A DNA stretch of 64,000 nt from Gammaproteobacteria bacterium. Its GTDB lineage: Bacteria > Pseudomonadota > Gammaproteobacteria > SZUA-152. Positions 1 to 64,000 of the stretch are shown here, one piece after another. The notes beneath the pieces are model-generated. The model did not search any database and was not told where the DNA came from. It saw nothing but the letters and a program-made list of their open reading frames with translations. How positions within the stretch are numbered: the stretch's first letter is position 1; the number at the start of each line of letters is the position of its first letter. Location: assembly GCA_050116575.1 (NCBI GenBank), contig JASFOJ010000001.1, positions 43,811 through 107,810 of the forward strand. The letters are read 5' to 3'. The translations under genes and the position numbers were made by a program.

Positions 1-307
1 CATATTGGCGGCCAGACAGTGGTCAGGACTGTTAGAAAAATTGTTAATTTGCGATCATCATAAACTATAATAGCGTCTGGTTTTGTCAACAAAGAGACGC
101 CTGTTTTTTTACAATTTCACGTTATAAGGTTGGTCATATAAACACCTGCGACAGCTCCGTGAGCGATATTTAGTATTTCGCCGGTATATTATGTAGTCAT
201 AAAAGCAACGTTGATGACTGCTATTATTCCCGCTGTCGAATACTTAAATAACAATAGTCGCAGGTTTGGAATTGCTTCGGCTTTATGCAAGGGACAAGGA
301 GCTATAT

Positions 308-1339
308 ATGAGGTTTGCTGACGGTAGCGGACGTCACCGGGTATGGCGGTATCTGGGCGCCCCACTGTTATTGGTCATTCCAGATATCTGTTATGCAGCA
401 ACAACGGAACTAAGCGGCCTGGTGGAAGCCGAAATGTCTGCGGGAAAAAATTTCCAAAACCAGAACGTTGGTGATATCAAATTGGCCACCGCCGCAGTGG
501 CGATAGATTCCGAGATCAACGAGTGGTATAGAGCTCATGTGTCGCTACTGTATGAGGAAGACCAAACCGACCTCGAAGTCGATGAAGGATTTATTCAGTC
601 CGGCAATTCCTTTTTGGGCGCGTTTTTCTTTAAGGCCGGCCAGTTTTACGTTCCGTTTGGCACATTCCAGTCCCACATGATTTCCGATCCGTTGACACTG
701 GCACTTGGCGAAACCCGCGAGTCCGCCGTGGTGGTAACCTACGACAATGGCTTTATCCTGTCGGGATACCTGTTTAACGGCGCATTGACCAAACCCGGCG
801 GAGAAAATAAAGTCGACAACTTCGGCGTATCCATCGGTTTCGTTTATCGTAGCGACGCCTGGATGCTCGATATCGGTGGCGGATACATCAACAACCTCGG
901 CGAGTCCGATACCCTGGACCAGGTCATTACCACCAATCTAGATGGCAATGAAGTTGATTATGTTCCGGGGTTCATGGGCTACCTGGCCCTGCAATGGGGT
1001 ACTTTCCAGATTATCGGCGAACTTATTGCTGCAGATGGCGAATTTAATACCGGCGAAGTGCAGACTTCCAAGAGGAGCAAACCCAGCGCCACCAACGTGG
1101 AACTCGGTTATACGTTCTCCAGCGGATTGAATATCGCTGTGGGGTTTCAAAACACGGTGGATCTTGCCGGCTTGAACGGCTTTCCCGAATCACGGGCGTT
1201 ACTGGGATTATCCTACCGAATTAACCAGGGAACCACCGTTGCCTTTGAGTACGCCAGCGATTCGGATTATTCGCAGGCCGACGGCGGCAGTGGTAACTCG
1301 GCATCCACGGCTACTTTGCAACTGGCCACGGTGTTCTAG
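308..1339 (+). CDS. putative outer-membrane beta-barrel porin
   Basis: ORF 266-1339. The internal ATG at 308 is preceded by AAGGAG. It has a basic n-region plus the hydrophobic LLLVIPDICYA signal, alternating Gly/Tyr-rich amphipathic segments, and the terminal ...LATVF (C-terminal Phe) typical of OMP barrels. Confidence 0.5.
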   Translation: MRFADGSGRHRVWRYLGAPLLLVIPDICYAATTELSGLVEAEMSAGKNFQNQNVGDIKLATAAVAIDSEINEWYRAHVSLLYEEDQTDLEVDEGFIQSGNSFLGAFFFKAGQFYVPFGTFQSHMISDPLTLALGETRESAVVVTYDNGFILSGYLFNGALTKPGGENKVDNFGVSIGFVYRSDAWMLDIGGGYINNLGESDTLDQVITTNLDGNEVDYVPGFMGYLALQWGTFQIIGELIAADGEFNTGEVQTSKRSKPSATNVELGYTFSSGLNIAVGFQNTVDLAGLNGFPESRALLGLSYRINQGTTVAFEYASDSDYSQADGGSGNSASTATLQLATVF

Positions 1340-1377
1340 TTTAACCTCCAACGGCAATCTTTCAACAACGCCAAAGA

Positions 1378-1406
1378 CAAAAAGCCCCGCAGTGCGGGGC
1401 AAAAAG
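1378..1406 (-). terminator. intrinsic terminator hairpin (minus-strand orientation)
   Basis: GCCCCGCAGTGCGGGGC perfect stem-loop. On the minus strand it is followed by UUUUUG. On the plus strand it is followed by AAAAAG only, so termination is efficient mainly for minus-strand transcripts. Confidence 0.5.
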
Positions 1407-1906
1407 ACTAGTACATGGATCTTCAAACTCCCTATGCAGACATATGAAAACGACCTAGTATCGACTTCACAATGACTGCAATACTTGCATCACCGATTCC
1501 ATTCGGCGAGATCATGTTCACAGGAGTAATACATGATATTGATGGTAATTCATGATTTGTACCACGTATGATAATCAACTGCATTTCAATAAGTTAAACG
1601 TTGCACGCATTACTCTCGTTAATGAATTGTTAAATATTCCGACACTGATGCAGTATAAATTTCAAACATATTAGTCATCAATTTACCCAATTCATCATAC
1701 GGCAGTTAACAGCGCGACACTGCGAGATCCCTGGTTAATGAATCTTCTTTTGGTAAACGCAATGTCTGGCCAATTGGGTTAGATTTGCTGATTGCATTGT
1801 GTTCCACCCGTTCGAGTAACCGTCAGCACTGACCCGCTGTTGACATTCTGAGATGCATTAGACAATCGGGCTGAACCTCCCCCGACAAGCTTGTACCACA
1901 AGAGCG

Positions 1907-3295
1907 TTAGTTTTTTGATTTGCGGGTGTGGCGTTTCAACCGTTGCTTTTTGCCAATTTGCCGCTTGGTTAATTTATTGCGTTTACCCTGATAGGGGTTT
2001 TTGCCGGTAACGAATTCCAGCCTGACCGGCGTACCCTCCAGCTGCAGCGCTTCGATAAAATAATTCATCAAATAACGGCGATAAGTGGTGGGTACTTTTT
2101 CCGTCTGGTTGCCGTGGATCACGATCACCGGCGGATTGCGCCCACCCTGGTGCGCGTACCGCAGTTTGATCCGGCGCCCCTGCACCAGCGGCGGCTGATG
2201 CGCCTCCACGGCGGTTTCCAGTATCCGGGTCAAATGGGAAGTCGTCACATCAATGGTGGCGGATTGATACGCCTGCAATATGGGCTGAAATAGATTGCCG
2301 ACATTGGTGCCGTGCAAAGCCGACACAAACAGGATCCGGGCGAATTCGCAGAATTGCAGTTTTCGATCCAGTTCGGTTTTTACCCGCTGGCGCTGGTCCT
2401 GGCTTAAGCCATCCCATTTGTTGACGACAATCAGCAGTGCCCGTCCCGCATCCAGGATGTAGCCCAGCAAATGGGCATCCTGGTCACTGATCCCCTGGTG
2501 AGCGTCGATGACCATCACCGCGACGTGTGAGCGGTCAATGGCCTGCAGGGTTTTTATCACGCTGAATTTTTCCAGTTGATCATCAACGCGGCTGCGGCGC
2601 CTGACACCGGCAGTATCAATAAGCACGTAGTGCTGCTCTTCACGGGTGAACGGAATATAAATACTGTCACGGGTGGTCCCCGGCATGTCATAAACCAGGA
2701 CCCGCTCTTCGCCCAGAATCCGGTTGATCAAAGTTGACTTGCCCACATTGGGTTTGCCAACGACGGCGATGCGAATGCCCTGGGGTTCGTTTTCAACTTC
2801 GCCGGCAACTTCCTGCTCAATTACCGCGTTTATCAGCGAGTAAACGCCGCGATTATTCGAAGCACTCAACGCATGGGGTTCACCAAACCCCAAACTGTAA
2901 AAATCAGCAAGCGCCACATCGGCATTAACACCGTCGATCTTGTTAACCACCAGATGAACACTTTGATGACAACGGCGCAGTCGATTGGCAATTTCCTGGT
3001 CCCCAGGCAATACCCCTTGCCGGGCATCGGTCAGAAACAGCACCACATCCGCTTCGTTGACCGCCTGCCAGACCTGGTCGGCCATTAACGCGTCCAGGTT
3101 GTCGGCCTCGCCGCTCAGACCGCCTGTATCAATGACAATAAAATGCCTGTCATCAATGTGGCCTTCACCGTACTTGCGGTCACGCGTCAAGCCCGGCTGA
3201 TCGGCGACCAACGCGTCCCGGGATCGGGTCAGACAATTAAATAACGTGGATTTTCCGACGTTGGGGCGGCCCACCAGGGCGATGACAGGTTTCAT
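1907..3295 (-). CDS. der: ribosome-associated GTPase Der/EngA (two tandem GTPase domains)
   Basis: [20 protein letters not shown]... with a second [10 protein letters not shown]-loop mid-protein and a KH-like C-terminus. Position after bamB is conserved. Confidence 0.9.
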
Positions 3296-3322
3296 GGCAG
3301 GTATAGAAAATGGTGACGACCG

Positions 3323-4519
3323 TCAGTTCGTGGACGACGATGACAACTTGAAGACGGATAACGCCCCCATGTTGTTCCTCACGTAAAGCCGGTTGGCAGC
3401 CACTTCCAGGGTACTGGTGACGCCGAAATCGTATTCCTTGCGGTTCTCATCACCCCAGTCGTAAAATGCCCAGTCGTAAATTTTAGCCAGGTTTTCACGG
3501 GCAACGAATGCACCGTCTTCTTTTGACAGCCAGTGTACGAATCCGGCGCCGTCGGCGACCACCACGGTATCGCCCTGGATAACAGGCGCGGTCACATCAC
3601 GTCCTTTCAACGCATCCTGACGCCATAGTGTTGCGCCGGAACGGCGGTCAACGGCCCACACGTGGCCTTCCGCATCTGTTAAATACAACTGCTGCTGGTC
3701 CAGCGCCAACCCCGTATACGACGACATTTCCCGCGTCCAGATCGCGCTGCCATCGTCGACGGCTATCGCCGCCATACGCCCCTGGTAGGTCACGGCATAT
3801 ATTTCACCGTTGTTGGCCTCGATCAATCCATCAATATCCACCATACGTTGCAGGTCAGTACGACCGCTGGGAACGGCAATAACGCTCTCCCATAATCGTT
3901 TACCGGTTTTGGCATCGAATGCGGCAAGCTTGCCGTTGGCGAAACCGGCAATAACCCTGTCGTCCACAACGATAGGGGGAGACGTTCCCCGCAATGTCAA
4001 TGCCGGCACTTCCCGGGAATTGATCCAGATTTTTTGTCCGTTGTGCTTGTTATAGGCTGCCAGTTTTCCATCAATGGTATGAACGAATAATTGGTCGCCC
4101 GCAATCGCCGGATTGGCCAATATCTCGCTGGACAGTTCGGTCTGCCACAGAACATCTCCGGAATCCGCATCCAATGCCATCAACTGTGCGTCACCGGTAC
4201 CCAGATACACCTGTTTACCGTCAACTTTGGGCCCACTGGTAATTTCCACGGGCAACGGCCGGCTCCACAGGATTTCGCCACCGTTGGGTTTTAATGCCAT
4301 CAGTTCGCCTTTCTCACTGGCAGCATAAACACGGTCTTCGGTAACAGCCACGGACAATTGACGATGCTGGCGCAGATATTTTTCCCCCACCTTGGCCACC
4401 CACAGTGGAACGACGTCCACGCGAGAAGATATCGGATCCAGTTTGGGATAGACTTTTTTACCGGTACCGCTGCAGGCGGTCAGCGCCAACAGCAAAGCAA
4501 TCAGCCACAGCCTTCTCAT
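3323..4519 (-). CDS. bamB: outer membrane protein assembly factor BamB (PQQ-repeat beta-propeller lipoprotein)
   Basis: Lipoprotein signal LLLALTAC, repeated WxxxL PQQ-like motifs, 4-bp overlap with upstream yfgM, and der-bamB-yfgM-hisS synteny. Confidence 0.85.
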   Translation of the reverse strand: MRRLWLIALLLALTACSGTGKKVYPKLDPISSRVDVVPLWVAKVGEKYLRQHRQLSVAVTEDRVYAASEKGELMALKPNGGEILWSRPLPVEITSGPKVDGKQVYLGTGDAQLMALDADSGDVLWQTELSSEILANPAIAGDQLFVHTIDGKLAAYNKHNGQKIWINSREVPALTLRGTSPPIVVDDRVIAGFANGKLAAFDAKTGKRLWESVIAVPSGRTDLQRMVDIDGLIEANNGEIYAVTYQGRMAAIAVDDGSAIWTREMSSYTGLALDQQQLYLTDAEGHVWAVDRRSGATLWRQDALKGRDVTAPVIQGDTVVVADGAGFVHWLSKEDGAFVARENLAKIYDWAFYDWGDENRKEYDFGVTSTLEVAANRLYVRNNMGALSVFKLSSSSTN

Positions 4520-5235
4520 GATGATTCTCCGGCGGGTTCGGAAGCGGCCGGTTGTTCGCCGGCTGCCGGTTCGGCAACGGGGGGCTCGGCGACACCACCA
4601 AGGTCATCCAGTTTAATTTGCAGATAATTTTTTAATCGTGGCGAGGCACTGGACTGGGATTGGCTCAACTGCACCAACGCCCGTTCGTAGGCAATCCTGG
4701 CTTTATCCTTGTCATTCTGCGCAACATAGATGTCGCCTTTTAACTCCTGCACCGGAACGTCGTATTCTGATAACGTTACGTTGGACAATTGCTGTAACGC
4801 ATCATCATAGCGTTCCTCAGCCAGCAACACCCGGGCGTATCGAATCTGTGCTTCGGTTTTCACTTCCGGCAACACCGCGTTGTCCATTGCCCAGCGCAAA
4901 TGGGATTTGGCCGCCACCAGGTCATTACTATCGACCTTTATTTTTGCCATGGTAAGCGCCGCCAACGCGGCATAGGGAGTATCGGCATAGTCTTTGAGTA
5001 ACGCCAAAGCATGATTGGACGCCTCTTCTGTCTTATCCTGGGTTACCGCCTGCACCATGGCTTCGTATTCAATGGATCCCATCTCGGCATGATAGTTCCG
5101 GTGGTCCCACCAGTACTTGCCACCGAACAAAATACCCAAACCAATCAGCACACCGCCCAGTAACGACAGCCAGTTTTCTTTCCACCATTTTTTGATAGCG
5201 GCAATTTGTTCTTCTTCCGTTGTATAAACTTCCAC
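4516..5235 (-). CDS. yfgM: YfgM-like TPR membrane protein (ancillary SecYEG/periplasmic chaperone partner)
   Basis: N-terminal TM (LSLLGGVLIGLGILFGG), TPR-like body, and a Pro/Ala/Glu-rich C-terminal tail. It sits between hisS and bamB as in E. coli and Pseudomonas. Confidence 0.7.
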   Translation of the reverse strand: MEVYTTEEEQIAAIKKWWKENWLSLLGGVLIGLGILFGGKYWWDHRNYHAEMGSIEYEAMVQAVTQDKTEEASNHALALLKDYADTPYAALAALTMAKIKVDSNDLVAAKSHLRWAMDNAVLPEVKTEAQIRYARVLLAEERYDDALQQLSNVTLSEYDVPVQELKGDIYVAQNDKDKARIAYERALVQLSQSQSSASPRLKNYLQIKLDDLGGVAEPPVAEPAAGEQPAASEPAGESS

Positions 5236-5260
5236 GTTCGCTCTCCACTTACCAAGTTTG

Positions 5261-6523
5261 TTAAATCATTGCTTTTAGCATGTCATGCAGTTCATCGGCT
5301 GAGACATGTCGCTGCGGTTTGTCCTCCCGCAGGAATTTAATACCAACGGTACCGCTGCTCATTTCATCATCGCCCACGATCAATGCCAGCCGGGCACCAC
5401 TTTTATCCGCCCGCTTGAATTGGCTTTTAAAACTGCCACCGCCGCAGTGCATCAGTAACCGCAGGTCCGGCAACTGTTCACGCAAGGATTCGCAAAGCTG
5501 CATACCATAGCCGAACGCGTCGTCTGTCGCGATCACGCAATAGGCGTGGGGTTCAGCATCGGTTTTGATATGTTCGCGCACCAGTTCAACCAGCCGCTCG
5601 ATGCCCATGGCAAAGCCGGCGGCGGGCACGGACTTGCCACCCAGTTGCTCTACCAGGCCGTCATAACGGCCGCCGGCGCAGACGGTTCCCTGCGCGCCCA
5701 ATTGCGTCGTCACCCATTCAAAAACGGTCTTATTGTAGTAATCAAGGCCGCGAACCAACCGGGGATTCACTGTATAAGGTATGCCAATATGATCCAGTAT
5801 CGATAAAACCCCTTCAAAGTGTTCCCTGGACTCGGTGTTTAAATGATCCTGCAACCTGGGCGCCTCTTCGATCAACGCCTGCATCGCCGGGTTTTTACTG
5901 TCGAGAATACGCAACGGATTACTGTGCAAACGCCGCTGACTGTCTTCATCCAGCGATGCCTGGTGCCGGGAAAAATAATCCACCAGGATCTCGCGATATG
6001 CCCGGCGACACTGGTTACTGCCCAGTGAATTGATTTGCAATTCCAGCCCGTCTATACCCAGTTGTTTCCACAAGCGGGCGGTCATGGCAATTAATTCGGC
6101 GTCGATATCCGGGCCCGACATGCCAAAGGCTTCCACGCCCACCTGGTGAAACTGCCGGTAACGGCCCTTTTGTGGCCGTTCGTGCCGGTACATGGGGCCG
6201 ATATACCATAAACGCCGGGATTGATTGTTGATGAGAGCGTTTTCGATGCAGGCCCGCACACAGCCCGCGGTACCTTCGGGGCGCAATGTGAGACTGTCGC
6301 CATTGCGGTCTTCAAAGGTATACATTTCCTTTTCCACAATATCGGTCACTTCACCGATGGAACGGGCGAATAACTCGGTTTTTTCCACTATGGGGAAACG
6401 AATCTCCTGGTAACCGTAACCGCCAATGGTGCGCTTAACGGCATTTTCCAGTGTTTGCCACACGGCGCTGCTATCCGGCGTAATATCATTCATGCCGCGA
6501 ATGGCTTGTATGGACTTCGACAA
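5261..6523 (-). CDS. hisS: histidyl-tRNA synthetase
   Basis: [17 protein letters not shown]... class II aaRS motifs and the ispG-hisS neighbourhood. Confidence 0.9.
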
Positions 6524-6639
6524 AACGGTGTTCCTCGCGAATTAATTCTTGTTTTTTAGTTTCGGTTTATGATCTGGTACACATCATTGTGTTAAGCGCG
6601 TTAACGATGGTGGCGTGTTGATTGTTCAATACGATGTAA

Positions 6640-7851
6640 TTATCCGGTCAATTTCCCGATGGATACGGTTTGGTTTTTCTGTTGACCTTGCTGGCCTTGC
6701 CGCGACGACGATTGCACCTGATTGCCGGAGACCTGCACGTTAATTGGAGAGGAATCCGTGGTGTTGGTTTCCAGGCGTTTTGCCACTTCCGTGCGCACTA
6801 CTTTTTCCAAATCATCCACTAACTGTTCATTGGAAATTTTATGATCGGGTTTGCCATCACGGTATAACAGGTTGGGAGTACCGCCGGTCAGTCCGATATC
6901 CGCTTCCCGGGCTTCGCCGGGGCCATTGACAACACAACCGATAATGGCAACGTCCAGGGGAACGAGTATATCTTCCAGTCGTTGCTCCAGGGCATTCACT
7001 GTCCCAATGACATCGAAGTTTTGCCGTGAACACGACGGACAGGCAATAAAGTTAATCCCCTTGCTGCGAATGTGCAGGCTCTTGAGAATATCAAAACCCA
7101 CTTTAATTTCTTCTACCGGGTCGGCCGCCAGCGACACGCGAATAGTATCGCCGATACCTTCCGCCAGCAGCATGCCCAAGCCAATCGCCGACTTGACCGA
7201 TCCGGAACGAAAACCACCGGCTTCGGTAATACCCAGGTGCAGTGGCTGGTCAATCTCACCGGCCAGTTCTCTGTAGGCCAGTACGGTCATGAAAACATCC
7301 GACGCCTTGAGGCTGATTTTAAAATCCTGGAAATCCAGGCGGTCCAGGATATCAATATGGCGCTTCGCTGATTCCACCAGCGCCTGTGGTGTCGGCTCGC
7401 CGTATTTTTTTTGCAGTTCTTTTTCCAGTGAACCGGCATTGACGCCGACCCGAATAGGAATATTACGGTCCCGGGCCGATTCGACAACTGCGCGTACCCG
7501 GTCTTCACGTCCGATGTTGCCCGGATTGATCCGCAGACAGTCCGCTCCCAGCTCCGCAACGCGTAACGCGATCCGGTAATCAAAATGAATATCGGTCACC
7601 AGCGGGATGTTGACCTGTTGTTTGATCTGACCGAACGCCTCGGCCGCCTCCATGGTGGGAACCGATACCCGCACGATGTCAGCCCCAACATTTTCCAGTT
7701 GCCGGATCTGGCGCACGGTACTATCGACGTCCGTGGTTTGCGTGTTGGTCATGCTTTGCACCGCCACGGGGGCACCACCACCAATGGGGACATTACCAAC
7801 CATGATCTGCCGAGAAGCACGGCGTTTAATTGTGTAAACCGGTTGTGTCAT
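6640..7851 (-). CDS. ispG: 4-hydroxy-3-methylbut-2-enyl diphosphate synthase IspG/GcpE
   Basis: N-terminus ...[25 protein letters not shown]-terminal CPSC...C [4Fe-4S] motif, and an extra Q/S-rich C-terminal tail. Confidence 0.9.
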
Positions 7852-7966
7852 ACTGATTTATTGTTCTCTTGCCATGTCTTGTAATTTGTTTTGGTACTGA
7901 TTGTCAGTGCCATTGACCATACAGATATAGATGGCGATAGCGTCATAGTATCGCCGCCTTTAAACC

Positions 7967-8941
7967 TCACTCCTCGGGCTCCCTCAGGACAAAACGCCCG
8001 ACTCGGCTTTGATGAAAACGCGACAAATCATAGGGTTCGCCATTATACTCCAGTGTCACCCCCGGCGTGTAACCCAATACCACGTTAAAAGGTGGCACGC
8101 CCTCCACAGTGTGACTGTTACCGGCATGTCCAAGCTTGCGAATCAGTGGTTTACCCGTAGCGTCACGAATATCCACCCAGGAGTCTTCGGAATAACGCAG
8201 CGTGATTTCCGCCAGTTGCTTGGCGTTTTGCGCCAGTGATTCCGCCGCCGCGATGTCTTCCTGCGTCGCGCCTGCGCCGCTTTTTGCCGCCGCAGTGGAC
8301 TGGGTCTGACCCGGCAAAGTCAGTTCAACGGTTTTTGTCTTCGTGTCTTTGGTCGCCGTGCCTTCGGCGGCGGTGACCGGCGTATCGTTATCCGGTGCGG
8401 TGGGTTGTAGTATATCCTCCGACGTCTGTTCCTGCTGCAATGACGGCTCGGTGGGTGCCTGCATGTTGGTAACCACCTGCCATGAGATGGCTAAAAAAAC
8501 CGCCACTCCCAGACCGATAATCAACAGCCGCAGGGATTTCTTGTCAGCATTGGCGCCATGAGACACGGAAAAACTTTTCGGCAACGAATTGTCCACATGC
8601 CGGTAACGAGCCGGTATTTTTTCCCGCGCCTGGGTAATCTCCGGCATGCTCGTGGACTCTTGCGAGGCGTAAGCGGCGACGACATCGTCGGCGGCCAAAC
8701 CCATGAGCTTGGCATATGCCCTGACGTATCCGGCGGTATAAACCGGTTCCGGCAAATCGTCCAGCTTGCCCTCTTCGAGGGCTTTGACATAACGTAAATC
8801 GAGCTTAAGTTCCTTGGCCACTTCTGACTGGGTCAGATCGTGTTTTTCGCGGGCTTGACGCAGTTGGTCCCACGGCGGGACCGTCGGCGCTGAAGCCTCT
8901 GCCGAGTGTTGTGACTCTTGTGCTTCTGCGACGTCATTCAT
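7967..8941 (-). CDS. rodZ: cytoskeleton protein RodZ (XRE-type HTH + TM + periplasmic domain)
   Basis: HTH LRQAREKHDLTQSEVAKELKLDLRYVKALEEG, a central TM segment, and its position between pilF and ispG. Confidence 0.75.
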   Translation of the reverse strand: MNDVAEAQESQHSAEASAPTVPPWDQLRQAREKHDLTQSEVAKELKLDLRYVKALEEGKLDDLPEPVYTAGYVRAYAKLMGLAADDVVAAYASQESTSMPEITQAREKIPARYRHVDNSLPKSFSVSHGANADKKSLRLLIIGLGVAVFLAISWQVVTNMQAPTEPSLQQEQTSEDILQPTAPDNDTPVTAAEGTATKDTKTKTVELTLPGQTQSTAAAKSGAGATQEDIAAAESLAQNAKQLAEITLRYSEDSWVDIRDATGKPLIRKLGHAGNSHTVEGVPPFNVVLGYTPGVTLEYNGEPYDLSRFHQSRVGRFVLREPEE

Positions 8942-9747
8942 GAGTGATTTTCTCCCAGCGAGTTAAGCATCTGTTTGTACTGCTCAGACTTTGGAAACTT
9001 GGACTGCAGCAGTTTGGCATAACGGTCCACCGCCTTGCGGTTACCCATCTTGCGTTCGATTTTAACACCCAGCCACAGGCTTTCCGGCGTATGGGCCGAT
9101 ACGGCTTCGAAGCGTTGCAAAAAGCCCCTCGCGGACAGGAAGTTTTTCTGCTTGTAGCGAATATCCGCCATATTAATCAACGAAACCGGTAGTTCCGGAT
9201 TTTTCTCCAAAGCCTTGGTGAGATACTTTTCAGCTTTATCAATATCCGGGATACGTTTGACACAGGCACCGGCATTTTCATAAGCCAGTTCCGGTGTCGA
9301 ATAACGCGGCGTATCGATGGCTTTAAGAAAATACTTTTCCGCTTCTCTAAACCTGCCCTGCTTGCAGAGAAACACGCCGTAGTTGTTGTACATCCCACCG
9401 TTTTCCGGGTTAAGGTCGATGGCCTCGCGATAGTGCTGGTCAGCTTTGTCAAACTTGAGCAACTGTTCGTAGGTCATGGCGATAGCACTGTGCGCCGGCG
9501 CGTAATCCGGTTTAATCTCGATAGCCTTTTTGAGCTTTTCCAGGGCATATTCCGGTTTGTTTTGCCGCAAATAACCCACGCCCAGTTTGACGTGAGTTTC
9601 CGCGACGCGTTGATCCTTTTCCTGCTGCTTCTCGTACTCAACAATAGTTGAACAACCCGTAACAGCAATCATCAATCCCGCGATTATCGCCGTGCCAACC
9701 AGTCGGCCTGCCACCACACGGACAGCGTTAAGCATCCCCTTCATCAC
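8938..9747 (-). CDS. pilF: type IV pilus biogenesis/stability TPR lipoprotein PilF/PilW
   Basis: Lipoprotein signal ...AVTGCS, TPR repeats, 4-bp overlap with rodZ, and rlmN-pilF-rodZ order as in Pseudomonas. Confidence 0.65.
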
Positions 9748-10853
9748 GTGGCACCCTGGGCGACGGGTAATTGCCGGTGTTTGCGTTTGGTTTTGTCGAC
9801 AACCTTGCCCACCAGCTGACCGCAGGCGGCGTCGATATCATCACCACGGGTTTTACGGGTGATCGTCGTTAAATCGTGTTGCATTAATATATCTCGAAAG
9901 CGGTTAATAGCCGGATCCGGCGATCGGCGGTATTGGGTGGCGGGAAACGGGTTAAACGGAATAAGGTTCACTTTGGCCGGTACATCCTTTAGCAATCGCA
10001 CCAGTTCCCTCGCGTGTTGTTCACTGTCATTGACACCGTCGAGCATGACATATTCTACGGTAATGCGCCGCCGGTCCGATCCCACGTAACGTTTACAGGC
10101 CGCGATCAAATCCGCGATGGGATATTTCCTGTTGAGAGGCACCAGTTCATTACGCAATTCGTCATTGGGTGCATGCAACGACAGCGCCAGGCTGACGTCA
10201 CTGACTTCACGCAATCTGTCCAGCGCCGGAATAACACCCGCCGTGCTCAAAGTAACGCGCCGCTTCGACAACCCATAGGCGAAGTCATCCATCATCAGAT
10301 TCATCGCTCTGACCACATTGTCAAAGTTTAGCAGAGGCTCGCCCATTCCCATCATGACGACATTGGATATGATTCGCTGTCCCTGCGGATCAAAACCCAG
10401 CTCACGGTTGGCAACCCACAGTTGGCCGATAATCTCCGCGGTGGACAGGTTACGGTTAAAGCCCTGTTGCGCCGTGGAACAAAACGAGCAGGCCAGCGCG
10501 CAACCTACCTGGGACGAAACACACAAAGTACCCCGGTCCTGCTCGGGTATAAACACGGTTTCGATATGGTTACCCGAATCAATTTCCAGTACCCATTTAT
10601 GCGTACCGTCACTGGATCGCTGGCTGGCCACCACCCGCGGCAAGCGAATGTCCGCAATGTCGCCGAGCTTGCTGCGTAGCGCCTTGCTCAAGTTAGTCAT
10701 GGTGTCAAAGTCACTGACGCCATGCTGGTATATCCACTTCAGAACCTGGGTCGCACGAAATGGTTTTTCACCAAGATCGGCGAAAAAGGCTTCCAGATCG
10801 GTGCGCGACAAATCCAGTAAATTGCGTTTTGACAATGACATATCTTTTTGCAT
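9744..10853 (-). CDS. rlmN: 23S rRNA/tRNA m2A methyltransferase RlmN (radical SAM)
   Basis: CxxxCxxC radical-SAM motif ([10 protein letters not shown]), conserved C-terminal region, and ndk-rlmN synteny. Confidence 0.9.
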
Positions 10854-10951
10854 TGCTGTGATTAGACTGGCGAAAACCCCGGTTTACTCAACTTATTAAA
10901 CCCATTTCAGCCAATTGCCAGAATTGATCATAATTGCCGCCGTGCCGGCCA

Positions 10952-11383
10952 TTAGCGGGTCCGGGGGCACAGCTCATTATCCGCGAAGAAAAACGCGATC
11001 TCGGTTTTTGCGGTATCCGGTCCGTCGGAACCGTGCACGGCGTTTTCGTCAATAGTACTGGCAAAATCCGCCCGTATCGTACCGGGCTCGGCTTCCTGGG
11101 GATTGGTAGCCCCCATAATGGCCCGGTTTTGGGCAATGGCATTGTCCCCTTCCAGCACCTGTACCATCACGGGCCCTGAGGTCATAAATTCCACCAGATC
11201 CTTGAAAAATGGACGATCTTTGTGCACTGCATAAAATCCTTCTGCCTGTTCCTTGGTCAAGTGCAGCATTTTTGCGGCAATAATCGTGAGGCCGGCTTTT
11301 TCAAAGCGGGAATAGATTTCGCCGATAACGTTTTTAGCGACGGCGTCGGGCTTAATAATGGAAAAGGTACGTTCTGTTGCCAT
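10952..11383 (-). CDS. ndk: nucleoside diphosphate kinase
   Basis: [15 protein letters not shown]... NAVHGSD active-site His region, 143 aa. Confidence 0.9.
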
Positions 11384-11585
11384 GTTTTTCGAACTCCGGA
11401 ATTAATACATATTATCCTGGCCCAAATCCTTCATCTGACGGGAAAATGAGACCGTTTCGTGGGTTAAACAGGTCATTATAACTAGGATCGGTGGTAAATA
11501 ACTAGCGGCGATGAATGCCACCGGAGCGCTGGCGTCTTCCCCGTGGTGGATACCGCCTGACAGGGATATCCGAACAGGTGAGGGT

Positions 11586-12233
11586 TTACCGGGCCTCGCC
11601 GGGATCGATTTTAAAATCCGTCCGGGGCTTGTGGGTTGGACCGAAATTGGTGGAGAAAAAGCAGGCCAGCGACTGGCGCATACCGTGTTGCACCGGCAGC
11701 ACTTCATGGGGAATATCTCCGCGGTTAAGCACCAGGGAATACTTTGGCAGGTTAACGGTATACTGTCCCCGCTCCGGATGGTAAAGCACGAATTCCCCCC
11801 CTTCAAAGGCATCGCTAAGCTGGAAGATGGCGGTGGCCAGGTAGTCCGGCGTGGTATCCCGGTCAATGTGGTGCCCGATAAAGTCCCCTACAAACAGGCG
11901 ATTAGCCTGGCAGCGGCGCACACATAGGGGCTGGGCACCGATAATTTGCCCAAAAAATCGCTGCATGGGATCGCTGAACAATACGTTTAAAAGTTGTTCG
12001 CTGCTGTCGTGCAGTAATTGCGGCCTGTCGACGTCATTAACGAAACGTCCCACCCACACCGAATGGGCATCACCGGTATCGCCGCCGACGATCCTGGCAT
12101 ATTCGATATCCCGAACGATAGCCTCAACAGAGCGCCATTGTTCGGTGGACAACGGGATTTCGTCGCGAAGGATGACAACCGCTCCATCGGCTTCGAATTG
12201 ATGAGCAAGTTGTTCAGTGGCTCGGGTTTGCAT
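11586..12233 (-). CDS. 2OG-Fe(II) oxygenase superfamily protein (PKHD/prolyl-hydroxylase-like), unknown substrate
   Basis: HxD...H facial-triad candidates (GHHIDRD ... HEVLPVQHG) and a jelly-roll-like C-terminal half. It interrupts the usually contiguous ndk-iscX junction. Confidence 0.5.
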   Translation of the reverse strand: MQTRATEQLAHQFEADGAVVILRDEIPLSTEQWRSVEAIVRDIEYARIVGGDTGDAHSVWVGRFVNDVDRPQLLHDSSEQLLNVLFSDPMQRFFGQIIGAQPLCVRRCQANRLFVGDFIGHHIDRDTTPDYLATAIFQLSDAFEGGEFVLYHPERGQYTVNLPKYSLVLNRGDIPHEVLPVQHGMRQSLACFFSTNFGPTHKPRTDFKIDPGEAR

Positions 12234-12432
12234 GTAAATAGATTAAATCACAATCGTCGATCACAATGTCAATGACAGACCGCCAAAAGCGACCGTCTAC
12301 GAAAAGCGCCTATTGTATCGCAAAGATGCATGGTGTGGTGGTTATTATGAATTCGGCAGCGGGATAGCTGAATAATTATTGCCTCAGATCAAAAGATCAG
12401 GGCGTTTGTCCATGATGGCAACACATCGAATC

Positions 12433-12633
12433 TCAGTCACGCTCCTCGATCCAGGCCATCTGTATGGCTTCGAGGATTTTCTCGCCACAGTGTTCGGGAT
12501 CATCGTCAAATTCATCAAGCTCCTGGCACCATTTCATCAAATCGGTGAAGCGCACTTTGCGCGGATCCACATCCGGATGCGCCTCATCCAGCGCAATGGC
12601 AATTTCCAGGCTATCGGTCCATTTTAATGACAT
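12433..12633 (-). CDS. iscX: Fe-S assembly protein IscX
   Basis: 66-aa acidic protein MSLKWTDSLEIAIALDEAHPDVDP..., located immediately downstream of fdx. Confidence 0.8.
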   Translation of the reverse strand: MSLKWTDSLEIAIALDEAHPDVDPRKVRFTDLMKWCQELDEFDDDPEHCGEKILEAIQMAWIEERD

Positions 12634-12657
12634 GGTCGCGTTCCTTTTCTCCCGTAG

Positions 12658-12996
12658 TTAATGATTCTCGGAAACCATATTGATAGTGTATTTGGGAATT
12701 TCAACCACCAGATCGACATCACCCACTGTGGCCTGGCAACTCAAGCGCGATTCGGGTTCCAACCCCCATGCCTTATCCAGTAGATCTTCTTCCTCTTCTT
12801 CGGCCTCATTAAGCGAATCGAAACCTTCACGCACAATAACATGACACGTGGTACAGGCGCAGGATTTCTCGCAGGCGTGTTCAATGGGGATACCATTTTG
12901 CAGCGCGGCGTCACAAATGGTGGTACCGGGTTGTGCCTCGATCACCGCGCCTTCCGGACAAATTTCCTCGTGAGGTAAAAAAATCAATTGGGTCAT
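12658..12996 (-). CDS. fdx: [2Fe-2S] ferredoxin of the isc operon
   Basis: Cys ligands in ...ACEKSCACTTCHV..., 112 aa, between hscA and iscX. Confidence 0.85.
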   Translation of the reverse strand: MTQLIFLPHEEICPEGAVIEAQPGTTICDAALQNGIPIEHACEKSCACTTCHVIVREGFDSLNEAEEEEEDLLDKAWGLEPESRLSCQATVGDVDLVVEIPKYTINMVSENH

Positions 12997-13045
12997 TCTA
13001 TATCCGCTATGTAAACAACTAGTTTATGGTATCAGCCATCTCAGA

Positions 13046-14923
13046 TCAGGTATTAAAGTCATCGACCTTGTGGCCGGCCATGGCGGACTGGATGCTTTCA
13101 TTCATACGCCGGGCGGCAAACTCGGTACTGACCTGGTTCAAATCCTCGATGGCATTTTTAATGGCAAGGTGGTCCGTACCCTGGGCAACATCTTTGAGCA
13201 GCTGCAATTTCTCCTGCAGTTGTTCCCGTTCCGTTTGCGAGAGCAAGCGTTCACCGTCTTTTGCCAGTGCGCCATCAAGCGCCAAAATCACCCGTTCGGC
13301 TTCGATTTGTTGTTCACGCAAAGCCCGCGCGGCAACATCCTGCTGCGCATGGGACATGGAATCTTTCAGCATGGTTTCAATTTCGGTGTCCGACAAACCG
13401 TAGGAGGGTTTAACCTGGATACTACTTTCCACGCCGGTGGTTTGCTCCCTCGCGCTCACGGACAACAAGCCATCGGCATCAACCTGAAAGGTCACCCGAA
13501 TCCGCGCCGCTCCCGCCACCATGGGCGGAATACCGTGAAGTTCGAAACGCGCCAACGAACGGCAATCCGACACCAATTCCCGTTCCCCCTGCACCACGTG
13601 AATAGACATGGCGGTCTGGCCGTCCTTGAAGGTGGTAAATTCCTGGGCCCGGGCCACCGGTATGGTGGTATTGCGGGGAATAACTTTTTCCGCCAGCCCG
13701 CCCATGGTTTCAATACCCAGCGACAGGGGAATAACATCGAGCAACAGCACCTCGTCTTCGGCCTTGTTGCCCGCCAGCACGTCAGCCTGAATGGCCGCGC
13801 CGATGGCAACCACTTTGTCCGGGTCTATATCCACCAGGGGTTCGCATTGAAAAAAATCGCGGACTTTGTCCCTCACCCGCGGCACCCGGGTGGATCCACC
13901 CACCATAACCACGTCTTCAATGTCCGCCGCGCTGATGCCAGCGTCACGCAATGCCCGTTTACAGGGCAACAGGGTTTTGTCGATCAGCGGATCAATCAAT
14001 TCATTGAACGTTGCCCGGCTCAGTTCACCGCGCCACTGCAAACCGGCACCGTCGTCGATGACGATTTCGGTACTGTCGGCCCGTGTTAACGCTTCCTTGG
14101 CAGCACAGGCTTTATCCAGGAGCTGGCGCGCCAGCGACTGATTACGGTTATCGTCGATACCGGCCTGCCGCTTGATCCAGCCGGCAATCACCAGGTCAAA
14201 ATCATCCCCACCCAGGGAAGCATTACCCGCGGTGGACATGACCTCGAACACGCCCCGGTTCAGGCGCAACACCGATACGTCGAACGTACCACCGCCCAGG
14301 TCATACACCACATGCACACCTTCGGCCTTTTTATCCAGGCCATAGGCAACCGCCGCGGCGGTGGGTTCGTTCAACAGGCGCAGCACGTTGAGATCCGCCA
14401 GTTTGGCGGCATCCTTGGTGGCCTGGCGTTGGGCGTCATCAAAGTAGGCGGGCACCGTAATTACCACGCCGGTCAGTTCCCCACCCAGCGCCTGTTGCGC
14501 GCGCGACTTTAATTGTTTGAGAATCTCGGCAGATACTTCCACGGCACTTACCGGGCCGGCAACGGTCTTGATGCGCGGCACTGACGAATCCGTGGCTTCA
14601 AAATTATATTGCACGTCGCCGCTGCTGACCTGAATGTCATCAACGCCGCGGCCCATAAACCGCTTAACAGAACTGATGGTATTAAATGGATCCTGGCTGG
14701 CGCCGGTTTTGGCGGCACGGCCAACCATCGGCTCGCCTTGCTCCAGGTAACGAACCACGGATGGCAGCAGGTAATCCCCGTTCTCATCCTCCAGCGTTAC
14801 CGCTTTGCCGCTGCGTACCGTGGCCACCAGTGAATTGGTAGTCCCTAAATCGATACCCGCCGCCAGGCGGTGCTGATGGGGTGAGGCGGATTTACCCGGT
14901 TCACTGATTTGTAACAGAGCCAT
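13046..14923 (-). CDS. hscA: Fe-S cluster chaperone HscA (Hsp70-type)
   Basis: [12 protein letters not shown] Hsp70 N-terminal motif, 625 aa, in isc operon context. Confidence 0.9.
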
Positions 14924-15118
14924 GCGTTTGTATTTTGAAAAACTTATTTACGAGAAAATTAAATCCGAACCCTCATTGGAGGGGCGTGTTGTTATACGTA
15001 TCCGCAATTTTATACGATTATACGGTTTACGGCTATGCCCGGGATCCGGCAACAAAGGTTTACGGCCTTCATTCAACTGTACCGCATAGCATATATCTGC
15101 TGTTTGCAGCCACGGCAG

Positions 15119-15670
15119 TTATAAGATCTGCTCTTCCAGCGATTCCACTTCCTGGCGCAGCTTAACCAGAAATTGCATACGCCGCACGTAGTCGCTGACC
15201 TGTTGCGGCGCCTGATCATCTTCGTTGGCGAACAGAGTGGATATCGCCGCATTATATTCATCGAGCGCGCGTTCGATCTCGTGGGATACATCCATCAGTA
15301 TGGCGGTATCATTATTGGTACGTACCTGTTCCAGTTCTTCCCGTAACTGCATTTGTTGCATCAGAAATTCCGAATCCATGGACGTACCGGCATCCGCGGA
15401 CAAATCGACACCTCTGCGTTTAAGCATATATGTCGCGCGTTCAAGGGGATTTTTTAATGTCTGGTAGGCCTCATTAATAAGTGCCGACTGTTGGACGGAC
15501 AACCGGCGTTCCTGGGCCGACGCGCTGGCGAACTTGTCGGGGTGCACCGCGTTTTGAAGATCGCGATAGCGGCTGGACAAATCAGCCAGATCAAGGTCAT
15601 AGGATTCCTGCAAACCGAACAAACTAAAATAATCCTGTGTTAAATCTGCCGTAACCAAAGTAGACTCCAT
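15119..15670 (-). CDS. hscB: co-chaperone HscB (J-domain)
   Basis: J-domain HPD motif (VHPDKF). The probable start is MESTL... at 15670; the longer ORF extends to 15718. Confidence 0.8.
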   Translation of the reverse strand: MESTLVTADLTQDYFSLFGLQESYDLDLADLSSRYRDLQNAVHPDKFASASAQERRLSVQQSALINEAYQTLKNPLERATYMLKRRGVDLSADAGTSMDSEFLMQQMQLREELEQVRTNNDTAILMDVSHEIERALDEYNAAISTLFANEDDQAPQQVSDYVRRMQFLVKLRQEVESLEEQIL

Positions 15671-15951
15671 TATCGAATTATTTCGCCAGCGCCCCAGGGC
15701 TGCGTCCGGTAACAACACAATTGTTTGCTCATAGTGGCAGTATGTCAGGACAGACAGAGTGAATAAAATTTATTGACCTGCACTAATTTGTTGTAATTTT
15801 ATCAAACGAAACGCATTCAACGGTTCCGGTCAGGCATCATTACCGTTAGCAGTTGGCGTTAGTACAAAGCGGTCGTGTTAAATGTTAGTGTCAAACGTTG
15901 GTGATTAGCGCCAATTGTTGCAGCCGTTACAGTGTAGCGCTGTGGAAAATA

Positions 15952-16275
15952 TCAGACAGTAAAACTTTCACCACAACCACATTCACCCTTGACGTTGGGA
16001 TTGTTGAATTTGAAGCCTTCATTCAGCCCTTCGCGTGTATAGTCCAGTTCGGTCCCATCCAGATATACCAGGCTTTTGGGATCGATAACCACCTTGACGC
16101 CGCGGTCTTCAAACACCGTGTCATCGGGATTGATTTCATCGGCGAATTCCAGGACATAAGCCATCCCCGAACAGCCTGTGGTCTTAACGCCCAAACGCAA
16201 ACCTACGCCTTTACCCCGGTTATCCAGGAAATCCTGCACGTGTTTTGCAGCGGCTTCTGTTAACGATATACTCAT
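15952..16275 (-). CDS. iscA: Fe-S scaffold/carrier IscA
   Basis: 107 aa with GCSGMAY ... CGCGESF Cys motifs. Confidence 0.85.
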
Positions 16276-16351
16276 GATTTACAACTTCTCTTTGTCTCAC
16301 CAATCTATTAATACTTCTAATACTTCATAGTCAGTCTGGTACGACCGGTTA

Positions 16352-16735
16352 TCAATCCTGTTGCTTGGCCTTGTAGTTTTCAATGGCGGACTTAATGGCG
16401 TCCTCCGCCAGTACCGAACAATGGACCTTAACCGGCGGCAATGCCAGTTCTTCGGCAATTTGTGAATTGCGGATCTCGGCGGCCTGCTCCAGGGTTTTAC
16501 CTTTCACCCACTCGGTCAACAGCGAACTGGAGGCGATCGCCGAACCACAACCGTAGGTCTTGAAACACGCCTGCTCGATGACGCCGTTGTCATCCACCTT
16601 GATTTGCAGGCGCATGACATCACCGCAGGCCGGCGCGCCCACCATGCCGGTACCCACAGACGCATCGTCTTTATCCAGGGTGCCCACATTGCGTGGATTA
16701 TTGTAGTGGTCCAATACCTTGTCGCTGTAAGCCAT
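16352..16735 (-). CDS. iscU: Fe-S cluster scaffold IscU
   Basis: MAYSDKVLDHYNNPRNVG... GAPACGDVMRLQ and the LPPVKVHCSVLA motif. Confidence 0.9.
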   Translation of the reverse strand: MAYSDKVLDHYNNPRNVGTLDKDDASVGTGMVGAPACGDVMRLQIKVDDNGVIEQACFKTYGCGSAIASSSLLTEWVKGKTLEQAAEIRNSQIAEELALPPVKVHCSVLAEDAIKSAIENYKAKQQD

Positions 16736-16764
16736 AACGTTCAAATACCTTCAATAACAACTTC

Positions 16765-16797
16765 GATAACTTTGAGATAACTTTGAGATAACTTTGA
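16765..16797. repeat. perfect 11-bp x3 tandem repeat (GATAACTTTGA) in iscS-iscU spacer
   Basis: Read directly: gataactttga gataactttga gataactttga. Confidence 0.8.
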
Positions 16798-16918
16798 TTA
16801 ATTTAACGCTATCACTGAGATAGCTTTTAATTCTATCTTTCTCTGACTTTCGAAAACTCTTTTATATATTATTAGACAATGATTCCGCAGCTTTGATTCG
16901 CCACCGTAACCTTTAATC

Positions 16919-18133
16919 CTAGTGTTCCGCCCATTGTACCTTTGACAAATCAACGCCTTCTTTATACATATCCCACAGTGGAGAAAGTTCGCGCAACTTG
17001 GCAATGGCCTTGTGCACCAGATCGATGGCGTAGTCGATATTCTCGTCTGTTGTAAACCGGCCGATACTGAAACGAATGGAACTGTGCGCCAGTTCATCGT
17101 TGCGACCCAGGGCGCGCAGAACGTAGGAAGGCTCCAGACTGGACGATGTACACGCCGAACCGGACGATACCGCGATTCCCTTCAATGCCATGATCAGGGA
17201 TTCGCCTTCCACAAAGTTGAAACTGATATTTAAAATATTCGGCACCTGATGCTCAAGATCACCATTCAGGTACACTTCTTCGATATCCTGGAGACTGTTA
17301 TAGAGCTTGTCGCGCAATTGTGTAATACGGCGGTTGTCGTCCTGCATTTGCTCTTTGGCAATACGGAACGCTTCGCCCATGCCGACAATCTGGTGGGTTG
17401 GCAGCGTGCCGGAACGCATGCCGCGTTCATGGCCACCACCGTGCATCTGCGCTTCCAGCCGCACACGGGGCTTGCGCCGTACATACAAAGCACCAATACC
17501 CTTGGGACCGTAAATCTTATGGCCCGAAAAGGACATCAGGTCCACTTTCATGGCCTCCAAATCGATAGGCACCTTGCCGGCGCTTTGGGCGGCATCAACG
17601 TGAAAAATAATACCCTTTTCCCGGGTGATATCACCAATGGCGGCAATATCCTGGATAACACCGATTTCATTGTTCACGTGCATGATGGATACCACAATGG
17701 TGTCATCACGTAATGCCGCTTTCAGTTTGTTCAGATCAATCCGTCCGTTAGGTTCCGTATCCAGATAGGTCACTTCAAAACCTTCCCGTTCCAATTGACG
17801 GCAGGTATCCAAAACCGCTTTGTGCTCGGTTTTGCTCGTGACAATATGCTTGCCCTTTTTCTGGTAAAAATGCGCAGCGCCTTTAATCGCAAGGTTGTCC
17901 GATTCTGTCGCCCCGGAGGTAAAAATAATCTCCTTCGAATTGGCGTTGACCAGATCTGCAATTTGCTGGCGGGCATTTTCCACGGCTTCTTCCGCATGCC
18001 AGCCAAAAGCATGGGAACGCGATGCCGGATTACCAAACTCACCCTCTGGGGTTAGAAACTGCATCATCTTTTCCGCCACCCGCGGATCAACCGGTGTGGT
18101 TGCGGCATAGTCCATATAAATGGGATGACTCAT
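16919..18133 (-). CDS. iscS: cysteine desulfurase IscS
   Basis: [13 protein letters not shown]..., a PLP-lysine region, and the active-site SSGSACTS motif. Confidence 0.9.
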
Positions 18134-18433
18134 TACTGCTTATGCTCCGCTCGTTTGTTGTGTTTTTAACTGTATTCGTATTCAACTGAAATACGCATTA
18201 AATTAAATAAGTGCGTTTTCTTTCAGTTGGTGCCTAATATTACCGAACCACATCCGGCTGGCGCCTGCCCTCGCACAATCGCGGGGCAAACAAGTGCCCC
18301 ACACCATCATTCGCTAGCTATAGCACTATAAATAAGGGCAAACTCGCCAATATTAAAGCCACACATTAATATGGCAGACTTAATCGTTTATTAAGTTTTC
18401 ATTCATGCCGCGGGTTGCACGGCACGGGCGGCG

Positions 18434-18907
18434 TCACTGGACGACGATCGAAGAACGGCTTTCCTGTTCCTGCCTCTCATCCTGACGTGCCGCGACGTTT
18501 TGAACGTTACGCTTTTCAACCAATTGCCCCAGGCTGATGCCATTGAGGAAGTCGTAAAGCTGTTCGCTGAGGTCCGTCCACAGTTGATGCGTTAAACATT
18601 CTTCGCCGTTTTGACAGTTGCCCTGTCCACCGCAACGGGTCGCGTCCACCTTTTCGTCCACCGCCGCAATAACTTCCGCCACGTTGATTTGGGTGGCCTC
18701 GCGACTTAAGCGGTAACCACCGCCGGGACCGCGGGCACTGGCGACCAGATCGCGTTTCCGAAGCTTTGAAAACAATTGTTCCAGATAGGAGAGCGAAATG
18801 CCTTGCCGTTGTGATATATCCGCCAGTGTAATAGGGCCTTTGGTGGCGTGAACCGCAAGATCTAACATTGCTGTAACCGCGTAGCGGCCTTTCGTTGTCA
18901 GTCTCAT
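18434..18907 (-). CDS. iscR: Fe-S cluster regulator IscR (Rrf2 family)
   Basis: [18 protein letters not shown]..., HTH, and three clustered Cys in ...[13 protein letters not shown]. Confidence 0.85.
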
Positions 18908-19022
18908 AGCATAACCCTTTGATTAAATTAAATAAACAGCAGATTTCGCAAGATATACAGAATCCACCGCCGTTTTGTGTATTTACAGAATATCCCTTAA
19001 CAAAATACTGTTAATAGTATTG

Positions 19023-19093
19023 ATATCCCGACCAATTTTGTCAAGTATTGATAACCCTAGTATGTATATCCTGACTATTTTTGTCAAGTATTA
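19023..19093. promoter_or_regulatory. two tandem IscR type-1-like boxes upstream of iscR
   Basis: atatcccgaccaattttgtcaagtattg and atatcctgactatttttgtcaagtatta resemble the E. coli iscR-promoter sites (ATAsyyGACTrwwwyAGTCrrsTAT). They lie 117-185 bp upstream of the iscR start. Confidence 0.4.
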
Positions 19094-19899
19094 GGCGGCT
19101 TCGAACGGTCATCCGGTTGTGTAGTTTCATCCAGTTTCTCCTCTGCCAGGGGACCGATCTCGCAGGGGCCAAGTTCAGGCAGATCGATCTCCTTAAATTC
19201 CACGTTCAGGCTTTTAAGGGCCGCGCACATTTTTTCCACTCGCTCATCAAGGGCATGGGAGTGGTCCAGAATACAATTGATGGCATGGGCGACGGGGTCC
19301 GGCGCATCACGGGTGACGCCATAAGCGTCGAAACCCATTTTCTCCGCCATGGCATGGCGTTGTTTTTCCCGTTCTTCCGATTGCGAAGGAACACTGACCG
19401 CACGCCCCGGTACACCAACCACGGTCGCCGCTGCCGGTACGTCTTTGACCACAACCGCATTGGACCCGATGCGTGCCCCATCGCCGATCTTAATGGGACC
19501 GAGGACCTTGGCCCCGGCACCCACCACCACGTCGTTACCCAGGGTGGGATGGCGTTTGCCTTTTTGCCAGCTGGTCCCCCCCAGCGTCACGCCATGATAA
19601 AGCGTACAGTCGTCACCGATTTCGGCGGTTTCACCGATAACTACCCCCATGCCATGATCGATAAAAAACCGCCGCCCGATTACCGCACCAGGATGAATTT
19701 CGATACCGGTAATCCAACGAGCGAGAGTGGACAGAAAACGCGCCAGCCATTTTAACCCGGCATTCCAGAGTTTATGACTGAACCGGTGCACCAGTACCGC
19801 GTGCACACCGGGATAGGTACTTAATACTTCAAAAAACGTCCGTGCAGCGGGATCGCGGTCAAAAACACACTCGACGTCTTCTTTTAAATGATCAAACAT
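19084..19899 (-). CDS. cysE: serine O-acetyltransferase
   Basis: N-terminal SATase helical domain ([11 protein letters not shown]...) and hexapeptide-repeat C-terminal domain. Confidence 0.85.
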
Positions 19900-20017
19900 G
19901 AATTTCCCTGTGGTTTACATTGGCAGTAGCCCTGACAAACAGTATAACCCTATTAATACATTCCGTTTTTCGCTTTCTGTGCCGGTTGCGGTTTGTGCGC
20001 CCTGCGAGACGGCGGCA

Positions 20018-20797
20018 TCAGCCACGATACTGTTTCTGAATAGTGGTCAATATGCCGCGCAGGATATTCAGTTCCACGCGATCGGGCCGGGCCCGATTAA
20101 ACAGGCGGCGCAGGCGGCGTAGCATTTTTCGGGGATGTTCAGTCTGCAAAAATCCGATGTCGGCCAGTGTCTCGTTTAAATGCTGGTAAAAACGTTCCAT
20201 GTCTTCGGCATCGGCGAACGGTTCACCGTCCAGGGACAGCCCCGGTTCCGCCACCGGGGCTGGCGCTGAGGTATGTGTATCCCGTTGGTCCTGCTGCAAA
20301 TACCAGTACTGGTGGATTTCATAGGCAATGATCTGCGCCGCAGCGGCAATATTCAGGGAGCTATACGCCGGGTTACTGGGTATCCATAGCAGATAGTGAC
20401 AACGTTCCAGCTCATCGTTGGTAAGACCGGAATGTTCTCGGCCAAACACCACGGCAATCCGGCTATTGGAAGGCTGGGCATAGAGCTGTTGCACAAACTC
20501 CCGCGGTTCCACCAGGGGCCACGACAACCGTCGCAACCGTGCGCTGGCACCGAATACCAGATCACAGCCCGCCAATGCCTCCTCCAGGGTGTCGCAAACC
20601 CGCGCGTTGGCGAGCACGTCATCGGCGCCCGATGCCCTGGCGGTGGCCTGCGAATCGGGAAAATGCACCGGATCCACCAGTACCAATTGATCCAGGCGCA
20701 TGTTTTTCATGGCTCGCGACACCGCCCCGATATTTCCAGGGTGAGAGGTATTGACCATGACGAAACGGATGTTGGGTATTGGCAGTGTTGTTGTCAT
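20018..20797 (-). CDS. trmJ: tRNA (cytidine/uridine-2'-O)-methyltransferase TrmJ (SpoU class)
   Basis: NIRFVMVNTSHPGNIGAVSRAMKNM aligns with the E. coli TrmJ N-terminus. The likely start is MTTTLPIP at 20797; the longer ORF runs to 20848. Confidence 0.75.
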   Translation of the reverse strand: MTTTLPIPNIRFVMVNTSHPGNIGAVSRAMKNMRLDQLVLVDPVHFPDSQATARASGADDVLANARVCDTLEEALAGCDLVFGASARLRRLSWPLVEPREFVQQLYAQPSNSRIAVVFGREHSGLTNDELERCHYLLWIPSNPAYSSLNIAAAAQIIAYEIHQYWYLQQDQRDTHTSAPAPVAEPGLSLDGEPFADAEDMERFYQHLNETLADIGFLQTEHPRKMLRRLRRLFNRARPDRVELNILRGILTTIQKQYRG

Positions 20798-21063
20798 TGT
20801 TACTCGACGAGTTGCTCTATATCCCGTCATCGGGATGGCGGCGCGCAATGGATTTGTTTTATCGATATACGTTGCATGGATACTGTTTCATGGATACTCA
20901 TGAATACTTAAGCCAGGCCCTATTTCAGCCAAATCGGAGCCAGACACGAAACCCGTTGCTTGCGGCGCGGGTTTATTCGCATTTTTTCAGTAAATTTGCT
21001 ACATTGCACGCGCACATTGTAACCGAATCCCTGATCTTTCATAAGCTAAACAGTAGCGAATCC

Positions 21064-21861
21064 ATGCATCCCATACTCAACATTGCAGTAAGGGCGGCCC
21101 GCAATGCGGGTAATATCGTAGTCCGCGCCATGGACCATATCGATCGCCTCAATATTAAAACCAAATCCGAAAACGATTTCGTCACCGAAGTCGATAAAGC
21201 CGCGGAACAGGAAATTATCCGCACCATTCGCAAAGCCTATCCCGATCACGCCATCATGGCCGAAGAAAGCGGCACCCAGGAAGGAAATGACTATTTGTGG
21301 ATTATTGATCCGCTTGATGGTACTACCAATTATCTGCACGGTTTTCCACAGTTTGCCATTTCCATCGCCCTGCAACACAAACAGGTGCTGGAGCAGGCCG
21401 TGGTTTACGATCCGTTGCGGCAGGAGCTGTTCACCGCTTCCCGTGGCCGCGGCGCACAGCTTAATGATCGCCGTATCCGCGTGACGTCGCGGTCCAGTCT
21501 GGACGGCGCCCTGCTCGGCACGGGCTTCCCGTTTAAACAACAGCAGCATCTGGATGCCTATCTCGAAACCTTCAAGGCGCTGTTTCCCATGACGGCCGGC
21601 ATTCGCCGGGCAGGTGCCGCCGCCCTCGACCTTGCCTATGTGGCTTGCGGCCGGCTGGATGGTTTCTGGGAGCTGGGACTGAAGCCCTGGGACATAGCGG
21701 CGGGGGTGTTATTGATTGAAGAGGCTGGCGGTTTCGTCAACGATTTTGCCGGCGAAAAAAATTACCTGCAAACCGGCAATCTGGTAGCCGCCAATCCCCG
21801 TCTATTAAAACCAATGCTTGCCAAGATCCAGCCCCATTTGACGCCGGATTTAGCAAAATAA
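21064..21861 (+). CDS. suhB: inositol monophosphatase family protein SuhB
   Basis: MHPILNIAVRAARNAG..., motifs EESG, WIIDPLDGT and WDIAAG. It is divergent from trmJ as in E. coli. Confidence 0.85.
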   Translation: MHPILNIAVRAARNAGNIVVRAMDHIDRLNIKTKSENDFVTEVDKAAEQEIIRTIRKAYPDHAIMAEESGTQEGNDYLWIIDPLDGTTNYLHGFPQFAISIALQHKQVLEQAVVYDPLRQELFTASRGRGAQLNDRRIRVTSRSSLDGALLGTGFPFKQQQHLDAYLETFKALFPMTAGIRRAGAAALDLAYVACGRLDGFWELGLKPWDIAAGVLLIEEAGGFVNDFAGEKNYLQTGNLVAANPRLLKPMLAKIQPHLTPDLAK

Positions 21862-21950
21862 TAGATATATCAATAAGTTAGTATCGCTTAAGAAATCAGC
21901 AACCGGGCCGATCCTTAGAGATAGGTCGTTACGGTGTTGGTGGTGAGATT

Positions 21951-22226
21951 ATGTCACGAAGTCGAAAAAATTTATCGGATAATAAGAAATCGCTGGAAGT
22001 TAAAATGAGCGACAGTCTGTCAAATCTCAAACAATTCAGTTTACAAATGACAGAAAACATCGACTTTAACAGTTTTGACGTGTTATCCGTGACCCGGGTT
22101 GATGAGGAGCAGTCCTATACCCGCTACTTTAGTCACCGCAAAGTCGATACCCAGGGTTGGCGCATCGCCGCCGACGCTCTGCGGCGCTTCATGCCGTTGT
22201 TTTTTCGTCGCTATAAACTCAATTAG
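21951..22226 (+). CDS. hypothetical small protein (91 aa)
   Basis: ORF with a plausible RBS (GGTGAG before the ATG at 21951, or GGAAG before the internal ATG at 22005). No recognisable family. Confidence 0.3.
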   Translation: MSRSRKNLSDNKKSLEVKMSDSLSNLKQFSLQMTENIDFNSFDVLSVTRVDEEQSYTRYFSHRKVDTQGWRIAADALRRFMPLFFRRYKLN

Positions 22227-22509
22227 CCCATATCTGGCACAGTCCGCCACCGACCTTCCACCCCGTCTTGTTCGTCTCCGCACGTAGCCGTCCTTGCAAA
22301 GGCCGGTTGATGTTCCTTTGCAACGAAATTTTGGTACACTGCGATAAGGCGTTTTGCACAAAATTCCCGCATTGCCGCGGTCTTCTCACACACGGTCAAC
22401 ACCGCGGACCATGATGTAACGTCATGACAGGCGCGCTAGCGCGCCGCCGGCAATGTTTAACAGCCCAAAAGCCGAGCCCTTATAAAATCTTGAACATAGA
22501 GTAGTAGTT

Positions 22510-23646
22510 ATGGACCTATTATCGAAATTGCTAAAGGAAATGATCAACACTGGCGCATCGGATTTGTTTTTGAGCACCGGCACCGCTCCCGTTTTCCGTA
22601 TTAACGGCAAACTCAGACCGGTCAACATCCCCCCCTTGGGTTCCGGCCGCACAGAGAAAATGGCCAACCTGATCATGACCAAAGACCAGATCGCCGCTTT
22701 CGAGCGCAATCCGGAAGCCAATATCGGCTGCACCATCCCGGGCATCGGGCGTTTCCGTTTCAATATGTTCAAGCAGCGCAATGAGACCGCCATGGTGATA
22801 CGCGCGGTTCCATCGTCGGTACCGGACTTTGAAACCCTGGGGATACCCGCCGTATTGCGGGATATCGTGATGATGAGGCGGGGGCTGGTGCTGGTAGTCG
22901 GCCCTTCAGGCGCGGGTAAGTCCACGACCCTGGCAGCGATGATTGATTACCGCAACAATCACGAACTCAGCCATATCATAACCATCGAAGACCCCATTGA
23001 ATACGTTATTGAACATAAGAAGTCCATCGTTAACCAGCGCGAACTGGGCGTTGACACCAATTCCTATCACAACGCCCTGATTAACGCGCTGCGCCAGTCG
23101 CCGGACGTTATCATGGTGGGTGAAATTCGTGACCGTGACATGATGGAAAACGTGCTGGAATTTTCCGATACCGGACACCTGTGCCTGGCGACAATGCATT
23201 CCAACAACGCCTCACAGGCGTTTGACCGCATCGTCCATATGTTCCCCAAGGACAAGCATGAACAGATCTGCATCGGGCTGTCTCATAACGTTAAAGCCGT
23301 GGTGTCGCAAATTCTGGTGCCCACCATTGACGGCGGTCGCACCGTGGCTACGGAATTGCTGACGATGACACCACGCATCGCCGACCTGATCTCACGAGGC
23401 AATTTTGGCGAACTGCACGACGTACTGGAAAAAGACACCAATTCCGGTATGTTTACCATGGACCAGTCTCTATATCATTTGTTCTGCCATGGCCGGATCT
23501 CCGAAGAAACCGCGCTGGCCTATGCCAACTCGGTGAGCAATATGAGGTTGCAGATTCGCCTGTCGGGCCAGGGCACCAACAACAAGAGAAAACCCAAATC
23601 CACCAAGCCGGAAGAAAATACCGTCACGGTGGTATCACCGCAATAG
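22510..23646 (+). CDS. pilU: type IV pilus retraction-family ATPase, PilU-like
   Basis: Walker A VGPSGAGKST and a PilT/PilU core. The C-terminus GMFTMDQSLYHLFCHGRISEETALAYANS...MRLQIRLSG matches PilU rather than PilT (no AIRNLIRE motif), and it has a basic C-terminal tail. Confidence 0.7.
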   Translation: MDLLSKLLKEMINTGASDLFLSTGTAPVFRINGKLRPVNIPPLGSGRTEKMANLIMTKDQIAAFERNPEANIGCTIPGIGRFRFNMFKQRNETAMVIRAVPSSVPDFETLGIPAVLRDIVMMRRGLVLVVGPSGAGKSTTLAAMIDYRNNHELSHIITIEDPIEYVIEHKKSIVNQRELGVDTNSYHNALINALRQSPDVIMVGEIRDRDMMENVLEFSDTGHLCLATMHSNNASQAFDRIVHMFPKDKHEQICIGLSHNVKAVVSQILVPTIDGGRTVATELLTMTPRIADLISRGNFGELHDVLEKDTNSGMFTMDQSLYHLFCHGRISEETALAYANSVSNMRLQIRLSGQGTNNKRKPKSTKPEENTVTVVSPQ

Positions 23647-23680
23647 TACGCAGCATAAATAACCAAAGCCAACTCAATTT

Positions 23681-24511
23681 ATGGATGACATTCGACTCCC
23701 CCTGGTAGTGGAACCTGATCAATTAGTGCCGGTACTGGAAAACCACGACTTGCTCGTTGTCGATCTGTGCAAGCCGGAAACCTATGCGCAGGGGCATATT
23801 CCGGGGGCCGTGCACCTCGACTACAAGCAAATCATTGCCGCCCAAAAACCGGTCATGGGGCTGGTGCCGGATGCCGATCACCTCGGTCAACTGATGTCAC
23901 AAATCGGCGCCACGCCACAAACGCACATCGTGGCTTATGATGATGAAGGTGGCGGCAGAGCGGCGCGTTTGCTTTATACCCTGGACATTATGCAACATAA
24001 TCATTATTCGCTATTGAATGGCGGTATACATGCCTGGGCCAATGAGGGCCATCCACTGGAAACAACTGTCAACACCCGGGCGACCACCGACTATGCCGTC
24101 ACATTGCAACAGCAACCGGTTGCCACTAAGGATTTTATTCTGCAACGCCTCGGTGATCCGCAATTGGCGCTGATTGACGCCCGCACGCCGGCTGAATACA
24201 GCGGTGAGAAAAAGCTGGCGGCCAGAGGTGGCCATATACCGGGAGCGACGAACCTGGACTGGGTCAATCTTATTGACCGACAGCACAATATGCGCCTTAA
24301 GCCGGACTCGGAAATAAAACAATTACTGGCGAATATCGGCGTTAACGCCGAATCGTTTGCCGACAATCCCGTCGTTGTTTATTGCCAGACCCATCACCGG
24401 TCGGCACTCACGTACATCGCATTAAAAAATCTGGGGTACAGCGATGTTAAAGGTTATCCCGGCTCCTGGTCGGAATGGGGCAACGCCGATGATACCCCTG
24501 TGGAAACGTGA
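23681..24511 (+). CDS. sseA: tandem-rhodanese sulfurtransferase (thiosulfate/3-mercaptopyruvate sulfurtransferase)
   Basis: Two rhodanese domains with the catalytic Cys in YCQTHHRS. Confidence 0.75.
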   Translation: MDDIRLPLVVEPDQLVPVLENHDLLVVDLCKPETYAQGHIPGAVHLDYKQIIAAQKPVMGLVPDADHLGQLMSQIGATPQTHIVAYDDEGGGRAARLLYTLDIMQHNHYSLLNGGIHAWANEGHPLETTVNTRATTDYAVTLQQQPVATKDFILQRLGDPQLALIDARTPAEYSGEKKLAARGGHIPGATNLDWVNLIDRQHNMRLKPDSEIKQLLANIGVNAESFADNPVVVYCQTHHRSALTYIALKNLGYSDVKGYPGSWSEWGNADDTPVET

Positions 24512-24538
24512 TAATAGTAAACAGGTGTATCTTCGACA

Positions 24539-25264
24539 ATGCAAATCTGTACCACGATCAAGTCCATCGAGCAAAAAACGCCGCAAATCAAGTCAATCGT
24601 ACTGGAATACGGGGATGAAGATTTCCGGTTTTACCCGGGACAATGGATCGATGTTCACTTGAGTATTGACGACGAAAGTCACAATAGCTGTTATTCCATC
24701 ACGTCCATTCCATCATCACGCCGTTGTATTGAAATCGCCGTCAAACTGGCGCCCGACTTTCCCATCACCCGTCATCTTCATCGAAACAGCAAGGCCGGTG
24801 ACCGGATATTTATTTCCAGGGCCCAGGGCGACCTATACCTGGACAACAATATTGCCGGTCCATTTGTGTTTATCGCCGGCGGTATCGGAATTACGCCACT
24901 TTACAGTATGATTCGCCACCTGCTGGCTCACAAAACGCGCGAGCCTGTGGTGTTGTTGTATAGTATTGCGACGCGCGATGAATTTTTGTTTGAAACTGAA
25001 CTCAGGACGCTGCAGGATCAGCATGAAAATTTCCGCGTGATCACAACGGTTACGAGGAACGGTAACGGTAACAACAACCGCAGATCCTGTTACGGCCGCA
25101 TCAATCGCGATATGTTGCTCTCAACGCAATTGCCGCCACGCGCCAATTATTATCTGTGTGGCCCGCCGCCCATGGTGGATGCGGTGGTCGAAATGCTGGA
25201 GGGATTGCTCGAAGAACTGGAAATTACCGGTGACCATATTCACTACGACAAGTGGTGGTCCTGA
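24539..25264 (+). CDS. FNR-like FAD/NAD(P)-binding oxidoreductase (no Fe-S domain)
   Basis: RxYS-type FAD motif (SCYSITS), NAD(P) binding FVFIAGGIGITP, and C-terminal CGPPPM. Confidence 0.6.
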   Translation: MQICTTIKSIEQKTPQIKSIVLEYGDEDFRFYPGQWIDVHLSIDDESHNSCYSITSIPSSRRCIEIAVKLAPDFPITRHLHRNSKAGDRIFISRAQGDLYLDNNIAGPFVFIAGGIGITPLYSMIRHLLAHKTREPVVLLYSIATRDEFLFETELRTLQDQHENFRVITTVTRNGNGNNNRRSCYGRINRDMLLSTQLPPRANYYLCGPPPMVDAVVEMLEGLLEELEITGDHIHYDKWWS

Positions 25265-25273
25265 CCACACGCC

Positions 25274-27481
25274 TCAGGGTTCGCCGGTACGGGCAACACG
25301 TTTTTGCGTTAATTTCGTGTAAGCCAGATAGCGGTCGCGAATTTGCCGTACGTATTTGACCGGCTCACTGCCGCGCACATAACCGTGTTTGGCTTTACGC
25401 GCATACTTGCGTTTGGATAACAACAACATCGCGCGTTCCACGTTACCAAACCAACGTGTCGGTTCCCATCCCTGGCGCCGCGCCAGGGCGCGCGCATCCC
25501 TCACATGACCGACGCCGGCATTATACGCTGCCAGGGTAAACCACATGCGATCCTTGACCGGCAGTTCCGGTTCAAAGCGTTCCCGTACCCAGTCCAGGTA
25601 TTTGACGCCGGCTTCCAGACCCTGCTTGGGATCCCTGAGATTGTGAATACCCAGTTCCCTTGCCGTGCGCGGCATTACCTGCATTAAACCCCGGGCGCCG
25701 GCCCAGGATTTTGCCTGGGGATCGAACCGGCTTTCCTGATACATTTGCGCGACGACCAAGCGCCAGTCGAAATTGTATTCCTGCGCGTATTGGCGAACCA
25801 TGTCATCGTACGGCGATAGCTGTCCGTCCCCTCTGTCGACGCGTTGTTGCAGCCGTTTGGCAATGGTTTTGGGTTTTTCAAAATATTTTTTATGAGTAAT
25901 GTTATAGAATAGCCCCCGGTATTCCTCGTCTAGGTAATCGTTCACGGCCTGCAACAGTTTTGGCGAGTCGGTGCGAACTACCCAGCCGTGTGACACTTCC
26001 TTGCCCAGATTTAATAACCCCTTGATATCATCTCGCCAGGTCAGCTCGATATTCAGTATATTGCTGTCCGCCAGCGTCAAGTCGTAATCACCGGAAGCGA
26101 CTTTGGCAATAATCTGTTCAGTTTCTTCATTTTCGGGCACGACTTTTATATTCATATCCACGCCTTGCTGCCTGATATCCTGCAACGTGCGCCAGTACGA
26201 ACTGCTGCGGCGGACACAAATGGTTCTACCGGCCAATTGGCTGATATCATCCATTTCATCATCATCACTGCGGCCGACGATAATTTCATACACCTTGTTG
26301 TAGGGCCGTGAATAACGCACGGTGGGCGACGGATTGATTTCAGGAATCGTCAGCGATGCCGCCACCATATCGCCTTTGCCCTGTACCAGCCAACGCAATA
26401 ACACATCCCGAGTAGGTGCCACTACCATTTCCAGCCGTACACCCATGCGATCGGCGAAATGTTTGGCAAGTTCGTACTCGAAGCCCATTAACTCGCCACG
26501 CCAGAGAAAATACGTTGCCGCATTGTTACGGGTGATGACCCGCAGGACGTTGCGTTCTTTAATTTGATCCAGATCAGCCTTGTAATTTTTACCGCTTCGC
26601 GATATCAGGTTTTCACGGTTGAGAAAATTATTAAGGGCTTGTTGCAGTTTTTCCGCATCGGGCCTGACCGCCCAGCCAATAGGGCGTTCGCCGGAAACAC
26701 TGAATGCCACTTTCAGATCCGGCTGCGCAGGTAGTACCGCATTAATGAGATTGCTATCGGCAACGGTTGCATCGTACTTGCCAGCGGCCACACCATCCAG
26801 CAGGTCTATAACGGAGTTGCTTGCCGGTACCTGCTGTAAATCGATGCCGGGATGATTAGACTTATGCCTTTGCATCGTTTCCCAATAAGATGTGGATTTC
26901 AACAGGGCGACAGTTTTGCCCTTGAGGTCTTTCAAATCTTTTACCGGATTATCGGACCGTACGATCAATTGCTCCTTGGCCACCGCCACCGGCACGGAAA
27001 AAGCCACCTGCTCCTTGCGTTGATCGGTAATGGTAAGATTCGACGCTATAACGTCTCCCTTGCCTTCCAGCATCATGGGTATCAACCGGTCGAAACGCTT
27101 GACGTAAATCCATTCCGGCTTCAGGCCCTGCTCCTGCGCAAAGCGAATGATTAAATCGGATTCGTAGTGAACCGGCAAACCCTGGCGGGGCAAATATGGC
27201 ACCTCTAGTCCCGCATCGCTCACTAAAATGCGCAGTTTTCCCCGCTCCTTTAACGCGGGCAAATCACCCTGCTCTACGTAGTTCTCGAATGACTTGTCAG
27301 GGCTTGGTGCGTTGGCGGCGGTCCCGTCCGATTTATCGGACGCATCACAGCCAGTCATGGCGATTGCAAACAAAAGCAATAGCGTGATCATCAAAAGGTA
27401 ATTGATTAAATATAAAGAACGGTTAGTTATGGTCGCGGCTTGCATCGATGACGATATAGCAATTATTTTGGGAAAATTCAT
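25274..27481 (-). CDS. mltF: membrane-bound lytic murein transglycosylase F-like (two tandem solute-binding domains + SLT domain)
   Basis: Lipoprotein-like signal ...AIAMTGC, two successive SBP_bac_3-like domains, and a C-terminal SLT domain with ES...GLMQVM...AYNAG. Confidence 0.65.
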   Translation of the reverse strand: MNFPKIIAISSSMQAATITNRSLYLINYLLMITLLLLFAIAMTGCDASDKSDGTAANAPSPDKSFENYVEQGDLPALKERGKLRILVSDAGLEVPYLPRQGLPVHYESDLIIRFAQEQGLKPEWIYVKRFDRLIPMMLEGKGDVIASNLTITDQRKEQVAFSVPVAVAKEQLIVRSDNPVKDLKDLKGKTVALLKSTSYWETMQRHKSNHPGIDLQQVPASNSVIDLLDGVAAGKYDATVADSNLINAVLPAQPDLKVAFSVSGERPIGWAVRPDAEKLQQALNNFLNRENLISRSGKNYKADLDQIKERNVLRVITRNNAATYFLWRGELMGFEYELAKHFADRMGVRLEMVVAPTRDVLLRWLVQGKGDMVAASLTIPEINPSPTVRYSRPYNKVYEIIVGRSDDDEMDDISQLAGRTICVRRSSSYWRTLQDIRQQGVDMNIKVVPENEETEQIIAKVASGDYDLTLADSNILNIELTWRDDIKGLLNLGKEVSHGWVVRTDSPKLLQAVNDYLDEEYRGLFYNITHKKYFEKPKTIAKRLQQRVDRGDGQLSPYDDMVRQYAQEYNFDWRLVVAQMYQESRFDPQAKSWAGARGLMQVMPRTARELGIHNLRDPKQGLEAGVKYLDWVRERFEPELPVKDRMWFTLAAYNAGVGHVRDARALARRQGWEPTRWFGNVERAMLLLSKRKYARKAKHGYVRGSEPVKYVRQIRDRYLAYTKLTQKRVARTGEP

Positions 27482-27633
27482 TCAAAAAAAGAAAAAATAC
27501 ACAACGCTACAGATTAATTAATCCGCGCGAACGCGCTAATTGACACAATCCTCGCACCCGGTTACGGATTCAACATTAACAGCTTAGCACAACCATCAAC
27601 CGGCTTTCGTTGCATGGTTACCGTTATACGCAA

Positions 27634-30600
27634 TCATTTCAACGCCAGCAACGTTGCATTACCGCCAATGGCAGCGGTATTGGTCGTTAATACCCTCTCT
27701 GTGGCAAAACGATATAAATAGTGGGGTCCGCCCGCTTTGGGCCCGGTCCCCGACAGACCTTCACCGCCAAACGGTTGCACACCCACGACCGAACCGATGA
27801 TATTACGATTGACGTAAATGTTGCCCACATGAACCCGTTGCTGAATATAGCGGGCTTTTTCCTCGATGCGGCTGTGGATACCCAGGGTAAGGCCGTAGCG
27901 GGTATCGTTGATTGCAGCAATAACCTCGTCCAGTTCACCGGCGTCATAGCGAATAACGTGCAGCACGGGACCAAAGACTTCATACTGTAGTTGGGATAAC
28001 GCATCGATTTCGTAAACGCACGGCGCAAAATAACTGCCTTTTGCCCATCGTTCATCGTCGACCACTGAATACACCTTACGACCATGCTGCTCCAACCACT
28101 GTATATGGCTTTGCAGTTTTTGTTTCGCGGCGTTATCAATCACCGGCCCCACATCCGTTGCCAACCAGGCGGGATCCCCGACATTCAGTTCCTGCATGGC
28201 CCCTTTTAGTAGCGCCAGCATGCGAGGTGCCACATCCTGTTGCACAAACAACACCCGCAAGGCCGAACAACGCTGGCCGGCGCTGTTAAACGCCGATTTG
28301 ACCACATCCACGACCACCTGCTCTGGCAAAGCGGAGCTGTCGACAATCATGACGTTCTGTCCGCCCGTCTCGGCGATCAGCGGCACAATGGCACCGCCCC
28401 GTTGCGCCAGTTTAAGATTAATATCGTTGGCCGTTTGTGTTGAGCCGGTAAAGGCAACGCCGGCGATGCGCGGATCGTCAATCAGGCGATTGCCCACCAC
28501 CGCGCCGGAACCTGGTAAAAACTGCAACGCCGGTTCCGGTACACCCGCAGCGTGCAGTAATTGCACTACCTGCATGGCAATCAGCGGCGTCTGGCTTGCG
28601 GGTTTGGCGATCACGCTGTTGCCAGCCATCAGGGCCGCAACGATCTGGCCACAGAAAATCGCCAGGGGAAAATTCCACGGACTAATACACGCAAATACAC
28701 CGCGCCCATGGAGCGTCAATACATTGGATTCCCCCGTGGGCCCAGGTAGCTGTTCGGGACGGAATACCCTGGTTCGCGCCAGACAGGCATAGTAGCGGCA
28801 AAAGTCCACGGCTTCCCGCACTTCCGAGACCGCATCGGGGATACAACGCCCACCTTCGCGCACAATCAGCGAGATGAACCTGGCGCGGTTTTCTTCCAAC
28901 AACTCCGCTGCACGTTCTGCGATATCGGCCCGTTCCGTGACCGGCATATTATTCCAGTCAATACAGGCCGCTTGCGCGGACGCGATGGCCTGCTCGACGT
29001 GTGCTTCATTGGCGGTAATCACCTCACCGATGGTTTGCTGGCAATCAGCGGGATTGACCACTGGGTGTGGCTCGCCATCCACCCGTTCGCCGTCAATGAG
29101 CGGCGCCGCGCTCCATTGCCGATCACTGTAGGTCTGTAACTGTGTTTGCAGTTGCCGCAGCGTCTGTTCATCACTAACGTTAATGCCGGATGAATTCCGC
29201 CGCTGTTCGCCAAAAATCGATTCAGGTAGCGGTATCGCCGGATGCGGCGATGGATTGGAACCCTGCACCCATTGCACGGGATCAGCGACAATGTCTTCCA
29301 CCGGTTGGCGGTCATCAGTAATCCGGTTCACGAACGACGTGTTGGCACCGTTTTCCAGTAGCCGGCGCACCAGATACGGCAACAAATCCTTGTGGCTGCC
29401 AACGGGCGCATAGACACGGCAGGCGATGCTATTGTCGTTGTTCAGCAGTGCCTGATAGAGGGCTTCTCCCATGCCGTGCAAGCGTTGCATTTCAAACGTC
29501 TTGCGTTCACCCGCCATTTGTAACACCGCGGCCGCGGTATGAGCATTGTGGGTGGCAAACTGAGGATAAACCATCTCTCCGATGTTTAATAATTTCTGCG
29601 CGCAGGCGAGGTACGACACATCGGTGTGTTGCTTACGGGTAAACACCGGATACCCGGACAACCCCTGTTCCTGGGCACGTTTGACTTCGGTATCCCAATA
29701 CGCCCCTTTGACCAGCCGCACCATGATGTGGCGCCCGTTACGGCTGGCAAGATCGGCCAGCCAGTCGATAACGTAGGGCGCACGCTTCTGATATGACTGG
29801 ATCACCACTCCCAATCCCGGCCAGTGAGCAAACTGTGGATCAGTCAATATGGCTTCGATGACATCGAGGGTGATATCCAGCCGGTCGGCTTCCTCGCCGT
29901 CAATGGTCATACTCAGATTGGCCTGTTGTGCCACTTGGGCCAATGCCATCACCCGGGGTATCAGTTCATTCAATAGACGCTCGCGCTGCGCGTACTCAAA
30001 CCGCGGGTGTAGCGCGGACAGTTTGACGGAAATACCGGGAGCACCGACAATATCGCTGCCGCCACCGTAATGCTCAGCGATAACAGCAATGGCCTGGCGA
30101 TAAACCTCGCCGTAGCGATCGGCATCTTCCTGGCTCAACGCCGCCTCCCCCAGCATGTCAAAGGAATAACGGTATACCCGGTTTTCACTGGATTCACTGC
30201 GCGCCAATGCTTCTTCGATGGAACGGCCCATGACAAACTGATGCCCCATAATGCGCATGGCTTCTTTTAGCGCCGAACGTACCACCGGTTCGCTGACCCG
30301 TGCCATCAGGCCATTGACCATGGTCATGGGGTCACGTTGTGTGGCATCGTCCAGGGTAATCATACGCCCGGTGAGCATGAGCCCCCACGTACTGGCGTTG
30401 ACAAACCATGACCGGCTGTTGCCCAGGTGCTGTTGCCAGTTAGCATTGGTGAGTTTGTCACGAATCAGCCGGTCCGCGGTATCGGCGTCCGGAATACGCA
30501 ACAACGCCTCGGCCAGACAAAGCAGTACAATTCCTTCCCGGGATGATAAATCGTATTCCTGCAAAAACGCGTTGAGACCGCCGATTTGCTGACTTTTGTC

Positions 30601-30774
30601 TCGAACGTCGGTAACCAGTTGGCAGGCCTGACGGTAAATGGCATCTCGCAGCGCATCGTAGTTTTCCAGCTGCCGCAGCAATGAATTCACGCACTGGGTT
30701 TCGTCCGCCAGATGTGCCCGTTGGATCGCGTGGCGCTGTTGGTTCGTGAACGGAAAATGTGGTTTGAAAATCAT
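27634..30774 (-). CDS. putA: bifunctional proline dehydrogenase / delta-1-pyrroline-5-carboxylate dehydrogenase PutA
   Basis: 1046 aa with a PutA arm/PRODH barrel N-half and an aldehyde-dehydrogenase C-half (catalytic Cys region, GGxxGxGPxAGGP). Confidence 0.9.
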   Translation of the reverse strand: MIFKPHFPFTNQQRHAIQRAHLADETQCVNSLLRQLENYDALRDAIYRQACQLVTDVRDKSQQIGGLNAFLQEYDLSSREGIVLLCLAEALLRIPDADTADRLIRDKLTNANWQQHLGNSRSWFVNASTWGLMLTGRMITLDDATQRDPMTMVNGLMARVSEPVVRSALKEAMRIMGHQFVMGRSIEEALARSESSENRVYRYSFDMLGEAALSQEDADRYGEVYRQAIAVIAEHYGGGSDIVGAPGISVKLSALHPRFEYAQRERLLNELIPRVMALAQVAQQANLSMTIDGEEADRLDITLDVIEAILTDPQFAHWPGLGVVIQSYQKRAPYVIDWLADLASRNGRHIMVRLVKGAYWDTEVKRAQEQGLSGYPVFTRKQHTDVSYLACAQKLLNIGEMVYPQFATHNAHTAAAVLQMAGERKTFEMQRLHGMGEALYQALLNNDNSIACRVYAPVGSHKDLLPYLVRRLLENGANTSFVNRITDDRQPVEDIVADPVQWVQGSNPSPHPAIPLPESIFGEQRRNSSGINVSDEQTLRQLQTQLQTYSDRQWSAAPLIDGERVDGEPHPVVNPADCQQTIGEVITANEAHVEQAIASAQAACIDWNNMPVTERADIAERAAELLEENRARFISLIVREGGRCIPDAVSEVREAVDFCRYYACLARTRVFRPEQLPGPTGESNVLTLHGRGVFACISPWNFPLAIFCGQIVAALMAGNSVIAKPASQTPLIAMQVVQLLHAAGVPEPALQFLPGSGAVVGNRLIDDPRIAGVAFTGSTQTANDINLKLAQRGGAIVPLIAETGGQNVMIVDSSALPEQVVVDVVKSAFNSAGQRCSALRVLFVQQDVAPRMLALLKGAMQELNVGDPAWLATDVGPVIDNAAKQKLQSHIQWLEQHGRKVYSVVDDERWAKGSYFAPCVYEIDALSQLQYEVFGPVLHVIRYDAGELDEVIAAINDTRYGLTLGIHSRIEEKARYIQQRVHVGNIYVNRNIIGSVVGVQPFGGEGLSGTGPKAGGPHYLYRFATERVLTTNTAAIGGNATLLALK

Positions 30775-30988
30775 AAAATAAAGAGTCGTCTTATCGCTTA
30801 TATCTCTTTTCGATTATGCAATTCACCTACCATTACTATAGACTGTATAATTCACGACAATTTCTAACAAAACTGCGAAACCTCGCTGGCTGAGGTGCGC
30901 GGACGCCTTGAAGTTGGCACTTTCCGTCACCATCTGCTTACAATCCACTCAAAATCGCTCGTTATAAAGGAAAAAACGGAAGCAAGTT

Positions 30989-31840
30989 ATGTACTCAATC
31001 GACGTCACCGAACAAAATTTCCAACAACAAGTTCTCGAAAAATCCAAAACCGTTCCCGTCGTTGTGGATTTCTGGGCACCGTGGTGCGGTCCCTGCCAAA
31101 CGCTCAAACCCCTGCTGGAAAAACTGGCAGAGGAATATCAGGGGAAGTTCCTGCTGGCCAAAGTCAATGCCGATGACAACCAGGCCCTGGCGTCACAATT
31201 CGGGGTGCGGGGTATCCCCAGTGTCAAAGCGGTTTATAACGGCAAACTGGTAAATGAATTTTCTGGGGCGATACCGGAACCGACTCTGCGTAAATTTCTG
31301 GAAGAAATTATTCCCAATGAAAGTGAGACCAAACGCCAGGCGGCTTTAGCAAAGTATGAACAAGGTGATATTGATGCCGCGGTGACACTACTGCAAGAAG
31401 TGGTGGAACTTGATGACGACAATCAAAACGCCAAAATAGACCTGGCTGCCCTGCTGATTGAAAACAAGGATTTCGACAACGCGCGCAGCCTGCTCAACAA
31501 AGTTCCCCTCAACCTGCAGCAGGAAGACCGATTCAAGGAATTGATGACCCGGATCGATCTCAGCGAACGCAGTGGCCAGGTTGCCGACAAGGAAGCGCTG
31601 GTACAACGTATCACGCAGGATGAAACGGATCTACAGGCCCGCCTGGACCTGGCCAATCACTATATCGCAACGCAATCCTATGAAGAGGCGTTGGCGCTGT
31701 TGTTTGATATCATCAAAAAAGACCGCAATTTTGGTGACGATATCGCCCGGAAAACCGTCCTGGACATTTTTACCCTGCTGGGCAACCAGGATGAACGCGT
31801 GCGATCGGCACGCAAAACCCTTGCTAGTCTATTGAATTAG
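30989..31840 (+). CDS. thioredoxin-domain + TPR co-chaperone (YbbN/CnoX-like)
   Basis: N-terminal thioredoxin fold with WAPWCGPC active site and a C-terminal TPR-like helical domain. Confidence 0.75.
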   Translation: MYSIDVTEQNFQQQVLEKSKTVPVVVDFWAPWCGPCQTLKPLLEKLAEEYQGKFLLAKVNADDNQALASQFGVRGIPSVKAVYNGKLVNEFSGAIPEPTLRKFLEEIIPNESETKRQAALAKYEQGDIDAAVTLLQEVVELDDDNQNAKIDLAALLIENKDFDNARSLLNKVPLNLQQEDRFKELMTRIDLSERSGQVADKEALVQRITQDETDLQARLDLANHYIATQSYEEALALLFDIIKKDRNFGDDIARKTVLDIFTLLGNQDERVRSARKTLASLLN

Positions 31841-32043
31841 TTCCGCAATCTATATTCTTGTTTTTCATGCAGTAAAAACGGACCACGTGATAATTGCCCG
31901 CGCGGCGAATTTTCTTTTCATTGCATTGAATACAGCCTGCTATTTTTGGTCTAAAATCTATGAAAACAGTCTGACACGGCACAGAGGTAATCGCATTAGA
32001 AATCCCATGTTCAGATTGCTCACTCCATGCTGGTGATCTTTCA

Positions 32044-32952
32044 ATGCATATAACCTTTCGACAACTGACGGTACTGGAAGCGGTGGCCCGCAATTTGAGC
32101 TTCACCAAGGCGGCCGACGAATTACACCTGACCCAACCGGCGGTATCGATGCAAATCAAACAAATTGAAGAAAGCATTGGTCTACCACTGTTTGAACAGA
32201 TTGGTAAAAAAGTCTTTCTCACCGAAGCCGGCCAGGAAATGTATAACTATTGCCGCTCCATTCAACAACAACTGGAAGAAGCGGAACATGTCATTGAAAA
32301 TCTCAAGGGCGTCAAACAGGGCAAGTTAACCATCGCTGTTGCCAGCACCGCCAACTATTTCGCACCGCGAATACTGGCAACCTTCAACAAGATGCACGAA
32401 AAGGTCACCATTAATCTGGACGTCACCAACCGGGAAGGATTGTTGCAACACCTGGAAAACAACGACACCGATGTGGTCATCATGGGCCGCCCTCCCCGCG
32501 ACATGGATTTGGAGGCCGAATCGTTCATGGAAAATCCGCTGGTGCTCATCGCAGCACCGGACCATCATATGGCAAACAAGGAAAGTGTTTCCATCCAGGA
32601 TCTGCAAAAGGAAACATTCATTTTGCGTGAAGTGGGTTCCGGTACCCGGACCGCCATCGAGCAATTTTTCGCGGACAAAGGCGCGCTACTGGCAACCACC
32701 GTCAGCATGAGCAGTAATGAGGCCATTAAACAGGCGGTTCAGGCCGGGCTGGGATTAGGCATCGTATCCATTCACACGCTGGAGCTGGAACTGGAACTAA
32801 ATCGCGTTGCTATTGTGAAAGCCGAGGGTTTTCCAATCCTGCGTCACTGGTATATCGTATATCGTAAAGGCAAGCGCCTATCGCCTATCGCCACGGAATT
32901 CCGCAATTTCGTCATTAACCAGGCCAAGGATTTATGGCCATTGCCTTCCTGA
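32044..32952 (+). CDS. LysR-family transcriptional regulator
   Basis: N-terminal HTH (LTVLEAVARNLSFTKAADELHLTQPAVSMQIKQIE) and a C-terminal substrate-binding domain. Confidence 0.75.
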   Translation: MHITFRQLTVLEAVARNLSFTKAADELHLTQPAVSMQIKQIEESIGLPLFEQIGKKVFLTEAGQEMYNYCRSIQQQLEEAEHVIENLKGVKQGKLTIAVASTANYFAPRILATFNKMHEKVTINLDVTNREGLLQHLENNDTDVVIMGRPPRDMDLEAESFMENPLVLIAAPDHHMANKESVSIQDLQKETFILREVGSGTRTAIEQFFADKGALLATTVSMSSNEAIKQAVQAGLGLGIVSIHTLELELELNRVAIVKAEGFPILRHWYIVYRKGKRLSPIATEFRNFVINQAKDLWPLPS

Positions 32953-33206
32953 GCGTTCACTTGCCACTGATATCCGTGGTCGTCTGATTCACGCAAGTAC
33001 ATCATCATTAACTTTACGCGGGTCAACGTCATTCGCCAATGCACATTGACACTCATTGATCCCAGTTTGGTATACCGCCCTACTTCATTTTCATACCAGC
33101 CGTTATCGTGCTGCAGAGGTTCACACTCGTAGCCCCACCAGACACCATTAGCATCCTGTGCTATCCAGCATACCCATGGCGGTAACTCAAAATTGGGGGC
33201 ATCCAT
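32844..33206 (-). CDS. hypothetical Trp-rich protein (120 aa)
   Basis: A non-random-looking translation (PPWVCWIAQDANGVWWGYECEP...NGWYENEVGRY). Its 3' end overlaps the convergent LysR gene by 109 bp, which lowers confidence. Confidence 0.3.
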   Translation of the reverse strand: MDAPNFELPPWVCWIAQDANGVWWGYECEPLQHDNGWYENEVGRYTKLGSMSVNVHWRMTLTRVKLMMMYLRESDDHGYQWQVNAQEGNGHKSLAWLMTKLRNSVAIGDRRLPLRYTIYQ

Positions 33207-33324
33207 CGTCTGTTCAATATGGGCAATGCCACTTCAAAATATTCAGCTAACCAAAGCCAGGCATTCTGTTTTTTGCTGCATAATCGTTTTGAATTTCACG
33301 GGTGCGCTTTTAGTAATAGCTCGC

Positions 33325-34053
33325 TCACGGCTCCAGATATTGAATTCCCAGGAACAGCGCTGCCAGACAAACCGGAATCAGCCATTGCACCACCGGTGGC
33401 CGCCGTAATGTGCCTATGCTCAGCGGTTCCACTGCCATGTGAAGGGCATTGTCAACGACCCGCTCAAACAATATTTCAACGACGCGGCTGATGGATGACA
33501 AACGGTTTTTTAATCGGGCAGTTATGACCAGTTTCTGGGATTGCAGCCGCGACATCTCAGCAAAATAGTGCTGTTTCATATCGAGCACAATGTGTTGCAC
33601 TTTGGGAATCAATTCCAGAGTCAACGCAATACGCAGCGCCAGCAATTTATTGTCAATACCGACCCAGTTGAGGGGATAAGATAACCAGGTAATAGCCTGC
33701 ACAAGCTGATTGCGGGCAATCGCTGATACAAAATAATTCACCGCCAGTATGATCAGGATCAGGTTGGAAACCCTGAGCAGGCCAGTTTGTAAACCTTCCC
33801 AGGTGGGTACAAAATCGTGCCCATACGCGATCACCGGCTTGCCGGGTGTAAACCATAGATAAATAATCAGGATGGATAAAAACAACCAACGCATTCTTTT
33901 CACAATCCGGATACTCAACTCGATGGATTGCATACGTTTAGCTAGAATTAAACCGAGAACGATCACAAACCCCAACGCAAGTTCATTGCGCCCGCCGAAT
34001 GCCACAAATCCGGCCAGAATCAAAAAAGACACAATACGGATTACAGGATGCAT
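33325..34053 (-). CDS. polytopic inner-membrane protein, unknown function
   Basis: 242 aa with 5-6 hydrophobic helices. There is a weak resemblance to ECF-transporter T components, but the assignment is not secure. Confidence 0.4.
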   Translation of the reverse strand: MHPVIRIVSFLILAGFVAFGGRNELALGFVIVLGLILAKRMQSIELSIRIVKRMRWLFLSILIIYLWFTPGKPVIAYGHDFVPTWEGLQTGLLRVSNLILIILAVNYFVSAIARNQLVQAITWLSYPLNWVGIDNKLLALRIALTLELIPKVQHIVLDMKQHYFAEMSRLQSQKLVITARLKNRLSSISRVVEILFERVVDNALHMAVEPLSIGTLRRPPVVQWLIPVCLAALFLGIQYLEP

Positions 34054-34318
34054 AAAGGCAAGTTAGCGGTTGCGGTCATTAAATACAATAACAACGCAGG
34101 CACAATCCTGTCAGGGAAGACACCTGAAAGGAACACTAATTTAACGTTTGGCATAATCAAAAAAACCGCCAGGTTTTCCACGCTGGCGGTTATTGATATT
34201 CGGCAAACAATGTCGATATTTAATGTCGGTAGTGAGCAATGGTCGTATTTTACAAGCCGTTCATTGTTATTGACTAATTTGTTATTGATAAAGACGCAGG
34301 AATAACCCCCTGCCGTCA

Positions 34319-37009
34319 CTAGCCCATTTGTTGCAGCAATTCTTCGGCTTGTTGTTTTTGGGTATCGTCGCCTTCTTCCAGAACTTCGTCCAGTATACTA
34401 CGCGCGCCGTCACTGTCCCCCATATCAACATAAGCTTTGGCTAAATCCAGTTTGGTACCTACTTCATCGACGTTGGAGAAGATATCTTCATCCAGTTCCC
34501 CGTCCAGGTCGATATCACTACCACCGCCTGTATCAAGCTGCACAATATCCGCACCCTGATCAAAATCCATTGACATATCGTCTCCCCCCCCGACTGCGTT
34601 GTCGTCGCTACTGTCATCGAGCGATAACTCCAACGGCGCGTCATCATCTTCCACCATCATTTCTTCTTGTTGTGATTCTGATGGCAGATCCATGTCCAGG
34701 CCACCAAAATCAATACTATTGTCGTCATCGGACAATTCAGTTTCAAACCCGCCGGCGGTTTCCATTTCCAGGGGTTCAGGCTCGGCGCTACTCGAAGCGG
34801 CATGATCTTCGTCAAATGACAAATCAAAATCAAGACCGCCATCGTCCGTACCGCCGGTATGGGTCTCTTCTTCTATGGCACTATCGAAGCTATCAAGATC
34901 CGGCGTTGGCGCTTGCTCTGCGGGCTCATCGCCCCCCATGTCCATGTCCATGTCCAACGATGACATGTCGAAATCCAGCGCTTCATCCAGATCATTACCA
35001 CCGCCGCTGTCTGCGGCGATATCACCAAGGTCATCGTTCGCGTTAAAATCGAAGTCCAGCAAATCTTCTTCGTCAGCGGACACTGCCCCCAACGTGTCAT
35101 CGGCACCCGCGCCGCCGCTGCCACCAAACAAATCACTGTGCGGGCAGATCTCGCGGCCCAGTGGCGCAATATCCATCCAGTAACTATTGGATTCGTCACC
35201 GCCAATTTTCTCGTGAAGGAGCCTGGCCTGCTCTTCGAAAGCATCCGCATTCTTGGCGGCATGAAAAACCTCCAGCAATTTAGCTTGCAGGTCCAGCTGA
35301 TCCGGCGCTTTATCCAGTGCCTGCCGTAAAATATCCTCCGCCTGTTGATGTCGGCCATAGGCGAGGTAGACATCGGCTTCGGAAATGGCATCCACTTCCG
35401 TGGCATCGACTTGTGCGCCGGGCATATCACTCATGACGAAGTCACTGACCATGGCACTTTCCGGCCCGCCTTCTTCAGCCGATGCGGCCCCTACAGAGGC
35501 ACTGCCAACGCCCACGTTGAGGATACTTTCGTCAAAGCCGTCGTGCATCCGGCGGCGGCGTACCACCAGCCAGCCGACCACGGCAACCACCAGCAAACCC
35601 GCCAGGCCCAGCAAGATCGGATCGGACAACAGTTCATCAGGAATAATCGACTCGTCCTTAGCCTGCTCCTTTTTGGGTTTTGATTGTTTAGCTGCAGCTT
35701 GTTTTTTGTCCGCCTTCGGCGCAGCGGCCTGTGCGTCAGGTTGCTTGCCCAACGTGTTCTGCAAAGCCACCAGCTCTTCGTCCTTAAGATTGATAAGGCG
35801 CTCCATGCTCTGTAGCTGCTCATCCAGCTCGGCCATGCGGTTATCCAGTTCTTCCGCTTCCTGATTAGTGGCGTCCAGCGCTTCGGTGGCCAGCAGCAGG
35901 TTTTCCTTCACTTTCGCCGATTCGCTGTCCTCCCCGGCGGCACCACCGGAACCTTCTCCTTCACCCGGCGCGACCAGCTTAAGACGGGCGCTTTCATCGC
36001 CTGCTTTCGCGGTCTGAGTGGACCCGCCTTGTTCAGCGGCAACTTCATCCCGGATGGAACTGACGCGGCTGTCACCTTCGGGTTCTGTCTGTTTCACTAC
36101 CCGGGTACCGCGGCCTTCACGCCAGGCCAGATTCTGGCGGCGAACTTCGTCAATCGCCTGCCGCCGCGAGGTTGAAGCAATCGTTGACGCATCGTCGATA
36201 CGTAAGACATAGCCGGCTTTTAGCTTATTGATGTTGCCGTCAATAAAGGCATCCGGATTGTCACGCAGATACGCGAGCATCATTTGATGGATACTGACGC
36301 TGTTGTTGGGACGGGTATCGCGGGCGATTTCCCACAGGGTATCGCCACGCTTGACACGGCCGTACTGCACATCGCCCGTGGGCGTCTCCGCAACCCTGGG
36401 CTGCGGGGCGGGGGGGGGCGGCGCACGTCGTACCGGCGGCGGTGTCGTCGGCCGCGCAATTTGTTGGCGCGTGCGTGGTGGAGGTGAGGTACGTGGCCGT
36501 ACAGGCTCGCGTGTCTGCGCTTGTTCGCGCTCAGTAAATACCGGCTCGGTACCAGGTTGCTGGACCGGTTTCGGGGTTTCGGCCGTCAGCACCGGCGGAT
36601 CAACTAAAACCGTGTATTCCTTAAGGGCGCGGCCACGGGGCCAACGTGCTTCAATAAGAAAATCGAGATAGGGTTCGGTGACAGAGCGCTGGCTGGTCAG
36701 GTGAATATAAGCCGAGCCATCGTTGCGAAATTTCAGTTTGAACTGGATCTGGGAGAGAAACGGCGATCGTTCGACGTTGACTCGCGCGAAATCGTCAGGA
36801 GATGCCAGGCGCACGGCAAACCCATCCAGATCACCAGGCTGCGCGGAATGAATGTCAATCTCAGCATCCAGGGGCTGGTTCAGTGACGACCGCATGGTGA
36901 TAGGCCCGAGCCCTAAAGCGAAACTGATCGCTGGCACCAACAACAAGACCGAGCCTATTGCCCGGACAATTAATTTACCCATGCTTACTCCCGTTTTCTC
37001 CAATTCCAT
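34319..37009 (-). CDS. fimV: peptidoglycan-binding type IV pilus assembly protein FimV
   Basis: Signal peptide (the start may be the internal M at 36982), Pro-rich linker, LysM domain (GDTLWEIAR...), coiled coil, single TM, long acidic low-complexity region, and the conserved C-terminal FimV motif LDLAKAYVDMGDSDGARSILDEVLEEG. The asd-fimV neighbourhood fits. Confidence 0.8.
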   Translation of the reverse strand: MELEKTGVSMGKLIVRAIGSVLLLVPAISFALGLGPITMRSSLNQPLDAEIDIHSAQPGDLDGFAVRLASPDDFARVNVERSPFLSQIQFKLKFRNDGSAYIHLTSQRSVTEPYLDFLIEARWPRGRALKEYTVLVDPPVLTAETPKPVQQPGTEPVFTEREQAQTREPVRPRTSPPPRTRQQIARPTTPPPVRRAPPPPAPQPRVAETPTGDVQYGRVKRGDTLWEIARDTRPNNSVSIHQMMLAYLRDNPDAFIDGNINKLKAGYVLRIDDASTIASTSRRQAIDEVRRQNLAWREGRGTRVVKQTEPEGDSRVSSIRDEVAAEQGGSTQTAKAGDESARLKLVAPGEGEGSGGAAGEDSESAKVKENLLLATEALDATNQEAEELDNRMAELDEQLQSMERLINLKDEELVALQNTLGKQPDAQAAAPKADKKQAAAKQSKPKKEQAKDESIIPDELLSDPILLGLAGLLVVAVVGWLVVRRRRMHDGFDESILNVGVGSASVGAASAEEGGPESAMVSDFVMSDMPGAQVDATEVDAISEADVYLAYGRHQQAEDILRQALDKAPDQLDLQAKLLEVFHAAKNADAFEEQARLLHEKIGGDESNSYWMDIAPLGREICPHSDLFGGSGGAGADDTLGAVSADEEDLLDFDFNANDDLGDIAADSGGGNDLDEALDFDMSSLDMDMDMGGDEPAEQAPTPDLDSFDSAIEEETHTGGTDDGGLDFDLSFDEDHAASSSAEPEPLEMETAGGFETELSDDDNSIDFGGLDMDLPSESQQEEMMVEDDDAPLELSLDDSSDDNAVGGGDDMSMDFDQGADIVQLDTGGGSDIDLDGELDEDIFSNVDEVGTKLDLAKAYVDMGDSDGARSILDEVLEEGDDTQKQQAEELLQQMG

Positions 37010-37118
37010 GTCTACAGCTGTGTTTCCTCTGACTCCTGACGTCCATTAATATCGTCAGTTTTTGACTAAATTTAATAATATTAAGCAATTACGGGCCTGT
37101 CATAGAATCTACTATAGC

Positions 37119-38147
37119 TTACAAATACTCTTTTACCAAAATTTCAGCTATTTGCACACTATTTAGTGCAGCACCCTTTCTTACATTATCCGCGACAACC
37201 CACAGATTCAGTCCATGGGGATGGGAAATATCCTCCCTGATCCTGCCAACATATACGGGATCATGTCCGGCACCTTCGGTGACGGCCGTGGGATAACCTC
37301 CCGGTTCCTGCCTGTCCATGACTTCAATACCGGGCGCTGATGCCAAAAGCTCACGCGCACGGTCCGCGGTGATCTTCTCCCGGGTTTCGATATGAACTGC
37401 CTCAGAATGCCCGTAAAACACGGGGATACGGACGGCCGTCGGGTTAACCAATATAGCGGCATCCTCAAATATTTTTTTAGTTTCCCACACCATTTTCATC
37501 TCTTCCTTGGTGTAACCGTTCTCCTGAAACACGTCGATGTGCGGTAAGGCATTGAATGCAATCTGTTTTGGGTAAACTTCGGTCTTGATTTCCTTAAAAT
37601 TAAGCAAATTGGCGGTTTGGGTCGCCAGCTCTTCGATCGCTTCTTTTCCGGTTCCGGAAACCGCCTGGTAAGTCGCTACGTTGATACGCTCGATCCCCAC
37701 CGCGTCATAGATCGGTTTCAGCGCAACCAGCATTTGTATGGTCGAACAATTGGGGTTCGCGATAATACCCCGGTTTTTATAGTCCGCTATGGCATGCGCA
37801 TTACACTCAGGAACCACCAGCGGAATATCGTCGTCATAACGAAAATGGGAGGTATTATCCACGACGACACAACCGGCGGCCGCTGCTTTCGGGGCATAAT
37901 CGGCGGACACGGAGCCACCGGCGGAAAACAGGCCCACTTGTACCTTGGAAAAATCAAAATTGCCCAAATCCTCGACAGTAACATGTTTGCCTTTGAACTG
38001 GATTTTGGCGCCGGCAGAACGGCTGCTGGCCAAAGGATAGAGATTACGGACGGGAAAATTACGTTGTTCCAGGATGGAAACCATGGTTTCTCCCACGGCA
38101 CCTGTCGCACCGACTACAGCGACATCGAATTCCTTGCTCATTGACAC
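37119..38147 (-). CDS. asd: aspartate-semialdehyde dehydrogenase
   Basis: VAVVGATGAVG Rossmann motif, active-site Cys region, ~340 aa. Confidence 0.9.
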   Translation of the reverse strand: MSMSKEFDVAVVGATGAVGETMVSILEQRNFPVRNLYPLASSRSAGAKIQFKGKHVTVEDLGNFDFSKVQVGLFSAGGSVSADYAPKAAAAGCVVVDNTSHFRYDDDIPLVVPECNAHAIADYKNRGIIANPNCSTIQMLVALKPIYDAVGIERINVATYQAVSGTGKEAIEELATQTANLLNFKEIKTEVYPKQIAFNALPHIDVFQENGYTKEEMKMVWETKKIFEDAAILVNPTAVRIPVFYGHSEAVHIETREKITADRARELLASAPGIEVMDRQEPGGYPTAVTEGAGHDPVYVGRIREDISHPHGLNLWVVADNVRKGAALNSVQIAEILVKEYL

Positions 38148-38366
38148 ATCCTCTATAAGCTACTGAATTTTATGGATTCTTATTCTGTATTAGCGGCAAA
38201 CCCAGCAGTGTCCCGCCTGAGCGGCATTTCTCAAATGACCGGTTTGAAGGTATTACCGGCGTGAAAAATACTTGTGTGTATGTAGTTACTGACTGATGAA
38301 CTAACTATATTAACGTTGTTTCAGGTTTGACACTAGCGCTTTTAAGGCGCTTTTTCGGACATCGCT

Positions 38367-39446
38367 TCAGCCAGCCAACGCGGCGGTAACTGCATCGCCC
38401 ATGGCGGTAGTGGATACCGATTGGGTTCCCTCACTATAAATATCCGCGGTTCTCAGTCCCTGATCAAGTACCGTGTTCACCGCGCGTTCGATTTTGCCAG
38501 CCAACGCCGGCTCATTCAGCGAATAGCGCAACATCATAGCGACTGATAACAGGGTTGCCAATGGATTGGCGGTATTTTTTCCGGCAATATCCGGCGCCGA
38601 TCCATGAATAGGTTCATACATCCCTTTACCATTGGCATCAAGGGACGCCGACGGCAACATGCCGATGGAACCGGTTAACATGGCCGCGGCGTCGGACAGA
38701 ATATCGCCAAACATATTGGTAGTGACAATCACATCAAATTGCTTGGGCGCACGCACCAGTTGCATTGCCGCGTTATCCACATACATGTGGGTTAGCTCCA
38801 CTTCGGGATAGTCACGGGCAATGTCCGTCATCACATCCCGCCACAGCTCCGTGCATTCCAGCACATTGGCCTTATCCACCGAGCAAAGCCGTTTGTTGCG
38901 TTTCATGGCGGTATCAAACGCCGAACGCCCTATGCGTTGGATTTCGGATTCGGAATAAACCAGCGTATTAAAACCCTGGCGTTCGCCGTTTTCCAGTGTC
39001 CGGATACCGCGCGGTTGGCCGAAATAAATACCCCCGGTCAATTCGCGCACGATCATGATATCCAGGCCGGATACCACCTCCGGCTTCAACGTTGACGCCT
39101 CGACCAGTTGCGGATACAAAATAGCAGGACGCAAATTGGAAAACAGGTTCAGTTCCGATCGCAAACCCAGCAAGCCTTTTTCCGGCCGCACCGCAATATC
39201 CAGGGACTCATACTTTGGCGCACCCACCGCACCCAATAAAATCGCATCGGCTTCCCGTGCTTTGGCCAATGTAAGTTCCGGTAACGGGCTACCATGTTCA
39301 TCGTAGGCCGCGCCACCGACCAGGGCAGTTTCCAGTTCAACTTCCAGGCCAAAATCCGCCTTGAGCTTTTCCAGGACTTTAACTGCCTCGCCAATAATTT
39401 CCGGACCAATTCCGTCGCCGGGTAATACCAGAATTTTTTTCGTCAT
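38367..39446 (-). CDS. leuB: 3-isopropylmalate dehydrogenase
   Basis: [17 protein letters not shown]..., GSAPDIAGK motif. Confidence 0.9.
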
Positions 39447-39487
39447 TACGTGTTCCTTTTTCCTTTATTGTCATTGTATTGGCGTAT

Positions 39488-40132
39488 TCACTGGGTGAAC
39501 AACCAGGGCGCCTCCTGGGCGCGCTTTTGTTCATAGGTCTTGATGTCATCCACGTGCTGCAAGGTCAACCCGATATCATCCAGCCCGTTGAGCAGACAAT
39601 ATTTGCGGAATTCATCCACGTCAAAACCAATGGTCTCGCCGGACGGCTTTTCAATGGTCTGCTCCTGCAAGTCTACGGTCAGCTGAAATCCCTCGTTGCC
39701 GAAAACATCCTCGAACAATGCGTCCACAATATCCTCGTCCAATACGATGGGCAGGATACCGTTCTTGAAGCAGTTGTTATAAAAGATATCGGCGAAACTG
39801 GGCGCAATGACTACCCGAAATCCATAATCGAGCAACGCCCACGGCGCGTGTTCCCGCGAGGAACCGCAGCCGAAGTTTTTCCGGGCCAGCAGAATTTTCG
39901 CATCTTTATAGCGTGGCCGGTTCAATACGAAATCCGGATTAACAGGACGCTTGCTGTTGTCCATGCCCGGTTCGCCATGATCGAGGTAACGCCATTCGTC
40001 GAACAGGTTGGGACCAAAACCGGTACGTTTGATGGATTTCAAAAACTGTTTGGGTATAATCGCGTCGGTATCCACATTGGAACGGTCCAGGGGCGCGACG
40101 ATAGCAGTCAATTTTTCAAATTTTTCCATCAT
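39488..40132 (-). CDS. leuD: 3-isopropylmalate dehydratase small subunit
   Basis: ...[11 protein letters not shown]... The start overlaps the leuC stop by 1 nt. Confidence 0.9.
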
Positions 40133-41547
40133 TACCCCTCCTTCTTCGTTTCACGCACATCCACAAAATGTCCGTAAATGGCCGCCGCAGCGGCCATGGC
40201 TGGACTCACCAGATGGGTACGGCCACCCTGCCCCTGCCTACCTTCGAAGTTGCGGTTGGATGTGGACGCGCAACGCTCTCCCGGCTCCAGGCGATCGGCG
40301 TTCATGGCTAGGCACATGGAACAGCCCGGTTCGCGCCACTCAAAACCCGCTGCAAGAAACACCTTATCCAATCCCTCGTCTTCGGCCTGTTTTTTTATCA
40401 GCCCGGAACCGGGCACCACCATGGCCAGTTTCACCCGCTTCGACACTTTATGACTGTTAACGACTTGCGCAGCGGCGCGCAAATCCTCGATGCGCGAATT
40501 GGTGCAGGAACCAATGAACACTTTGTCTACTTCAATATCCGTGATAGGTGTATTCGCGTCGAGCCCCATGTATTTTAACGCGGCGCGCATACCTTCACGT
40601 CGGGTGGTATCGGTTTCCTGGTCGGGATCAGGCACTTTGCCATCCACGGAAACCACCATTTCCGGCGACGTACCCCAGGTTACCTGCGGTTTGATGCTGG
40701 CGGCGTCAATGTGCACCTCACGGTCGAACGCAGCATCGTCGTCACTGCGCAACTTTTTCCAGGCACTAACCGCCTGCTCCCACAGATCAACCGTGGGTGC
40801 ATATGGCCGGCCTTTGACGAACTCAATAGTTTTGTCGTCCACTGCCACCATGCCAGCACGGGCACCGGCTTCAATCGCCATGTTGCATACCGTCATCCGG
40901 CCTTCTATGGACAATCCGCTAATGGCGCTGCCACCGAATTCAATGGCATACCCGGTACCACCGGCGGTGCCAATCTCCCCAATGATTGCCAGCACGATGT
41001 CTTTAGCGGTGACACCGGGACCCACCTGGCCATCAACACTGACTAACATGTTTTTGGATTTTTTCTGGATCAGGCATTGGGTGGCCAGCACATGCTCTAC
41101 TTCTGAAGTACCAATACCAAACGCCAACGCACCGAACGCGCCATGGGTTGATGTATGGGAATCGCCGCACACTACGGTCATGCCCGGCAAAGTCGCTCCT
41201 TGCTCGGGACCGATGACGTGCACGATGCCCTGGCGATTGTCGGTCATTTTAAATTCGGTAATGCCGTATTCCGCGCAGTTTTGGTCAAGCGTATCCACTT
41301 GCAGGCGTGAGACGGGATCGGTAATGCCCTTGTCGCGATCGCTGGTGGGCACATTGTGGTCCGGCGTTGCCAGGTTGGCGCTGACCCGCCACGGCTTGCG
41401 CCCCGCCAGCCGCAGGCCTTCGAACGCCTGGGGCGAAGTGACTTCATGGACGAGATGACGGTCGATATAGATCAAACAGGTGCCGTCATCCTGTTCCCGG
41501 ACGACGTGGGAATCCCACAACTTATCGTAAAGTGTTTTGCCTGCCAT
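40132..41547 (-). CDS. leuC: 3-isopropylmalate dehydratase large subunit
   Basis: [16 protein letters not shown]... aconitase-family Cys ligands. Confidence 0.9.
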
Positions 41548-41651
41548 GGTTCAATCCTTCATTAACTCAGAAGAAGCCTTAAAATACCGCAGCATTTACT
41601 ATTACACAAATTCATATTTTTCATATATTCTATTACTTTTTGGAATACTTA

Positions 41652-42572
41652 ATGGGAACTCGTGCCGTGGACACCACCAGCCTGAAAACGTTTTTGACCA
41701 TCGCCGACACCGGCTCATTCTCCCTGGCCGCCGAACACCTGTATTTGACACAACCGGCAATCAGCAAACGCCTGCACTCACTGGAACAGGAGCTCGGTGC
41801 GCGCTTGTTCGACCGGGTCGGCCGGCAAACACTGCTGACACCCGCTGGCGAGGTATTTTACCAACGGGCACGGTCAATATTGCAGCAACTGGAAGACAGC
41901 CGGCGGGAAATAGACAACTTAAGCGGCAAAGTCGCCGGTACGCTGCATATCGGCACCAGCCACCATATTGGCCTACACCGCCTGCCGCCGCTGCTGAAAC
42001 AACTGCACCAGCAATACCCTGATCTCAACCTTGACATCCATTTCCAGGATTCGGAAGCGGTTTATCATGACGTCCAGACCGGCAAACTGGAACTGGGGGT
42101 CATCACCATCCCGGCATCACCGGATCCGGAGCTGCATACCGTCACCATCTGGCCGGATCCGTTGGAATTTGTGGTCGCCCGTAACCATCCGCTGGTAAGT
42201 GCCGGTTCGTCCAGTCAGCGCATATCAGCCAAACTGCTGTCCCAATATGGCGCCATTCTGCCGGCAAAAAACACTTATACCCGGCAGATTCTGGAGCGGG
42301 CATTCACCAAACTGGGACATGAGATCACAACGTCACTGTCCACAAATTACCTGGAAACCAATAAGATGCTGGTCAGTGTGGGATTGGGCTGGAGTCTGTT
42401 GCCCCGAACGATGGTGGGCTCTGACTTACGCGTATTGTCGATACCGCGCTTGCAACTGCAGCGCAGCCTGGGTGTCGTACATCATCCCAAAAGAACCCTG
42501 TCCAACGCGGCAAAAATCGTATTGGACCTGTTGAACCAGGCCCGGCAATCACCGGTTGGGGATCGTCATTAA
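41652..42572 (+). CDS. LysR-family transcriptional regulator, divergent from leuC
   Basis: HTH FSLAAEHLYLTQPAISKRLHSLE. ATG at 41652; an alternative TTG lies at 41640. Confidence 0.7.
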   Translation: MGTRAVDTTSLKTFLTIADTGSFSLAAEHLYLTQPAISKRLHSLEQELGARLFDRVGRQTLLTPAGEVFYQRARSILQQLEDSRREIDNLSGKVAGTLHIGTSHHIGLHRLPPLLKQLHQQYPDLNLDIHFQDSEAVYHDVQTGKLELGVITIPASPDPELHTVTIWPDPLEFVVARNHPLVSAGSSSQRISAKLLSQYGAILPAKNTYTRQILERAFTKLGHEITTSLSTNYLETNKMLVSVGLGWSLLPRTMVGSDLRVLSIPRLQLQRSLGVVHHPKRTLSNAAKIVLDLLNQARQSPVGDRH

Positions 42573-43409
42573 TACCCTGACGTTGGACCGCTCGCTTACT
42601 TCCGACAATGGAACGTACGCAATGGCGTGCGGGTGCCGTTCGATATACGACACCACGATATTCTTGGCCTTAACTTTCACCGGGTTCACCACCTGGTGGT
42701 TTTCGCGGCGCTTGCTCTCCAGCTTGTCCGCTTCCAGCGCCGTCATATCCAGTATGTTTTTGGAAAATTTTTCCCGGTCCTTATCACCCAGTGGCAAATT
42801 GTATAACATCACCCGCGCACCATCGTCCCAGCGAGTCATTTTATCCAAGTACATGGCACGCACTTCGGCGGGTGACAGGGACTGTTGATTACTCGAATGT
42901 ACAATCACGGCAATCGTGTCATCATCCGGGTCATCTAAAAAAGAGGAAACGGTGACGGACGCCGTATGACGCTCCGCGGGACCTGGTTCAGCGACATCGC
43001 CGGGTTCGCCCGATTGATCGGCAACGTCGCCGGTAATTTTACCAGCCCCATCAGAGTCGAGCGTCGCCGTTGTCTGTTGTGCGGCGCCGCCATTTTGCCG
43101 GTACGCAACATTTGCCGCTTTATTATCAGTCTCGCTCCCGGCGTCTTCCTGTGCAACCGGCGCGGATTTGACCGTGGCACCATTCGGCGACCCATTGTTT
43201 TTCGGCTTCGAAGCACTGGCGGGTAATGCGGCCAGCGTAACGTTCTTGTCCTCAGCACCTGGTTCATCATCTGCAAACGGATCTGCTGTCAAATCCTTCG
43301 CCTGTTCGGCGTTTGCTGATGGCTGCTCATCCGGCCCCGGTTCATAAATGCCAAGGAAAACAACCAACAGCGCCAGACATAAACCGACTGATATCCACAC
43401 AATACGCAT
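42549..43409 (-). CDS. membrane-anchored protein with acidic linker and C-terminal PstS-like half periplasmic-binding domain
   Basis: Likely start MRIVWISVGLCLALLVVFLG (signal anchor), a D/E/A/G-rich linker, and a C-terminus IAVIVHSSNQQSLSPAEVRAMYL...AIAYVPL resembling one lobe of phosphate-binding-protein-like domains. Confidence 0.45.
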   Translation of the reverse strand: MRIVWISVGLCLALLVVFLGIYEPGPDEQPSANAEQAKDLTADPFADDEPGAEDKNVTLAALPASASKPKNNGSPNGATVKSAPVAQEDAGSETDNKAANVAYRQNGGAAQQTTATLDSDGAGKITGDVADQSGEPGDVAEPGPAERHTASVTVSSFLDDPDDDTIAVIVHSSNQQSLSPAEVRAMYLDKMTRWDDGARVMLYNLPLGDKDREKFSKNILDMTALEADKLESKRRENHQVVNPVKVKAKNIVVSYIERHPHAIAYVPLSEVSERSNVRVLMTIPNR

Positions 43410-44280
43410 ATCATGCCCCCTTCCAGCCCGCGACTCCGCGGATTCGCAGCCGCGCTGTACATCGCCGCCGAAGCCGCTCAATAACGCGGATTGTATCGCC
43501 AAACCTGTAAACGGACCTAACTCTTAGTGCTAGTGCCAGAATTCGACGTGTTTTCCCCGAAATGGTGATTACCCAACCGCGCCGTTGGGCGCGGCGATGT
43601 TCACTATTGAAGTTTAATTGTATCCCCCGCGAGAGCGCCCGGCAAAGTCGCCTCGGCACTCAATACTCCCAGGCCCAATCGCAAACCCAGTCAGCGCGCG
43701 GCAAGCTTACCGCATACGTTATAGCTAATTATTCTATACGTTCATATTCCGAATCACCAGCACTCGCCACCTTCTAATATGATCCTTTACAGTGCTTGAC
43801 GACAAGGTCTCTCAGTTGACATTACTCACCAGAACGATGCCTGCGACGCTTGTCGCCCGCCCTACGGTGTGATCAAAATGGCCAGTCACGGTGGATTTCC
43901 ACCTGCTACGAATCGATACTTTTGAAAATGGTTTTAGATTTTGATGGATTGTGATGGATGGTGCCGCTAACACGGCGATCGCGCATCGTTTATCGAGGCC
44001 ATTGAGCGCAATTAGCTGTTGCTAATGGTTGTCAGGCAGCTCCGTTACCCGCCATGAAAGCCATACAACGGCGGATTAGCTGGGGGTTAACCCGTGAACG
44101 GCCACTTTGTTACAGCCAAGCTGTACTCTCACACTGGGTGACTTTCGCGCTATGCATCATTTATCCCGTTTTTCAATAATAAGCCGTTGCTATGGATAAT
44201 TTCAGCGCAAACAACCCGTCTACAGGTTCACGCCTGCAATAACGAAATTCGCAATGTTATGACAACAGGATTGGAGGTGG

Positions 44281-44472
44281 TTAAGCCTGTTTATAGATCA
44301 AACCAGGTGTAAACAACAGCTCCCCCTTGTTCAATTGATCAAGCGGACAACCGTCGCGGTCGCATTCCGCCAGCCGGTCAAAAATATATTTTCTGCCGGA
44401 TTGAACAACAAAATCGTAGATAGGTTTACCAAGATGGGATCCAATGGGTTTTCCAAACTGACGATCATTCAC
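44281..44472 (-). CDS. hypothetical small protein (63 aa, GTG start)
   Basis: GAGGG RBS about 8 nt upstream of the GTG. The only RBS-bearing short ORF in an otherwise ORF-poor region; Cys-containing (CDRDGC). Confidence 0.2.
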   Translation of the reverse strand: MNDRQFGKPIGSHLGKPIYDFVVQSGRKYIFDRLAECDRDGCPLDQLNKGELLFTPGLIYKQA

Positions 44473-45148
44473 GATACAGCCCTCAACTAATTACCGATTC
44501 AACATTAACAACAACTCATACGGAAATATCGTCCAGCCCGGCGGCTACTTTAACAACGATCAACGGGAAATTTTGAATCCCGGAAAATGGGATTTGTTTC
44601 GGTCCCCGGGCAATATTAATCCAATCACCGGAGGCGCCATTTCCTTGGGGAAAATCCAATAAGGAAAACCGTGAACTGGTACGCAATATATTTCCACTCT
44701 GTTAAATATAAATATAGTACATAGTGCGGGCGTTTTTAAACCGCTCTTAAACCGCGCCACAAACTGTTTGCCCCGAGCAGCGCGAACAAGCGCAACGGTA
44801 ACCACGCTCACTGCCATTTACATTTTTTATCCACCAACCCGGCGCTATCAGTTTTAATAATGGATATTGAACCAATGGGGAATTTCGGAAGCGCGTAACG
44901 TGGTCACCGACGCGCGATCAGCAGCGACATCGAGGGTACTTCGTCGCAGGGACTGGAAAATTGGCAACAAACCCGACTCAAATTGCCATGGCAAACCAAT
45001 GGTCAGCAACTGATCACAGCGGGACGTTACAGATTCAAGATTCAATCTGTGGAAATTTCCCGCTTGCGAAACACCGGGGGGACCACTAATCTAGGCGTTA
45101 CATAAATTCAACCATTTAGAGAATAATAAATACGATAAGGCCATTAAT

Positions 45149-45817
45149 ATGACACCAGCGGTAAACATGTTCAGAATTGTCATACTGGTTTTCGCCGTGT
45201 TGTCTCCCTGCAACGCGGACCAATACCGGTTAGGCAATGCCGACGAGGCAACATCCGTATTCTGGAAAGAACTGTATCCGGGCACCCACTATACGCTGTA
45301 TTGCGGCGAACGATTTACCGATAAAAACAGCGACCTGACAATTGAACATGTTTACCCGATTCAATGGATCATCGACTACCTTGGATGCGGAAGCCTGGAC
45401 AACTGCCGCCAACAGAGCCGCCGATTCAATCGTATGGAGGCGGATTTACACAACTATTATCCCGCTTTAAAAATGATCAAGGTGGCCCGGCGCGACTACG
45501 TGTATGGCGATGTGCCGGGAGAATTCCGGGAGTTTTACGAATGTGATTTTGAACAGGATGTTCGCAATAGCGTGGTGGAAGCTCGCCCTATTGCACGGGG
45601 TAATATCGCCCGGGCCTTGTTCTATATGCACTGGGAGTACGGCTTGCCCATCAGCAATCATTCTCTCAGCACATTAATTTCCTGGCACAAGGAAGATCCA
45701 CCCAGTAACGACGAATTTCGCCGCAATGATATTATCGAAAAGCTGCAGGGAAATCGAAACACCTTTATCGACGATCCCGGCAAGATCTCTCAATTGGTCA
45801 ATATGCGCTCCAACTGA
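45149..45817 (+). CDS. endA: extracellular/periplasmic endonuclease I family DNase
   Basis: Signal peptide, then LTIEHVYPIQW ... LHNYYPAL ... ALFYMHWEYGLPIS, which match the EndA/Dns/Vvn family, with conserved Cys pairs. Confidence 0.8.
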   Translation: MTPAVNMFRIVILVFAVLSPCNADQYRLGNADEATSVFWKELYPGTHYTLYCGERFTDKNSDLTIEHVYPIQWIIDYLGCGSLDNCRQQSRRFNRMEADLHNYYPALKMIKVARRDYVYGDVPGEFREFYECDFEQDVRNSVVEARPIARGNIARALFYMHWEYGLPISNHSLSTLISWHKEDPPSNDEFRRNDIIEKLQGNRNTFIDDPGKISQLVNMRSN

Positions 45818-45940
45818 ACCATACACAGGATAAGTTGAACGGTTGAGCATGCGTTGAGTGCGGCATGTAACGCTATTGACTCGCACACAATTCAATATCC
45901 ATCGGCAATAGCCACTTGCGACAGTGACACGGTTTCTTAA

Positions 45941-47092
45941 CTAGGCGGTGGTAACGCTCGTTGCACCGGGCCTGACCCACAACCAGCTAATAACTAACGC
46001 CACTAACGCAACCATGGCGGCTACGCCAAATGTCGCGGTCGCTCCCAGGGAATCCCACGTTAAGCCGCTGTATAAACTGCCCATGGCGCCGCCGGCGCCG
46101 AAACTCAAACTGCTGTATAACGCCTGTCCTTTGCCCTGGTGCCGGCCCTTAAAAGACCTGTGTATGAGTTCAATGGCGCTGGCGTGGTAAATCCCAAAAC
46201 TGGCCGCATGAAAAACTTGCGCAATAATTAACAGCCACAATACATCAACGAAATAACCGATCAGCAACCAGCGAATCGCCGCCAGCCATAAACTCAACAA
46301 TAACAGCGTTCGTAGCCCAAACCGGGGCACCAGATAACGCATTAATAAAAACAACACGACCTCGGCAACCACACCCAAAGACCATAATTGGCCGATTAAC
46401 CAGCTCGAATAGTCATGCTCTTCGAGATAAATGGTATAGAAGGTGTAGTACGGGCCGTGGCTCATTTGCATCAAAAAACAAACGGCCAACAGCGCCAGTA
46501 CGTCCCGCCGTTTCAGGATGTCCAGCAAGGGTTCATGGCTCAGTGGTAATTGGCGGGCGGATTGTTCTGGAACCAGCAGGCTCATCAGCCAGATGCCGGC
46601 AAACAGAACAACCAACACGAAAGGCAGAATATCGGCACCCAGGATATCCAGTACCGACCCAATACCGGCTACTGTCGCGATAAAACCAATGGATCCCCAC
46701 AATCGAATATTGCTGTACCTGTGGGTGAAGTCCCCCAAATAATTAAACGTCGTTGCCTCGAATTGCGGTAACGCGGCATTCCAGAAGAAACTGAATGCCA
46801 CCATGATCAAAAGCAACCACCAGTAATTGTTGTTGACGAAGACACCGGCAAAAGATACCACTGCCAATAGACAACCAAGGCGCACGATAAGCATGCGCTT
46901 GCCCATGTGATCGGCAATCCATCCCCAGATATTTGGCGACACAATTTTCGTAGCCATGATAACGGCCATGAAAATACCAATACTGTGGGCGGAAAATCCG
47001 GTGGACTTGAGGTACAACCCCCAATAGGGCACTAACGCACCCAGCGATGCGAAATAGAAAAAATAAAATCCTGAGAGACGCCAATAAGGCAT
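45941..47092 (-). CDS. MFS transporter (phenylpropionate-permease-like subfamily)
   Basis: 12 predicted TM helices and an N-terminal YFFYFASLGALVPYWGLYL motif. Confidence 0.7.
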   Translation of the reverse strand: MPYWRLSGFYFFYFASLGALVPYWGLYLKSTGFSAHSIGIFMAVIMATKIVSPNIWGWIADHMGKRMLIVRLGCLLAVVSFAGVFVNNNYWWLLLIMVAFSFFWNAALPQFEATTFNYLGDFTHRYSNIRLWGSIGFIATVAGIGSVLDILGADILPFVLVVLFAGIWLMSLLVPEQSARQLPLSHEPLLDILKRRDVLALLAVCFLMQMSHGPYYTFYTIYLEEHDYSSWLIGQLWSLGVVAEVVLFLLMRYLVPRFGLRTLLLLSLWLAAIRWLLIGYFVDVLWLLIIAQVFHAASFGIYHASAIELIHRSFKGRHQGKGQALYSSLSFGAGGAMGSLYSGLTWDSLGATATFGVAAMVALVALVISWLWVRPGATSVTTA

Positions 47093-47221
47093 GAAATGAA
47101 TGGTTCGTTATCGATGTTATAGGTTATTGGGTATCAAACAACGGACAAGATGCCACAACCGCGTCCCAGAGAACAACGCCCGGGAGTTACAACATATTTT
47201 TGTGAGAATAAAGCGCTGTGT

Positions 47222-47779
47222 TCAATAAAGCCGCAAACCAAGGTAAAACAGCGGTAACACGGACAGCATAATTATCGCATTCAGGACATAAACCAGAGGT
47301 TTATCGCTCAGCTCCCGGCAAAAAAACACCCGCAGTGTGCTGTAGAAGATAGCACTGAGAAGCAACAGACCCAGCGAATGCGCAATGAAAGTATCCATTA
47401 AATAGGACGCATCGGCTTCCTGCCAACGCAATGCGCCCCCGTAATAAAGTTTGCCGATAACATATTTAACCACTTCGAAGTCAACAGCCACCAGTATCAG
47501 GCACAACAGGCAAAGAAAAAACACAAATGCCGTCCCTTTGGCGTATTTCTTTGACCAGAACACCCAAAAAACCGATAACAGCCCAAAAACTCCCGTCGAT
47601 ATCAGCCAGATGACTCCCACCACGCACCCTACGCAGTTATTTCCTTCCGGGGGGCTGATGTACCACCACTTAGCCACCATGACGATCAGATAGATCAGCG
47701 ACAGGCCAACCAGTCCGAACGGATCTTTATTGAACAAAGCGGATTGCGAACGTTTTCTTCTTCTACTTGTTGTTACCAT
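47222..47779 (-). CDS. hypothetical membrane protein
   Basis: 185 aa with four hydrophobic segments and a basic N-terminus; no family recognised. Confidence 0.4.
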   Translation of the reverse strand: MVTTSRRRKRSQSALFNKDPFGLVGLSLIYLIVMVAKWWYISPPEGNNCVGCVVGVIWLISTGVFGLLSVFWVFWSKKYAKGTAFVFFLCLLCLILVAVDFEVVKYVIGKLYYGGALRWQEADASYLMDTFIAHSLGLLLLSAIFYSTLRVFFCRELSDKPLVYVLNAIIMLSVLPLFYLGLRLY

Positions 47780-47878
47780 AACCTTTTCATCAAATATTGT
47801 TTATAAAATTCCAAACGGCAATACAAATTCCATGAAATTCAACCGCTATAGAAGTACAGAATCAGGGACAAAAACCGG

Positions 47879-48979
47879 TCAATCATACCCTGCTGGAATG
47901 ACTGGCGTAGGCGATTGCACGCCAGAATTTTGCGCGCGATGGCGCAACATGTGATCCATTAACACAATCGCGAGCATTGCTTCGGCGATCGGCGTGGCCC
48001 GTATTCCGACACACGGATCATGCCGACCGGTGGTCACCACCTGCGCGGCGTTGCCTTGCATATCAATACTGCGACCGGGAATCCGCAAACTGGAGGTCGG
48101 TTTTAACGCCATGCTGACTTTAATATCCTGGCCACTGGAAATACCACCCAGTACACCACCGGCATTGTTGCTTAAAAAACCCTCCGGCGTCATTTCGTCC
48201 CGATGTTCGGTGCCTTTTTGTTCAACACTTGCAAAACCGGCTCCAATCTCCACCCCCTTCACGGCGTTGATACTCATCATGGCGTGGGCAATATCCGCGT
48301 CCAGGCGGTCAAACACAGGTTCGCCCCAACCCGGTGGTATCCGGGTAGCCACCACATTGATGCGCGCACCGATGGAGTCTCCTTCCTTTCGCAACTTATC
48401 CATGAATTGTTCAAGCGCAGGAACCTTGTCTGCGTCCGGACAGAAAAAAGCGTTATTATGAATTTCGTTCCAGTCGATGGTTTCCGCCTTGATGGGGCCG
48501 AGCTGGGCAAGATAACCGCGTATTTCAATACCAAATTCCTGCTGCAGATATTTTTTGGCAATGCCGCCTGCGGCCACCCGCATGGCGGTCTCCCGTGCCG
48601 ACGACCGACCACCGCCGCGGTAATCCCGCAAGCCGTATTTCTGTTGATAGGTGTAATCGGCGTGACCGGGTCTGAACTGATCCTTGATATTGGTGTAGTC
48701 CTTGGACTTTTGGTCGGTATTGTAAATCACCATGCCAATGGGCGTGCCGGTGGTGACGCCCTCGAAAACCCCGGACAAAATTTTCACTTCATCGGCTTCC
48801 TTGCGCTGGGTGGTATGTCGCGATTGCCCCGGTTTGCGGCGATCGAGATCATGCTGCAGGTCCGCTTCCGTTAACGGCAATCCTGGTGGACAACCGTCCA
48901 CAACACAGCCCAGCGCCAGGCCATGACTTTCGCCAAAGCTGGTAACGGTAAACAATTTTCCTATGCTATTGCCAGACAT
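47879..48979 (-). CDS. aroC: chorismate synthase
   Basis: [20 protein letters not shown]..., 366 aa. Confidence 0.9.
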
Positions 48980-49075
48980 GACTGCATTGTAGCCGTTTCT
49001 CTTTGATTTCTAAACTAAAATAAAGGGAATATTTGAAGCGGGCAGCAAAAACAACGAAACATTACAGGTTAAACA

Positions 49076-49951
49076 TCACTTGTGTTGCCAGGTAAGATGA
49101 ATCCCGGTGCGTTCCAGATTATGCAGCACACCGGACAACTGGTGGCGCACGAACTGTAACCGATGCGGATTTTTACGCGCCAGGCTTGCCCAACTACGGC
49201 CCGGCACCAGGCCGGCAAAATCATATAACCCGGGTTCGGGAAAATAAAACGCTGCCACGAACTCGTTGAGCATACGTTGCATAATAAAACGCAGCACAAA
49301 TGTCTTGGCGGGCGACATCTCATTTACACCGGCTTTTACCATACGCCGGGAAAAGGAAATATGCTGCGCTTCATCAACGGTATGAAACGTGGCCACGTCA
49401 AAAATGGCGGGACACACCATGTTGTTGTGTTGCCGTATCAGCCGGTTTATCCGGTCCGGTATCTCCTGCCCCAACAACACCGTTAACCAGAACGCCGCCG
49501 AATCCATGGAGGTATTGCGCGAGAACCAGTTAAACCAGCGCAACTCATGGAACCGGGTGGCCACGCGTGGCAAGCCACTGCGCTGCACAATTTCGGTAAA
49601 CACCAGACTGTGGCCGGCTTCTTCACGCAATTCGTTTAAGTGATACTTCAGTAGCGCGATATTGCGCCGTGCATACAAAGCAGCCCGCGACAACCGCTCC
49701 ATTAACAACCCTTCCAGCCAGATATTGGCTTCCATCATGTGCAGATATTCAAACTGGGACAGTGCCTTGCGCTGCTCCGCCGGCAGCACCATAAACTCCG
49801 ACACGCCGTACAAGGACAGCGCCTCCTCTGGCAACCAGAAGTCATCCAGGTTCAGACGTAACCAGTTCACCCGTTTTACGGGATCCTGGTAAATACGATG
49901 CTGGGTCAGCTGGTCAAGTAACTCGGCTGATTTGGCGGACGTCAAACTCAT
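49076..49951 (-). CDS. AurF-like diiron-carboxylate oxygenase family protein
   Basis: Two E...(D/E)ExxH motifs: MMEANIWLE...LNELREEAGH and WLTVLLGQE...DEAQH. About 290 aa, helical. Confidence 0.55.
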   Translation of the reverse strand: MSLTSAKSAELLDQLTQHRIYQDPVKRVNWLRLNLDDFWLPEEALSLYGVSEFMVLPAEQRKALSQFEYLHMMEANIWLEGLLMERLSRAALYARRNIALLKYHLNELREEAGHSLVFTEIVQRSGLPRVATRFHELRWFNWFSRNTSMDSAAFWLTVLLGQEIPDRINRLIRQHNNMVCPAIFDVATFHTVDEAQHISFSRRMVKAGVNEMSPAKTFVLRFIMQRMLNEFVAAFYFPEPGLYDFAGLVPGRSWASLARKNPHRLQFVRHQLSGVLHNLERTGIHLTWQHK

Positions 49952-50163
49952 GAAACACTCGCGAATTAAATTGCAACTTACTGATAATACTACAATAATT
50001 ACTTAAAACGACCTTGTTCGATCGAGCTAATCATATTAGCAAACCCGGTTATCGATTGCACCTGCCGCCAAACTGGTTTAACCTTTCGCGTCTTTCGTCA
50101 CAGGCAATACGGAAATCGCTAATTAGCGGTTACAAAACAAATTTTGCGGCGAATGAGTCTAAT

Positions 50164-50511
50164 GGAGAGGTGGTCGCTACCGACATCCCTGTCTTCCGCG
50201 ACACTTGCACGTCCGTGTGCATTGTCCGAGTGGTTGAAGGAGCACGCCTGGACGATGTGCAGGAAGCACAAGTGCCGCGGGAGGCAGGAAGCCGAGAGCG
50301 GCAAGTGTGTAACACTTTTCAGGCCGTCAATCAGCCTTAAGAGTCAGATTACAAACAAAAATTGGAGAGGTGTCCGAGTGGTTGAAGGAGCACGCCTGGA
50401 CGATGTGCAGGAAGCACAAGTGCCGCGGGAGGCAGGAAGCCGAGAGCGGCAAGTGTGTAACACTTTTCAGGCCATCAATCAGCCTTAAGAGTCAGATTAC
50501 AAACAAAAATT
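50164..50511 (+). repeat. two tandem degenerate tRNA-Ser-derived units (200 bp and 148 bp) directly upstream of the intact tRNA-Ser
   Basis: Each unit starts with GGAGAGGTG...TCCGAGTGGTTGAAGGAGCACGCCTGGA (the tRNA-Ser 5' half). It then carries a ~50-nt insertion in the anticodon loop, lacks the T-arm and 3' acceptor strand, and ends with a shared 40-bp spacer. Unit 1 carries an extra ~50-nt insertion in the D-arm. Confidence 0.7.
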
Positions 50512-50602
50512 GGAGAGGTGTCCGAGTGGTTGAAGGAGCACGCCTGGAAAGTGTGTATACGTTTATAGCGTATCGAGGGTTCGAATCCCTCCCTCTCCGC
50601 CA
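50512..50602 (+). tRNA. tRNA-Ser (anticodon GGA), CCA encoded
   Basis: GGAGAGG acceptor pairs with CCTCTCC. D-arm TCCGAGTGGTTGAAGGA, anticodon loop CTGGAAA, long variable arm, T-arm GAGGGTTCGAATCCCTC, then GCCA. Confidence 0.85.
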
Positions 50603-50604
50603 TA

Positions 50605-50645
50605 TATTTCGTAAAACCATCCGTCTTTTTGGATGGTTTTACGAA
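50605..50645 (+). terminator. perfect 16-bp inverted repeat immediately after the tRNA
   Basis: TTTCGTAAAACCATCC gtcttttt GGATGGTTTTACGAAA. Confidence 0.5.
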
Positions 50646-50650
50646 ATATC

Positions 50651-50780
50651 AGGAGTGAGTGGATTTGAACCCAAGAAGAGGGTTCGACAAATCGGCAGGA
50701 TAGCCGATTTGGTCGTCACGCAGTGACGCCCGCAGGGCGAGGGTCCATGGATGGACCCGAGACAATCCTCCCTCTCCGCC
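50651..50780 (+). pseudogene. third tRNA-Ser-like remnant with a ~77-nt insertion in the T-loop
   Basis: GGAGTGAGTGGATTTGAA...GAGGGTTCGA | 77-nt insert of three consecutive hairpins | AATCCTCCCTCTCCGCCACATATTTGG. This duplicates the tRNA 3' end and downstream bases (a direct repeat of 50583-50625). Confidence 0.45.
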
Positions 50781-50819
50781 ACATATTTGGCAAAACCCAT
50801 TAGTAATCAAAGGTTCAAT

Positions 50820-50935
50820 GGTGCCTCATATCGGTTCCCTCGCAACGAGAAACTGTGAACCCCGTCAGGCCCGGAAGGGAGCAGCGGCAGCAGTGGCTTC
50901 GTGTGCCGGGGTGTGGCTGGTATGAGTCACCACCC
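50820..50935 (+). ncRNA. ffs: signal recognition particle 4.5S RNA
   Basis: GGTTCCCTCGCAACG...GTCAGGCCCGGAAGGGAGCAGC...GTGTGCCGGGGTGTGGCTGG aligns nearly base-for-base with domain IV of E. coli 4.5S RNA. The ends are complementary (GGTGCCTCATATC / GGTATGAGTCACC). Confidence 0.75.
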
Positions 50936-51044
50936 AATCTTTCCATCAACTGGCGCAGCACAACTTGCTTTGCCGTTCCCCCGGGTGAGATCATAGCGCC
51001 TGACGCTACCCACAATAACGACGAATTAGTAAGCATCGACTTCA

Positions 51045-52892
51045 ATGAGTTACCAGGTTCTGGCACGAAAATGGCGCCCACGCACCTTCAGTGAATTGGT
51101 GGGCCAGGAGCATGTGCAGCGCGCCCTGATCAACGCGCTGGACAGCGAACGCCTGCACCATGCATTTTTATTCACCGGCACCCGGGGCGTCGGTAAAACC
51201 ACCATAGCGCGTATCCTCGCCAAATCCCTGAATTGCGAAAAAGGCGTCAGCGCCAGTCCCTGCGGCGAATGCAGCGCATGCACCGAAATCAATGAAGGCC
51301 GGTTCGTGGATCTGATCGAAGTGGACGCTGCCTCCAAAACCAAAGTGGAAGATACTCGCGAGCTGCTGGAAAACGTACAGTACGCGCCGACACGGGGCCG
51401 CTACAAGGTATACCTCATTGACGAGGTGCACATGCTGTCCACCCATAGCTTTAACGCATTGCTCAAGACCCTTGAAGAACCCCCGCCCCACGTCAAGTTC
51501 CTGCTGGCGACCACCGATCCGCAAAAGCTGCCGGTCACGATCCTGTCGCGTTGTATTCAGTTCAACCTGAAGCGGTTACCGGCGGATTTGATTCGCGGAT
51601 ACCTGGAAAAAATTCTCGGCGCCGAAAACATCGCCGCCGAAACCACTGCCCTGGCGTTAATCGCGGACGCCGCCGACGGCAGTATGCGCGATGGCTTAAG
51701 CTTGCTAGACCAGGCCATCGCCTATGGCGGCGGCGAAGTCAAGGAAGCGGACGTGCGCGCCATGCTCGGGTCCGTGGACAAACAATACGTGTATGACCTG
51801 ATGCAGGCATTGGCGGATCGCGATTCCACGGCATTACTAACCGGTATTGAACAGCTGGCCAGCCATGCGGCGGATTTTACCAATGTACTAAACGAAGTGC
51901 TCAGCGTACTGCACCGCGTCGCGCTCAGCCAACTGGCCCCCGGCGCCATTGATGACCAGTTGCCGGAAAAACCCCGGCTGGACCAACTGGCCCAAACCCT
52001 GACACCGGAAGACACCCAGCTCTATTACCAGATTGGATTAATCAGTAAACGGGACTTGCCGCTGGCGCCCGATCCTAAACTGGGTTTTGAGATGGCCATG
52101 TTGCGCATGTTGAGGTTCCGGCCCGATACTGGCGTGGCAAATCCGACCGCAGCGGGACAAAGTGCCGGTCACGCGGCCTCGTCGGCACCGACCACATCGG
52201 CAACGCCATCGTCCTCTGGCGCAGCACCAACACCAACGCCATCCGCGCCCGCCCAGCAAACCAAAGCACATCACCTGCAAGCCATCAGTAAAACGCTGGG
52301 GACCGCGACCACTAAAAAAAAACTGAACAATAAGGACCACCGGGCTCAAACCGCAGCACCGGCACAAAGCACCAACCCGGCATCAACGACACAGATTAAC
52401 AACGTACCGGCAAAGAAAGCGCCGACGAGTACCAACAAAGATGCACCCGCGGCACCGGCCGCCGAAACCACCCGGGCGGCACCCGTTACCGGCCCGCTGC
52501 CACTGCCCACTGACCACTCGACGTGGGAATCATTGGTGGAACGGCTGCCGGTCAGTGGCGTCCCGCTGCAGCTGGCCCGCAATTGCTCATTCGCCTGTTG
52601 CGGCGACGGGCATCTGGAATTACAGTTATTCGAAGGTCATCAGCAGTTTTTCAGCAAACAACGCCAGGAGATCCTGGCAAACGCTATTGGCGAGGCAACG
52701 GGCAAGGACATTAAACTTTCCATCGACATATCAGTCGAAGCGGGAGAAACCCCCGCCGGCCGGCAACAACAGCGCAACAGAGATCGCCAACAGTCGGCAG
52801 AACAATCGATTTATAATGATGCGATTGTCAAATCCATCATTGAAACTTTCGAGGGCCGAATTCCCCCAAAATCGATTCAGCCTATCGATTGA
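51045..52892 (+). CDS. dnaX: DNA polymerase III subunits tau/gamma
   Basis: MSYQVLARKWRPRTFSELVGQEHV... AAA+ clamp-loader motifs, a Pro/Ala-rich linker and a tau C-terminal domain. The A9 run at 52314-52322 is a candidate -1 frameshift site. Confidence 0.9.
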   Translation: MSYQVLARKWRPRTFSELVGQEHVQRALINALDSERLHHAFLFTGTRGVGKTTIARILAKSLNCEKGVSASPCGECSACTEINEGRFVDLIEVDAASKTKVEDTRELLENVQYAPTRGRYKVYLIDEVHMLSTHSFNALLKTLEEPPPHVKFLLATTDPQKLPVTILSRCIQFNLKRLPADLIRGYLEKILGAENIAAETTALALIADAADGSMRDGLSLLDQAIAYGGGEVKEADVRAMLGSVDKQYVYDLMQALADRDSTALLTGIEQLASHAADFTNVLNEVLSVLHRVALSQLAPGAIDDQLPEKPRLDQLAQTLTPEDTQLYYQIGLISKRDLPLAPDPKLGFEMAMLRMLRFRPDTGVANPTAAGQSAGHAASSAPTTSATPSSSGAAPTPTPSAPAQQTKAHHLQAISKTLGTATTKKKLNNKDHRAQTAAPAQSTNPASTTQINNVPAKKAPTSTNKDAPAAPAAETTRAAPVTGPLPLPTDHSTWESLVERLPVSGVPLQLARNCSFACCGDGHLELQLFEGHQQFFSKQRQEILANAIGEATGKDIKLSIDISVEAGETPAGRQQQRNRDRQQSAEQSIYNDAIVKSIIETFEGRIPPKSIQPID

Positions 52893-53012
52893 TACGGGAC
52901 GGCGAATCGCCCGCTAAGGTAAAATAATCCGAGCTACAACATAAAGAAAGTACAACAGTGGTTCCCGGGTGGACCGGTTAACGATGATCGCACAAATAAA
53001 GAGGTGTAAGTT

Positions 53013-53333
53013 ATGAAAGGTGGTATTGGAAAATTAATGAAACAGGCGCAGGAAATGCAGGCCAATATGCAAAAAGCGCAGGAAGAACTGGCCAACACCG
53101 AATTCAACGGTGAGGCGGGCGGCGGTATGATAAAAGTGGTCATGAACGGCCGCCATGACGTTGTCAAAGTCAGCATTGACGACAGCATCATGGACGACAA
53201 GGAAATGCTGGAAGACCTCATCGCCGCGGCGGTCAACGATGCCGTACGTCACATCGAGAAAAAATCCAAGGAAACCATGTCATCCATGACCGACGGTTTG
53301 CCCCTTCCCGGTGACTTCAAGCTGCCGTTCTAA
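53013..53333 (+). CDS. ybaB: nucleoid-associated protein YbaB/EbfC
   Basis: [16 protein letters not shown]... 106 aa, in dnaX-ybaB-recR order. Confidence 0.85.
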
Positions 53334-53366
53334 CAACGATAAAGCTTTACACAAGCGAGCCGTATT

Positions 53367-53963
53367 GTGCCATTAAGTCCCCTGATTAATCGCCTTATCG
53401 AGGACCTGCGGTGTCTGCCGGGGGTCGGCCCCAAGTCAGCACAACGCATGGCATTTCATTTGCTGGAACACAACCGGGAATCCGCCCGGCAACTGGCCCA
53501 TACTTTGCTGGAAGCCATTGACAACATCGGTCACTGCCAGCTGTGCCGCACATTGACTGAAGCCACGGTTTGCGACGTGTGCAATAATCCGAAACGCAAT
53601 CAAAGCGTGTTGTGCATCGTTGAGACGCCCGCCGATGTCAACGCCATTGAACAGGCTACGGATTATAACGGTCTTTATTTTGTGCTAATGGGACACCTCT
53701 CGCCGCTGGATGGTATCGGGCCGCAACAAATTGGGCTGGATATCCTGGAACAGCGGGTCAAAAGCGGCGGCATCGACGAGGTCATACTGGCCACTAATCC
53801 AACGGCCGAAGGCGAAGCAACGGCGCATTATATCAGTGACCTGGTCAGGGAATTCGGTGTCAAATCCACACGCATCGCTCATGGTGTGCCGGTAGGTGGC
53901 GAACTGGAATATGTCGACGGCGGCACTCTATCACATGCTTTCAGCGGCCGACGGGAAATATAA
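53367..53963 (+). CDS. recR: recombination protein RecR
   Basis: GTG start. Hh[12 protein letters not shown], a C4 zinc finger CQLC...CDVC, and a Toprim domain. Confidence 0.9.
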
Positions 53964-54155
53964 CCGCAACCAATAACCAATTACCTTTTGGTGACATACA
54001 ACAAAGTTTGTCACCCTGCGCGGCTCTTAACTCACTTCTTTTGTGTTTTTATCGTTACTCCTGCACTACTCACGAAGAAAACGCAGCAATTGAAAGCATC
54101 AATTTGCTGCTGAGAAAGGTTACTTAATCACTATACTCCCTGGATTCATCCGTTT

Positions 54156-54171
54156 TGTGACACGGTTCACA
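54156..54171. promoter_or_regulatory. perfect CRP/Vfr-type palindrome TGTGA-N6-TCACA upstream of fliA
   Basis: ttttGTGACacggtTCACAaaa, a 10-bp perfect inverted repeat, ~200 bp upstream of the fliA start. Confidence 0.4.
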
Positions 54172-54367
54172 AAACGATTGTTATGGAATTCCGGCCCTGT
54201 CACCCATAATGAAAATACGTCATCTCATTTTGTGCTACTGCGCGGCGGATATTACACGATGAGCGCGCTAAAGGTTTATACCACAACGCCGAATAGCATT
54301 GAGTTGTTTAGCTTTCGTCCATTAACAATGATTGTTGAATCCTGTCCCCCGGAAGTAAGGAATTAAA

Positions 54368-55087
54368 ATGTACGATAATTTACACGCACGTGCACATGAT
54401 GAACTCGTCACCCGCTACGCGCCGCTGGTCAAACGCATTGCTTATCATTTAAAAGCACGTCTGCCTTCAACTGTCATTGTGGATGATTTATTACAAGCGG
54501 GGATGGTAGGACTACTGGAAGCGTCCCGCAAATATGATTCGGACCAGGGCGCCAGTTTCGAAACCTATGCAGGGATCCGCATCCGGGGTGCCATGCTCGA
54601 TGAACTACGCCGCAACGACTGGGCACCAAAATCGGTACACCGTAAAGTACGTGATATAACCGATGCAATTCGTGAAATCGAAAACCGCGAAGGCCGCGAT
54701 GCCCGCGATGAAGAAGTGATAAAATCACTTAATATTACCAAGGAAGAATACTACAAAACGCTGCAGAATATTTCGTCACACCGGGTCATGAGTTGGGATG
54801 AACTGGGAATCGACGAAGACGCCATTCGCTCCAACACCGGTGACCAGAAATTCGGTCTGCAGGAAGAACTGGAAAAACTAAATTTTAATGAAAAGCTTAC
54901 CGAAGCCATCGCATCGCTGCCCGAACGGGAAAAAATGATTGTTGCGCTATACTATGAATCAGAACTCAATTTACGCGAAATTGGTTCAGTGCTCAATGTC
55001 AGTGAATCACGCATAAGTCAGTTACTAAGTCAAGCGCATTTGCGATTACGCGCGAGAATGGAAGACTGGATTAAAGATGACGGCTAG
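54368..55087 (+). CDS. fliA: flagellar sigma factor sigma-28 (FliA)
   Basis: DDLLQAGMVGLLEA, RIRGAMLDELRRNDWAPKSV, LPEREKMIVALYYESELNLREIGSVLNVSESRISQL. These align closely with E. coli FliA regions 2-4. Confidence 0.85.
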   Translation: MYDNLHARAHDELVTRYAPLVKRIAYHLKARLPSTVIVDDLLQAGMVGLLEASRKYDSDQGASFETYAGIRIRGAMLDELRRNDWAPKSVHRKVRDITDAIREIENREGRDARDEEVIKSLNITKEEYYKTLQNISSHRVMSWDELGIDEDAIRSNTGDQKFGLQEELEKLNFNEKLTEAIASLPEREKMIVALYYESELNLREIGSVLNVSESRISQLLSQAHLRLRARMEDWIKDDG

Positions 55088-55113
55088 GCCAAAAAAATGC
55101 TATTTTAATCTCT

Positions 55114-55560
55114 ATGAACAGGTTCAAACGCCATCCCAAAAATCTGACGCTGGTTCACGAAGCCAACTACACGAAAACCATGCGTGTGATTCCGTTTGTC
55201 CGTTCAATGCATTGTGACGCATCCATATGGGCACGCACACCGGCTCACGTGGTGGAAATCAAAATTCTGGAAGTCACCAAGTATACCACCATGTTTTCCT
55301 TTAATATTAACTATGCGGGCGAACAAAAGTGGCTGCCGCAGGTTCATATCGCCGTACGCTGTTATCATGACTTGCGCGTCGCGGAAGTCGCCAACTTCCA
55401 GCACCATAAACAATTCCAGTCGCGCTATTCCTACCCCAATCCCAATATGTATCATAGAAACGAGAAACAACAAATCAACCGCTTCCTTGGCGAATGGCTC
55501 GATTTCTGTTTAAAAACCCGCTGTCGTTTTCAACCCAACGAAATGCCCATTAACGTCTAA
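55114..55560 (+). CDS. hypothetical protein (148 aa)
   Basis: ORF 26 bp downstream of fliA; no family recognised; His/Cys/aromatic-rich. Confidence 0.3.
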   Translation: MNRFKRHPKNLTLVHEANYTKTMRVIPFVRSMHCDASIWARTPAHVVEIKILEVTKYTTMFSFNINYAGEQKWLPQVHIAVRCYHDLRVAEVANFQHHKQFQSRYSYPNPNMYHRNEKQQINRFLGEWLDFCLKTRCRFQPNEMPINV

Positions 55561-55885
55561 CCGCTGACTGGTTATTCATATTCCATTTCAGTGTAAAGGG
55601 CCCCTGGCACCTTGATCTTATCCATTTGGTTAAGTCCATAAATTGCTCTTATTATCACTTCGCCTGTGTGCCGGATTCCCTGCCAAGTCCTGCTAAATCC
55701 TTATTTTTCAAAAGGTTATATTTCCCAAAATTCTCTATTCGAACATATAGTTATTGCCCAAGTGTGCAAATAACAAAATTCCCAATCAAAAACTGATAAT
55801 TGGTTAAAGTTATTACAAGTGTTTACCGATATTTTTTACAGCAGAACATATTTGGGAAACAGATTAACGAAAGGCGGTTTTAACG

Positions 55886-56869
55886 ATGGTACGGTTTATA
55901 GTTTTAATTTTTTGTGTGTTGGTGCCGTTATCCACCTATGCCTTTAAAGACGACTACGTCTGGCAGGAAAAATTCAAGCAGCAGATGCCGCTTGCTGAAA
56001 ACGGTAACGTCGAAGCGCAATACGACATTGGCACGATGTATGAGCGAGGCAACGGCGTTGCGAAAAGTATGGAAAAGGCGTTCGAGTGGTACATGAAATC
56101 CGCAAAGCAGGGAAACGACAAAGCAGCTTACAAAGTTGGCTTAAGTTATCTGCACGGCAAAGGCGTCAGCAAGGATTATGACAAAGCGATGGAATGGTTA
56201 AAAAAAGCCGCCGATAAAAACAACGTACGCGCGTTTTATTTTATCGGCTCCATGTATGAAAAGGGACATGGTGTATCCAAAAACCTCGACACCGCATTGC
56301 GCTGGTATACCCGCGCCTACAAGGGCGGCTATATGATTGCCAAGCAACGGGCACAGGAAATCAAGGACATTGTCAAAGAACGCGAAGTGCAGGCCGAACT
56401 CAAACGCCAACGGGAACTGCAGCGCCGCCGGGCGGCGATGGCCAAAAGTCCGCCGATCAGTTCCAAAAAAACCAACGTAAAAAAATTGTTGCTGGCCGGC
56501 GGTTGGTCCAAGAGCCACAAGCCCGCCGAATACCTGCCATCCAAGGTCACCAACTGTAAAGACAAGGGAAGAACCATTGAATGCGTCTCAGAGGAAGTAA
56601 CGCGCAATATCGGCATGGCCGACATTCGTTACCGCACGAAAGCCATCCTCTACAGCCTGGACGATGAAAAGAATTTCAAGGTTTCCTATCGCAATAATGT
56701 TGTCGATATTAAAGTCACCGACCCGGCTTTTACGGCAAACGGTGGCAAGGTACCGGTAAAAATGGGCTGGCAGGACGCCGAGCACAAATTAGTATGCTCC
56801 GTCGCTAACAAAAAGGAATTAAAGTGCGTTAAAAACAAAACGCGTGATATGACATTTAACCGCAATTAA
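55886..56869 (+). CDS. secreted Sel1-repeat protein with unknown C-terminal domain
   Basis: Signal peptide; about four Sel1 repeats (AQYDIGTMYERGNGVAKSMEKAFEWYMKSAKQGN...); a basic coiled segment and a Cys-containing C-terminal domain. Confidence 0.6.
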   Translation: MVRFIVLIFCVLVPLSTYAFKDDYVWQEKFKQQMPLAENGNVEAQYDIGTMYERGNGVAKSMEKAFEWYMKSAKQGNDKAAYKVGLSYLHGKGVSKDYDKAMEWLKKAADKNNVRAFYFIGSMYEKGHGVSKNLDTALRWYTRAYKGGYMIAKQRAQEIKDIVKEREVQAELKRQRELQRRRAAMAKSPPISSKKTNVKKLLLAGGWSKSHKPAEYLPSKVTNCKDKGRTIECVSEEVTRNIGMADIRYRTKAILYSLDDEKNFKVSYRNNVVDIKVTDPAFTANGGKVPVKMGWQDAEHKLVCSVANKKELKCVKNKTRDMTFNRN

Positions 56870-56909
56870 ATTTTCGCGGTTCGGTCACCGAAGCCATTAG
56901 ATACAACAA

Positions 56910-56944
56910 ACCCTTTCCCCGCCCGCCGGGGAAAGGGTTTTTTA
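56910..56944 (+). terminator. rho-independent terminator
   Basis: CCCTTTCCCCGCCCGCCGGGGAAAGGG followed by TTTTTT. Confidence 0.7.
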
Positions 56945-57024
56945 ACACCTTCGCAAAATACATACGATGTAACTCTAAAACATTCACTTAAAGTTAAATA
57001 TATCCATCAACGGCATCGCGGCCG

Positions 57025-58002
57025 TCAGTAGATATGGACCACCAGCACGTGAGCCAGGGAACACACCAATAATAAATACATCACCGGCACGTGAAACAGT
57101 CGCCACTTACTCAATAGTTGCTCGCAGGATCGCACGAGCGAGACATCCATCAGCGTACTGATGTATCGTTTGAGATACTGTTTTTCCATCGCGATTGTAG
57201 CTTGCAGTGTCTGTTGATCCCAGTTGCCCCGCCTGGCGACCTCTATCAATACCCGGGTAATCTGATCACCCACCGCCACATAACAGGCGGCGGCCTGGGC
57301 GCGTACCAGTAAATAGGCATACGGGATGTGAAACACGGTTTTAGGCTGTATGAGACATGTTGTGGTTAACCGTGACAGGTGTTTGCGAATAAGCTCGCTG
57401 TCGTATTTCACCAGCGACTCAAACAACTGGTTTTCTTCACGGTCTATTCGCGCCAGCTTGCTATGCATGGTAAAAGACAAGCGGGTAAACAGGAACCGAC
57501 CCAACGCCCCGCTGCCGACGATCAGAACCATGGCGATAATGGCTATCAGGCTGTTAATGGACTGTATGGCAAAAGTCGAGTGGAAAATAATCAGCAAAGG
57601 ACCGGTTAAGCCGGCACCCAAATGCAGGTAGTACCAGGCTTCAAGTTTGCCGGCGTTTCTCAACACAGGCAGACGCTTGCGCAGCGAATACGTCAATGCA
57701 ATCAACATCAACAAACCACCGGCAAGACCTGTGTTATATATAAAATCATAATCGGCAATGGCATTGAACTGCCCCCAACGTATCCACGCTGACGAGAGGA
57801 TAACGGCAATAACGGATGAAACGAGGAAAAATTTGCGTGATGAGGCCCGGGAAGCTTCATTTTTCGATTCGTTAAATTGTCCCGGGTATTTCTGCTTTAA
57901 AATGGCAACCGCGCTGACGATGCCTTTATTTGCTTTGGTAACCTCTTTTTTTGAAGCATTTGAGCCTGAGTCAGCCCTTGACGATTCGTGATTCATGGAC
58001 AA
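57025..58002 (-). CDS. hypothetical inner-membrane protein (4 TM + cytoplasmic C-terminal domain)
   Basis: Hydrophilic Ser/Lys-rich N-terminus, four hydrophobic helices, and a ~140-aa C-terminal soluble region; no family recognised. Confidence 0.4.
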   Translation of the reverse strand: MSMNHESSRADSGSNASKKEVTKANKGIVSAVAILKQKYPGQFNESKNEASRASSRKFFLVSSVIAVILSSAWIRWGQFNAIADYDFIYNTGLAGGLLMLIALTYSLRKRLPVLRNAGKLEAWYYLHLGAGLTGPLLIIFHSTFAIQSINSLIAIIAMVLIVGSGALGRFLFTRLSFTMHSKLARIDREENQLFESLVKYDSELIRKHLSRLTTTCLIQPKTVFHIPYAYLLVRAQAAACYVAVGDQITRVLIEVARRGNWDQQTLQATIAMEKQYLKRYISTLMDVSLVRSCEQLLSKWRLFHVPVMYLLLVCSLAHVLVVHIY

Positions 58003-58500
58003 CCCCCGACGCTTGTAGTTTTAAGTAAACCACCCTGATATTGGGTGCGTCCTTGCGTTACTGCTTTCCTGCCCATTCACACAATGTGTGTCCGGGAAGC
58101 ATCGAGAAGTGAAAACCGGAGACAAGCAGCGCCGGATCAGGCTTGAGACAGACAAACGGATTGCCTGTGTTCACTAACCCCCACTGGTCCCGCCCCTGGC
58201 CGCACCGATTAATTCCCGAGTGTTCACATTCGATGCCTGGTACGACTGCTTTTTCATCGACGCATGCCCCCTGCTTGCAAGGATGAAAAAGCGCTTAAGC
58301 ATAATCATTTACTTATTTACTGCATAAGTAATGCTTATTTATGAGTATATTTGCTGAGGATTCAAAGTCAACGCGACCACGACATTCTCATTTATTGCTG
58401 ACACCTGGATAGGAATATTCTTACTTTGTCGCTTTCACACCATTGAAAATATTGATTTTACGTTGCGGGATATTCAGGTAGACGCGCAACAAAATAATTA

Positions 58501-58597
58501 CCAATCGCCTACAAGGGGCTCCTATGCATAAATCACCCACCTGGGTGAATTCCGAGGTAGGAGCCAGCCTTGCTGGCGATAACGCGCTGCGGGTATA
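58501..58597 (+). repeat. 97-bp repeat copy 1 (RBS + 24-codon mini-ORF, bounded by 7-bp inverted repeat)
   Basis: tATCGCCtacAAGGGGctcctATGcataaatcacccacctgggtgaattccgaggtaggagccagccttgctgGCGATAacgcgctgcgg. Confidence 0.6.
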
Positions 58598-58693
58598 ACC
58601 CACCCTTTCGCACTATTCGTTCCCCGCCGGTGTTCTGCGCCAGAAACATAATTTACCGTTCGTGCAGTCACGACAAGTTGCTGCACGGAATAA

Positions 58694-58790
58694 ACATCTA
58701 TCGCCTGCAAGGGACTCCTATGCATAAATCACCCACCTGGGTGAATTCCGGGGTAGCAGCCAGCCATGCTGGCGATAACGCGCCGCGGAC
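58694..58790 (+). repeat. 97-bp repeat copy 2 (about 90% identical to copy 1)
   Basis: tATCGCCtgcAAGGGActcctATGcataaatcacccacctgggtgaattccggggtagcagccagccatgctgGCGATAacgcgccgcgg. Confidence 0.6.
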
Positions 58791-58844
58791 AGCTAGCCGT
58801 GGTCGACGCCGTCGGTATCAGTGATTTCGCTTGAGTAGATGAAT

Positions 58845-59837
58845 TCAGTGACCGGTCGAATCGTCTGACGGTACGGACGCCAGGCGCTGTTCAATATGGG
58901 AAAGTGTATCGCGGTAGCTGGCAACATATTCGCCACCCAACTGCACAGCCTGTTGTGCGTGCCGCTGCGCAGCGGTTAGATTCCCCTGCTCCATTAAAAC
59001 CTGCGCCAGGTTGTTGTGTGCCGGCGCATAGTCGCGTTTCACGTCCAGAACCTGACGATAAAACTGTTGCGCCTGTTGAAGTTGTCCTCTTAGGTAACAA
59101 ACGTTACCTAAAGCCATGAGTGACACCAGTGACCGCGGCCAGCGTTTGACGGCGGCCCGGTAAGCCGTGTCGGCCAGTGCCAGTTTGCCCTTGCGCTCAA
59201 AATAAGCAACTGCTTTGACATACTGTAAGGGCGTCACCGACGCAGGCATCTCACCCGGCCGCATCACCACCATGGCCCATAGCTTGGCCCGCCGCCAGGT
59301 TCGTTCAAAGGTTTCCAGGCTGATCACATGCTGCTGGATCGTACCGGAGTTAAGCATAATCTCATCATTTGCCGGGTCCATTCCGGTCACCACGGCATAG
59401 TGCCAACGCGGAATCCAGTCCAGCCCCAGGTTCTGGAACACCAGCACCGGATGGCCGGCCTTTAATTCGTCCAGCAATGCGGGAAAACCCGGCTTTATCA
59501 CAAAGGGAATGCGATCATAGTAACGCGCCGCCGCCACCATTTCCGCCTGGAAACTGCCCTGGCGTTCCGGCACATAAACCAACGGCACCAGATCGTCAGG
59601 GGTGACCGGTACTCCCGCCCACTTCAACAACGTCGCTAATGCGGCGGGACCACACTGGTACTCTTGCTGCGGAAAAAAAGGAACATTATCAACTTCGCAA
59701 CGAGGCAACTTGTCCCAGCCGGCGGACTGGCGAAGCTTGTCGATTTGCAGCGTAGTACTGCAGGCGCATAAAAATAAAAGGCTGCCTAAGCAAAGCAAGG
59801 CAGCCCTGACATTCCTGGTCATAACGTAAAACAACAA
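58845..59837 (-). CDS. C39-like papain-fold peptidase domain fused to TPR repeats (lipoprotein; PA2778-like)
   Basis: Lipobox LLFLCAC; QQEYQCGPAALATLL (Gln oxyanion + catalytic Cys); downstream WHYAVVTGMD (candidate His/Asp); C-terminal TPR repeats. Confidence 0.55.
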   Translation of the reverse strand: MLFYVMTRNVRAALLCLGSLLFLCACSTTLQIDKLRQSAGWDKLPRCEVDNVPFFPQQEYQCGPAALATLLKWAGVPVTPDDLVPLVYVPERQGSFQAEMVAAARYYDRIPFVIKPGFPALLDELKAGHPVLVFQNLGLDWIPRWHYAVVTGMDPANDEIMLNSGTIQQHVISLETFERTWRRAKLWAMVVMRPGEMPASVTPLQYVKAVAYFERKGKLALADTAYRAAVKRWPRSLVSLMALGNVCYLRGQLQQAQQFYRQVLDVKRDYAPAHNNLAQVLMEQGNLTAAQRHAQQAVQLGGEYVASYRDTLSHIEQRLASVPSDDSTGH

Positions 59838-59839
59838 TT

Positions 59840-60256
59840 CTAGTCGTATACGGTTTTCTTCACGAAGGGAAAAACGTCGGTGAAACCCATCAGGTCGGTA
59901 ATCAGCAATACAATGAATATGAACGCCAACGTCCCCACGACACCGCCACCGGCCGGCGCTTCATCTATCTGATCGGCAAAAGCCTGAATTTGTTGGTCAG
60001 TCATATTTGCCAGGCGTTGTTTGGCGTCCTGTGGATCGACACCCAACGCGATCAATTGGGCTTGCACTTCCCGCTGCGACAGCAGGTCATTAATGCGCTG
60101 CTTGTTCAGTTGCACAACCTGCTGGTCAACAATGTCTGTGGTCGTCACAATACCGGCCATTGCCGCCTGCTGAAAACTCACCAGCAAAAAGCAAACCAGC
60201 GAAATCCTGGCCGTCAATTTCATTAATGGCGTCTTAGTCGTCATAGTTTTCTCCAT
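59840..60256 (-). CDS. small secreted/C-terminally anchored protein (PA2779-like partner of the C39-TPR protein)
   Basis: Signal peptide MTTKTPLMKLTARISLVCFLLVSFQQAAMA and a C-terminal hydrophobic helix VVGTLAFIFIVLLITDLMGF. Its stop is 3 bp from the upstream gene. The likely start is M at 60256; the longer ORF runs to 60334. Confidence 0.4.
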   Translation of the reverse strand: MEKTMTTKTPLMKLTARISLVCFLLVSFQQAAMAGIVTTTDIVDQQVVQLNKQRINDLLSQREVQAQLIALGVDPQDAKQRLANMTDQQIQAFADQIDEAPAGGGVVGTLAFIFIVLLITDLMGFTDVFPFVKKTVYD

Positions 60257-60341
60257 GTTAAGTCCATTGTTTACACGATGGTAGCCGATATTGGCGCCAA
60301 CACCAATATTCAACCACACGTAGCGCAATCGCATACGTGTA

Positions 60342-60692
60342 TCAGTGATATTTATTTTTTTTCTGCTGTTCCTGTTGAATATCCGCTTCGAGAACTTTCA
60401 GCTGGTCGGCCAACTGGCGAATGGCGGGCGCAATCTCTTCTTCAACTTTTTTCTGATTCTTTTTTATATCCCTGTTAATCTGCATCATCACCACGAACAC
60501 GCCTACCACGGGCAATGCCCAGACCAGAATGACAAACTGCTTTTTCTTCCTGGCATCGTGCAATTGTGATAGCCGAATGATCCGCGTACTCATCACATTC
60601 AAATATACAACAGCTCCCACCAGTACCGCTCCAAAAATCCATAAAAAAACAGTCAAAACATCCACCTCGTTGCGGCTGGTTTGCGACGGCAC
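60342..60692 (-). CDS. small membrane protein (2 TM + coiled C-terminus)
   Basis: 116 aa with two hydrophobic helices and a Lys/Glu/Gln-rich C-terminus. Confidence 0.4.
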   Translation of the reverse strand: MPSQTSRNEVDVLTVFLWIFGAVLVGAVVYLNVMSTRIIRLSQLHDARKKKQFVILVWALPVVGVFVVMMQINRDIKKNQKKVEEEIAPAIRQLADQLKVLEADIQQEQQKKNKYH

Positions 60693-60919
60693 TGCGCTCC
60701 TGCATTGGGCTGACCGGGTTGAACGGCGCGCCCACGGTGCCGGATTTAACGATTTACCAATTATTTACTAAATAATTGCCTATTAATAATAGAGCATTGT
60801 CAGGCTCAGATCATGCCCGCCACCAGCGCCATACAAAATTTTGTATGAATATCACACATATTGCCGCTGGTGTCGCGCCACCGTTCGGATTTTCATGATT
60901 CGTCACATTTTGAGACGAG

Positions 60920-62455
60920 CTATTGCACAAGCACCTGGTATTTGAGATCGAAATTGGCGTTTGACGTATTCATATTGCCCGTCATTTGAATACGCCAATT
61001 CGTCACATTGGCGTCATAGCCCGCCGGCGCCCCTCCGCCGCCGGAAACCGGTGTATAGGTATAAGTTGCGCCATTATCGTTGGAATAAGTCGTGGTCCCG
61101 ATTGTTAGTCCCGACGCCGGTGTGCCATCCACCAGTTGAAAAGGCTGACCGGCTCCGTAAGAATTCAAACCAAACATAATATATGGACTTAACTGGTCGT
61201 CGATCACTACGGTATAGGCGTTATCACCACCGGTGTTGGTAATATTTAGTGTATAAGTCACCACGCCTCCCGGATTCACCGACGGCGACGAGGCATATTT
61301 CACCATGGTCAGAACCGGAACCGGTTCTATGGCGACGGTGACAGTGGCGCTGTCATTGCTGCTGTCTTCGTCGGTTTGATCCGATGCACTGAGGGTTGCC
61401 GTGTTGTCGACACTCATGATGACCGGTACAACACCGGCAGTAACATTGATCGTCAGCGTATACGTTGTATTGGGTGCTATAGTCGGTATATTCCATTGAT
61501 CAGGAACACCGTTACTGTCCGAATCGTCAAAGGTCGTGCCGGCCTGCGCGCTATGACTGTTATAAGTCACTTGTGAAGGCAACACGTCGGAAATCACAAT
61601 GTTGGTAAAATCAATAATCGACGCGTTATAAACCTCCACGGTATAGGTGAAAGACTGGTTGCCTTTAATAGTGGAAACGGTCGCGCTTTTTGAAATCTGC
61701 AAGTCCTGGGGAAACAGCTGGCCACCCGCCGGCCCGTCCATATTATCAATAATCCGGCTGGGAATGTTCTGGCCGTTGGACGACGATATATGAAACTTGA
61801 GATTGGAAGGCTCACTTAGTCCCAGATTGGTCCACGACAATATGGTTTCCATGGCCAGGCCGGAGGATGAACCGTAATTGGTACTGTACAAACTGGTCTC
61901 GTTGGTTTTATCGCCGGGCATCGTATATCCGTCGCCGTTGCCACCGCTATCAACCAGGGGATCACCCCCGGAGGCGCTTGCTACATAGTCGTAAAGTACC
62001 GCGACCGTTGACTGATTGCTGCCCTGCCATGATACCCGCAAGACCTTTTCGCCGGACTGTAACAGACCATCCGGATCGGTACCCGCCACACCGCCGGTGG
62101 TGGTATCCATGTAAAACCACCAGTCGGTCGTGTTGGTGGATGACGCCCAACGCTCCACGTAGAAATAAAGGTAGGTGTTGTCCCAGGTAAAGGAAAACTT
62201 GCGCAAGTCCCGGCCGGTGCTGGACAGTGGTTCATCCAGGTCGTTGCCGCTACCATCTTCCGCGTCATCGCTATACTGGCCTGAATTATTAGTTATATCA
62301 CCAGCGGGGGTGTAAGTATTGGCATCGGTGTCATACCAATCGGTCATCACCCCGTCCATGGTAATGGTACGTTCGATGTACGCAGCCTGGGCCTGGGACA
62401 GCACCCCCAACAGCAACCAGATAGCAGTGGTAAATTTTCCGATGACCCGCATCAT
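60920..62455 (-). CDS. secreted DUF11-type repeat (Ig-like) surface protein
   Basis: Signal peptide ...SQAQAA; Thr/Ser/Asn/Gly-rich; repeated TYTLTINVTAG / VTYTLNITNTG segments typical of DUF11 conserved-repeat domains. Confidence 0.5.
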   Translation of the reverse strand: MMRVIGKFTTAIWLLLGVLSQAQAAYIERTITMDGVMTDWYDTDANTYTPAGDITNNSGQYSDDAEDGSGNDLDEPLSSTGRDLRKFSFTWDNTYLYFYVERWASSTNTTDWWFYMDTTTGGVAGTDPDGLLQSGEKVLRVSWQGSNQSTVAVLYDYVASASGGDPLVDSGGNGDGYTMPGDKTNETSLYSTNYGSSSGLAMETILSWTNLGLSEPSNLKFHISSSNGQNIPSRIIDNMDGPAGGQLFPQDLQISKSATVSTIKGNQSFTYTVEVYNASIIDFTNIVISDVLPSQVTYNSHSAQAGTTFDDSDSNGVPDQWNIPTIAPNTTYTLTINVTAGVVPVIMSVDNTATLSASDQTDEDSSNDSATVTVAIEPVPVLTMVKYASSPSVNPGGVVTYTLNITNTGGDNAYTVVIDDQLSPYIMFGLNSYGAGQPFQLVDGTPASGLTIGTTTYSNDNGATYTYTPVSGGGGAPAGYDANVTNWRIQMTGNMNTSNANFDLKYQVLVQ

Positions 62456-62660
62456 GGGCGAAACAAGAAAAGCTATTAATTCCCTTTAGTTAGCGGCGGG
62501 AAACTTCGATTACTAAAGAACTATATGCAGGATCCATACACGGTCAAGGATAAGAAGGCATTTATTGTCTAAATAATATATCAATATAATCAACAAGATA
62601 CGCTCAACGGGGCTGTAGCAATCGGGAGGAAGATGCAGTTTTCGACTGCCGGAAAATGGA

Positions 62661-62688
62661 AAGCGCCTGCCTTTTCAGGCAGGCGCTT
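62661..62688. terminator. hairpin terminator between convergent/tandem genes
   Basis: AAGCGCCTGCC ttttc AGGCAGGCGCTT, immediately 3' of the minus-strand gene ending at 62710. Confidence 0.5.
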
Positions 62689-62709
62689 GCAGCTAGAGCT
62701 TGGAACTAC

Positions 62710-63993
62710 CTACTCGCCGGCTTTGATCAGCTTCTTTACGAAATTGGTGTCATCGCTGTCGCTGCAGGTCTTCAGTTTATGGTGGTGGTGTTTATGATGG
62801 CCGTCATCCTTCACGCAGGGAGGCGCAACCACATCCTTAACATCGATCAACCAGGTTGCATCACCTTGTCCGTCAGTTTCACCGGTGCTTTCCGGATGCT
62901 GCACGTTGATAATGAACTGGGTGGGATGCCCTGGACGGAAGATCATACCGGTGTTTTCCGCGCCTTTCACCTGCAGGCTCATGAAATGATCCAGGGACTC
63001 GGCAACACCATCGCCATTCGCGTCACGAAGGAACCAAATATCGCCGCCAATGTTGTCGCCATTAGGTTTGTCTTCCACCACGTAGATGTTACCTAACGCA
63101 TCCTGGGCCAGGTTATCCGGGGAAGAAAGATGGCCGGTTGTGCCAGCATAACCTAGGTTCTTCGGCGTAGCGGCTTCGCTGGCCGCCAAACGTACCATGG
63201 TCTCGCCATTACCCAATTCTTCAACGGAATAAACCGCATTTTCCGAGGTCGCATTAAAGTAAAGTACTTCATGACCATTGCGCAGGTAACCGACTTCCAC
63301 ATCTTCCGGTCGATCAAATGGTGTACTGCCGATTTCGTCAGCTGCAGCACGGCCACCTCGGCTTGCATTATCGAACGGATCAGCTGCTGTTAATGCAACA
63401 CCGTCTGCATCAGTCAAGGCAATCCATCTGGCCATGCCTGTACGATCTCCTGCTGCGTTACCATTGATGCTGGGATCACCCGTAAACGCGTCGGCGGCGA
63501 GAACAAATGTCTGTCCGTTACTATAGTCGCCTGCTACGCTTGGCACAAATTTGTAAATGGAACCGGAATGGTCCTCATCAACAAAATACAAAGCCGTGCC
63601 AGCATGATTAAAACGCAACCCTTCGTGAGATACATTGGGAATACTATTCAACTCATTGACGATCACGGCTTCACCAGCCGCCACATCGGCCATGGGATTG
63701 ACCACTTCGAATACACGCCCCTGGCCGGACCACTCTTCGGCCACTAACAGGGTGTCCACGGGAGTCCAGGTGGCCGGGTCCAGTGCACCATAGTCATTAC
63801 TCCAGTCGTTGTTCGGCGCTTGACCGGCTCCGTCACCATGGAACAAGTTAACCGCTTTGTCGGTTTCAGTGTCATAACGCGTAAGACCGGCGCCGTACTG
63901 AGTTTCGTGGGGCAGAAAGATATACCGGCCAGTGGGATCAAAGGCACTCATATCGGTCATAGAAGCATTGCTGCCAAGACCGGGCACACGCAC
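62710..63993 (-). CDS. PhoX/DUF839-like beta-propeller protein with His-rich C-terminal tail (5' end outside window)
   Basis: The C-terminal region ...SPDNLAQDALGNIYVVEDKPNGDN...FRPGHPTQFIINVQHP resembles the PhoX-family C-terminus. It ends with a HHKHHHHK tract. The N-terminus is truncated by the window edge. Confidence 0.45.
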   Translation of the reverse strand: MRVPGLGSNASMTDMSAFDPTGRYIFLPHETQYGAGLTRYDTETDKAVNLFHGDGAGQAPNNDWSNDYGALDPATWTPVDTLLVAEEWSGQGRVFEVVNPMADVAAGEAVIVNELNSIPNVSHEGLRFNHAGTALYFVDEDHSGSIYKFVPSVAGDYSNGQTFVLAADAFTGDPSINGNAAGDRTGMARWIALTDADGVALTAADPFDNASRGGRAAADEIGSTPFDRPEDVEVGYLRNGHEVLYFNATSENAVYSVEELGNGETMVRLAASEAATPKNLGYAGTTGHLSSPDNLAQDALGNIYVVEDKPNGDNIGGDIWFLRDANGDGVAESLDHFMSLQVKGAENTGMIFRPGHPTQFIINVQHPESTGETDGQGDATWLIDVKDVVAPPCVKDDGHHKHHHHKLKTCSDSDDTNFVKKLIKAGE

Positions 63994-64000
63994 AGTGGAT

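Follow-up and report, generated by a model that had tools for sequence, protein, structure and literature searches.

Does a gene for an AurF-like oxygenase that sits directly upstream of the chorismate synthase gene aroC say anything about the compound its enzyme acts on? The question is raised by the window, the whole 64,000-nucleotide stretch of DNA analysed here, in which an ORF at 49076..49951 on the minus strand (ORF list, ATG start, 291 aa) encodes an AurF-family (PF11583) diiron oxygenase-like protein and is followed by aroC. An earlier note on this DNA had read the pairing as suggestive of a chorismate-derived oxidised aromatic product. We consider it likely that the product of the gene is a soluble, stand-alone dimetal oxygenase (most likely diiron) with a four-helix bundle, from a subfamily of PF11583, and that its position next to aroC is incidental. 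Nothing points to a chorismate-derived substrate.

The AurF-like ORF is a genuine gene under purifying selection. Against relatives with 75-78% identity its dN/dS is about 0.06-0.09, at a dS near saturation, and the gene must therefore be real and constrained. The search against PF11583 (AurF) that the earlier note had proposed as a check gave 119.9 bits (cut-off 29.6; E 1.5e-34), well beyond anything expected by chance, with residues 9-283 aligned to profile positions 9-282 of 282, a full-length match that exceeds the gathering score. NCBIfam has no model for the 291-aa protein, and a direct sequence search of the PDB with it returned no match, neither AurF nor CmlI being reached in this way. 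With a family profile AurF was reached marginally in the PDB (E 0.34, 3chh residues 209-266), and hhalign aligned the family with P0111, a core PF11583 protein scoring 317.6 bits against the model, at a probability of 99.7% over 274 columns. An AlphaFold model made from 53 sequences (pLDDT 91.8, pTM 0.91) has as its nearest solved folds CmlI, the arylamine oxygenase of chloramphenicol biosynthesis (PDB 5hyh), and AurF, the p-aminobenzoate N-oxygenase of Streptomyces thioluteus (PDB 2jcd, 3chh), to each of which the window protein is 14-15% identical; R2-like ligand-binding oxidases and RNR R2 are structural seconds close behind. Profile match, ligands and fold all place the protein in the AurF family. 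Such membership does not imply equivalence to the arylamine N-oxygenases, and the gene represents an uncharacterised branch of PF11583.

The earlier note had recognised two E-x(28-37)-(D/E)ExxH motifs in the protein, and both are present, as E80/E110-H114 and E163/D193-H197. The first metal-binding motif, E80...E110-E111-x-x-H114 (49610..49714, minus strand), reads E80-x29-E110-E111-A-G-H114 and was placed by the family alignments, by hhalign to P0111 and by the model helices 58-93 and 98-125. E74 also has the spacing given in that note, and the preference for E80 as first glutamate comes from the alignment and the helix geometry, not from coordinates. The second motif, E163...H190-x2-D193-E194-x-x-H197 (49361..49465, minus strand), reads E163-x29-D193-E194-A-Q-H197 and was placed by the family alignments, the profile match to AurF and the P0111 columns. 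It includes the third histidine typical of AurF and CmlI, H190, within H190-x3-E194-x2-H197. The putative ligand set of the window protein is then E80, E111, H114, E163, H190, E194 and H197, three histidines and four glutamates, all seven of them present. The corresponding ligands of AurF are reportedly E101, E136, H139, E196, H223, E227 and H230, as Choi et al. are said to have described in 2008. In the family profile the stretch tlHtidEarH aligns to TLHLRDETAH of AurF, and hhalign places all seven ligands opposite WFEN, DETRH, GEE and IHVTEEARH of P0111. Among the 131 family sequences the ligands are conserved in 125 (E80), 118 (E111), 129 (H114), 120 (E163), 127 (H190), 130 (E194) and 131 (H197). 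With ligands of the AurF/CmlI type kept, and with CmlI and AurF as the closest solved folds, the description of the protein as AurF-type stands.

From these features we can sketch how the enzyme may work. Two metal ions would be bound, either Fe/Fe or Mn together with Fe. Electrons would come from a general cellular reductant (no gene for a dedicated reductase lies alongside), and the reduced dimetal site could activate O2. By analogy with AurF, CmlI, TsnB7 and DnfA, the enzyme would oxygenate a nitrogen in some widespread, probably anionic, compound of the cell, carbon being the less likely target, and the third histidine would favour N-oxygenation as it does in AurF and CmlI. The window protein has a pI of 9.4, the subfamily a median pI of 9.2, and many of the arginines are invariant; this is compatible with an anionic partner, though not specific for one. 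Transcription would start at a promoter of the gene's own, back to back with that of a tRNA-Ser(GGA) gene.

The earlier note also took AurF-type enzymes to act on substrates like p-aminobenzoate (PABA). This premise is too narrow, since TsnB7 and DnfA, which are PF11583 enzymes, N-hydroxylate the amide of glutamine (PMC11160463). TsnB7 belongs to trichostatin A biosynthesis and DnfA to the dnf cluster of Alcaligenes, where it works with the adjacently encoded DnfB (reductase) and DnfC (amidotransferase-like) (PMC11160463). Both share their Pfam family with the window protein, and they show the family acting on ordinary non-aromatic metabolites, and in Proteobacteria. Unlike DnfA, the AurF-like gene has no partners of the DnfB or DnfC type near it in the window or at any locus. 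Characterised enzymes of the AurF family come mostly from antibiotic pathways, and with a housekeeping member the biology known for these proteins would become broader.

Relatives of the protein were found at several depths of search. A word-indexed search gave 53 and a profile search 131, named only 'diiron oxygenase' or, automatically, 'AurF', while an exhaustive search of 1.84 billion representatives gave 850 clusters at E<=1e-3, 410 at 1e-10 and 68 at 1e-30, clusters being counted at 50% identity. Scanning the GTDB species genomes yielded 154 loci that could be confirmed, of which 80 were kept; the scan relied on the pattern [LI]REEAGHSL, which may bias the list of taxa (Thioalkalivibrio, Thiohalospira, Acidihalobacter, Acidiferrobacter, Ectothiorhodospiraceae, Competibacteraceae, Sideroxydans, Sulfurirhabdus, Hydrogenophilales and many proteobacterial MAGs). 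Literature searches on PF11583 and AurF-like enzymes returned nothing about this subfamily. Fusions to a reductase, an alpha/beta-hydrolase or DUF4873 belong to the core PF11583 group rather than to the present branch, and a single fusion of the AurF-like-HDAC kind (P0092) is no more than an isolated hint. What we see is a well-conserved branch of AurF, present as a single core-genome gene in chemolithotrophic Proteobacteria.

The surroundings of the gene are those of core metabolism. In the window the annotated flanks are housekeeping genes only: der, bamB, hisS, ispG, rodZ, rlmN, hscA, iscS, mltF, asd and leuB, and also leuD, leuC, dnaX, ybaB, recR, isc genes and a gene for a FliA-like sigma factor. 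This differs from AurF and CmlI, whose genes lie in polyketide or non-ribosomal peptide clusters, and the basic character of the window protein is a further difference from these two. Among the annotated window ORFs there is no PKS, NRPS, aminodeoxychorismate (pabB-type) or anthranilate (trpE-type) synthase and no dedicated reductase, the orthologue contexts examined hold no biosynthetic cluster genes that would supply an arylamine, and a PADLOC run gave no defence-system match.

Across the subfamily the AurF-like gene occurs singly in changing core-genome surroundings, of which several types were counted by targeted tblastn. It may stand between DUF1820 and an SthA-like gene followed by a radical-SAM gene, or, in Thioalkalivibrio, between DUF1820 and MltF; elsewhere it is followed by convergent genes for BON (12 loci), ferritin-like, response-regulator and GGDEF proteins, or by a convergent metallo-beta-lactamase-fold gene (7 loci). 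In many lineages the AurF-like start is preceded, at a distance of 5-25 nt, by a box resembling TATAAT or TATACT, and this, together with the frequent convergent genes downstream, suggests that the gene is monocistronic. No riboswitch or 5' leader was found upstream of it with Rfam or in the intergenic alignment. Candidate partners among the neighbours were rejected. DUF1820, divergent in 22 loci, is a weak candidate: its occurrence is mostly restricted to Thioalkalivibrio-type lineages, it is located between the AurF-like gene and the tRNA, and very little has been published on it; the MltF, SthA-like, radical-SAM, BON, ferritin-like and metallo-beta-lactamase-fold genes are each specific to a lineage.

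The chemistry could also be of another kind. The protein might be an Fe/Fe or Mn/Fe oxidase acting as a C-H hydroxylase, a desaturase or a ligand-binding oxidase on a lipid, a quinone or a cofactor of sulfur metabolism, with a housekeeping role in sulfur- and iron-oxidising chemolithotrophs. The closeness of R2-like ligand-binding oxidases and RNR R2 as structural seconds is consistent with this, but these proteins have two histidines and four carboxylates without the third histidine, whereas H190, the mark of the N-oxygenase branch, is kept in nearly all of the family (127/131). In addition, and in contrast to RNR R2, the Pfam match of the window protein is to AurF and not to the R2 family, and it has no NrdA partner. 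The taxa in which the family is concentrated (Thioalkalivibrio, Thiohalospira, Acidihalobacter, Acidiferrobacter, Sideroxydans, Sulfurirhabdus and Hydrogenophilales) would suit a role in sulfur or iron oxidation, though the scan pattern may skew this list. In relatives with 34-36% identity the neighbour is a divergent gene for a luciferase-like monooxygenase, and next to it lie clustered Fer4, CCG, GCV_H, ArsR and DsrE_2 genes, a cluster that we take to resemble the sHdr-LbpA sulfur-oxidation locus; this neighbourhood, however, is limited to one related group (L091-L093, and partly L070 and L089), and no lipid or quinone genes lie near the AurF-like gene. We think this explanation unlikely and continue to favour a stand-alone oxygenase with nitrogen as its probable target.

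The only broadly conserved neighbour is the tRNA-Ser(GGA) gene. In the window it lies at 50512..50602 on the plus strand (ARAGORN; Rfam tRNA 55.5 bits), divergent from the AurF-like gene and 560 bp from its start codon. ARAGORN placed a divergent tRNA-Ser(GGA) at most 900 bp upstream in 57 of the 78 loci that had enough upstream sequence, and the pairing recurs in 19 of 28 clusters at 70% identity, often with a gap of about 100 bp, in Gammaproteobacteria and Betaproteobacteria alike. Acidihalobacter has tRNA-Pro(GGG) in its place, about a quarter of the loci lack a tRNA upstream, and dnaX is found past the tRNA in only about 16 loci. Old synteny and a functional tie both fit this pattern. Between the AurF-like start and the tRNA the window also carries two 148-bp tandem repeat units (50223..50518, plus strand; repeat families D1 and D2), each of which starts with nucleotides 8-44 of tRNA-Ser, and a related copy occurs singly in L012, L011, L001 and L002. 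A 183-aa ORF of L005 was rejected as a protein gene, the sequence being that of the tRNA-Ser gene.

If the pairing is taken as functional, two related explanations can be considered. In the broader one the AurF-like gene and tRNA-Ser(GGA) would form an ancient divergent pair in sulfur and iron oxidisers of the Gamma- and Betaproteobacteria, around which the other genes were reshuffled, and the housekeeping task of the basic, arginine-rich diiron protein would be to oxygenate tRNA, in analogy to MiaE, or some other polyanionic component of the cell. We regard this as very unlikely. Were it true, the protein would not be a secondary-metabolite enzyme and the AurF family would gain its first role in core cell biology; the pairing makes for a concrete hypothesis that is cheap to test, and it is the one unexplained feature of an ordinary housekeeping region. 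The narrower explanation, to which we attach a very low probability, has the enzyme modify tRNA-Ser(GGA) or tRNAs of that class, for example by hydroxylating the side chain of ms2i6A37 as MiaE does. MiaE, the tRNA ms2io6A37 hydroxylase, is likewise a ferritin-like diiron monooxygenase type and a single housekeeping gene, but it is relevant only through the tRNA-Ser neighbour of the AurF-like gene family. A modifying role would account for the pairing, yet genes for tRNA-modifying enzymes are not normally found beside their tRNA genes, and it is simpler to assume old synteny of two closely spaced divergent genes. The tRNA-Pro(GGG) of Acidihalobacter and the quarter of loci without a tRNA also argue against it, as do the fold, which is much nearer to CmlI and AurF than to MiaE, and the lack of an RNA-binding domain.

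We now come to aroC itself, which lies at 47879..48979 on the minus strand (PF01264, E 1.3e-139; NF003793 and TIGR00033 above cut-off) and which we judge to be a neighbour and no functional partner. The earlier note was correct that the two genes are co-directional and 96 bp apart, as confirmed from the ORF coordinates. Downstream of aroC follow a gene for a 185-aa predicted membrane protein (47222..47779, minus strand; no Pfam or NCBIfam match) that travels with aroC and the MFS gene, and then an MFS_1_like transporter gene of the PPP / HcaT-like kind (45941..47092, minus strand; PF12832, E 6e-130) that belongs to the aroC unit and not to that of the AurF-like gene; against NF008346 the transporter scores 210 bits, under the cut-off of 259. 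In L001-L004, L011 and L095 a homologue of the 185-aa protein is likewise encoded between aroC and the MFS gene.

Linkage to these neighbours was followed by searching every fetched locus with them (tblastn). The earlier note had named a lack of conserved linkage to aroC among the results that would refute its idea, and such a lack is what we see, the linkage being found only in the window's clade. Directly downstream of the AurF-like gene, aroC occurs only in L001, L002 and L011 (75-78% identity), with gaps of 51-69 bp compared with 96 bp in the window, and in L012 (88% identity) the sequence ends inside the AurF-like gene. In L003 and L004 (62% identity) motA, motB and a small ORF separate the AurF-like gene from aroC. 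Among the more than 70 other orthologue loci, at 37-48% identity, none has aroC within 7 kb on either side. (Thioalkalivibrio, Acidiferrobacter, Acidihalobacter, Sideroxydans and Burkholderiales are among these loci without aroC.) The linkage is confined to one narrow clade of at least 62% identity.

The reverse comparison starts from aroC. In L094-L096 aroC is followed by the MFS gene without an AurF-like gene within 5 kb, and motA-motB lie directly upstream of aroC in all three, the small membrane protein between aroC and MFS being present among them only in L095. The order in L095 is dnaX, tRNA-Ser(GGA), motA, motB, aroC, membrane protein, MFS, DUF2238 and endonuclease I, that is, the gene order of the window minus the AurF-like gene. 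The ancestral order in this group was then probably dnaX, tRNA-Ser(GGA), AurF-like gene, motA-motB, aroC, membrane protein and MFS. The motAB genes are missing from this spot in the window's clade, which would have brought the AurF-like gene and aroC together. The simplest history is therefore that the adjacency is a by-product of local rearrangement, and as a local accident of gene order it is no evidence for a chorismate-derived product.

The 96-bp spacer (48980..49075, minus strand) tells us how the two genes may be transcribed. A consensus scan found a promoter-like TTTAGA-17 nt-TACAAT (49014..48986), the end of which is separated from the aroC ATG by 7-8 nt, and the block AACGGCTACAAT is identical in the window, L001 and L011 despite saturated synonymous sites. 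A G(C/T)TA(C/T)AAT box at a constant distance to the aroC ATG is present in 7 of the 7 loci compared and is kept with three different upstream genes, namely the AurF-like gene, a small ORF after motB, or motB. Because this -10-like box is conserved whatever gene lies upstream, aroC probably has its own promoter, with a leader that would be very short or absent. The spacer holds no convincing terminator and its RNA structure is no better than that of shuffled sequence (z 0.7); without a terminator, read-through into aroC, and with it co-transcription of the AurF-like gene and aroC, is possible.

These results bear directly on the explanation that the locus suggests at first sight, namely an arylamine N-oxygenase co-transcribed with aroC that turns a chorismate-derived amine, such as one like PABA or anthranilate, into a nitroso or nitro aromatic which the MFS protein might export. 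The shared strand, the 96-bp gap without a clear terminator, the adjacency kept in L001, L002 and L011 at 51-69 bp and the AurF-type ligand set are all consistent with it, and the resemblance of the MFS protein to the 3-phenylpropionate transporter family (210 bits against NF008346; JGI names) is a possible aromatic theme. However, the linkage is restricted to the one clade, is broken by motAB in L003 and L004 and is absent from the more than 70 loci; the aroC-MFS pair is conserved without the AurF-like gene, and the promoter-like box lies directly before aroC in all contexts. The annotated window ORFs include neither an ADC synthase nor an anthranilate synthase nor any other gene that uses chorismate, aroC is a universal housekeeping gene, and the identity to AurF is only 14-15%. 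We give this explanation very little chance, and the pairing should not serve to predict a natural product.

The ligands of close relatives provide a last comparison. At 68-88% identity to the window protein, 16 sequences have substitutions at ligand positions, with E111 replaced by G (7), Q (4) or M (1), E80 by K, Q or D, and H190 by S, and such loss among the nearest relatives would be unexpected if the enzyme strictly required two irons. It could mean that in this clade the protein is drifting towards a role without catalysis or with an altered metal site (a pseudo-enzyme or a mononuclear site, for instance), but the window copy keeps all seven ligands, dN/dS is below 0.1 overall, all copies are full length and E110 could take the place of E111 as ligand, and we find this scarcely probable. 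For the dimetal oxygenase that we favour, the replacement of E111 may be compensated by the adjoining E110, which is invariant.

The only broadly conserved neighbour of the AurF-like subfamily across the fetched loci (L001-L090) is a divergent tRNA-Ser(GGA) gene. This tRNA gene lies within 900 bp upstream of the AurF-like gene in 57 of the 78 eligible loci, frequently at a distance of just about 100 bp, and the pairing is found in both Gammaproteobacteria and Betaproteobacteria. At two Acidihalobacter loci (L045 and L062) its place upstream of the AurF-like gene is taken by tRNA-Pro(GGG). In the window the tRNA-Ser(GGA) gene occupies 50512-50602 (+), divergent from the AurF-like gene that starts at 49951 (-). 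One gene call is doubtful here: the 183-aa "gene" at 5383-5934 (-) of locus L005, for which a Pfam search of the called protein gave no match, is probably false because it overlaps with the contig's own tRNA-Ser(GGA) gene.

The surroundings of the window tRNA-Ser gene are repetitive. Immediately upstream are two tandem units of 148 bp each (50223-50518, +) that are 99% identical to one another. Each unit starts with nucleotides 8-44 of the tRNA-Ser and ends with its first 7 nucleotides, thus placing two tRNA 5' pseudo-halves ahead of the real gene, and a single related copy of the unit is present in the relatives L012, L011, L001 and L002. A 31-nt direct repeat with 90% identity (50588-50618 and 50767-50797, +) spans the tRNA-Ser 3' end and its flank, and may be what an old integration event at this gene left behind. 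Between this repeat and dnaX sits an SRP RNA gene (50829-50925, +; Rfam RF00169, 76 bits).

Downstream of the AurF-like gene, aroC and the gene after it, for an MFS transporter of the PPP family (HcaT-like), form a conserved pair (45941-48979 (-) in the window), which also occurs at loci without the AurF-like gene (L094, L095 and L096) and usually has motA-motB ahead of aroC. In the window clade and in L095 the two are separated by a gene for a small, unannotated membrane protein (about 185 aa). A TACAAT-like box is conserved 7-8 nt upstream of the aroC ATG, which suggests that the aroC mRNA is leaderless or nearly so.

The window AurF-like protein retains the canonical metal ligands, and many relatives at 68-88% identity (among P0002-P0022, P0027 and P0028) have lost one. 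In these close relatives E111 is replaced by G (7), Q (4) or M (1), E80 in some by K, Q or D, and H190 by S in three; P0027 and P0028 carry H114N as an additional ligand change. The adjacent E110 is invariant in 131 of 131 family sequences.

Among relatives of the subfamily, P0092 (659 aa, 189 bits to the subfamily profile) is the lone case of fusion to a histone-deacetylase/acetylpolyamine-amidohydrolase-type domain (PF00850), which gives a hint of an acetylated-amine substrate. More distant relatives at 34-36% identity (L091, L092, L093 and partly L070 and L089) adjoin both a divergent luciferase-like monooxygenase and a cluster of Fer4, CCG, GCV_H, ArsR and DsrE_2 genes. This cluster resembles a sulfur-oxidation locus of the heterodisulfide-reductase-like type that includes a lipoate-binding protein.

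Several related proteins (P0011, P0026, P0284, P0290, P0293 and P0302) are labelled "Kaarinaea lacus", which NCBI taxonomy places in the Nostocales cyanobacteria. They share 75-82% identity with the gammaproteobacterial AurF-like protein and MFS transporter of the window and comprise several distinct variants; they are probably from contigs of associated bacteria within those assemblies.

Follow-up and report, generated by a model that had tools for sequence, protein, structure and literature searches.

The repeat unit of E. coli tyrT is 178 bp long. Its RtT sequence (RF00391; rttR) lies directly downstream of the tRNA gene and repeats the T-arm, acceptor 3′ strand and CCA of that tRNA, with an insert of several hairpins following GGTTCGA (AAGGTTCGA, 67 nt, AATCCTTCCCCCACCACCA); an upstream inverted copy of the T-arm pairs with the T-arm and forms the closing helices. 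These repeats have been a puzzle for 45 years. Here we describe, in a 64-kb stretch of DNA from a gammaproteobacterium (the window), an array of partial tRNA-Ser copies with a like layout, in which a tRNA arm is split in its loop and accompanied by an inverted copy of the arm. The array offers a concrete model for partial-tRNA arrays in tRNA operons; a literature search for a described equivalent returned general mentions of RtT only.

The inserts upstream of the intact tRNA belong to a small hairpin element, for which several other systems invite comparison. The PATEs of IS200/IS605 and the REP/REPIN-RAYT sequences are likewise small, non-coding and hairpin-based, occur in either orientation and have structure-constrained hairpins at both ends; insertion beside a short motif, with no target duplication, may be common to them and the present element. 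Unlike these, the present element is accompanied by no Y1/HUH transposase or RAYT among the scanned ORFs of the window or near a copy in Thiodiazotropha, its copy number is low and undispersed, its target motif is loosely kept, and its distance from cleavage site to hairpin is presumably unlike that of IS608. The Rickettsia palindromic elements (RPE) are also short and palindromic, and are found in frame in protein genes as well as in RNA genes. As with RPE, the extra peptide is tolerated (17 codons beyond the homologues in one viral contig, 51 nt in frame in another). The element nevertheless has no sequence relationship to RPE, measures about 51 nt as against about 100-150 nt, nests within itself at GGA loops, and has gammaproteobacteria and their phages as hosts.

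The CsrB/RsmY/RsmZ sRNAs share with the element short hairpins whose penta- or hexaloops display GGA (GCAGGAAGC, GCAGGAUGC, GGCAGGACGCC), and the element's hairpins are compatible with being candidate CsrA/RsmA binding sites. Unlike these sRNAs, the element has no promoter or terminator of its own and is also found inverted and inside ORFs; no csrA gene lies within the window. Finally, the positions interrupted in the array (anticodon loop and T-loop) are those used by integrase att sites and by group I and archaeal-type tRNA introns. A permissive Rfam scan returned no intron family (group I or bulge-helix-bulge) for the 50-nt insert, and splicing would yield no tRNA from the interrupted copies, which have lost the tRNA 3′ half.

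Organization of the tRNA-Ser(GGA) locus

A single intact tRNA, tRNA-Ser(GGA), is called by ARAGORN and Rfam at the array (Table 1). It is preceded by two interrupted tRNA copies, units 1 and 2, and followed by a hairpin and a further partial copy, unit 4. The initial annotation had described an array of tRNA-Ser-derived partial copies around an intact tRNA-Ser(GGA), and ARAGORN, Rfam and TRF agree that it is real and lies where it was placed. The unit lengths, the roughly 50-nt anticodon-loop inserts, the common spacer, the loss of T-arm and 3′ acceptor strand from units 1 and 2, and the position of ffs and dnaX downstream were all borne out.

Table 1. Features of the tRNA-Ser(GGA) locus (positions are those of the window)
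Feature	Position	Strand	Evidence and remarks
Putative promoter of the tRNA-Ser transcription unit	50056-50092	+	block kept in all 11 related loci
Unit 1	50164-50363	+	200 nt, antisense/sense fusion; order: tRNA acceptor 5′ strand, reverse element, D-arm/anticodon 5′ strand, forward element, anticodon 3′ strand with inverted anticodon-arm copy, spacer
Element copy, 52 nt	50173-50224	-	R1 71.0 bits, E 4.3e-14; unit 1 D-arm
Element copy, 50 nt	50253-50302	+	R1 71.2 bits; unit 1 anticodon loop
Anticodon-stem 3′ strand AAGTGTGTA and inverted anticodon-arm copy ACACTTTTCAGGC	50303-50324	+	inverted-repeat analysis
Unit 2	50364-50511	+	148 nt, sense unit
Unit 2, exact tRNA 5′ part	50364-50400		
Element copy, 50 nt	50401-50450	+	R1 71.2 bits; unit 2; identical to 50253-50302
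Unit 2, post-element hairpin segment	50451-50472		
Unit 2, spacer	50473-50511		
Intact tRNA-Ser(GGA) gene	50512-50602	+	ARAGORN; Rfam tRNA model 55.5 bits
31-nt direct repeat, left	50588-50618	+	tRNA 3′ end and 16 nt downstream
Perfect 19-bp inverted repeat	50604-50649	.	inverted-repeat analysis; directly after tRNA
RtT-like unit (unit 4)	50650-50781	+	Rfam RtT 19.8 bits; E. coli tyrT repeat architecture
Unit 4, inverted T-arm/acceptor copy	50652-50673		
Unit 4, T-stem 5′ strand with GGTTCGA	50678-50687		
Unit 4, 77-nt four-hairpin insert	50688-50764		
Unit 4, ATCC and T-stem 3′ strand, acceptor 3′ strand, CCA	50765-50781		
31-nt direct repeat, right	50767-50797	+	tRNA 3′ end and 16 nt downstream
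ffs (small SRP RNA)	50829-50925	+	Rfam 76.1 bits; downstream of array
dnaX	51045-52892		downstream of array and ffs

Units 1 and 2 each consist of the tRNA 5′ part through the anticodon GGA, the 50-nt insert and the common spacer, the variable arm being missing along with the rest of the tRNA 3′ half. TRF reports them as 2.2 copies of a 148-bp period that are 99% identical (score 645), and a single substitution tells the two copies apart. Directly 3′ of both anticodon-loop inserts, AAGTGTGTA is followed by ACACTTTTCAGGC; with GCCTGGA, this segment closes a four-way junction around the element, and RNAalifold gives the same junction. A known RNA family was also sought for the two units, and the permissive Rfam scan yielded just weak RsmY and miRNA-like hairpin matches.

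All units lie downstream of a promoter-like block consisting of TTGCAC (50056-50061), a 17-nt spacer, TAACCT (50079-50084) and a GC-rich discriminator (TTCGCGTC). The block is kept upstream of all arrays, upstream of unit-less tRNAs, and in L085, where the flanking genes differ. From this we infer that it is the promoter of the tRNA-Ser transcription unit; a simple sigma-70 scan made no call there. Lying between this block and the tRNA, the units are probably transcribed within the pre-tRNA leader, from which cleavage by RNase P would release them. A Pfam scan of 46 of the 56 ORFs in the window revealed housekeeping families only, with no integrase, transposase or reverse transcriptase.

Unit 1 can form a long hairpin, and a selected antisense:sense duplex was considered for it. 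Among seven antisense/sense pairs, G.U pairs (34) are not enriched relative to A.C mismatches (26); the hairpin results incidentally from two diverged copies that face opposite ways.

One element in two orientations

The insert in the D-arm of unit 1 and those in the anticodon loops of both units represent one and the same element, 50-53 nt long with fixed ends (5′ CGAYG ... AGCGRC 3′), in two orientations. The covariance model R1, built on an alignment of 12 element copies (A2), scores each of the three window copies, on both strands, at about 71 bits (E ~4e-14); with filters off it found no further copies in the 64-kb window. The additional D-arm insertion that the initial annotation had seen in unit 1 is thus present, at 52 nt, and is the same element reversed, not a distinct one. 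The two anticodon-loop inserts are identical, for which the number of chance matches in shuffles was zero. No described element family was found to match the 51-nt two-hairpin module.

Each element contains two hairpins, which in the 50253-50302 copy are GTGC-AGGAA-GCAC and GCCGC(GGGA GGC-AGGAA-GCC GAGA)GCGGC. The GGA in both loops is invariant among the 12 copies; the two GGA loops lie about 20 nt apart, and the neighbouring loop bases vary. The trinucleotide is found at a density of 6.0 per 100 nt in the element versus 1.3 in the window. In alignment A2, 94.2% of cells are paired and compensatory change is seen at 5 of the 13 pairs. Two-sided changes number 20 cells, versus 7.0 ± 2.5 in shuffles, and the covariation score is 0.366, versus 0.167 in shuffles; for either measure, none of 500 shuffles was as high.

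Filled sites can be compared with empty ones for the anticodon loop, the reverse strand of the D-stem and a nested GGA loop. Insertion is precise, target bases being neither duplicated nor lost at any of the four sites with an empty-site comparison. In the anticodon loop the 50253-50302 copy lies between positions 36 and 37 (CCTGGA^AAGTG), while the minus-strand copy at 50173-50224 lies in CCACTCGGA^CACCTCTCC, the reverse strand of tRNA positions 9/10. The nested site, GCCCATGGA^TGGGC within the GGA loop of another copy, is filled in unit a of L096 and unit A of L099 and empty in unit c of L096. The target motif is GGA^ at three of six sites, AGA^ at one and other sequences at two (L012 and L106); insertion appears to take place preferentially just 3′ of GGA, a preference that is not strict. 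Given this preference, the anticodon loop of tRNA-Ser(GGA), CUGGA^AA, is a natural landing site, and the element's own GGA loops, as landing sites in turn, explain the nested copies.

Copies also exist away from tRNA genes. In the Thiodiazotropha MAG L012 a copy scoring 46 bits is located in an intergenic hairpin with no tRNA in 9.6 kb, and no transposase, Y1/HUH enzyme or RAYT was found adjoining it. In a survey of about 2.9 million viral contigs just two had matches, L106 (65.8 bits) and L107 (53.3 bits). The L107 copy is a 51-nt segment in frame within a Mu-like phage ORF (residues about 76-92), and the homologues of this ORF in phages B23 and YPCBV-1 lack exactly those 16-17 residues. In L106 the 51 nt are likewise in frame, and taking them out leaves an intact in-frame N-terminus. 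This in-frame presence in phage genes shows that the element moves between genomes. Plasmid and phage records yielded no element copies, a BLAST search with unit 2 matching the tRNA part only, and a metagenome pattern-scan candidate in a coding region (L086) was discarded as a chance match. T4 gene 60, with a 50-nt bypass gap whose take-off and landing codons are both GGA, bears a numerical resemblance only; here the phage copy is read through in translation without a stop.

The initial annotation had raised the possibility that the inserts are a mobile mini-element. That question proved to be the key to the locus. What had escaped it were the identity of the inserts as one element in two orientations, the self-nesting, the copies in phage genes and the RtT likeness of unit 4.

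Arrays occupy the same place, with differing composition, in five related uncultured gammaproteobacteria (L087/88/89/91, L096/97/98, L099/100, L110 and L085), and in the first three groups two to four independent assemblies repeat the array. Five other related lineages (L092, L093/94, L095, L101 and L103) have no units, and a DnaX-based genome scan turned up distant relatives only (45-56% identity), none of them with inserts. Unit 1 has orthologues in L087/88/89/91 and L110, and the tRNA 5′ half of each unit matches the tRNA of its own genome. For the sense unit in five taxa, mean identity is 0.87 in the element, 0.97 in the following 22 nt and 0.58 in the spacer; between the window, L110 and L087, the orthologous copies in reverse orientation show compensatory differences. 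Divergence of the spacers and not of the units fits vertical inheritance of the array over recent transfer of whole units. The near-identity of the 22 non-element nucleotides, together with the compensatory changes in the reverse copies, suggests that the sequence is constrained where it lies, and a purely selfish insertion leaves this unexplained. With such conservation in the arrays of relatives, for which the initial annotation had proposed to look, the locus is a stable but dynamic feature and not a recent scar. Of an earlier explanation by tandem duplication with decay, the duplication holds for units 1 and 2; decay finds no support, the sense unit being conserved over its spacers and the element showing compensatory change.

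Origin of the array

In our judgement the tRNA-Ser(GGA) locus was probably colonised by a small, non-autonomous hairpin element mobilised in trans, after which recombination reshaped the arrays. The order of events at units 1 and 2 that we infer is as follows. Tandem duplication would have provided an extra copy of the leader and the tRNA 5′ part. The upstream copy would then have been hit in its anticodon loop and lost its 3′ half, giving the sense unit, and a second element copy, landing in the opposite orientation in the reverse strand of the D-stem, would have produced unit 1. Unequal or homologous recombination between tRNA 5′ halves may thereafter have expanded the array, as in unit 2, or deleted it, as in the unit-less relatives. 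Our guess for the mobilising enzyme is one acting in trans on single-strand DNA, of the HUH/IS200-IS605 type. Against colonisation by a mobile element stand the low copy number, where dispersed copies would be expected of a classic MITE, REP or PATE, the looseness of the target preference, and the lack of a mobilising enzyme among the scanned ORFs of the window or beside the L012 copy. If colonisation is the right explanation, the module is a compact and tractable structure-guided insertion element whose target logic can be read from the nested copies and the tRNA anticodon loop.

A different view is that the units are a structured leader RNA with a function in the host, a cloverleaf-like four-way junction displaying two CsrA/RsmA-type GGA loops that would sequester a protein, act as a decoy or help to process the tRNA-Ser precursor. 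We consider this unlikely as the primary explanation; it does not conflict with an element that was mobile at first and was exapted later. RNAalifold arrives at the four-way junction independently, with 98.6% of cells paired in the sense-unit alignment, although that alignment of five sequences contains just two compensatory pairs, a number reached by 18 of 500 shuffles. The fixed GGA in both loops amid variable loop bases, the enrichment of GGA in the element, the 0.97 conservation of the 22 non-element nucleotides against 0.58 for the spacers and the conserved promoter-like block upstream of the units all speak for a leader function. RsmY also matches weakly, with 16.5 bits at 50396-50489 and 14.2 bits at 50248-50341, but these scores are far under the gathering score of 57, and GacA-box matches are at chance level (14 versus 16 ± 3.8). 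The units have no called terminator of their own, and their absence from five related lineages makes them dispensable. Moreover, the element occurs in both orientations and within coding sequences of phages, and there it would make no sense as a sponge.

Both ideas could be joined: the module would be a new trans-mobilised element recognising GGA in folded single strands, and the sense unit, as a cloverleaf-like leader RNA bearing two GGA loops, would have been domesticated by the host. We hold this combination to be doubtful. Examples of such a domesticated unit would be a CsrA/RsmA-type sponge or a tRNA-like decoy co-transcribed with tRNA-Ser. Should the sense unit prove functional, a tRNA fragment together with a selfish insert would have been co-opted as a regulatory RNA.

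Could unit 2 be an artefact of metagenome assembly, for example through collapsed or expanded strain variants, so that only one unit is really present, as in L087? Over 148 bp the two units share 99% identity, the tandem unit 2 is known from a single assembly, and contigs built from short reads of this strain or of near-identical ones stop within the array. Yet one substitution separates the two units, and multi-unit arrays were assembled identically in independent assemblies of L096/97/98 and L099/100. An artefact here is improbable, and it would touch copy number only and not the nature of the element. On the practical side, arrays of this kind interrupt assemblies made from short reads and may mislead the annotation of tRNAs.

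It is very improbable that all inserts arose locally without a mobile element, by template switching at GGA/TCC microhomology and snap-back replication among palindromes. The junctions do fall on such microhomology (for example, GTCC is common to the D-stem and the insert end), the locus is rich in inverted repeats, and the 13-nt inverted anticodon copy resembles a snap-back product. These processes do not account for the same two ends recurring in three local targets, in unrelated genomes and in phage genes without tRNA-Ser sequence, nor for copies that differ by compensatory substitutions and not by random decay. The in-frame phage copy with its empty-site homologues largely refutes a local origin.

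The block downstream of the tRNA

The hairpin directly following the tRNA had been given a 16-bp stem; the perfect stem is 19 bp. Its inner part (CCATCC-loop-GGATGG, then TTTT) looks like a bidirectional intrinsic terminator, from which the terminator scan made no call. The hairpin block is missing in the sister lineage L087.

Next comes unit 4, in which GAGGGTTCGA and ATCCTCCCTCTCCGCCA are separated by 77 nt. It is a single copy and is missing from all relatives examined. The initial annotation had the length of its T-loop insert right and had noted correctly that the tRNA 3′ end is kept, while the hairpins of the insert number four and not three. The 5′ part, previously taken for the tRNA 5′ acceptor/D region, matches that region at 16 positions with 9 gaps and fits the inverted T-arm/acceptor 3′ strand comparably well, at 18 of 23 aligned positions. 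The latter assignment is preferred because, in E. coli RtT, the corresponding homologous segment agrees with the inverted T-arm at 19 of 22 positions. The minimum free energy fold of unit 4 pairs the inverted T-arm copy with the T-arm/acceptor 3′ segments (z = -5.0).

Unit 4 thus repeats the RtT plan in its place directly downstream of the tRNA, in the split of the tRNA's own T-arm after GGTTCGA by a multi-hairpin insert and in the closing helices formed by the inverted copy. The two also share, at the same relative positions, a block GCCCG[C/A]AGGG[C/T]GAGG and a hairpin CGTYRC...GYRACG. They differ in the host tRNA, which is Ser and not Tyr, and in the GGA-loop hairpins at both ends of the unit 4 insert. 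The Rfam RtT model (RF00391) matches unit 4 over its full length (1-130) with 19.8 bits, short of the 45-bit gathering score, E being 0.44 when 951 nt were searched and 0.11 when 231 nt were searched; E. coli RtT copies score 133-138 bits. RtT is also annotated in gammaproteobacteria other than enterics, for instance in Thioalkalivibrio (PMC8092127). The inserts alone are marginally similar, local alignment giving a score of 20 versus 14 ± 2.4 in shuffles, which 24-41 of 1000 shuffles reach, with one common 15-nt block. We surmise that unit 4 is, at least in architecture, a distant relative of the RtT repeat of E. coli tyrT. It was also considered as a tmRNA, permuted tmRNA or tRNA-like gene and rejected, ARAGORN making no call and tmRNA_permuted scoring 11.5 bits.

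That the array consists of attL/attR-type scars, left by tRNA-targeting integrative elements that crossed over in the anticodon loop and the T-loop and were then deleted nearly wholly, is hardly credible. Both loops are classical crossover sublocations of tyrosine integrases in tRNA genes, and unit 4 does duplicate the tRNA 3′ end plus 16 nt. In units 1 and 2, however, it is the 5′ half that is duplicated; their inserts are copies of a conserved 51-nt module that covaries, has fixed ends and is also present at non-tRNA sites; the T-loop insert has a layout in common with E. coli RtT; and neither an integrase nor another recombinase was found among the 46 of 56 ORFs scanned. The initial annotation had already set the locus apart from a simple integrase-generated 3′-end duplication and noted that no integrase lies nearby, which holds; its suggestion of serial integration/excision scars, in the tyrosine-integrase sense, finds no support in the same observations.

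Returning to colonisation of the locus by a hairpin element, the hairpin and unit 4 together would be a separate acquisition. They are bracketed by the 31-nt direct repeat, whose 179-bp spacing compares with the 178 bp of E. coli tyrT. Copy number in E. coli is variable as well, RtT being found at one to nine places per genome.

Organization of the tRNA-Ser(GGA) locus

The tRNA-Ser(GGA) locus has probably been colonized by a 51-nt two-hairpin insertion element and carries, in addition, a block resembling RtT (Rfam RF00391), the repeats of the E. coli tyrT locus. The initial annotation described four tRNA-Ser-like sequences lying head to tail; ARAGORN, Rfam, Tandem Repeats Finder and reading of the sequence bear this out in essence, with corrections, and the partial copies are real and amount to more than a scar. 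On one side of the region (50164-50790) lies an AurF-like diiron oxygenase gene, transcribed divergently, and on the other ffs-dnaX-ybaB-recR. Upstream of the single intact tRNA gene, Tandem Repeats Finder detects 2.2 copies of a 148-bp period that are 99% identical, the copy number of unit 2 resting on a single assembly. Within unit 2, AAGTGTGTA is the 3′ strand of the anticodon stem and ACACTTTTCAGGC repeats the anticodon arm in inverted form; the unit ends in an A-rich spacer of 39 nt. The spacers carry CTTAAGAGTCAGATTACA, a GacA-box palindrome with three mismatches, at 50336-50353 and 50484-50501. No integrase, transposase or reverse transcriptase was found in the window (46 of 56 ORFs scanned).

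Features of the locus and element copies elsewhere (window positions unless a contig is named)
Feature	Position	Strand	Remarks
AurF-like diiron oxygenase gene	49076-49951	minus	
Conserved block, ~70 nt	50020-50092		TTAGCAAACCCGGTTATCGATTGCAC, 12 nt, CTGGTTTAACCTT[T/G]CGCGTCTTT
Unit 1	50164-50363		as unit 2, with an extra 52 nt between tRNA positions 9 and 10
Element copy	50173-50224	minus	R1 ~71 bits
Element copy	50253-50302	plus	R1 ~71 bits
Unit 2	50364-50511		exact tRNA 5′ part to anticodon GGA, 50-nt insert, AAGTGTGTA, ACACTTTTCAGGC, spacer
Element copy	50401-50450	plus	R1 ~71 bits
Intact tRNA-Ser(GGA)	50512-50602		ARAGORN and Rfam
Perfect 19-bp inverted repeat	50604-50649		downstream of tRNA-Ser
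T-loop insert of unit 4	50688-50764		77 nt
Element copy, Candidatus Thiodiazotropha MAG (L012)	1401-1452		R1 46 bits; intergenic hairpin
Element copy, viral contig L106			R1 65.8 bits
Element copy, viral contig L107			R1 53.3 bits

A two-hairpin element in two orientations

Unit 1 folds into a long, very stable hairpin (-87 kcal/mol, z = -5.6) because its two inserts, in the D-arm and in the anticodon loop, are imperfect reverse complements of each other, an identity made clear by comparison with relatives. When all inserts are placed in one orientation, they form an alignment (A2) of 12 copies of 50-53 nt with a conserved 5′ end (CGAYG) and 3′ end (AGCGRC), between which lie, in order, a hairpin loop A(N)GGAN, the motif RAGTGYCGC and an inner hairpin loop A(N)GGAN. 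In both loops GGA is invariant and the flanking loop bases vary. In the units here termed antisense, GGAGAGGTG is followed by the insert as its reverse complement and then by a degenerate remainder. With filters off, the covariance model of the element (R1) finds exactly three copies in the 64-kb window, everything else scoring 9 bits or less.

The paired structure is well marked in A2, where standard pairs fill 94.2% of cells and compensatory change is seen at 5 of the 13 pairs. Two-sided changes occupy 20 cells, against 7.0 ± 2.5 after shuffling, and the covariation score is 0.366, against 0.167; neither value was reached in 500 shuffles. In slid controls the paired fraction falls to 20-47%. 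Orthologous reverse copies in the window and in the relatives L110 and L087 likewise differ through compensatory changes. Selected long pairing between antisense and sense copies was rejected, G.U pairs (34) being about as numerous as A.C mismatches (26).

Comparison of filled and empty sites reveals that insertion is precise, the target being neither duplicated nor lost. Of these sites (^ marks the insertion point), one falls between positions 36 and 37 of the anticodon loop (CCTGGA^AAGTG) and another in the reverse strand of the D-stem (CCACTCGGA^CACCTCTCC). A third, GCCCATGGA^TGGGC, is nested in the inner GGA loop of another copy; it is filled in unit a of the relative L096 and unit A of the relative L099 and empty in L096 unit c. 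Of six targets, four have GA^ at their end (GGA in three, AGA in one) and two do not. Compared with L096 unit c, the outer, reverse-oriented copy of L099 unit A also contains a further insertion of 17 nt, TTTATGCCCTTTGGGTA, at about 288-304 of the extracted region (tRNA orientation).

The element also occurs away from tRNA genes. Among 2.9 million viral contigs scanned with degenerate patterns, two carry a copy, both confirmed by R1; the plasmid and phage record collections yielded none. The L107 copy is an in-frame stretch of 51 nt in a 259-aa Mu-like phage ORF; exactly these 16-17 residues are missing from the homologues of that ORF in Alteromonadaceae phage B23 and Chromohalobacter phage YPCBV-1. 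In L106 the element has the opposite orientation and spans codons 3-19 of an ORF that we take, by eye, to be NlpC/P60-like, and its removal keeps the frame. The Thiodiazotropha copy has no tRNA within 9.6 kb and no transposase nearby. It occupies the apex of a larger, imperfect hairpin (ACAGCGTGAGTGGCACGCTTGT ... ACAAGCGCACCCTTCACGCTGT; L012 1330-1500) and is followed by a partial inverted duplicate of its own 5′ end, an arrangement resembling the antisense/sense layout at the tRNA-Ser locus.

Palindromic insertion elements that are small and non-autonomous are already known, as are repeats linked to tRNA genes, and we found no described family that matches this one. It is set apart as a variant of that kind by its fixed ends, its GGA loops combined with a GGA^ target, its self-nesting, its use of an anticodon loop and its in-frame copies in phage genes.

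Inheritance of the arrays and possible use by the host

Contigs gathered through AurF-like homologues come from related uncultured gammaproteobacteria that form a graded series; among them is an organism listed by NCBI as Kaarinaea lacus. One unit like window unit 1 is present in L110 (AurF-like identity 95%), where the contig ends inside the unit, and in L087/88/89/91 (88%). Antisense, sense and antisense units precede tRNA-Ser in L096/97/98 (78%), and antisense and sense units in L099/100 (75%); L092 (83%), L095 (80%), L093/94 (78%), L101 (71%) and L103 (62%) have no unit. L103 has two direct repeats of ~21 nt, ACATAGGTTATGTAGAGT / ACATAAGGTTTGTAGAGC, directly upstream of tRNA-Ser (about 296-345 of the extracted intergenic region, tRNA orientation), and 230 nt between tRNA-Ser and ffs. 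A metagenome pattern scan added L085, another organism with other flanking genes, in which one sense unit lies upstream of tRNA-Ser(GGA); its insert differs from that of the window by two compensatory pairs. Downstream of the L085 tRNA-Ser terminator (1-470, minus-strand reading) is what seems, by eye, to be the N-terminus of a Fic-family gene, preceded by several TTGCGGAGA repeats; an island inserted at the 3′ end of the tRNA might have its edge here.

Upstream of every array and every unit-less tRNA-Ser is a strongly conserved block (TTGCAC, 17 nt, TAACCT, GC-rich discriminator), present even in L085, which is without the AurF-like neighbor. The ~70-nt form recurs in L085, L087, L092, L093, L095, L096, L099, L101, L103 and L110. 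Judged from its sequence, this block is the putative tRNA-Ser promoter, so that the units would belong to the pre-tRNA leader; a simple consensus promoter scan did not call it. It resembles a stringent-type promoter plus upstream element, with a weak -10 (TAACCT).

The units of any one genome carry a tRNA 5′ part identical to that of the genome's own tRNA (window and L087, GGTTGAAGG; L085, GGCTGAAGG; L096 and L099, GCGGTCGAAGG), which indicates duplication and homogenization in place. Mean pairwise identity of the sense unit across five taxa is 0.87 for the element, 0.97 for the following 22 nt and 0.58 for the spacer, from which we surmise that whole units were inherited vertically and not recently transferred. 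The tRNA 5′ halves, as direct repeats of ~37-45 nt, offer a ready route to precise unit loss and to gain by unequal exchange, which would explain the patchy distribution of the arrays.

The sense unit is conserved beyond what is expected of a dead insertion. RNAalifold independently predicts a four-way junction: arm P1 (GCCUGGA : UUCAGGC) holds a G.U pair that does not vary, both hairpins of the element contribute an arm each, and AAGUGU-GUA-ACACUU forms the last. Across five taxa the arms outside the element show no variation. Exaptation of this unit for host use is a less favored alternative, compatible with insertion. The GGA-loop hairpins resemble those bound by CsrA/RsmA, and Rfam gives weak matches to RsmY, but these score far under threshold, GacA-box matches of three-mismatch quality occur across the window at chance frequency only, and the element is also found inverted and within ORFs.

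The downstream RtT-like block

Besides the inserted element, the locus contains a 179-bp block made up of the 19-bp hairpin and the following unit 4, in which the 77-nt insert splits the T-arm after GGTTCGA. A 31-nt direct repeat, made of the tRNA 3′ end and a further 16 nt, stands on either side of the block, which is missing from the sister lineage L087, where ffs directly follows tRNA-Ser. With the RtT repeats of E. coli tyrT (L084; NC_000913 1286000-1288200), which have a unit length of 178 bp, unit 4 shares an inverted T-arm copy, the cognate tRNA T-stem 5′ strand with GGTTCGA, a multi-hairpin insert, and AATCC with the 3′ strands of T-stem and acceptor stem and CCA. It aligns to the whole Rfam model at 19.8 bits (gathering score 45). 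Likeness of the inserts alone is marginal (score 20 versus 14 ± 2.4; 24-41 of 1000 shuffles score as high); the two inserts have one 15-nt block in common. By these sequence comparisons unit 4 is RtT-like in architecture, with a model score below the family threshold.

The RtT insert is similarly dynamic in E. coli, occupying 1-9 places per genome (median 2), 18 of these places being on plasmids; about 700 of 5426 complete genomes have no match to it. Recent work still gives the function of RtT as unknown (bioRxiv 10.1101/2024.07.17.603846), and an RtT sRNA has been annotated outside the enterics, in Thioalkalivibrio (PMC8092127).

Both ends of the unit 4 insert form hairpins with GGA in or beside the loop (GGC-AGGATA-GCC and GTCC-ATGGAT-GGAC). 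Kinship between this insert and the 51-nt element is possible; R1 gives a weak partial match to the insert at 50742-50757 (8.9 bits).

Follow-up and report, generated by a model that had tools for sequence, protein, structure and literature searches.

An intergenic spacer of an uncultured gammaproteobacterial clade that probably combines a conserved promoter, operator-like and leader module with a lineage-specific pair of palindromic repeats

Main

Several groups of short palindromic repeats are known from bacterial genomes. ERIC elements (also called IRU), other enterobacterial palindromic repeats and MITEs such as Correia/NEMIS are imperfect palindromes of ~70–150 bp that occur in transcribed intergenic regions; they often contain fortuitous small open reading frames (ORFs) and can affect mRNA stability when they are co-transcribed. 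E. coli genomes carry ERIC, REP/BIME and related repeats. REP doublets that form hairpins, termed REPINs, have been described in Pseudomonas fluorescens SBW25 (Bertels & Rainey, PMC3116915, PMC3337134), including a REPIN of ~89 bp (PMC3337134).

Here we analyse an 842-bp intergenic spacer (positions 58003–58844) in a 64-kb stretch of gammaproteobacterial DNA, referred to below as the window. A preliminary description had presented the spacer as the site of a duplicated cassette consisting of a ribosome-binding site (RBS) and a mini-ORF, with leader peptides, attenuators, toxin-like peptides, a pair of small RNAs (sRNAs) and miniature inverted-repeat elements as candidate identities. We find that the spacer is a composite of two unrelated parts and conclude, with good but not full confidence, that it joins a conserved promoter, operator and leader module to a lineage-specific pair of palindromic repeats.

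Results

The spacer lies between two minus-strand genes, one encoding a membrane protein of 323 amino acids (57025–57996) and the other a C39/TPR lipoprotein of the PA2778 family (58845–59822), an arrangement that the preliminary description had given correctly. The ~470 bp next to the membrane-protein gene (57997–58472, minus strand) form a control region that can be aligned across relatives and is conserved without exception in the 11 distinct orthologues; alignment to most relatives extends to 58424–58472, and beyond 58472 nothing aligns to the eight distant orthologous spacers. The remaining ~370 bp (58473–58844, minus strand), which lie 3′ of the PA2778-family gene and hold both repeat units, are fast-evolving and not conserved. 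This distal half contains an extra opposite-strand ORF in the orthologous loci L025–L028 and is a variable spot in the clade.

The two units are direct copies of 100 nt (58493–58592 and 58689–58788) in the same orientation, annotated without a strand, and they are 90% identical without gaps; blastn aligns 89 nt of them at 93.3% identity (58504–58592 against 58700–58788). The copies are 196 bp apart, so the starts reported previously (58501 and 58694) are out of register by 3 nt, although the duplication itself stands. A 27-nt core of the unit occurs twice in the window against 0.00 expected (100 shuffles), and apart from the unit the whole window contains just one other family of repeats of at least 40 nt. 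The 79-nt core of each unit is a palindrome that is near-perfect in copy 1 (58504–58582), where it is followed on the plus strand by a non-palindromic 12-nt tail (AACGCGCTGCGG), and that has several stem mismatches in copy 2 (58700–58778). An inverted repeat inside the unit (GGCTCCTA/TAGGAGCC) had been noticed, but not that the entire 79-nt core is a single long imperfect palindrome. The 7-bp terminal inverted repeat attributed to both copies (TATCGCC/GGCGATA) is complete in copy 2, whereas copy 1 has only the 6 bp ATCGCC/GGCGAT. One end of the unit bears a short REP-like palindrome, GCCAGC-CTT-GCTGGC (GCCAGC-AAG-GCTGGC), and the other end a degenerate inverted partner (GCCCCTTGTAGGC). Copy 1 folds at −42.0 kcal/mol (z −5.4) on the minus strand and −43.0 kcal/mol (z −5.5) on the plus strand, and copy 2, which sits 56 nt past the stop codon of the PA2778-family gene, reaches z-scores of −3.2 and −3.0 on the two strands. 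A simple tandem duplication of 196 bp is ruled out, because the DNA between the copies is not duplicated.

In several respects the units resemble REPINs: they are extragenic, span ~80–100 bp, form a long, nearly perfect hairpin from either strand (−42/−43 kcal/mol for the 79-nt core, which agrees with the hairpin that defines a REPIN; PMC3337134), carry short imperfect palindromes in inverted orientation at their ends, decay as single copies and cluster in intergenic DNA. They differ in that only two copies are seen, both in one spacer of a 64-kb window, in that the second terminal palindrome is degenerate and in that they share no sequence similarity with any known REP. REPINs are expected to have a cognate single-copy RAYT (Y1 transposase) gene in the same genome; the genes examined near the locus, within the 64 kb covered, are not transposases. 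Membership of ERIC/IRU or REP/BIME is contradicted by a blastn search (word size 11) in which the whole spacer found no match in 5,426 complete E. coli genomes and the two units (58490–58800) none in 72,556 plasmids. Ends that resemble the terminal inverted repeats of MITEs (ATCGCC/GGCGAT) are present. Relatives lack the units, but the DNA around them does not align, so that no clean empty site is seen. The units differ from MITEs in lacking an identifiable target-site duplication, the flanks of the two copies being different.

Among relatives, the units are absent from eight more distant orthologous spacers and from ~120 kb of related loci, and no long hairpin equivalent to them was found in the distal spacer of relatives. 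The closest relative, L014 (91%), has a positional orthologue of copy 1 that aligns at 86% over half of its length, the rest being unalignable, and its hairpin has decayed (z −1.5/−0.4). Substitutions in L014 might have preserved the hairpin through G·U pairs on the sense strand, which folding rejects (z −1.5). Another relative (L033, 88%) is represented by 266 bp of upstream sequence only and says nothing about the units. As a separate observation, had copy 1 decayed neutrally after its lineage parted from that of L014, its palindrome would be expected to be much poorer; its intactness could reflect selection acting on the hairpin, a recent re-insertion of the unit, gene conversion or the correction of a quasi-palindrome.

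One explanation, which we regard as possible though doubtful, is that the units belong to a dispersed mobile REPIN/MITE family whose copies in the genome would number tens to hundreds, mobilized in trans by a RAYT or an insertion-sequence transposase, and that the pair marks two independent insertions in a permissive spot. The almost perfect 79-nt hairpin, with its end palindrome and degenerate inverted copy like those of the ~89-bp REPIN (PMC3337134), would fit such a family, as would the unduplicated DNA between the copies and the variability of the distal spacer. The two copies in the window also resemble each other more closely (93%) than copy 1 resembles its orthologue in L014, and two independent contigs (L006 and L014) both break inside the unit, a repeat-like behaviour since assemblers break at repeats. 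Against this, neither the window nor the ~120 kb of related loci holds a third copy, and there is no clear target-site duplication. A scan for the 19-nt apex returned five matches in genome contigs (596 Gb), seven in metagenome contigs and none in viral contigs, all of them bare 19–22-mers with unrelated flanks and thus chance matches; these collections do not contain the source genome, so that the scan is no gauge of copy number within it. As a proxy for dispersed copies we used a collection of 5.8 billion proteins that includes the source metagenomes, in which no called ORF carries any frame of the unit. All of this evidence on dispersal is indirect.

The units are best read as lineage-specific REPIN/MITE-like palindromic repeats of which only two copies are known, both in the same spacer. 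Of the identities offered previously, the miniature inverted-repeat element comes closest to the evidence, although dispersed copies were neither found nor excluded. Under this reading, the distal spacer of this lineage would have gained two ~100-bp units in the same orientation, each with a REPIN/MITE-like 79-bp palindrome at its core, and the units would have arisen as DNA-level repeats through insertion, duplication or gene conversion.

If the units are transcribed as the 3′ untranslated region (UTR) of the upstream operon, their hairpins could incidentally impede 3′ exonucleases or read-through; relatives do without them. A stronger version, which we judge unlikely, makes the units a locally duplicated functional 3′-end hairpin of the PA2779/PA2778 operon, acting as a terminator, a read-through insulator or a 3′-exonuclease block, which would protect the mRNA upstream and shield the promoter downstream. 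Their position between the PA2778-family stop codon and the next promoter, with no other terminator-like site in that interval, would suit such a role, as would a T-rich stretch on the sense strand within about 10 nt of each palindrome and the unexpected intactness of copy 1. However, the T-runs start about 6–10 nt after the stems instead of adjoining them, and a terminator scan calls neither unit, so that the G+C-rich stem-loop with an immediate U-run that characterizes intrinsic terminators is not what the units provide. In addition, relatives lack a comparable hairpin in this stretch, the hairpin is decayed in L014 and partly so in copy 2, and the fold has no strand preference. The equal folding of both strands in each copy, the loss of the fold in L014 and the lack of an Rfam match likewise make the proposed sRNA pair unlikely.

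The mini-ORFs that had given the cassette its name are located on the plus strand. In copy 1, the ATG at 58524 opens a frame of 24 codons (58524–58598; MHKSPTWVNSEVGASLAGDNALRV), as described, whereas its counterpart in copy 2 (58720–58824) has 34 codons; the RBS-like AAGGGG does precede the ATG of copy 1, but at a distance of 5 nt rather than 6, and reads AAGGGA in copy 2. In both copies a purine-rich stretch precedes the start codon by 5 nt and the first ten codons are identical, as could be expected if each unit were a translated plus-strand cassette with an RBS and an ORF of 24–34 codons, encoding a leader peptide, an attenuator or a small toxin. The remaining evidence makes this extremely improbable. 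Four of the 22 shared codons differ, all four non-synonymously, and the stop codons differ; the orthologous copy in L014 has neither the ATG nor the AAGGGG; and the RBS and ATG are buried in the −43 kcal/mol stem. No plus-strand promoter-like site was found in the spacer, and the mini-ORFs run antisense to the genes on both sides, which excludes them as leaders of either gene. A concatenated six-frame translation of both units had no homologue at E ≤ 10 among the 5.8 billion proteins. The opposite strand is also open through the unit, as a palindrome would give, and long palindromes routinely yield fake RBS and ORF pairs on both strands. The conserved ORF, start and RBS and the purifying selection that mark a leader peptide or small-protein gene are thus missing, and the cassette claim falls: the ‘RBS’ and the mini-ORFs are accidental by-products of the palindrome rather than genes. 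From the comparisons available, neither a peptide nor a hairpin in the units appears to be under selection.

The conserved part of the spacer has a different organization. It has a sigma-70-type promoter (TTGACT-16-TATACT; 58344–58371, minus strand), the AAATATACT block of which is identical in 11 of 11 distinct orthologues, at 356–383 nt upstream of the ATG of the membrane-protein gene across orthologues. No other promoter-like site occurs in the spacer, and L015, L016 and L022 each have a single site at the matching place. Upstream of it, the conserved stretch at 58372–58472 (minus strand) contains short palindromes (for example TAGGAATATT/AATATTCTTA at 58410–58423) that are possible candidate binding sites for regulators. 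At the predicted transcription start there is an operator-like double palindrome (58301–58338, no strand) composed of two ATAAG-N5/6-CTTAT boxes that are 22–23 bp apart. This site is the only one of its kind in the window (0.06 expected) and is present in every orthologous locus; it is symmetric on both strands (95.8/95.8%) and does not covary, its changes breaking the pairing. These properties indicate that it is most likely a repressor operator. RNAalifold proposed a pairing of the −35 box with the Shine–Dalgarno (SD) region; since the −35 box lies outside the transcript, we set this pairing aside as spurious.

Between this site and the membrane-protein gene, the minus strand encodes a conserved set of helices. 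The hairpin at 58248–58292 of the preliminary description is confirmed (−20.9 kcal/mol, z = −3.9); that description gave it an accessory place, but no functional element of the region has better support. It forms helix P1 (58245–58295) of a conserved structured leader and carries a conserved AGGGGGC in the loop; six of its nine pairs have compensatory changes, and 93% of cells are paired. It is followed by a closed domain of ~140 nt (58098–58237), which is delimited by the long-range helix P2 (58237–58219 with 58117–58098; 5 of 18 pairs compensatory) and encloses helix P3 (58207–58202 with 58132–58127), the invariant blocks CAGGGGCGG and GGGGGTTAG(C/T)GA, and hairpin P4 (~58175–58153), which forms in 11 of 11 orthologues from stem sequences that are unrelated. 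Hairpin P5 (58066–58097) has an outer stem of the CUUCC/GGAAG type and a variable inner stem, and is present in most orthologues (for example as ACAC-UUCG-GUGU in L029). An SD-like G-run (GCGTCGGGGGTTGTCC) and the ATG of the membrane-protein gene lie at 57994–58009. The minimum free energy fold pairs this G-run with an upstream GGACGCACCC in the window’s clade only, the pairing being inconsistent across clades, and L017 lacks the G-run; SD sequestration was therefore rejected as a general expression platform.

The structure comprises 62 pairs. When derived from and scored on the same alignment of ten sequences, which represent about five independent clades, it has 93.7% of cells paired, against 37–50% in slid controls, and 18 compensatory pairs, against 3–8; none of 500 shuffles reached the observed value on any of five measures, two of which have a false-positive rate of 0–1%. 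Cells with G·U outnumber those with A·C by 86 to 12, pairing falls from 93.7% in the sense strand to 81.7% in the antisense strand, and for the closed domain the covariance model R1 scores 106–159 bits in sense orientation against at most 22 in antisense. No conserved ORF that could encode a small protein is found in the leader, and its indels are mostly not multiples of three. Conservation is uninterrupted from the region to the start codon, with no conserved terminator after the leader and no second promoter before the start codon in the window, L015, L016 and L022. By the generic criteria of covariation, strand-specificity and an extent from promoter to ORF, this is a candidate structured cis-regulatory 5′ leader.

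We considered that the proximal region might instead consist of densely packed DNA sites to which regulatory proteins bind, or be a small RNA gene in its own right, and that the covariation might be an artefact because the sequences are few and related. The double palindrome is symmetric and non-covarying, as a DNA site would be, and the small number of clades and the single alignment used for both derivation and testing leave room for such an artefact. We nevertheless hold this alternative to be distinctly unlikely, as the compensatory changes gather in helices, DNA sites would not give the strong asymmetry of G·U over A·C, P4 and P5 stay hairpins despite full replacement of their sequences, and conservation is unbroken up to the start codon, with neither a second promoter nor a conserved terminator.

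The proposed check against Rfam did not name a family for either the units or the leader: there was no match at E ≤ 1 in 57000–60000 or in five orthologous loci, and a scan of the whole window at gathering thresholds found only a tRNA and an SRP RNA, both elsewhere. The leader was not detected upstream of a distant homologue of the membrane protein in L032 or in other sequence compared. It resembles orphan riboswitch candidates and the large structured leaders of the Rfam ‘Cis-reg’ type, among them motifs discovered through comparative genomics. As in these, a conserved promoter would be followed by a long, conserved 5′ UTR with multiple helices, covarying stems, hairpins of variable sequence and blocks in single-stranded or junction positions that do not vary; the structure is specific to one strand and accompanies a single orthologous gene. 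It differs from them in matching none of the 4,227 models of Rfam 15, in being known so far from only one clade of uncultured Gammaproteobacteria, where it precedes one uncharacterized gene, and in having no recognizable expression platform or candidate ligand.

Discussion

The locus illustrates that a single ‘intergenic region’ can house both a regulatory module that is conserved and repeat DNA that turns over fast, the two meeting here at a sharp boundary near 58472. For the conserved module we infer transcription, the start site, the extent of the leader, its role in cis and a ligand or protein partner. Transcription would begin at the promoter at 58371–58344 and give a 5′ leader of ~340 nt that would fold into at least five helices (P1, P2 closing a domain with P3 and P4, and P5), with invariant G-rich single-stranded blocks between them. 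This folded leader, which belongs to no known family, probably controls the downstream membrane-protein gene. It would act in cis on expression, more probably on translation initiation or mRNA stability than on termination, given that no conserved terminator follows it.

The membrane protein has four invariant histidines and no relatives in Pfam, NCBIfam or PDB sequence searches. Its AF2 model (pLDDT 79.8) gave no significant match in a Foldseek search of the PDB (best E 0.17, TM < 0.3). A more specific proposal, which we consider rather unlikely, is that the leader (57997–58337, minus strand) represents a new class of riboswitch, as a 5′ UTR that contains the aptamer, or else a new ligand- or protein-sensing RNA of another kind. 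It would control this membrane-protein family, whose four invariant histidines would be intramembrane and which is possibly a di-haem cytochrome. In that case, the invariant G-runs AGGGGGC, CAGGGGCGG, GCGGGGGUUAG and CGGGGGUUG would constitute the sensing core. That the signal is related to haem or a metal is speculation, for which the regulated protein gives the only hint.

For the duplicated cassette the outcome is deflationary, as it turns out to be a pair of non-conserved palindromic repeats. As a useful by-product, the analysis yields a candidate cis-regulatory RNA, structured, well supported and not described before, together with its promoter and an operator-like site dedicated to it. 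Should a small molecule be sensed by the leader, this would represent both a new RNA class and the first functional handle on this membrane-protein family in an uncultured gammaproteobacterial clade.

Orthologous loci and the membrane-protein family

The preliminary description had placed the region between a membrane-protein gene and a C39-TPR lipoprotein gene, and both flanks are borne out. Because the two genes lie on the minus strand, the spacer lies 3′ of the PA2778-family C39/TPR lipoprotein gene (58845–59822), itself located after a PA2779-family gene, and 5′ of the gene for a 323-aa membrane protein (57025–57996). The source organism is uncultured, and two JGI metagenome contigs carry an identical copy of the locus. 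A further 15 orthologous loci were traced through homologues of the membrane protein; with an 88% relative (L033) and the window they supply 11 distinct upstream sequences, every one of them derived from an uncultured gammaproteobacterium. Some of the carrier assemblies bear a cyanobacterial name: L016 and L017 (GCA_975961635.1 and GCA_975901915.1) contain the locus, and their proteins are named ‘Kaarinaea lacus’, in NCBI taxonomy a Nostocales cyanobacterium, whereas other carriers are labelled Gammaproteobacteria MAGs. The culture was probably non-axenic, with these contigs stemming from an associated heterotroph. Gene order is kept across the orthologous loci, and a long gap invariably precedes the membrane-protein gene (673–1206 bp on contigs that include both genes).

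The product of window 57025–57996 (−) and its homologues P0001–P0047 define a protein family for which no Pfam, NCBIfam or PDB relative was found. Four histidines in membrane helices (H125, H139, H302 and H316) are retained without exception, even at 25% identity, a pattern suggestive of bis-His haem binding; this is kept as a candidate function because an AF2 model (pLDDT 79.8) gave no significant structural match. The distant homologue in locus L032 adjoins a cupredoxin-like gene and a two-component system.

A conserved promoter and operator-like site

The gene-proximal ~470 bp of the spacer is conserved in every orthologue. Its only promoter-like site, TTGACT-16-TATACT, lies at 58371–58344 on the minus strand, and a single promoter-like site occupies the same position in L015, L016 and L022. 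A AAATATACT block, 356–383 nt from the ATG, is identical in 11 of 11 distinct orthologues. Directly after the promoter is an operator-like double palindrome (58338–58301) of two ATAAG-N5/6-CTTAT boxes 22–23 bp apart, a pattern found nowhere else in the window or in the related loci. It is nearly invariant and perfectly strand-symmetric, with no covariation, and the changes that do occur break pairing. We read it as a candidate operator at which a protein would bind across the predicted transcription start. Conservation extends over the ~100 bp 5′ of the −35 box (58372–58472), a stretch with short AT-rich palindromes (for example at 58410–58423 and ~58436–58456) that are AAGAATATTCTT-like or, in L016, L018 and L022, TTTCA-N-TGAAA-like; additional regulators may bind here.

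A candidate structured leader RNA

Comparison of the orthologues indicates that the stretch from the double palindrome to the start codon has the properties of a structured RNA. With 10 distinct sequences (55–81% identity) as input, RNAalifold recovered, on the minus strand, the hairpin previously noted at 58248–58292 as helix P1 (58295–58245), a long-range helix P2 (58237–58219 with 58117–58098) that closes a domain of ~140 nt, and P3 with inner helices. Standard pairs fill 93.7% of cells, compared with 37–50% when partners are slid by 1–3 columns. Both sides change in 18 pairs (3–8 in the slid controls), and on each of five measures the observed value was beyond the reach of all 500 shuffles. 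Compensatory changes occur in six of the nine P1 pairs. The signal is strand-specific, with 86 G·U cells against 12 A·C cells; gene-sense and antisense strands differ in the share of paired cells (93.7% and 81.7%) and in covariance-model scores for the P2-closed domain (106–159 bits and at most 22 bits, respectively). Two further hairpins, P4 and P5, were overlooked by sequence alignment because their stem sequences are wholly replaced. P4 follows an invariant GGGGGTTAG(C/T)GA block in 11 of 11 orthologues, with stems such as ACAGGCAA/TTGTCTGT, GAAATGGGA/TCCCATTTT and ATATGA/TCATAT; P5 comes after P2.

The leader contains no conserved ORF, and its indels are mostly not multiples of three. An Rfam search, suggested in the preliminary description, gave no match at E ≤ 1 in Rfam 15 for the window region and five orthologous loci, and the covariance model found no second instance in the window or upstream of a distant (33%) homologue of the membrane protein. 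As a kind the leader is familiar, a structured cis-regulatory 5′ leader or orphan riboswitch candidate, but it falls in no described family.

Palindromic units in the distal spacer

The two ~90%-identical copies that first drew attention to the region are present as direct repeats of ~100 nt (58493–58592 and 58689–58788; 90% identity ungapped, 93.3% across the best 89 nt). The coordinates first assigned to them were 3 nt out of register, and the true spacing is 196 bp. The units are one of only two repeat families of at least 40 nt in the window, their 27-nt core occurring twice against 0.00 expected. Simple tandem duplication is ruled out because the DNA between the copies is not repeated. 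The terminal and internal (GGCTCCTA/TAGGAGCC) inverted repeats described earlier exist, but the palindrome is not confined to them: the entire 79-nt core (58504–58582 and 58700–58778) is one long imperfect palindrome, followed in both units by a 12-nt non-palindromic tail, AACGCGCYGCGG (plus strand). Copy 1 folds at −42.0 kcal/mol (z = −5.4) on the minus strand and −43.0 kcal/mol (z = −5.5) on the plus strand, and the fold of copy 2 has decayed (z = −3.2 and −3.0 on the two strands). Folding equally on both strands characterizes a DNA palindrome rather than a strand-specific RNA.

The proposed ribosome-binding site and mini-ORF fare poorly as a coding cassette. The 24-codon ORF exists (ATG at 58524), as does its AAGGGG box, although this lies 5 nt, not 6, before the ATG and reads AAGGGA in copy 2. 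All four differences in the 22 codons shared by the copies are non-synonymous (E>G, G>A, L>H and L>P), the stop is displaced (24 versus 34 codons), and the putative ribosome-binding site and ATG sit within the palindrome stem. The opposite strand likewise holds an open frame, as a palindrome predicts. The mini-ORFs are antisense to both neighbouring genes, no plus-strand promoter-like site was found in the region, and concatenated six-frame translations of both units had no match at E ≤ 10 in 5.8 billion proteins. These features are probably by-products of the palindromic repeats.

In eight more distant relatives, the alignable window spacer stops between 58372 and 58472, and nothing beyond 58472 aligns to any of them; both units therefore lie wholly within non-conserved DNA. 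They are absent from these eight loci and from ~120 kb of related sequence. Relatives without units have no comparable G+C-rich hairpin and no consistent terminator in that stretch, so a 3′ hairpin is not a conserved requirement at this position. Copy 1 has a positional orthologue in the 91% relative, L014, alone; in that sequence the outer arm is divergent, ATG and AAGGGG are missing, and folding no longer yields the long hairpin (z = −1.5 and −0.4). Two independent metagenome contigs break within copy 1: L006, 100% identical to the window, ends at window 58549, and L014 starts at ~58577. Such breaks are typical of assembly graphs at repeats and consistent with at least two copies in those genomes too. 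In L025–L028, from a 76–77% relative, an extra opposite-strand ORF directly follows the PA2778-family gene (L025:1388–1828, L026:1164–1577, L027:1796–2293 and L028:1796–2236); it encodes 137–165 aa with no Pfam match, and its length differs between samples. The distal spacer is therefore a variable spot, a hot spot for insertion and turnover.

Copy number, the central check of the preliminary description, was gauged by indirect means, and these lend no support to a high-copy family. The window holds no third copy. The 19-nt apex had five matches in 596 Gb of species-representative genomes, seven in metagenome contigs and none in viral contigs, all collections without the source organism, and every match was a bare 19–22-mer with unrelated flanks, as chance predicts. 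A protein-collection proxy for dispersed copies (5.8 billion proteins, source metagenomes included) was also negative. The units may instead be a low-copy mobile family. The window copies are more alike (93%) than copy 1 and its L014 orthologue, a sign that within this lineage the unit was recently duplicated, re-inserted or altered by gene conversion. GCCAGC-AAG-GCTGGC (sense strand), itself a short imperfect palindrome, stands at one end of the long palindrome and a degenerate inverted copy of it at the other. REPINs are palindromes with a short imperfect palindrome at one end and its inverted copy at the other (PMC3337134); the units share this architecture, except that their second end is degenerate. 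They resemble REPIN/MITE-type palindromic repeats in look and working, as candidate members only, and differ from Escherichia coli repeat families, to which no sequence similarity was found. They also contrast with an ordinary terminator of this genome, exemplified by the strong bidirectional terminator-like hairpin AACAAACCCTTTCCCCG / CGGGGAAAGGGTTTTTT at 56905–56943, between the convergent Sel1-repeat and membrane-protein genes. Given the lack of conservation, we infer that the units are DNA-level palindromic repeats that would have been inserted or duplicated within fast-evolving, permissive DNA, any effect as a 3′-UTR hairpin being incidental. The feature originally flagged is ordinary and of low interest.

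Elsewhere in the window, a 148-nt unit is repeated in tandem (50223–50518; 99% identity) directly upstream of tRNA-Ser(GGA) (50512–50602), overlapping its first bases; the duplication could affect a promoter region or be an integration scar. A perfect hairpin with 19-bp arms (50604–50649) and a small SRP RNA gene (50829–50925) follow.

Proposed regulation

A protein binding the double palindrome would probably control transcription from the conserved promoter, and the long leader would modulate expression of the membrane protein in cis. With no conserved terminator after the leader structure, control of translation or stability is favoured over attenuation. In the window’s own clade the MFE fold pairs the Shine–Dalgarno-like G-run with an upstream GGACGCACCC; this pairing is not general, and L017 is without the G-run. 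As a new candidate RNA the leader is of moderate interest, and its known distribution is narrow.

Follow-up and report, generated by a model that had tools for sequence, protein, structure and literature searches.

A PA2778/PA2779-family peptidase-partner gene pair with a candidate double-glycine-type cleavage site

Near the end of the window, that is, the whole 64,000-nucleotide stretch of gammaproteobacterial DNA analyzed here, lie five genes that the initial annotation took for one envelope cluster, in which a C39-like cysteine peptidase carrying TPR repeats might process or chaperone a neighboring DUF11 protein. The locus raises the question of which of these genes belong together and on what the peptidase acts.

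The five genes and the conserved pair

Listing the open reading frames (ORFs) of the window recovered all five genes at their annotated positions, co-directional and on the minus strand:

58845..59822, minus strand, PA2778-family lipoprotein cysteine peptidase (325 aa, likely start ATG 59822)
59840..60244, minus strand, PA2779-family/DUF6627 partner (134 aa, matching NF033919 and Pfam DUF6627)
60342..60692, minus strand, small 2-TM protein (116 aa, two hydrophobic segments and a charged helical tail)
60920..62455, minus strand, DUF11/CLIPPER protein (511 aa, secreted, matching Pfam DUF11 and TIGR01451)
62710..64000, minus strand, PhoX-like protein (truncated by the window end, matching Pfam PhoX)

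The longest ORF of the peptidase, which contains the QCGPAAL motif, spans 58845-59837 (330 aa from TTG 59837), and that of the partner, in a different reading frame, spans 59840-60334 (164 aa). For the partner, ATG 60244, which has a GGAG Shine-Dalgarno sequence 8 nt upstream, is the most likely start and gives a protein of 134 aa rather than the 139 aa first annotated; nearly all of its homologs among the best 150 of 3775 representatives measure 126 to 142 aa. Its annotated signal peptide and adjacency to the peptidase gene were borne out, while the gap had to be corrected, since 2 nt separate the partner stop from the longest peptidase ORF and 17 nt separate it from the peptidase ATG. The PhoX-like ORF covers 62710-63993 in the window (427 aa); the full protein has 502 aa on Logan contig L001, which carries the same five genes. 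A scan for RNA genes found no tRNA and no credible Rfam match in 57900-64000.

Both members of the pair fall into named families, in agreement with the C39-TPR architecture and the PA2778/PA2779 pairing proposed at the outset. The peptidase scored 330.7 bits against NF033920 (PA2778 family; cutoff, 150) over model positions 1-254 of 255 and was also matched by Pfam Peptidase_C39_2, Peptidase_C39, and TPR families; a protein 100% identical to it (P0121) already bears the NCBI/GenBank name "PA2778 family cysteine peptidase." The partner scored 127.2 bits against NF033919 (PA2779 family; cutoff, 40) and 102.3 bits against Pfam DUF6627 (PF20332; cutoff, 27). The pair is a known, already named family pair with a wide distribution among Proteobacteria, P. 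aeruginosa PAO1 being one of its carriers. In the literature, we found only passing mentions of PA2778, PA2779, or DUF6627 members and no demonstrated function or cleavage for any of them.

To define the unit, we examined 160 independent loci, namely, 80 genomes found via the partner and 80 metagenome loci found via the peptidase. The peptidase gene lay directly downstream of the partner gene and in the same direction in 73 of the 80 species genomes; six other loci had a partner with no detectable peptidase in the fetched flanks, and in the seventh exception the contig ended right after the partner gene (L043). Conversely, the partner adjoined the peptidase in 72/74 metagenome loci, upstream in 67 and downstream in 5. 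All-against-all clustering of the neighbors revealed no third gene conserved beside the pair, the recurrent neighbors belonging only to generic families (ABC transporters, GGDEF/EAL proteins, histidine kinases, ZapA), each present in at most 15 loci. Clustered at 50% identity, the partner family numbers at least 2277 representatives (E ≤ 1e-10), and relatives were found in gamma-, beta-, and deltaproteobacterial genomes. We are thus nearly certain that the functional module consists of two genes and that both belong to these families. The window itself holds little discovery value, as the families are curated, the GenBank name was already given, and the larger cluster is not a conserved unit.

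The peptidase, its partner, and the P-A-G-[G/A/S] motif

The following features of the two proteins bear on how they might work together:

59253..59684, minus strand, C39-like papain-fold domain of the peptidase (residues about 47-190)
59652-59654 (Cys57 codon) and 59400-59402 (His141 codon), predicted catalytic residues of the peptidase, with Gln52 (oxyanion-hole position) and Asp149
58893..59234, minus strand, TPR domain of the peptidase (residues about 197-310, about three repeats)
59945..59956, minus strand, P97-A98-G99-G100 of the partner, proposed double-glycine-type cleavage site
59855..59941, minus strand, conserved hydrophobic C-terminal segment of the partner (residues 102-130)

Among peptidase homologs, Q52, C57, and H141 were invariant and D149 was nearly so, with active-site motif counts of 117/120 and 120/120; judged by these residues, the C39 domain is catalytically intact. 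TPR family matches covered residues 205 to 306, and a sequence search of the PDB returned relatives for the TPR part only and none for the C39 part. The protein begins with a signal peptide bearing the lipobox L-C-A-C, whose Cys21 is invariant, and a lipobox was found in 108/120 homologs. No peptidase homolog carried Asp at lipoprotein position +2, which according to the E. coli rule predicts an anchor in the outer membrane.

The partner has a Sec signal peptide (residues 1 to 30, ending A-x-A), followed in the AlphaFold2 models by four short helices (residues 31 to 95), the P-A-G-G motif, and a C terminus in which a helix is predicted over some 20 residues (101 to 121) before T-D-V-F-P-F-V-K-K. 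Most of the family's invariant columns lie in the C-terminal segment, namely, F110, T116, D117, T122, and F127, and V112-L114, G120, F125, and P126 there were nearly invariant. The window's protein displays all of the family's hallmarks, i.e., a length of about 130 aa, a signal peptide, the motif, and a conserved hydrophobic C terminus ending in F-P-F plus basic residues. Searching the partner profile against solved structures gave nothing significant (best E value, 0.24, for RseA).

The motif itself was strongly conserved. P-A-G was kept in 191 of 196 scorable homologs, and the residue that followed was G in 160, A in 18, S in 11, and another residue in only 2, so that G, A, or S occupied this position in 189/191 partners; G99 was invariant in 77 partner sequences. 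Double-glycine sites cut by C39 peptidases have a strict Gly at position -2 and G, A, or S at position -1. The partner's P-A-G-[G/A/S] matches this type of site and hence resembles a substrate motif, and its occurrence before the conserved hydrophobic C terminus is, at the level of sequence, a new observation. A helix does precede the motif (residues 83 to 95), but the canonical hydrophobic -4/-7 spacing of bacteriocin leaders is absent, position -4 relative to the proposed cut being an invariant Pro. Among the best 150 partner representatives, there was no natural fusion of partner and peptidase, and in two family members the hydrophobic segment was followed by an OmpA-family domain, a poor fit with a simple out-to-in membrane anchor.

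The two proteins were also modeled jointly with AlphaFold2, as a typed concatenation of partner and peptidase with an unpaired alignment, and the models were compared by pLDDT and pTM. In the fused model (pTM, 0.83), partner residues 31 to 90 reached a pLDDT of 89 to 95, whereas for the partner alone, in spite of a deeper alignment, the same residues remained at 47 to 72 (pTM, 0.36). Confident modeling of the helical region only when the peptidase is present is likewise new here, as a property of these models, and makes it probable that the partner binds the peptidase directly, its helical region docking onto the enzyme. The A-G-G residues had a pLDDT below 50 in both models, so that the modeling does not put the scissile site in the active site with any confidence.

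A possible mechanism and its alternatives

On the basis of these data, we propose that docking of the partner's helical region would present the G-[G/A/S] site, beside the hydrophobic segment, to Cys57, and that the peptidase would then cut the partner after G-[G/A/S], as double-glycine C39 peptidases do with their substrates. The partner would thereby be split into a helical piece (about 70 residues) and a hydrophobic, conserved peptide (about 34 residues). Cleavage at the motif, which we infer by analogy, seems to us to fall slightly short of an even chance, and we consider the case for the mechanism as a whole, a self-contained peptidase-substrate module, to be evenly balanced. With respect to geometry, an outer-membrane anchor would leave the peptidase on a tether of about 30 residues only, perhaps not long enough for it to act on a site at the inner-membrane surface. 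Put in its fullest and more tentative form, PA2778/PA2779 could be a transporter-independent double-glycine module of the envelope, in which a Sec-exported, membrane-tethered protein docks on a TPR/C39 lipoprotein and is cut after P-A-G-[G/A/S]. Such a cut would give rise to a product with its own part in the physiology of the cell, either the conserved hydrophobic micropeptide (about 34 residues) or the helical portion (about 70 residues) set free as a factor.

The conservation of the motif weighs on a different reading of the same models, namely, that the partner is a membrane tether, a regulator, or an inhibitor that binds the peptidase via its helical region while the peptidase acts on other envelope proteins or peptides. 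The AlphaFold2 models would suit such a role, since they place the helical region with confidence but not the A-G-G motif, as would the fact that conservation in the partner peaks in the hydrophobic segment and not around the cut site. There is also precedent in TPR lipoproteins such as NlpI, which act as adaptors of periplasmic proteolysis (PMC5686067, PMC11211486). A near-invariant G-[G/A/S] (189/191) is, however, hard to explain for a mere tether, and no other conserved neighbor points to a different substrate; we regard a non-substrate partner as rather unlikely.

An improbable variant retains the cut and changes its outcome. The motif, the hydrophobic stretch, and the terminal Lys/Arg residues would constitute a tripartite C-terminal sorting signal, and the peptidase would cleave the partner and transfer the helical fragment to an acceptor (lipid or peptidoglycan), in the manner of rhombosortase, exosortase, or sortase. 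A dedicated enzyme gene with a single target gene at its side is compatible with this proposal, and the acyl-enzyme that a Cys peptidase forms might in theory be attacked by some nucleophile instead of water. Nevertheless, none of the known sorting-signal models matched the partner C terminus, the hydrophobic segment is far more conserved in sequence than typical sorting signals are, and C39 enzymes are known as hydrolases.

We then considered whether the remaining three genes take part in the same process. The 2-TM protein matched no family in Pfam or NCBIfam. Its gene is found upstream of the pair in the close relatives L082 to L087, but as a general partner of the pair it was rejected, because a small 2-TM ORF occupied the corresponding upstream position in only 3/81 loci, one of them L001. 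By sequence comparison, it is a clade-specific addition outside the widely conserved module.

The DUF11 assignment held, with 93.8 bits against Pfam DUF11 (PF01345; cutoff, 24.6) and 49.7 bits against TIGR01451. DUF11 has been renamed CLIPPER and has an Ig-like, CnaA-type stalk fold (bioRxiv 10.1101/2025.04.25.650565). The protein, which has no sequence relative among solved structures, combines an N-terminal domain of unknown type (about 240 aa) with two DUF11/CLIPPER Ig-like domains (copies at about residues 251 to 374 and 380 to 424 onward). The PhoX-like protein scored above the cutoff of Pfam PhoX (PF05787; 61.4 bits versus 24) but only over profile positions 207 to 514 of 515. In keeping with the original assignment, it is a distant, beta-propeller-like member of the PhoX family, with the tract HHKHHHHK near its C terminus; it had no match in NCBIfam and no sequence match in the PDB.

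The initial annotation itself had named a lack of conserved co-occurrence in other genomes as evidence against its five-gene cluster, and this is what we observed: the 2-TM, DUF11, and PhoX-like genes were present in 0/160 loci carrying the pair. In close relatives, whose partners are 56 to 68% identical, only the 2-TM gene and the general local synteny persist. The DUF11 gene adjoins the pair in one such lineage (L082), another lineage has a 57-aa DUF11 fragment at the contig start about 4 kb upstream, and the PhoX-like gene is found in none. Two sites lie between the PhoX-like and DUF11 genes, both recognized by consensus matches only:

62661..62688, minus strand, strong terminator-like hairpin just 3' of the PhoX-like stop (12-bp stem with 8 G-C pairs)
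62520-62547, minus strand, promoter-like site before the DUF11 gene

One envelope system of five genes, in which the C39-TPR peptidase processes or chaperones the DUF11/CLIPPER protein, is in our view very improbable. Co-directionality in the window, the L082 arrangement, and a P-A-G-G stretch in the DUF11 protein (residues 242 to 245, at the boundary of the N-terminal domain and the first CLIPPER domain) might have spoken for it, but these are outweighed by the 160 loci and by the two sites listed above. In addition, in 115 DUF11 homologs this stretch is a loosely conserved Gly-rich linker (Ala in only 45; second Gly replaced by Asn in 23), and DUF11-family genes of Alcanivoracaceae and Moraxellaceae reside in other contexts, without PA2778/PA2779, so that the DUF11 protein was discarded as a substrate recognized via P-A-G-G. 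Overall, the comparisons indicate that the DUF11 and PhoX-like genes are incidental neighbors and that these two and the 2-TM gene are linked to the pair by local synteny only.

Finally, a TraDIS screen suggested PA2778 as a candidate type VI secretion toxin with a neighboring immunity gene, lying upstream of a gene depleted for insertions under active H1-T6SS, a lead that was not followed up (bioRxiv 10.1101/733030), but this is scarcely credible given the lipoprotein signal in 108/120 members, which implies Sec/Lol export into the cell's own envelope rather than T6SS loading, the conserved upstream partner that is itself exported, and the absence of T6SS genes and of any conserved downstream gene nearby.

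Comparison with known systems

From general knowledge, the pair resembles GlyGly-CTERM/rhombosortase, PEP-CTERM/exosortase, and LPXTG/sortase in having a motif followed by a hydrophobic stretch and a basic tail, with the enzyme gene beside the target gene. It differs from them in enzyme class, in the strong sequence conservation of the hydrophobic stretch, and in a partner that matches no sorting-signal HMM. NlpI-Prc and NlpI-MepS are similar in that a particular envelope protein is brought to a protease by a TPR lipoprotein (PMC5686067, PMC11211486), but in those systems the adaptor and the serine PDZ protease are separate, whereas here the TPR domain and the Cys peptidase form one polypeptide.

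FapD, the periplasmic and catalytically active C39-like protease of the Pseudomonas Fap amyloid system, offers a precedent: it too is a C39 peptidase that stands alone, works outside the cytoplasm, and has the genes of its presumed substrates next to its own (PMC5557850). The six-gene fap operon to which it belongs, however, includes an outer-membrane channel; FapD has neither a TPR domain nor a PA2779-type partner, and there are no fap genes at the window's locus.

The C39 domains of bacteriocin and peptide ABC exporters (ComA, LahT-type AMS/PCAT, PCAT1) are part of a transporter, while the peptidase described here lacks an ABC transporter fusion and is exported as a stand-alone lipoprotein with a TPR domain, with no transporter conserved beside the pair. 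Its candidate substrate, unlike theirs, uses a Sec signal peptide, has an invariant Pro at -4 in place of the hydrophobic residue of bacteriocin leaders, and continues, C-terminal to the site, into a hydrophobic segment of membrane type where the exporters' substrates have a secreted peptide. If the proposed mechanism is true, double-glycine processing would reach beyond the cytoplasmic domains of ABC exporters and include a free-standing lipoprotein of the envelope that has one dedicated substrate.

Closest of all is the PA2778/PA2779 pair, so named in P. aeruginosa PAO1, which has the same architecture, the same partner-then-peptidase order, and the same tight spacing, with scores far above the cutoffs. 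There is no difference in kind, the window's upstream 2-TM gene being a clade-specific addition, and the present analysis offers a testable hypothesis for the PA2778/PA2779 family at large, namely, a Cys57-dependent cut after the near-invariant G-[G/A/S], with docking via the helical region.

Gene content and family assignment

All five co-directional minus-strand ORFs of the initial annotation were found at the coordinates claimed; they are designated A to E:

58845-59837, minus strand, ORF of the peptidase (A)
59840-60334, minus strand, ORF of its partner (B)
60342-60692, minus strand, ORF of the 2-TM protein (C)
60920-62455, minus strand, ORF of the DUF11 protein (D)
62710-63993, minus strand, ORF of the PhoX-like protein (E), extending past the window end

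The order of the five genes is identical on a Logan contig (L001) and on one JGI metagenome contig, and on both full-length E is 502 aa long. The most likely start of B, as read from the sequence, is the ATG at 60244, with GGAG 8 nt upstream, giving a protein of 134 aa; nearly all of the best 150 of 3775 representative homologues measure 126 to 142 aa. The most likely start of A is the ATG at 59822, giving 325 aa.

The domain calls made earlier, as well as the PA2778/PA2779 pairing, proved right. A scored 330.7 bits against NF033920 (PA2778 family; cutoff, 150) and also matched Pfam Peptidase_C39_2, Peptidase_C39, and many TPR families, while B scored 127.2 bits against the PA2779 family and 102.3 bits against DUF6627. 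A protein from a Gammaproteobacteria MAG in NCBI (P0121) matches A at 100% identity and bears the name "PA2778 family cysteine peptidase." By these profile scores, the locus belongs plainly to the curated PA2778/PA2779 families, and the pair itself is already known. C, which has two hydrophobic segments and a charged C-terminal tail, matched no family in Pfam and NCBIfam profile searches. D contains two DUF11 domains (93.8 bits); DUF11 is CLIPPER in current Pfam, an Ig-type, CnaA-like domain found in the stalks of surface proteins and frequently containing an isopeptide bond (bioRxiv 10.1101/2025.04.25.650565). E matched Pfam PhoX with 61.4 bits, restricted to profile positions 207 to 514, and had no relative in NCBIfam or among PDB sequences; "PhoX-like" is a fair label on this match, "PhoX" itself not being established. 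Upstream of E, just past the right end of the window and on the same strand as the cluster (L001 1518-6317), lies the gene of a 1599-aa protein in which one Peptidase_M48 domain (35.9 bits, residues 223 to 462) is the only annotated part. It precedes E on the JGI contig as well and is conserved in one close relative (L082 921-5624).

Between the peptidase gene and the gene that follows it, a gap of 840 bp holds two imperfect palindromes of ~100 nt (window 58493-58592 and 58689-58788), 90% identical and 196 nt apart, both of which fold as long hairpins whichever strand is read (z of -3.8 and -5.3). They had no match in Rfam and no further copy in the window (35-nt core, up to 3 mismatches); a 20-nt exact search of 87 loci found none outside L001, where the five-gene cluster itself recurs. 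The pair looks like a REP/MITE-type element. In close relatives, the gap is of similar size and the repeat is absent.

Conservation of the gene pair

The B-family alignment was searched against one genome per GTDB species, and 80 loci from gamma-, beta-, and deltaproteobacteria were kept. In 73 of them an A homologue lay directly downstream of B and co-directional with it; none of the 80 contained a homologue of C, D, or E, of the large M48 protein, or of either downstream gene. Clustering of all neighbouring ORFs revealed no third conserved gene beside the pair, the next commonest clusters (at most 15 loci each) being generic ABC transporters, GGDEF/EAL proteins, histidine kinases, and ZapA. 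The reciprocal search, of the A alignment against metagenome contigs, gave 74 loci with sufficient flank, of which 67 had B upstream of A and 5 downstream; C, D, and E occurred in 0 of 80 metagenome loci.

Close relatives (B 56 to 68% identical) keep the C-B-A order, followed by a gap of 680 to 830 bp, the gene of a 320-aa membrane protein, and a Sel1 gene in reverse orientation, which is ordinary local synteny running on into DUF1249, fliA, and recR. D adjoins the pair in one close-relative lineage; a second has a 57-aa D fragment at the contig start, ~4 kb upstream, with ABC-transporter genes intervening. E was absent from every close relative examined. Consensus scans placed a terminator-like hairpin after E and a promoter-like site before D. 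The five-gene envelope cluster initially proposed was thus not borne out as a unit, since C, D, and E were missing from both sets of 80 loci and close relatives showed only partial synteny. As judged from gene neighbourhood, these data show that the conserved unit is a two-gene module of A and B.

Several features of the compared loci were recorded in addition. In the window, a 325-aa multi-pass membrane protein without a Pfam family is encoded at 57025-58002 on the minus strand; it is very strongly conserved in close relatives (E values of 1e-160 to 1e-173), where its gene always comes after the peptidase gene and a long gap, but the wider locus set lacks it. Two tandem PA2779 paralogues, both retaining the P-A-G-G motif and the conserved C terminus, precede the peptidase gene in L003 (9971-10875) and L006 (9959-10869). 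In six loci with a PA2779-family gene (L015, L021, L024, L028, L044, and L061), no PA2778 homologue was detectable within the flanks compared (1.3 to 10 kb downstream, depending on the contig); P-A-G-[G/A] was present in the four whose protein sequences were read (L021, L028, L044, and L061). L085 to L087 (GCA_975968695.1, GCA_975847815.1, and GCA_975962695.1), whose proteins are named "Kaarinaea lacus" in NCBI (Nostocales cyanobacterium), share synteny with the window (2-TM gene, partner, peptidase, membrane protein, and Sel1) at 53 to 70% identity and probably originate not from the cyanobacterium but from a proteobacterium associated with it.

A putative peptidase-substrate pair

A consists of a lipobox with an invariant Cys21, a C39 domain, and a TPR domain. 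Invariant in the C39 domain are Q52, Q56-C57-G58-P59-A60, and W140-H141, D149 being nearly so; among 120 homologues, 117 have the Cys motif, 120 the His motif, and 108 the lipobox, none of these 108 with Asp at +2. B has a signal peptide ending in A-x-A, four short helices (31-95), the motif P97-A98-G99-G100, and a hydrophobic C terminus, namely, a helix of ~20 residues followed by T-D-V-F-P-F-V-K-K. The B family (3775 representatives at 50% identity clustering and E <= 0.001; 2277 at E <= 1e-10) has the majority of its invariant columns in the C-terminal third. P-A-G was present in 191 of 196 scorable homologues; of these, 160 continue with G, 18 with A, 11 with S, and 2 with another residue. 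The same pattern, an invariant Gly and then G, A, or S, is the known specificity of double-glycine C39 peptidases. Conservation thus shows a two-gene module in which A has a predicted intact C39 active site and B a double-glycine-type motif. A would cut B after G-[G/A/S], which would yield a helical fragment of ~70 residues and a conserved hydrophobic peptide of ~34 residues.

B was concatenated to A for a joint AlphaFold2 model (unpaired alignment, 36 B and 45 A homologues), which reached a mean pLDDT of 88.8 and a pTM of 0.83, with B residues 31-90 at 89 to 95. B modelled alone as a control (76 homologues) gave a mean pLDDT of 61.3 and a pTM of 0.36, with residues 31-95 at 47 to 72. Since the helical region was confident only with A present, we read this as a predicted complex, and modelling supports direct binding of this region to A. 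The A-G-G residues stayed below a pLDDT of 50 in both models.

Known structures beside the AlphaFold2 results, with the value for each
3erv, C39-like peptidase, 18.3
8z4h, PeiR, 17.0
5xe8, ComA peptidase domain (25% identity), 17.0
6mpz, double-glycine protease, 16.8
8vp3, PCAT1, 16.5

Four points counted against cleavage. The motif was not docked in the joint model; position -4 of B is Pro, versus a hydrophobic residue in bacteriocin leaders; the +2 rule predicts an outer-membrane location for A, with a tether of ~30 residues; and in two PA2779-family members, P0445 (276 aa, L172) and P0456 (286 aa, L171), the hydrophobic segment is followed ~45 residues later by a domain of the OmpA family (39.7 and 65.5 bits). 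If these proteins combine a signal peptide with one out-to-in helix, this domain would be cytoplasmic, an odd place for one that binds peptidoglycan, so that a simple membrane-spanning topology is questioned for B and for the family.

B may instead be a tether or regulator of A rather than its substrate, a reading in line with the confident modelling of the helical region but not of the motif. Sortase-like transfer by A is a second alternative, and PA2778 has also been suggested as a candidate T6SS toxin. Processing of D, as initially proposed, was not supported. Residues 242-245 of D are P-A-G-G, exactly between the N-terminal domain and the first CLIPPER domain, but the family consensus there is G-P-[A/G/S/N]-G-[G/N]-Q-L-F-P (115 full-length homologues, 45 of which retain the Ala and 23 of which have Asn in place of the second Gly), and D is absent from the 80 genome and 80 metagenome loci. 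D homologues adjoin a ~1800-aa CLIPPER/OmpA protein and two unknown genes in two Alcanivoracaceae genomes, and one in Moraxellaceae stands alone; none of these has PA2778/PA2779 nearby. The D motif was therefore treated as a Gly-rich linker. The Alcanivoracaceae group (L168 137-9497 and L169 8001-17512), in which the large protein has 1805 to 1812 aa with CLIPPER, CarboxypepD_reg, and OmpA domains and the unknown genes encode ~380 and ~420 aa, may be a surface-fibre gene cluster.

Relation to known C39 systems

The literature searched contained no functional study of the PA2778/PA2779 family, and the interest of the locus, which is modest, rests on a testable cleavage hypothesis for a widespread, uncharacterised pair. 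FapD provides a precedent for an active C39 enzyme in the periplasm (PMC5557850). The PA2778/PA2779 module would work most like the double-glycine C39 peptidases. However, whereas the C39 systems of ABC exporters include a transporter, the PA2778 type has none and its peptidase is exported as a lipoprotein, which places the pair outside the ABC-exporter systems.
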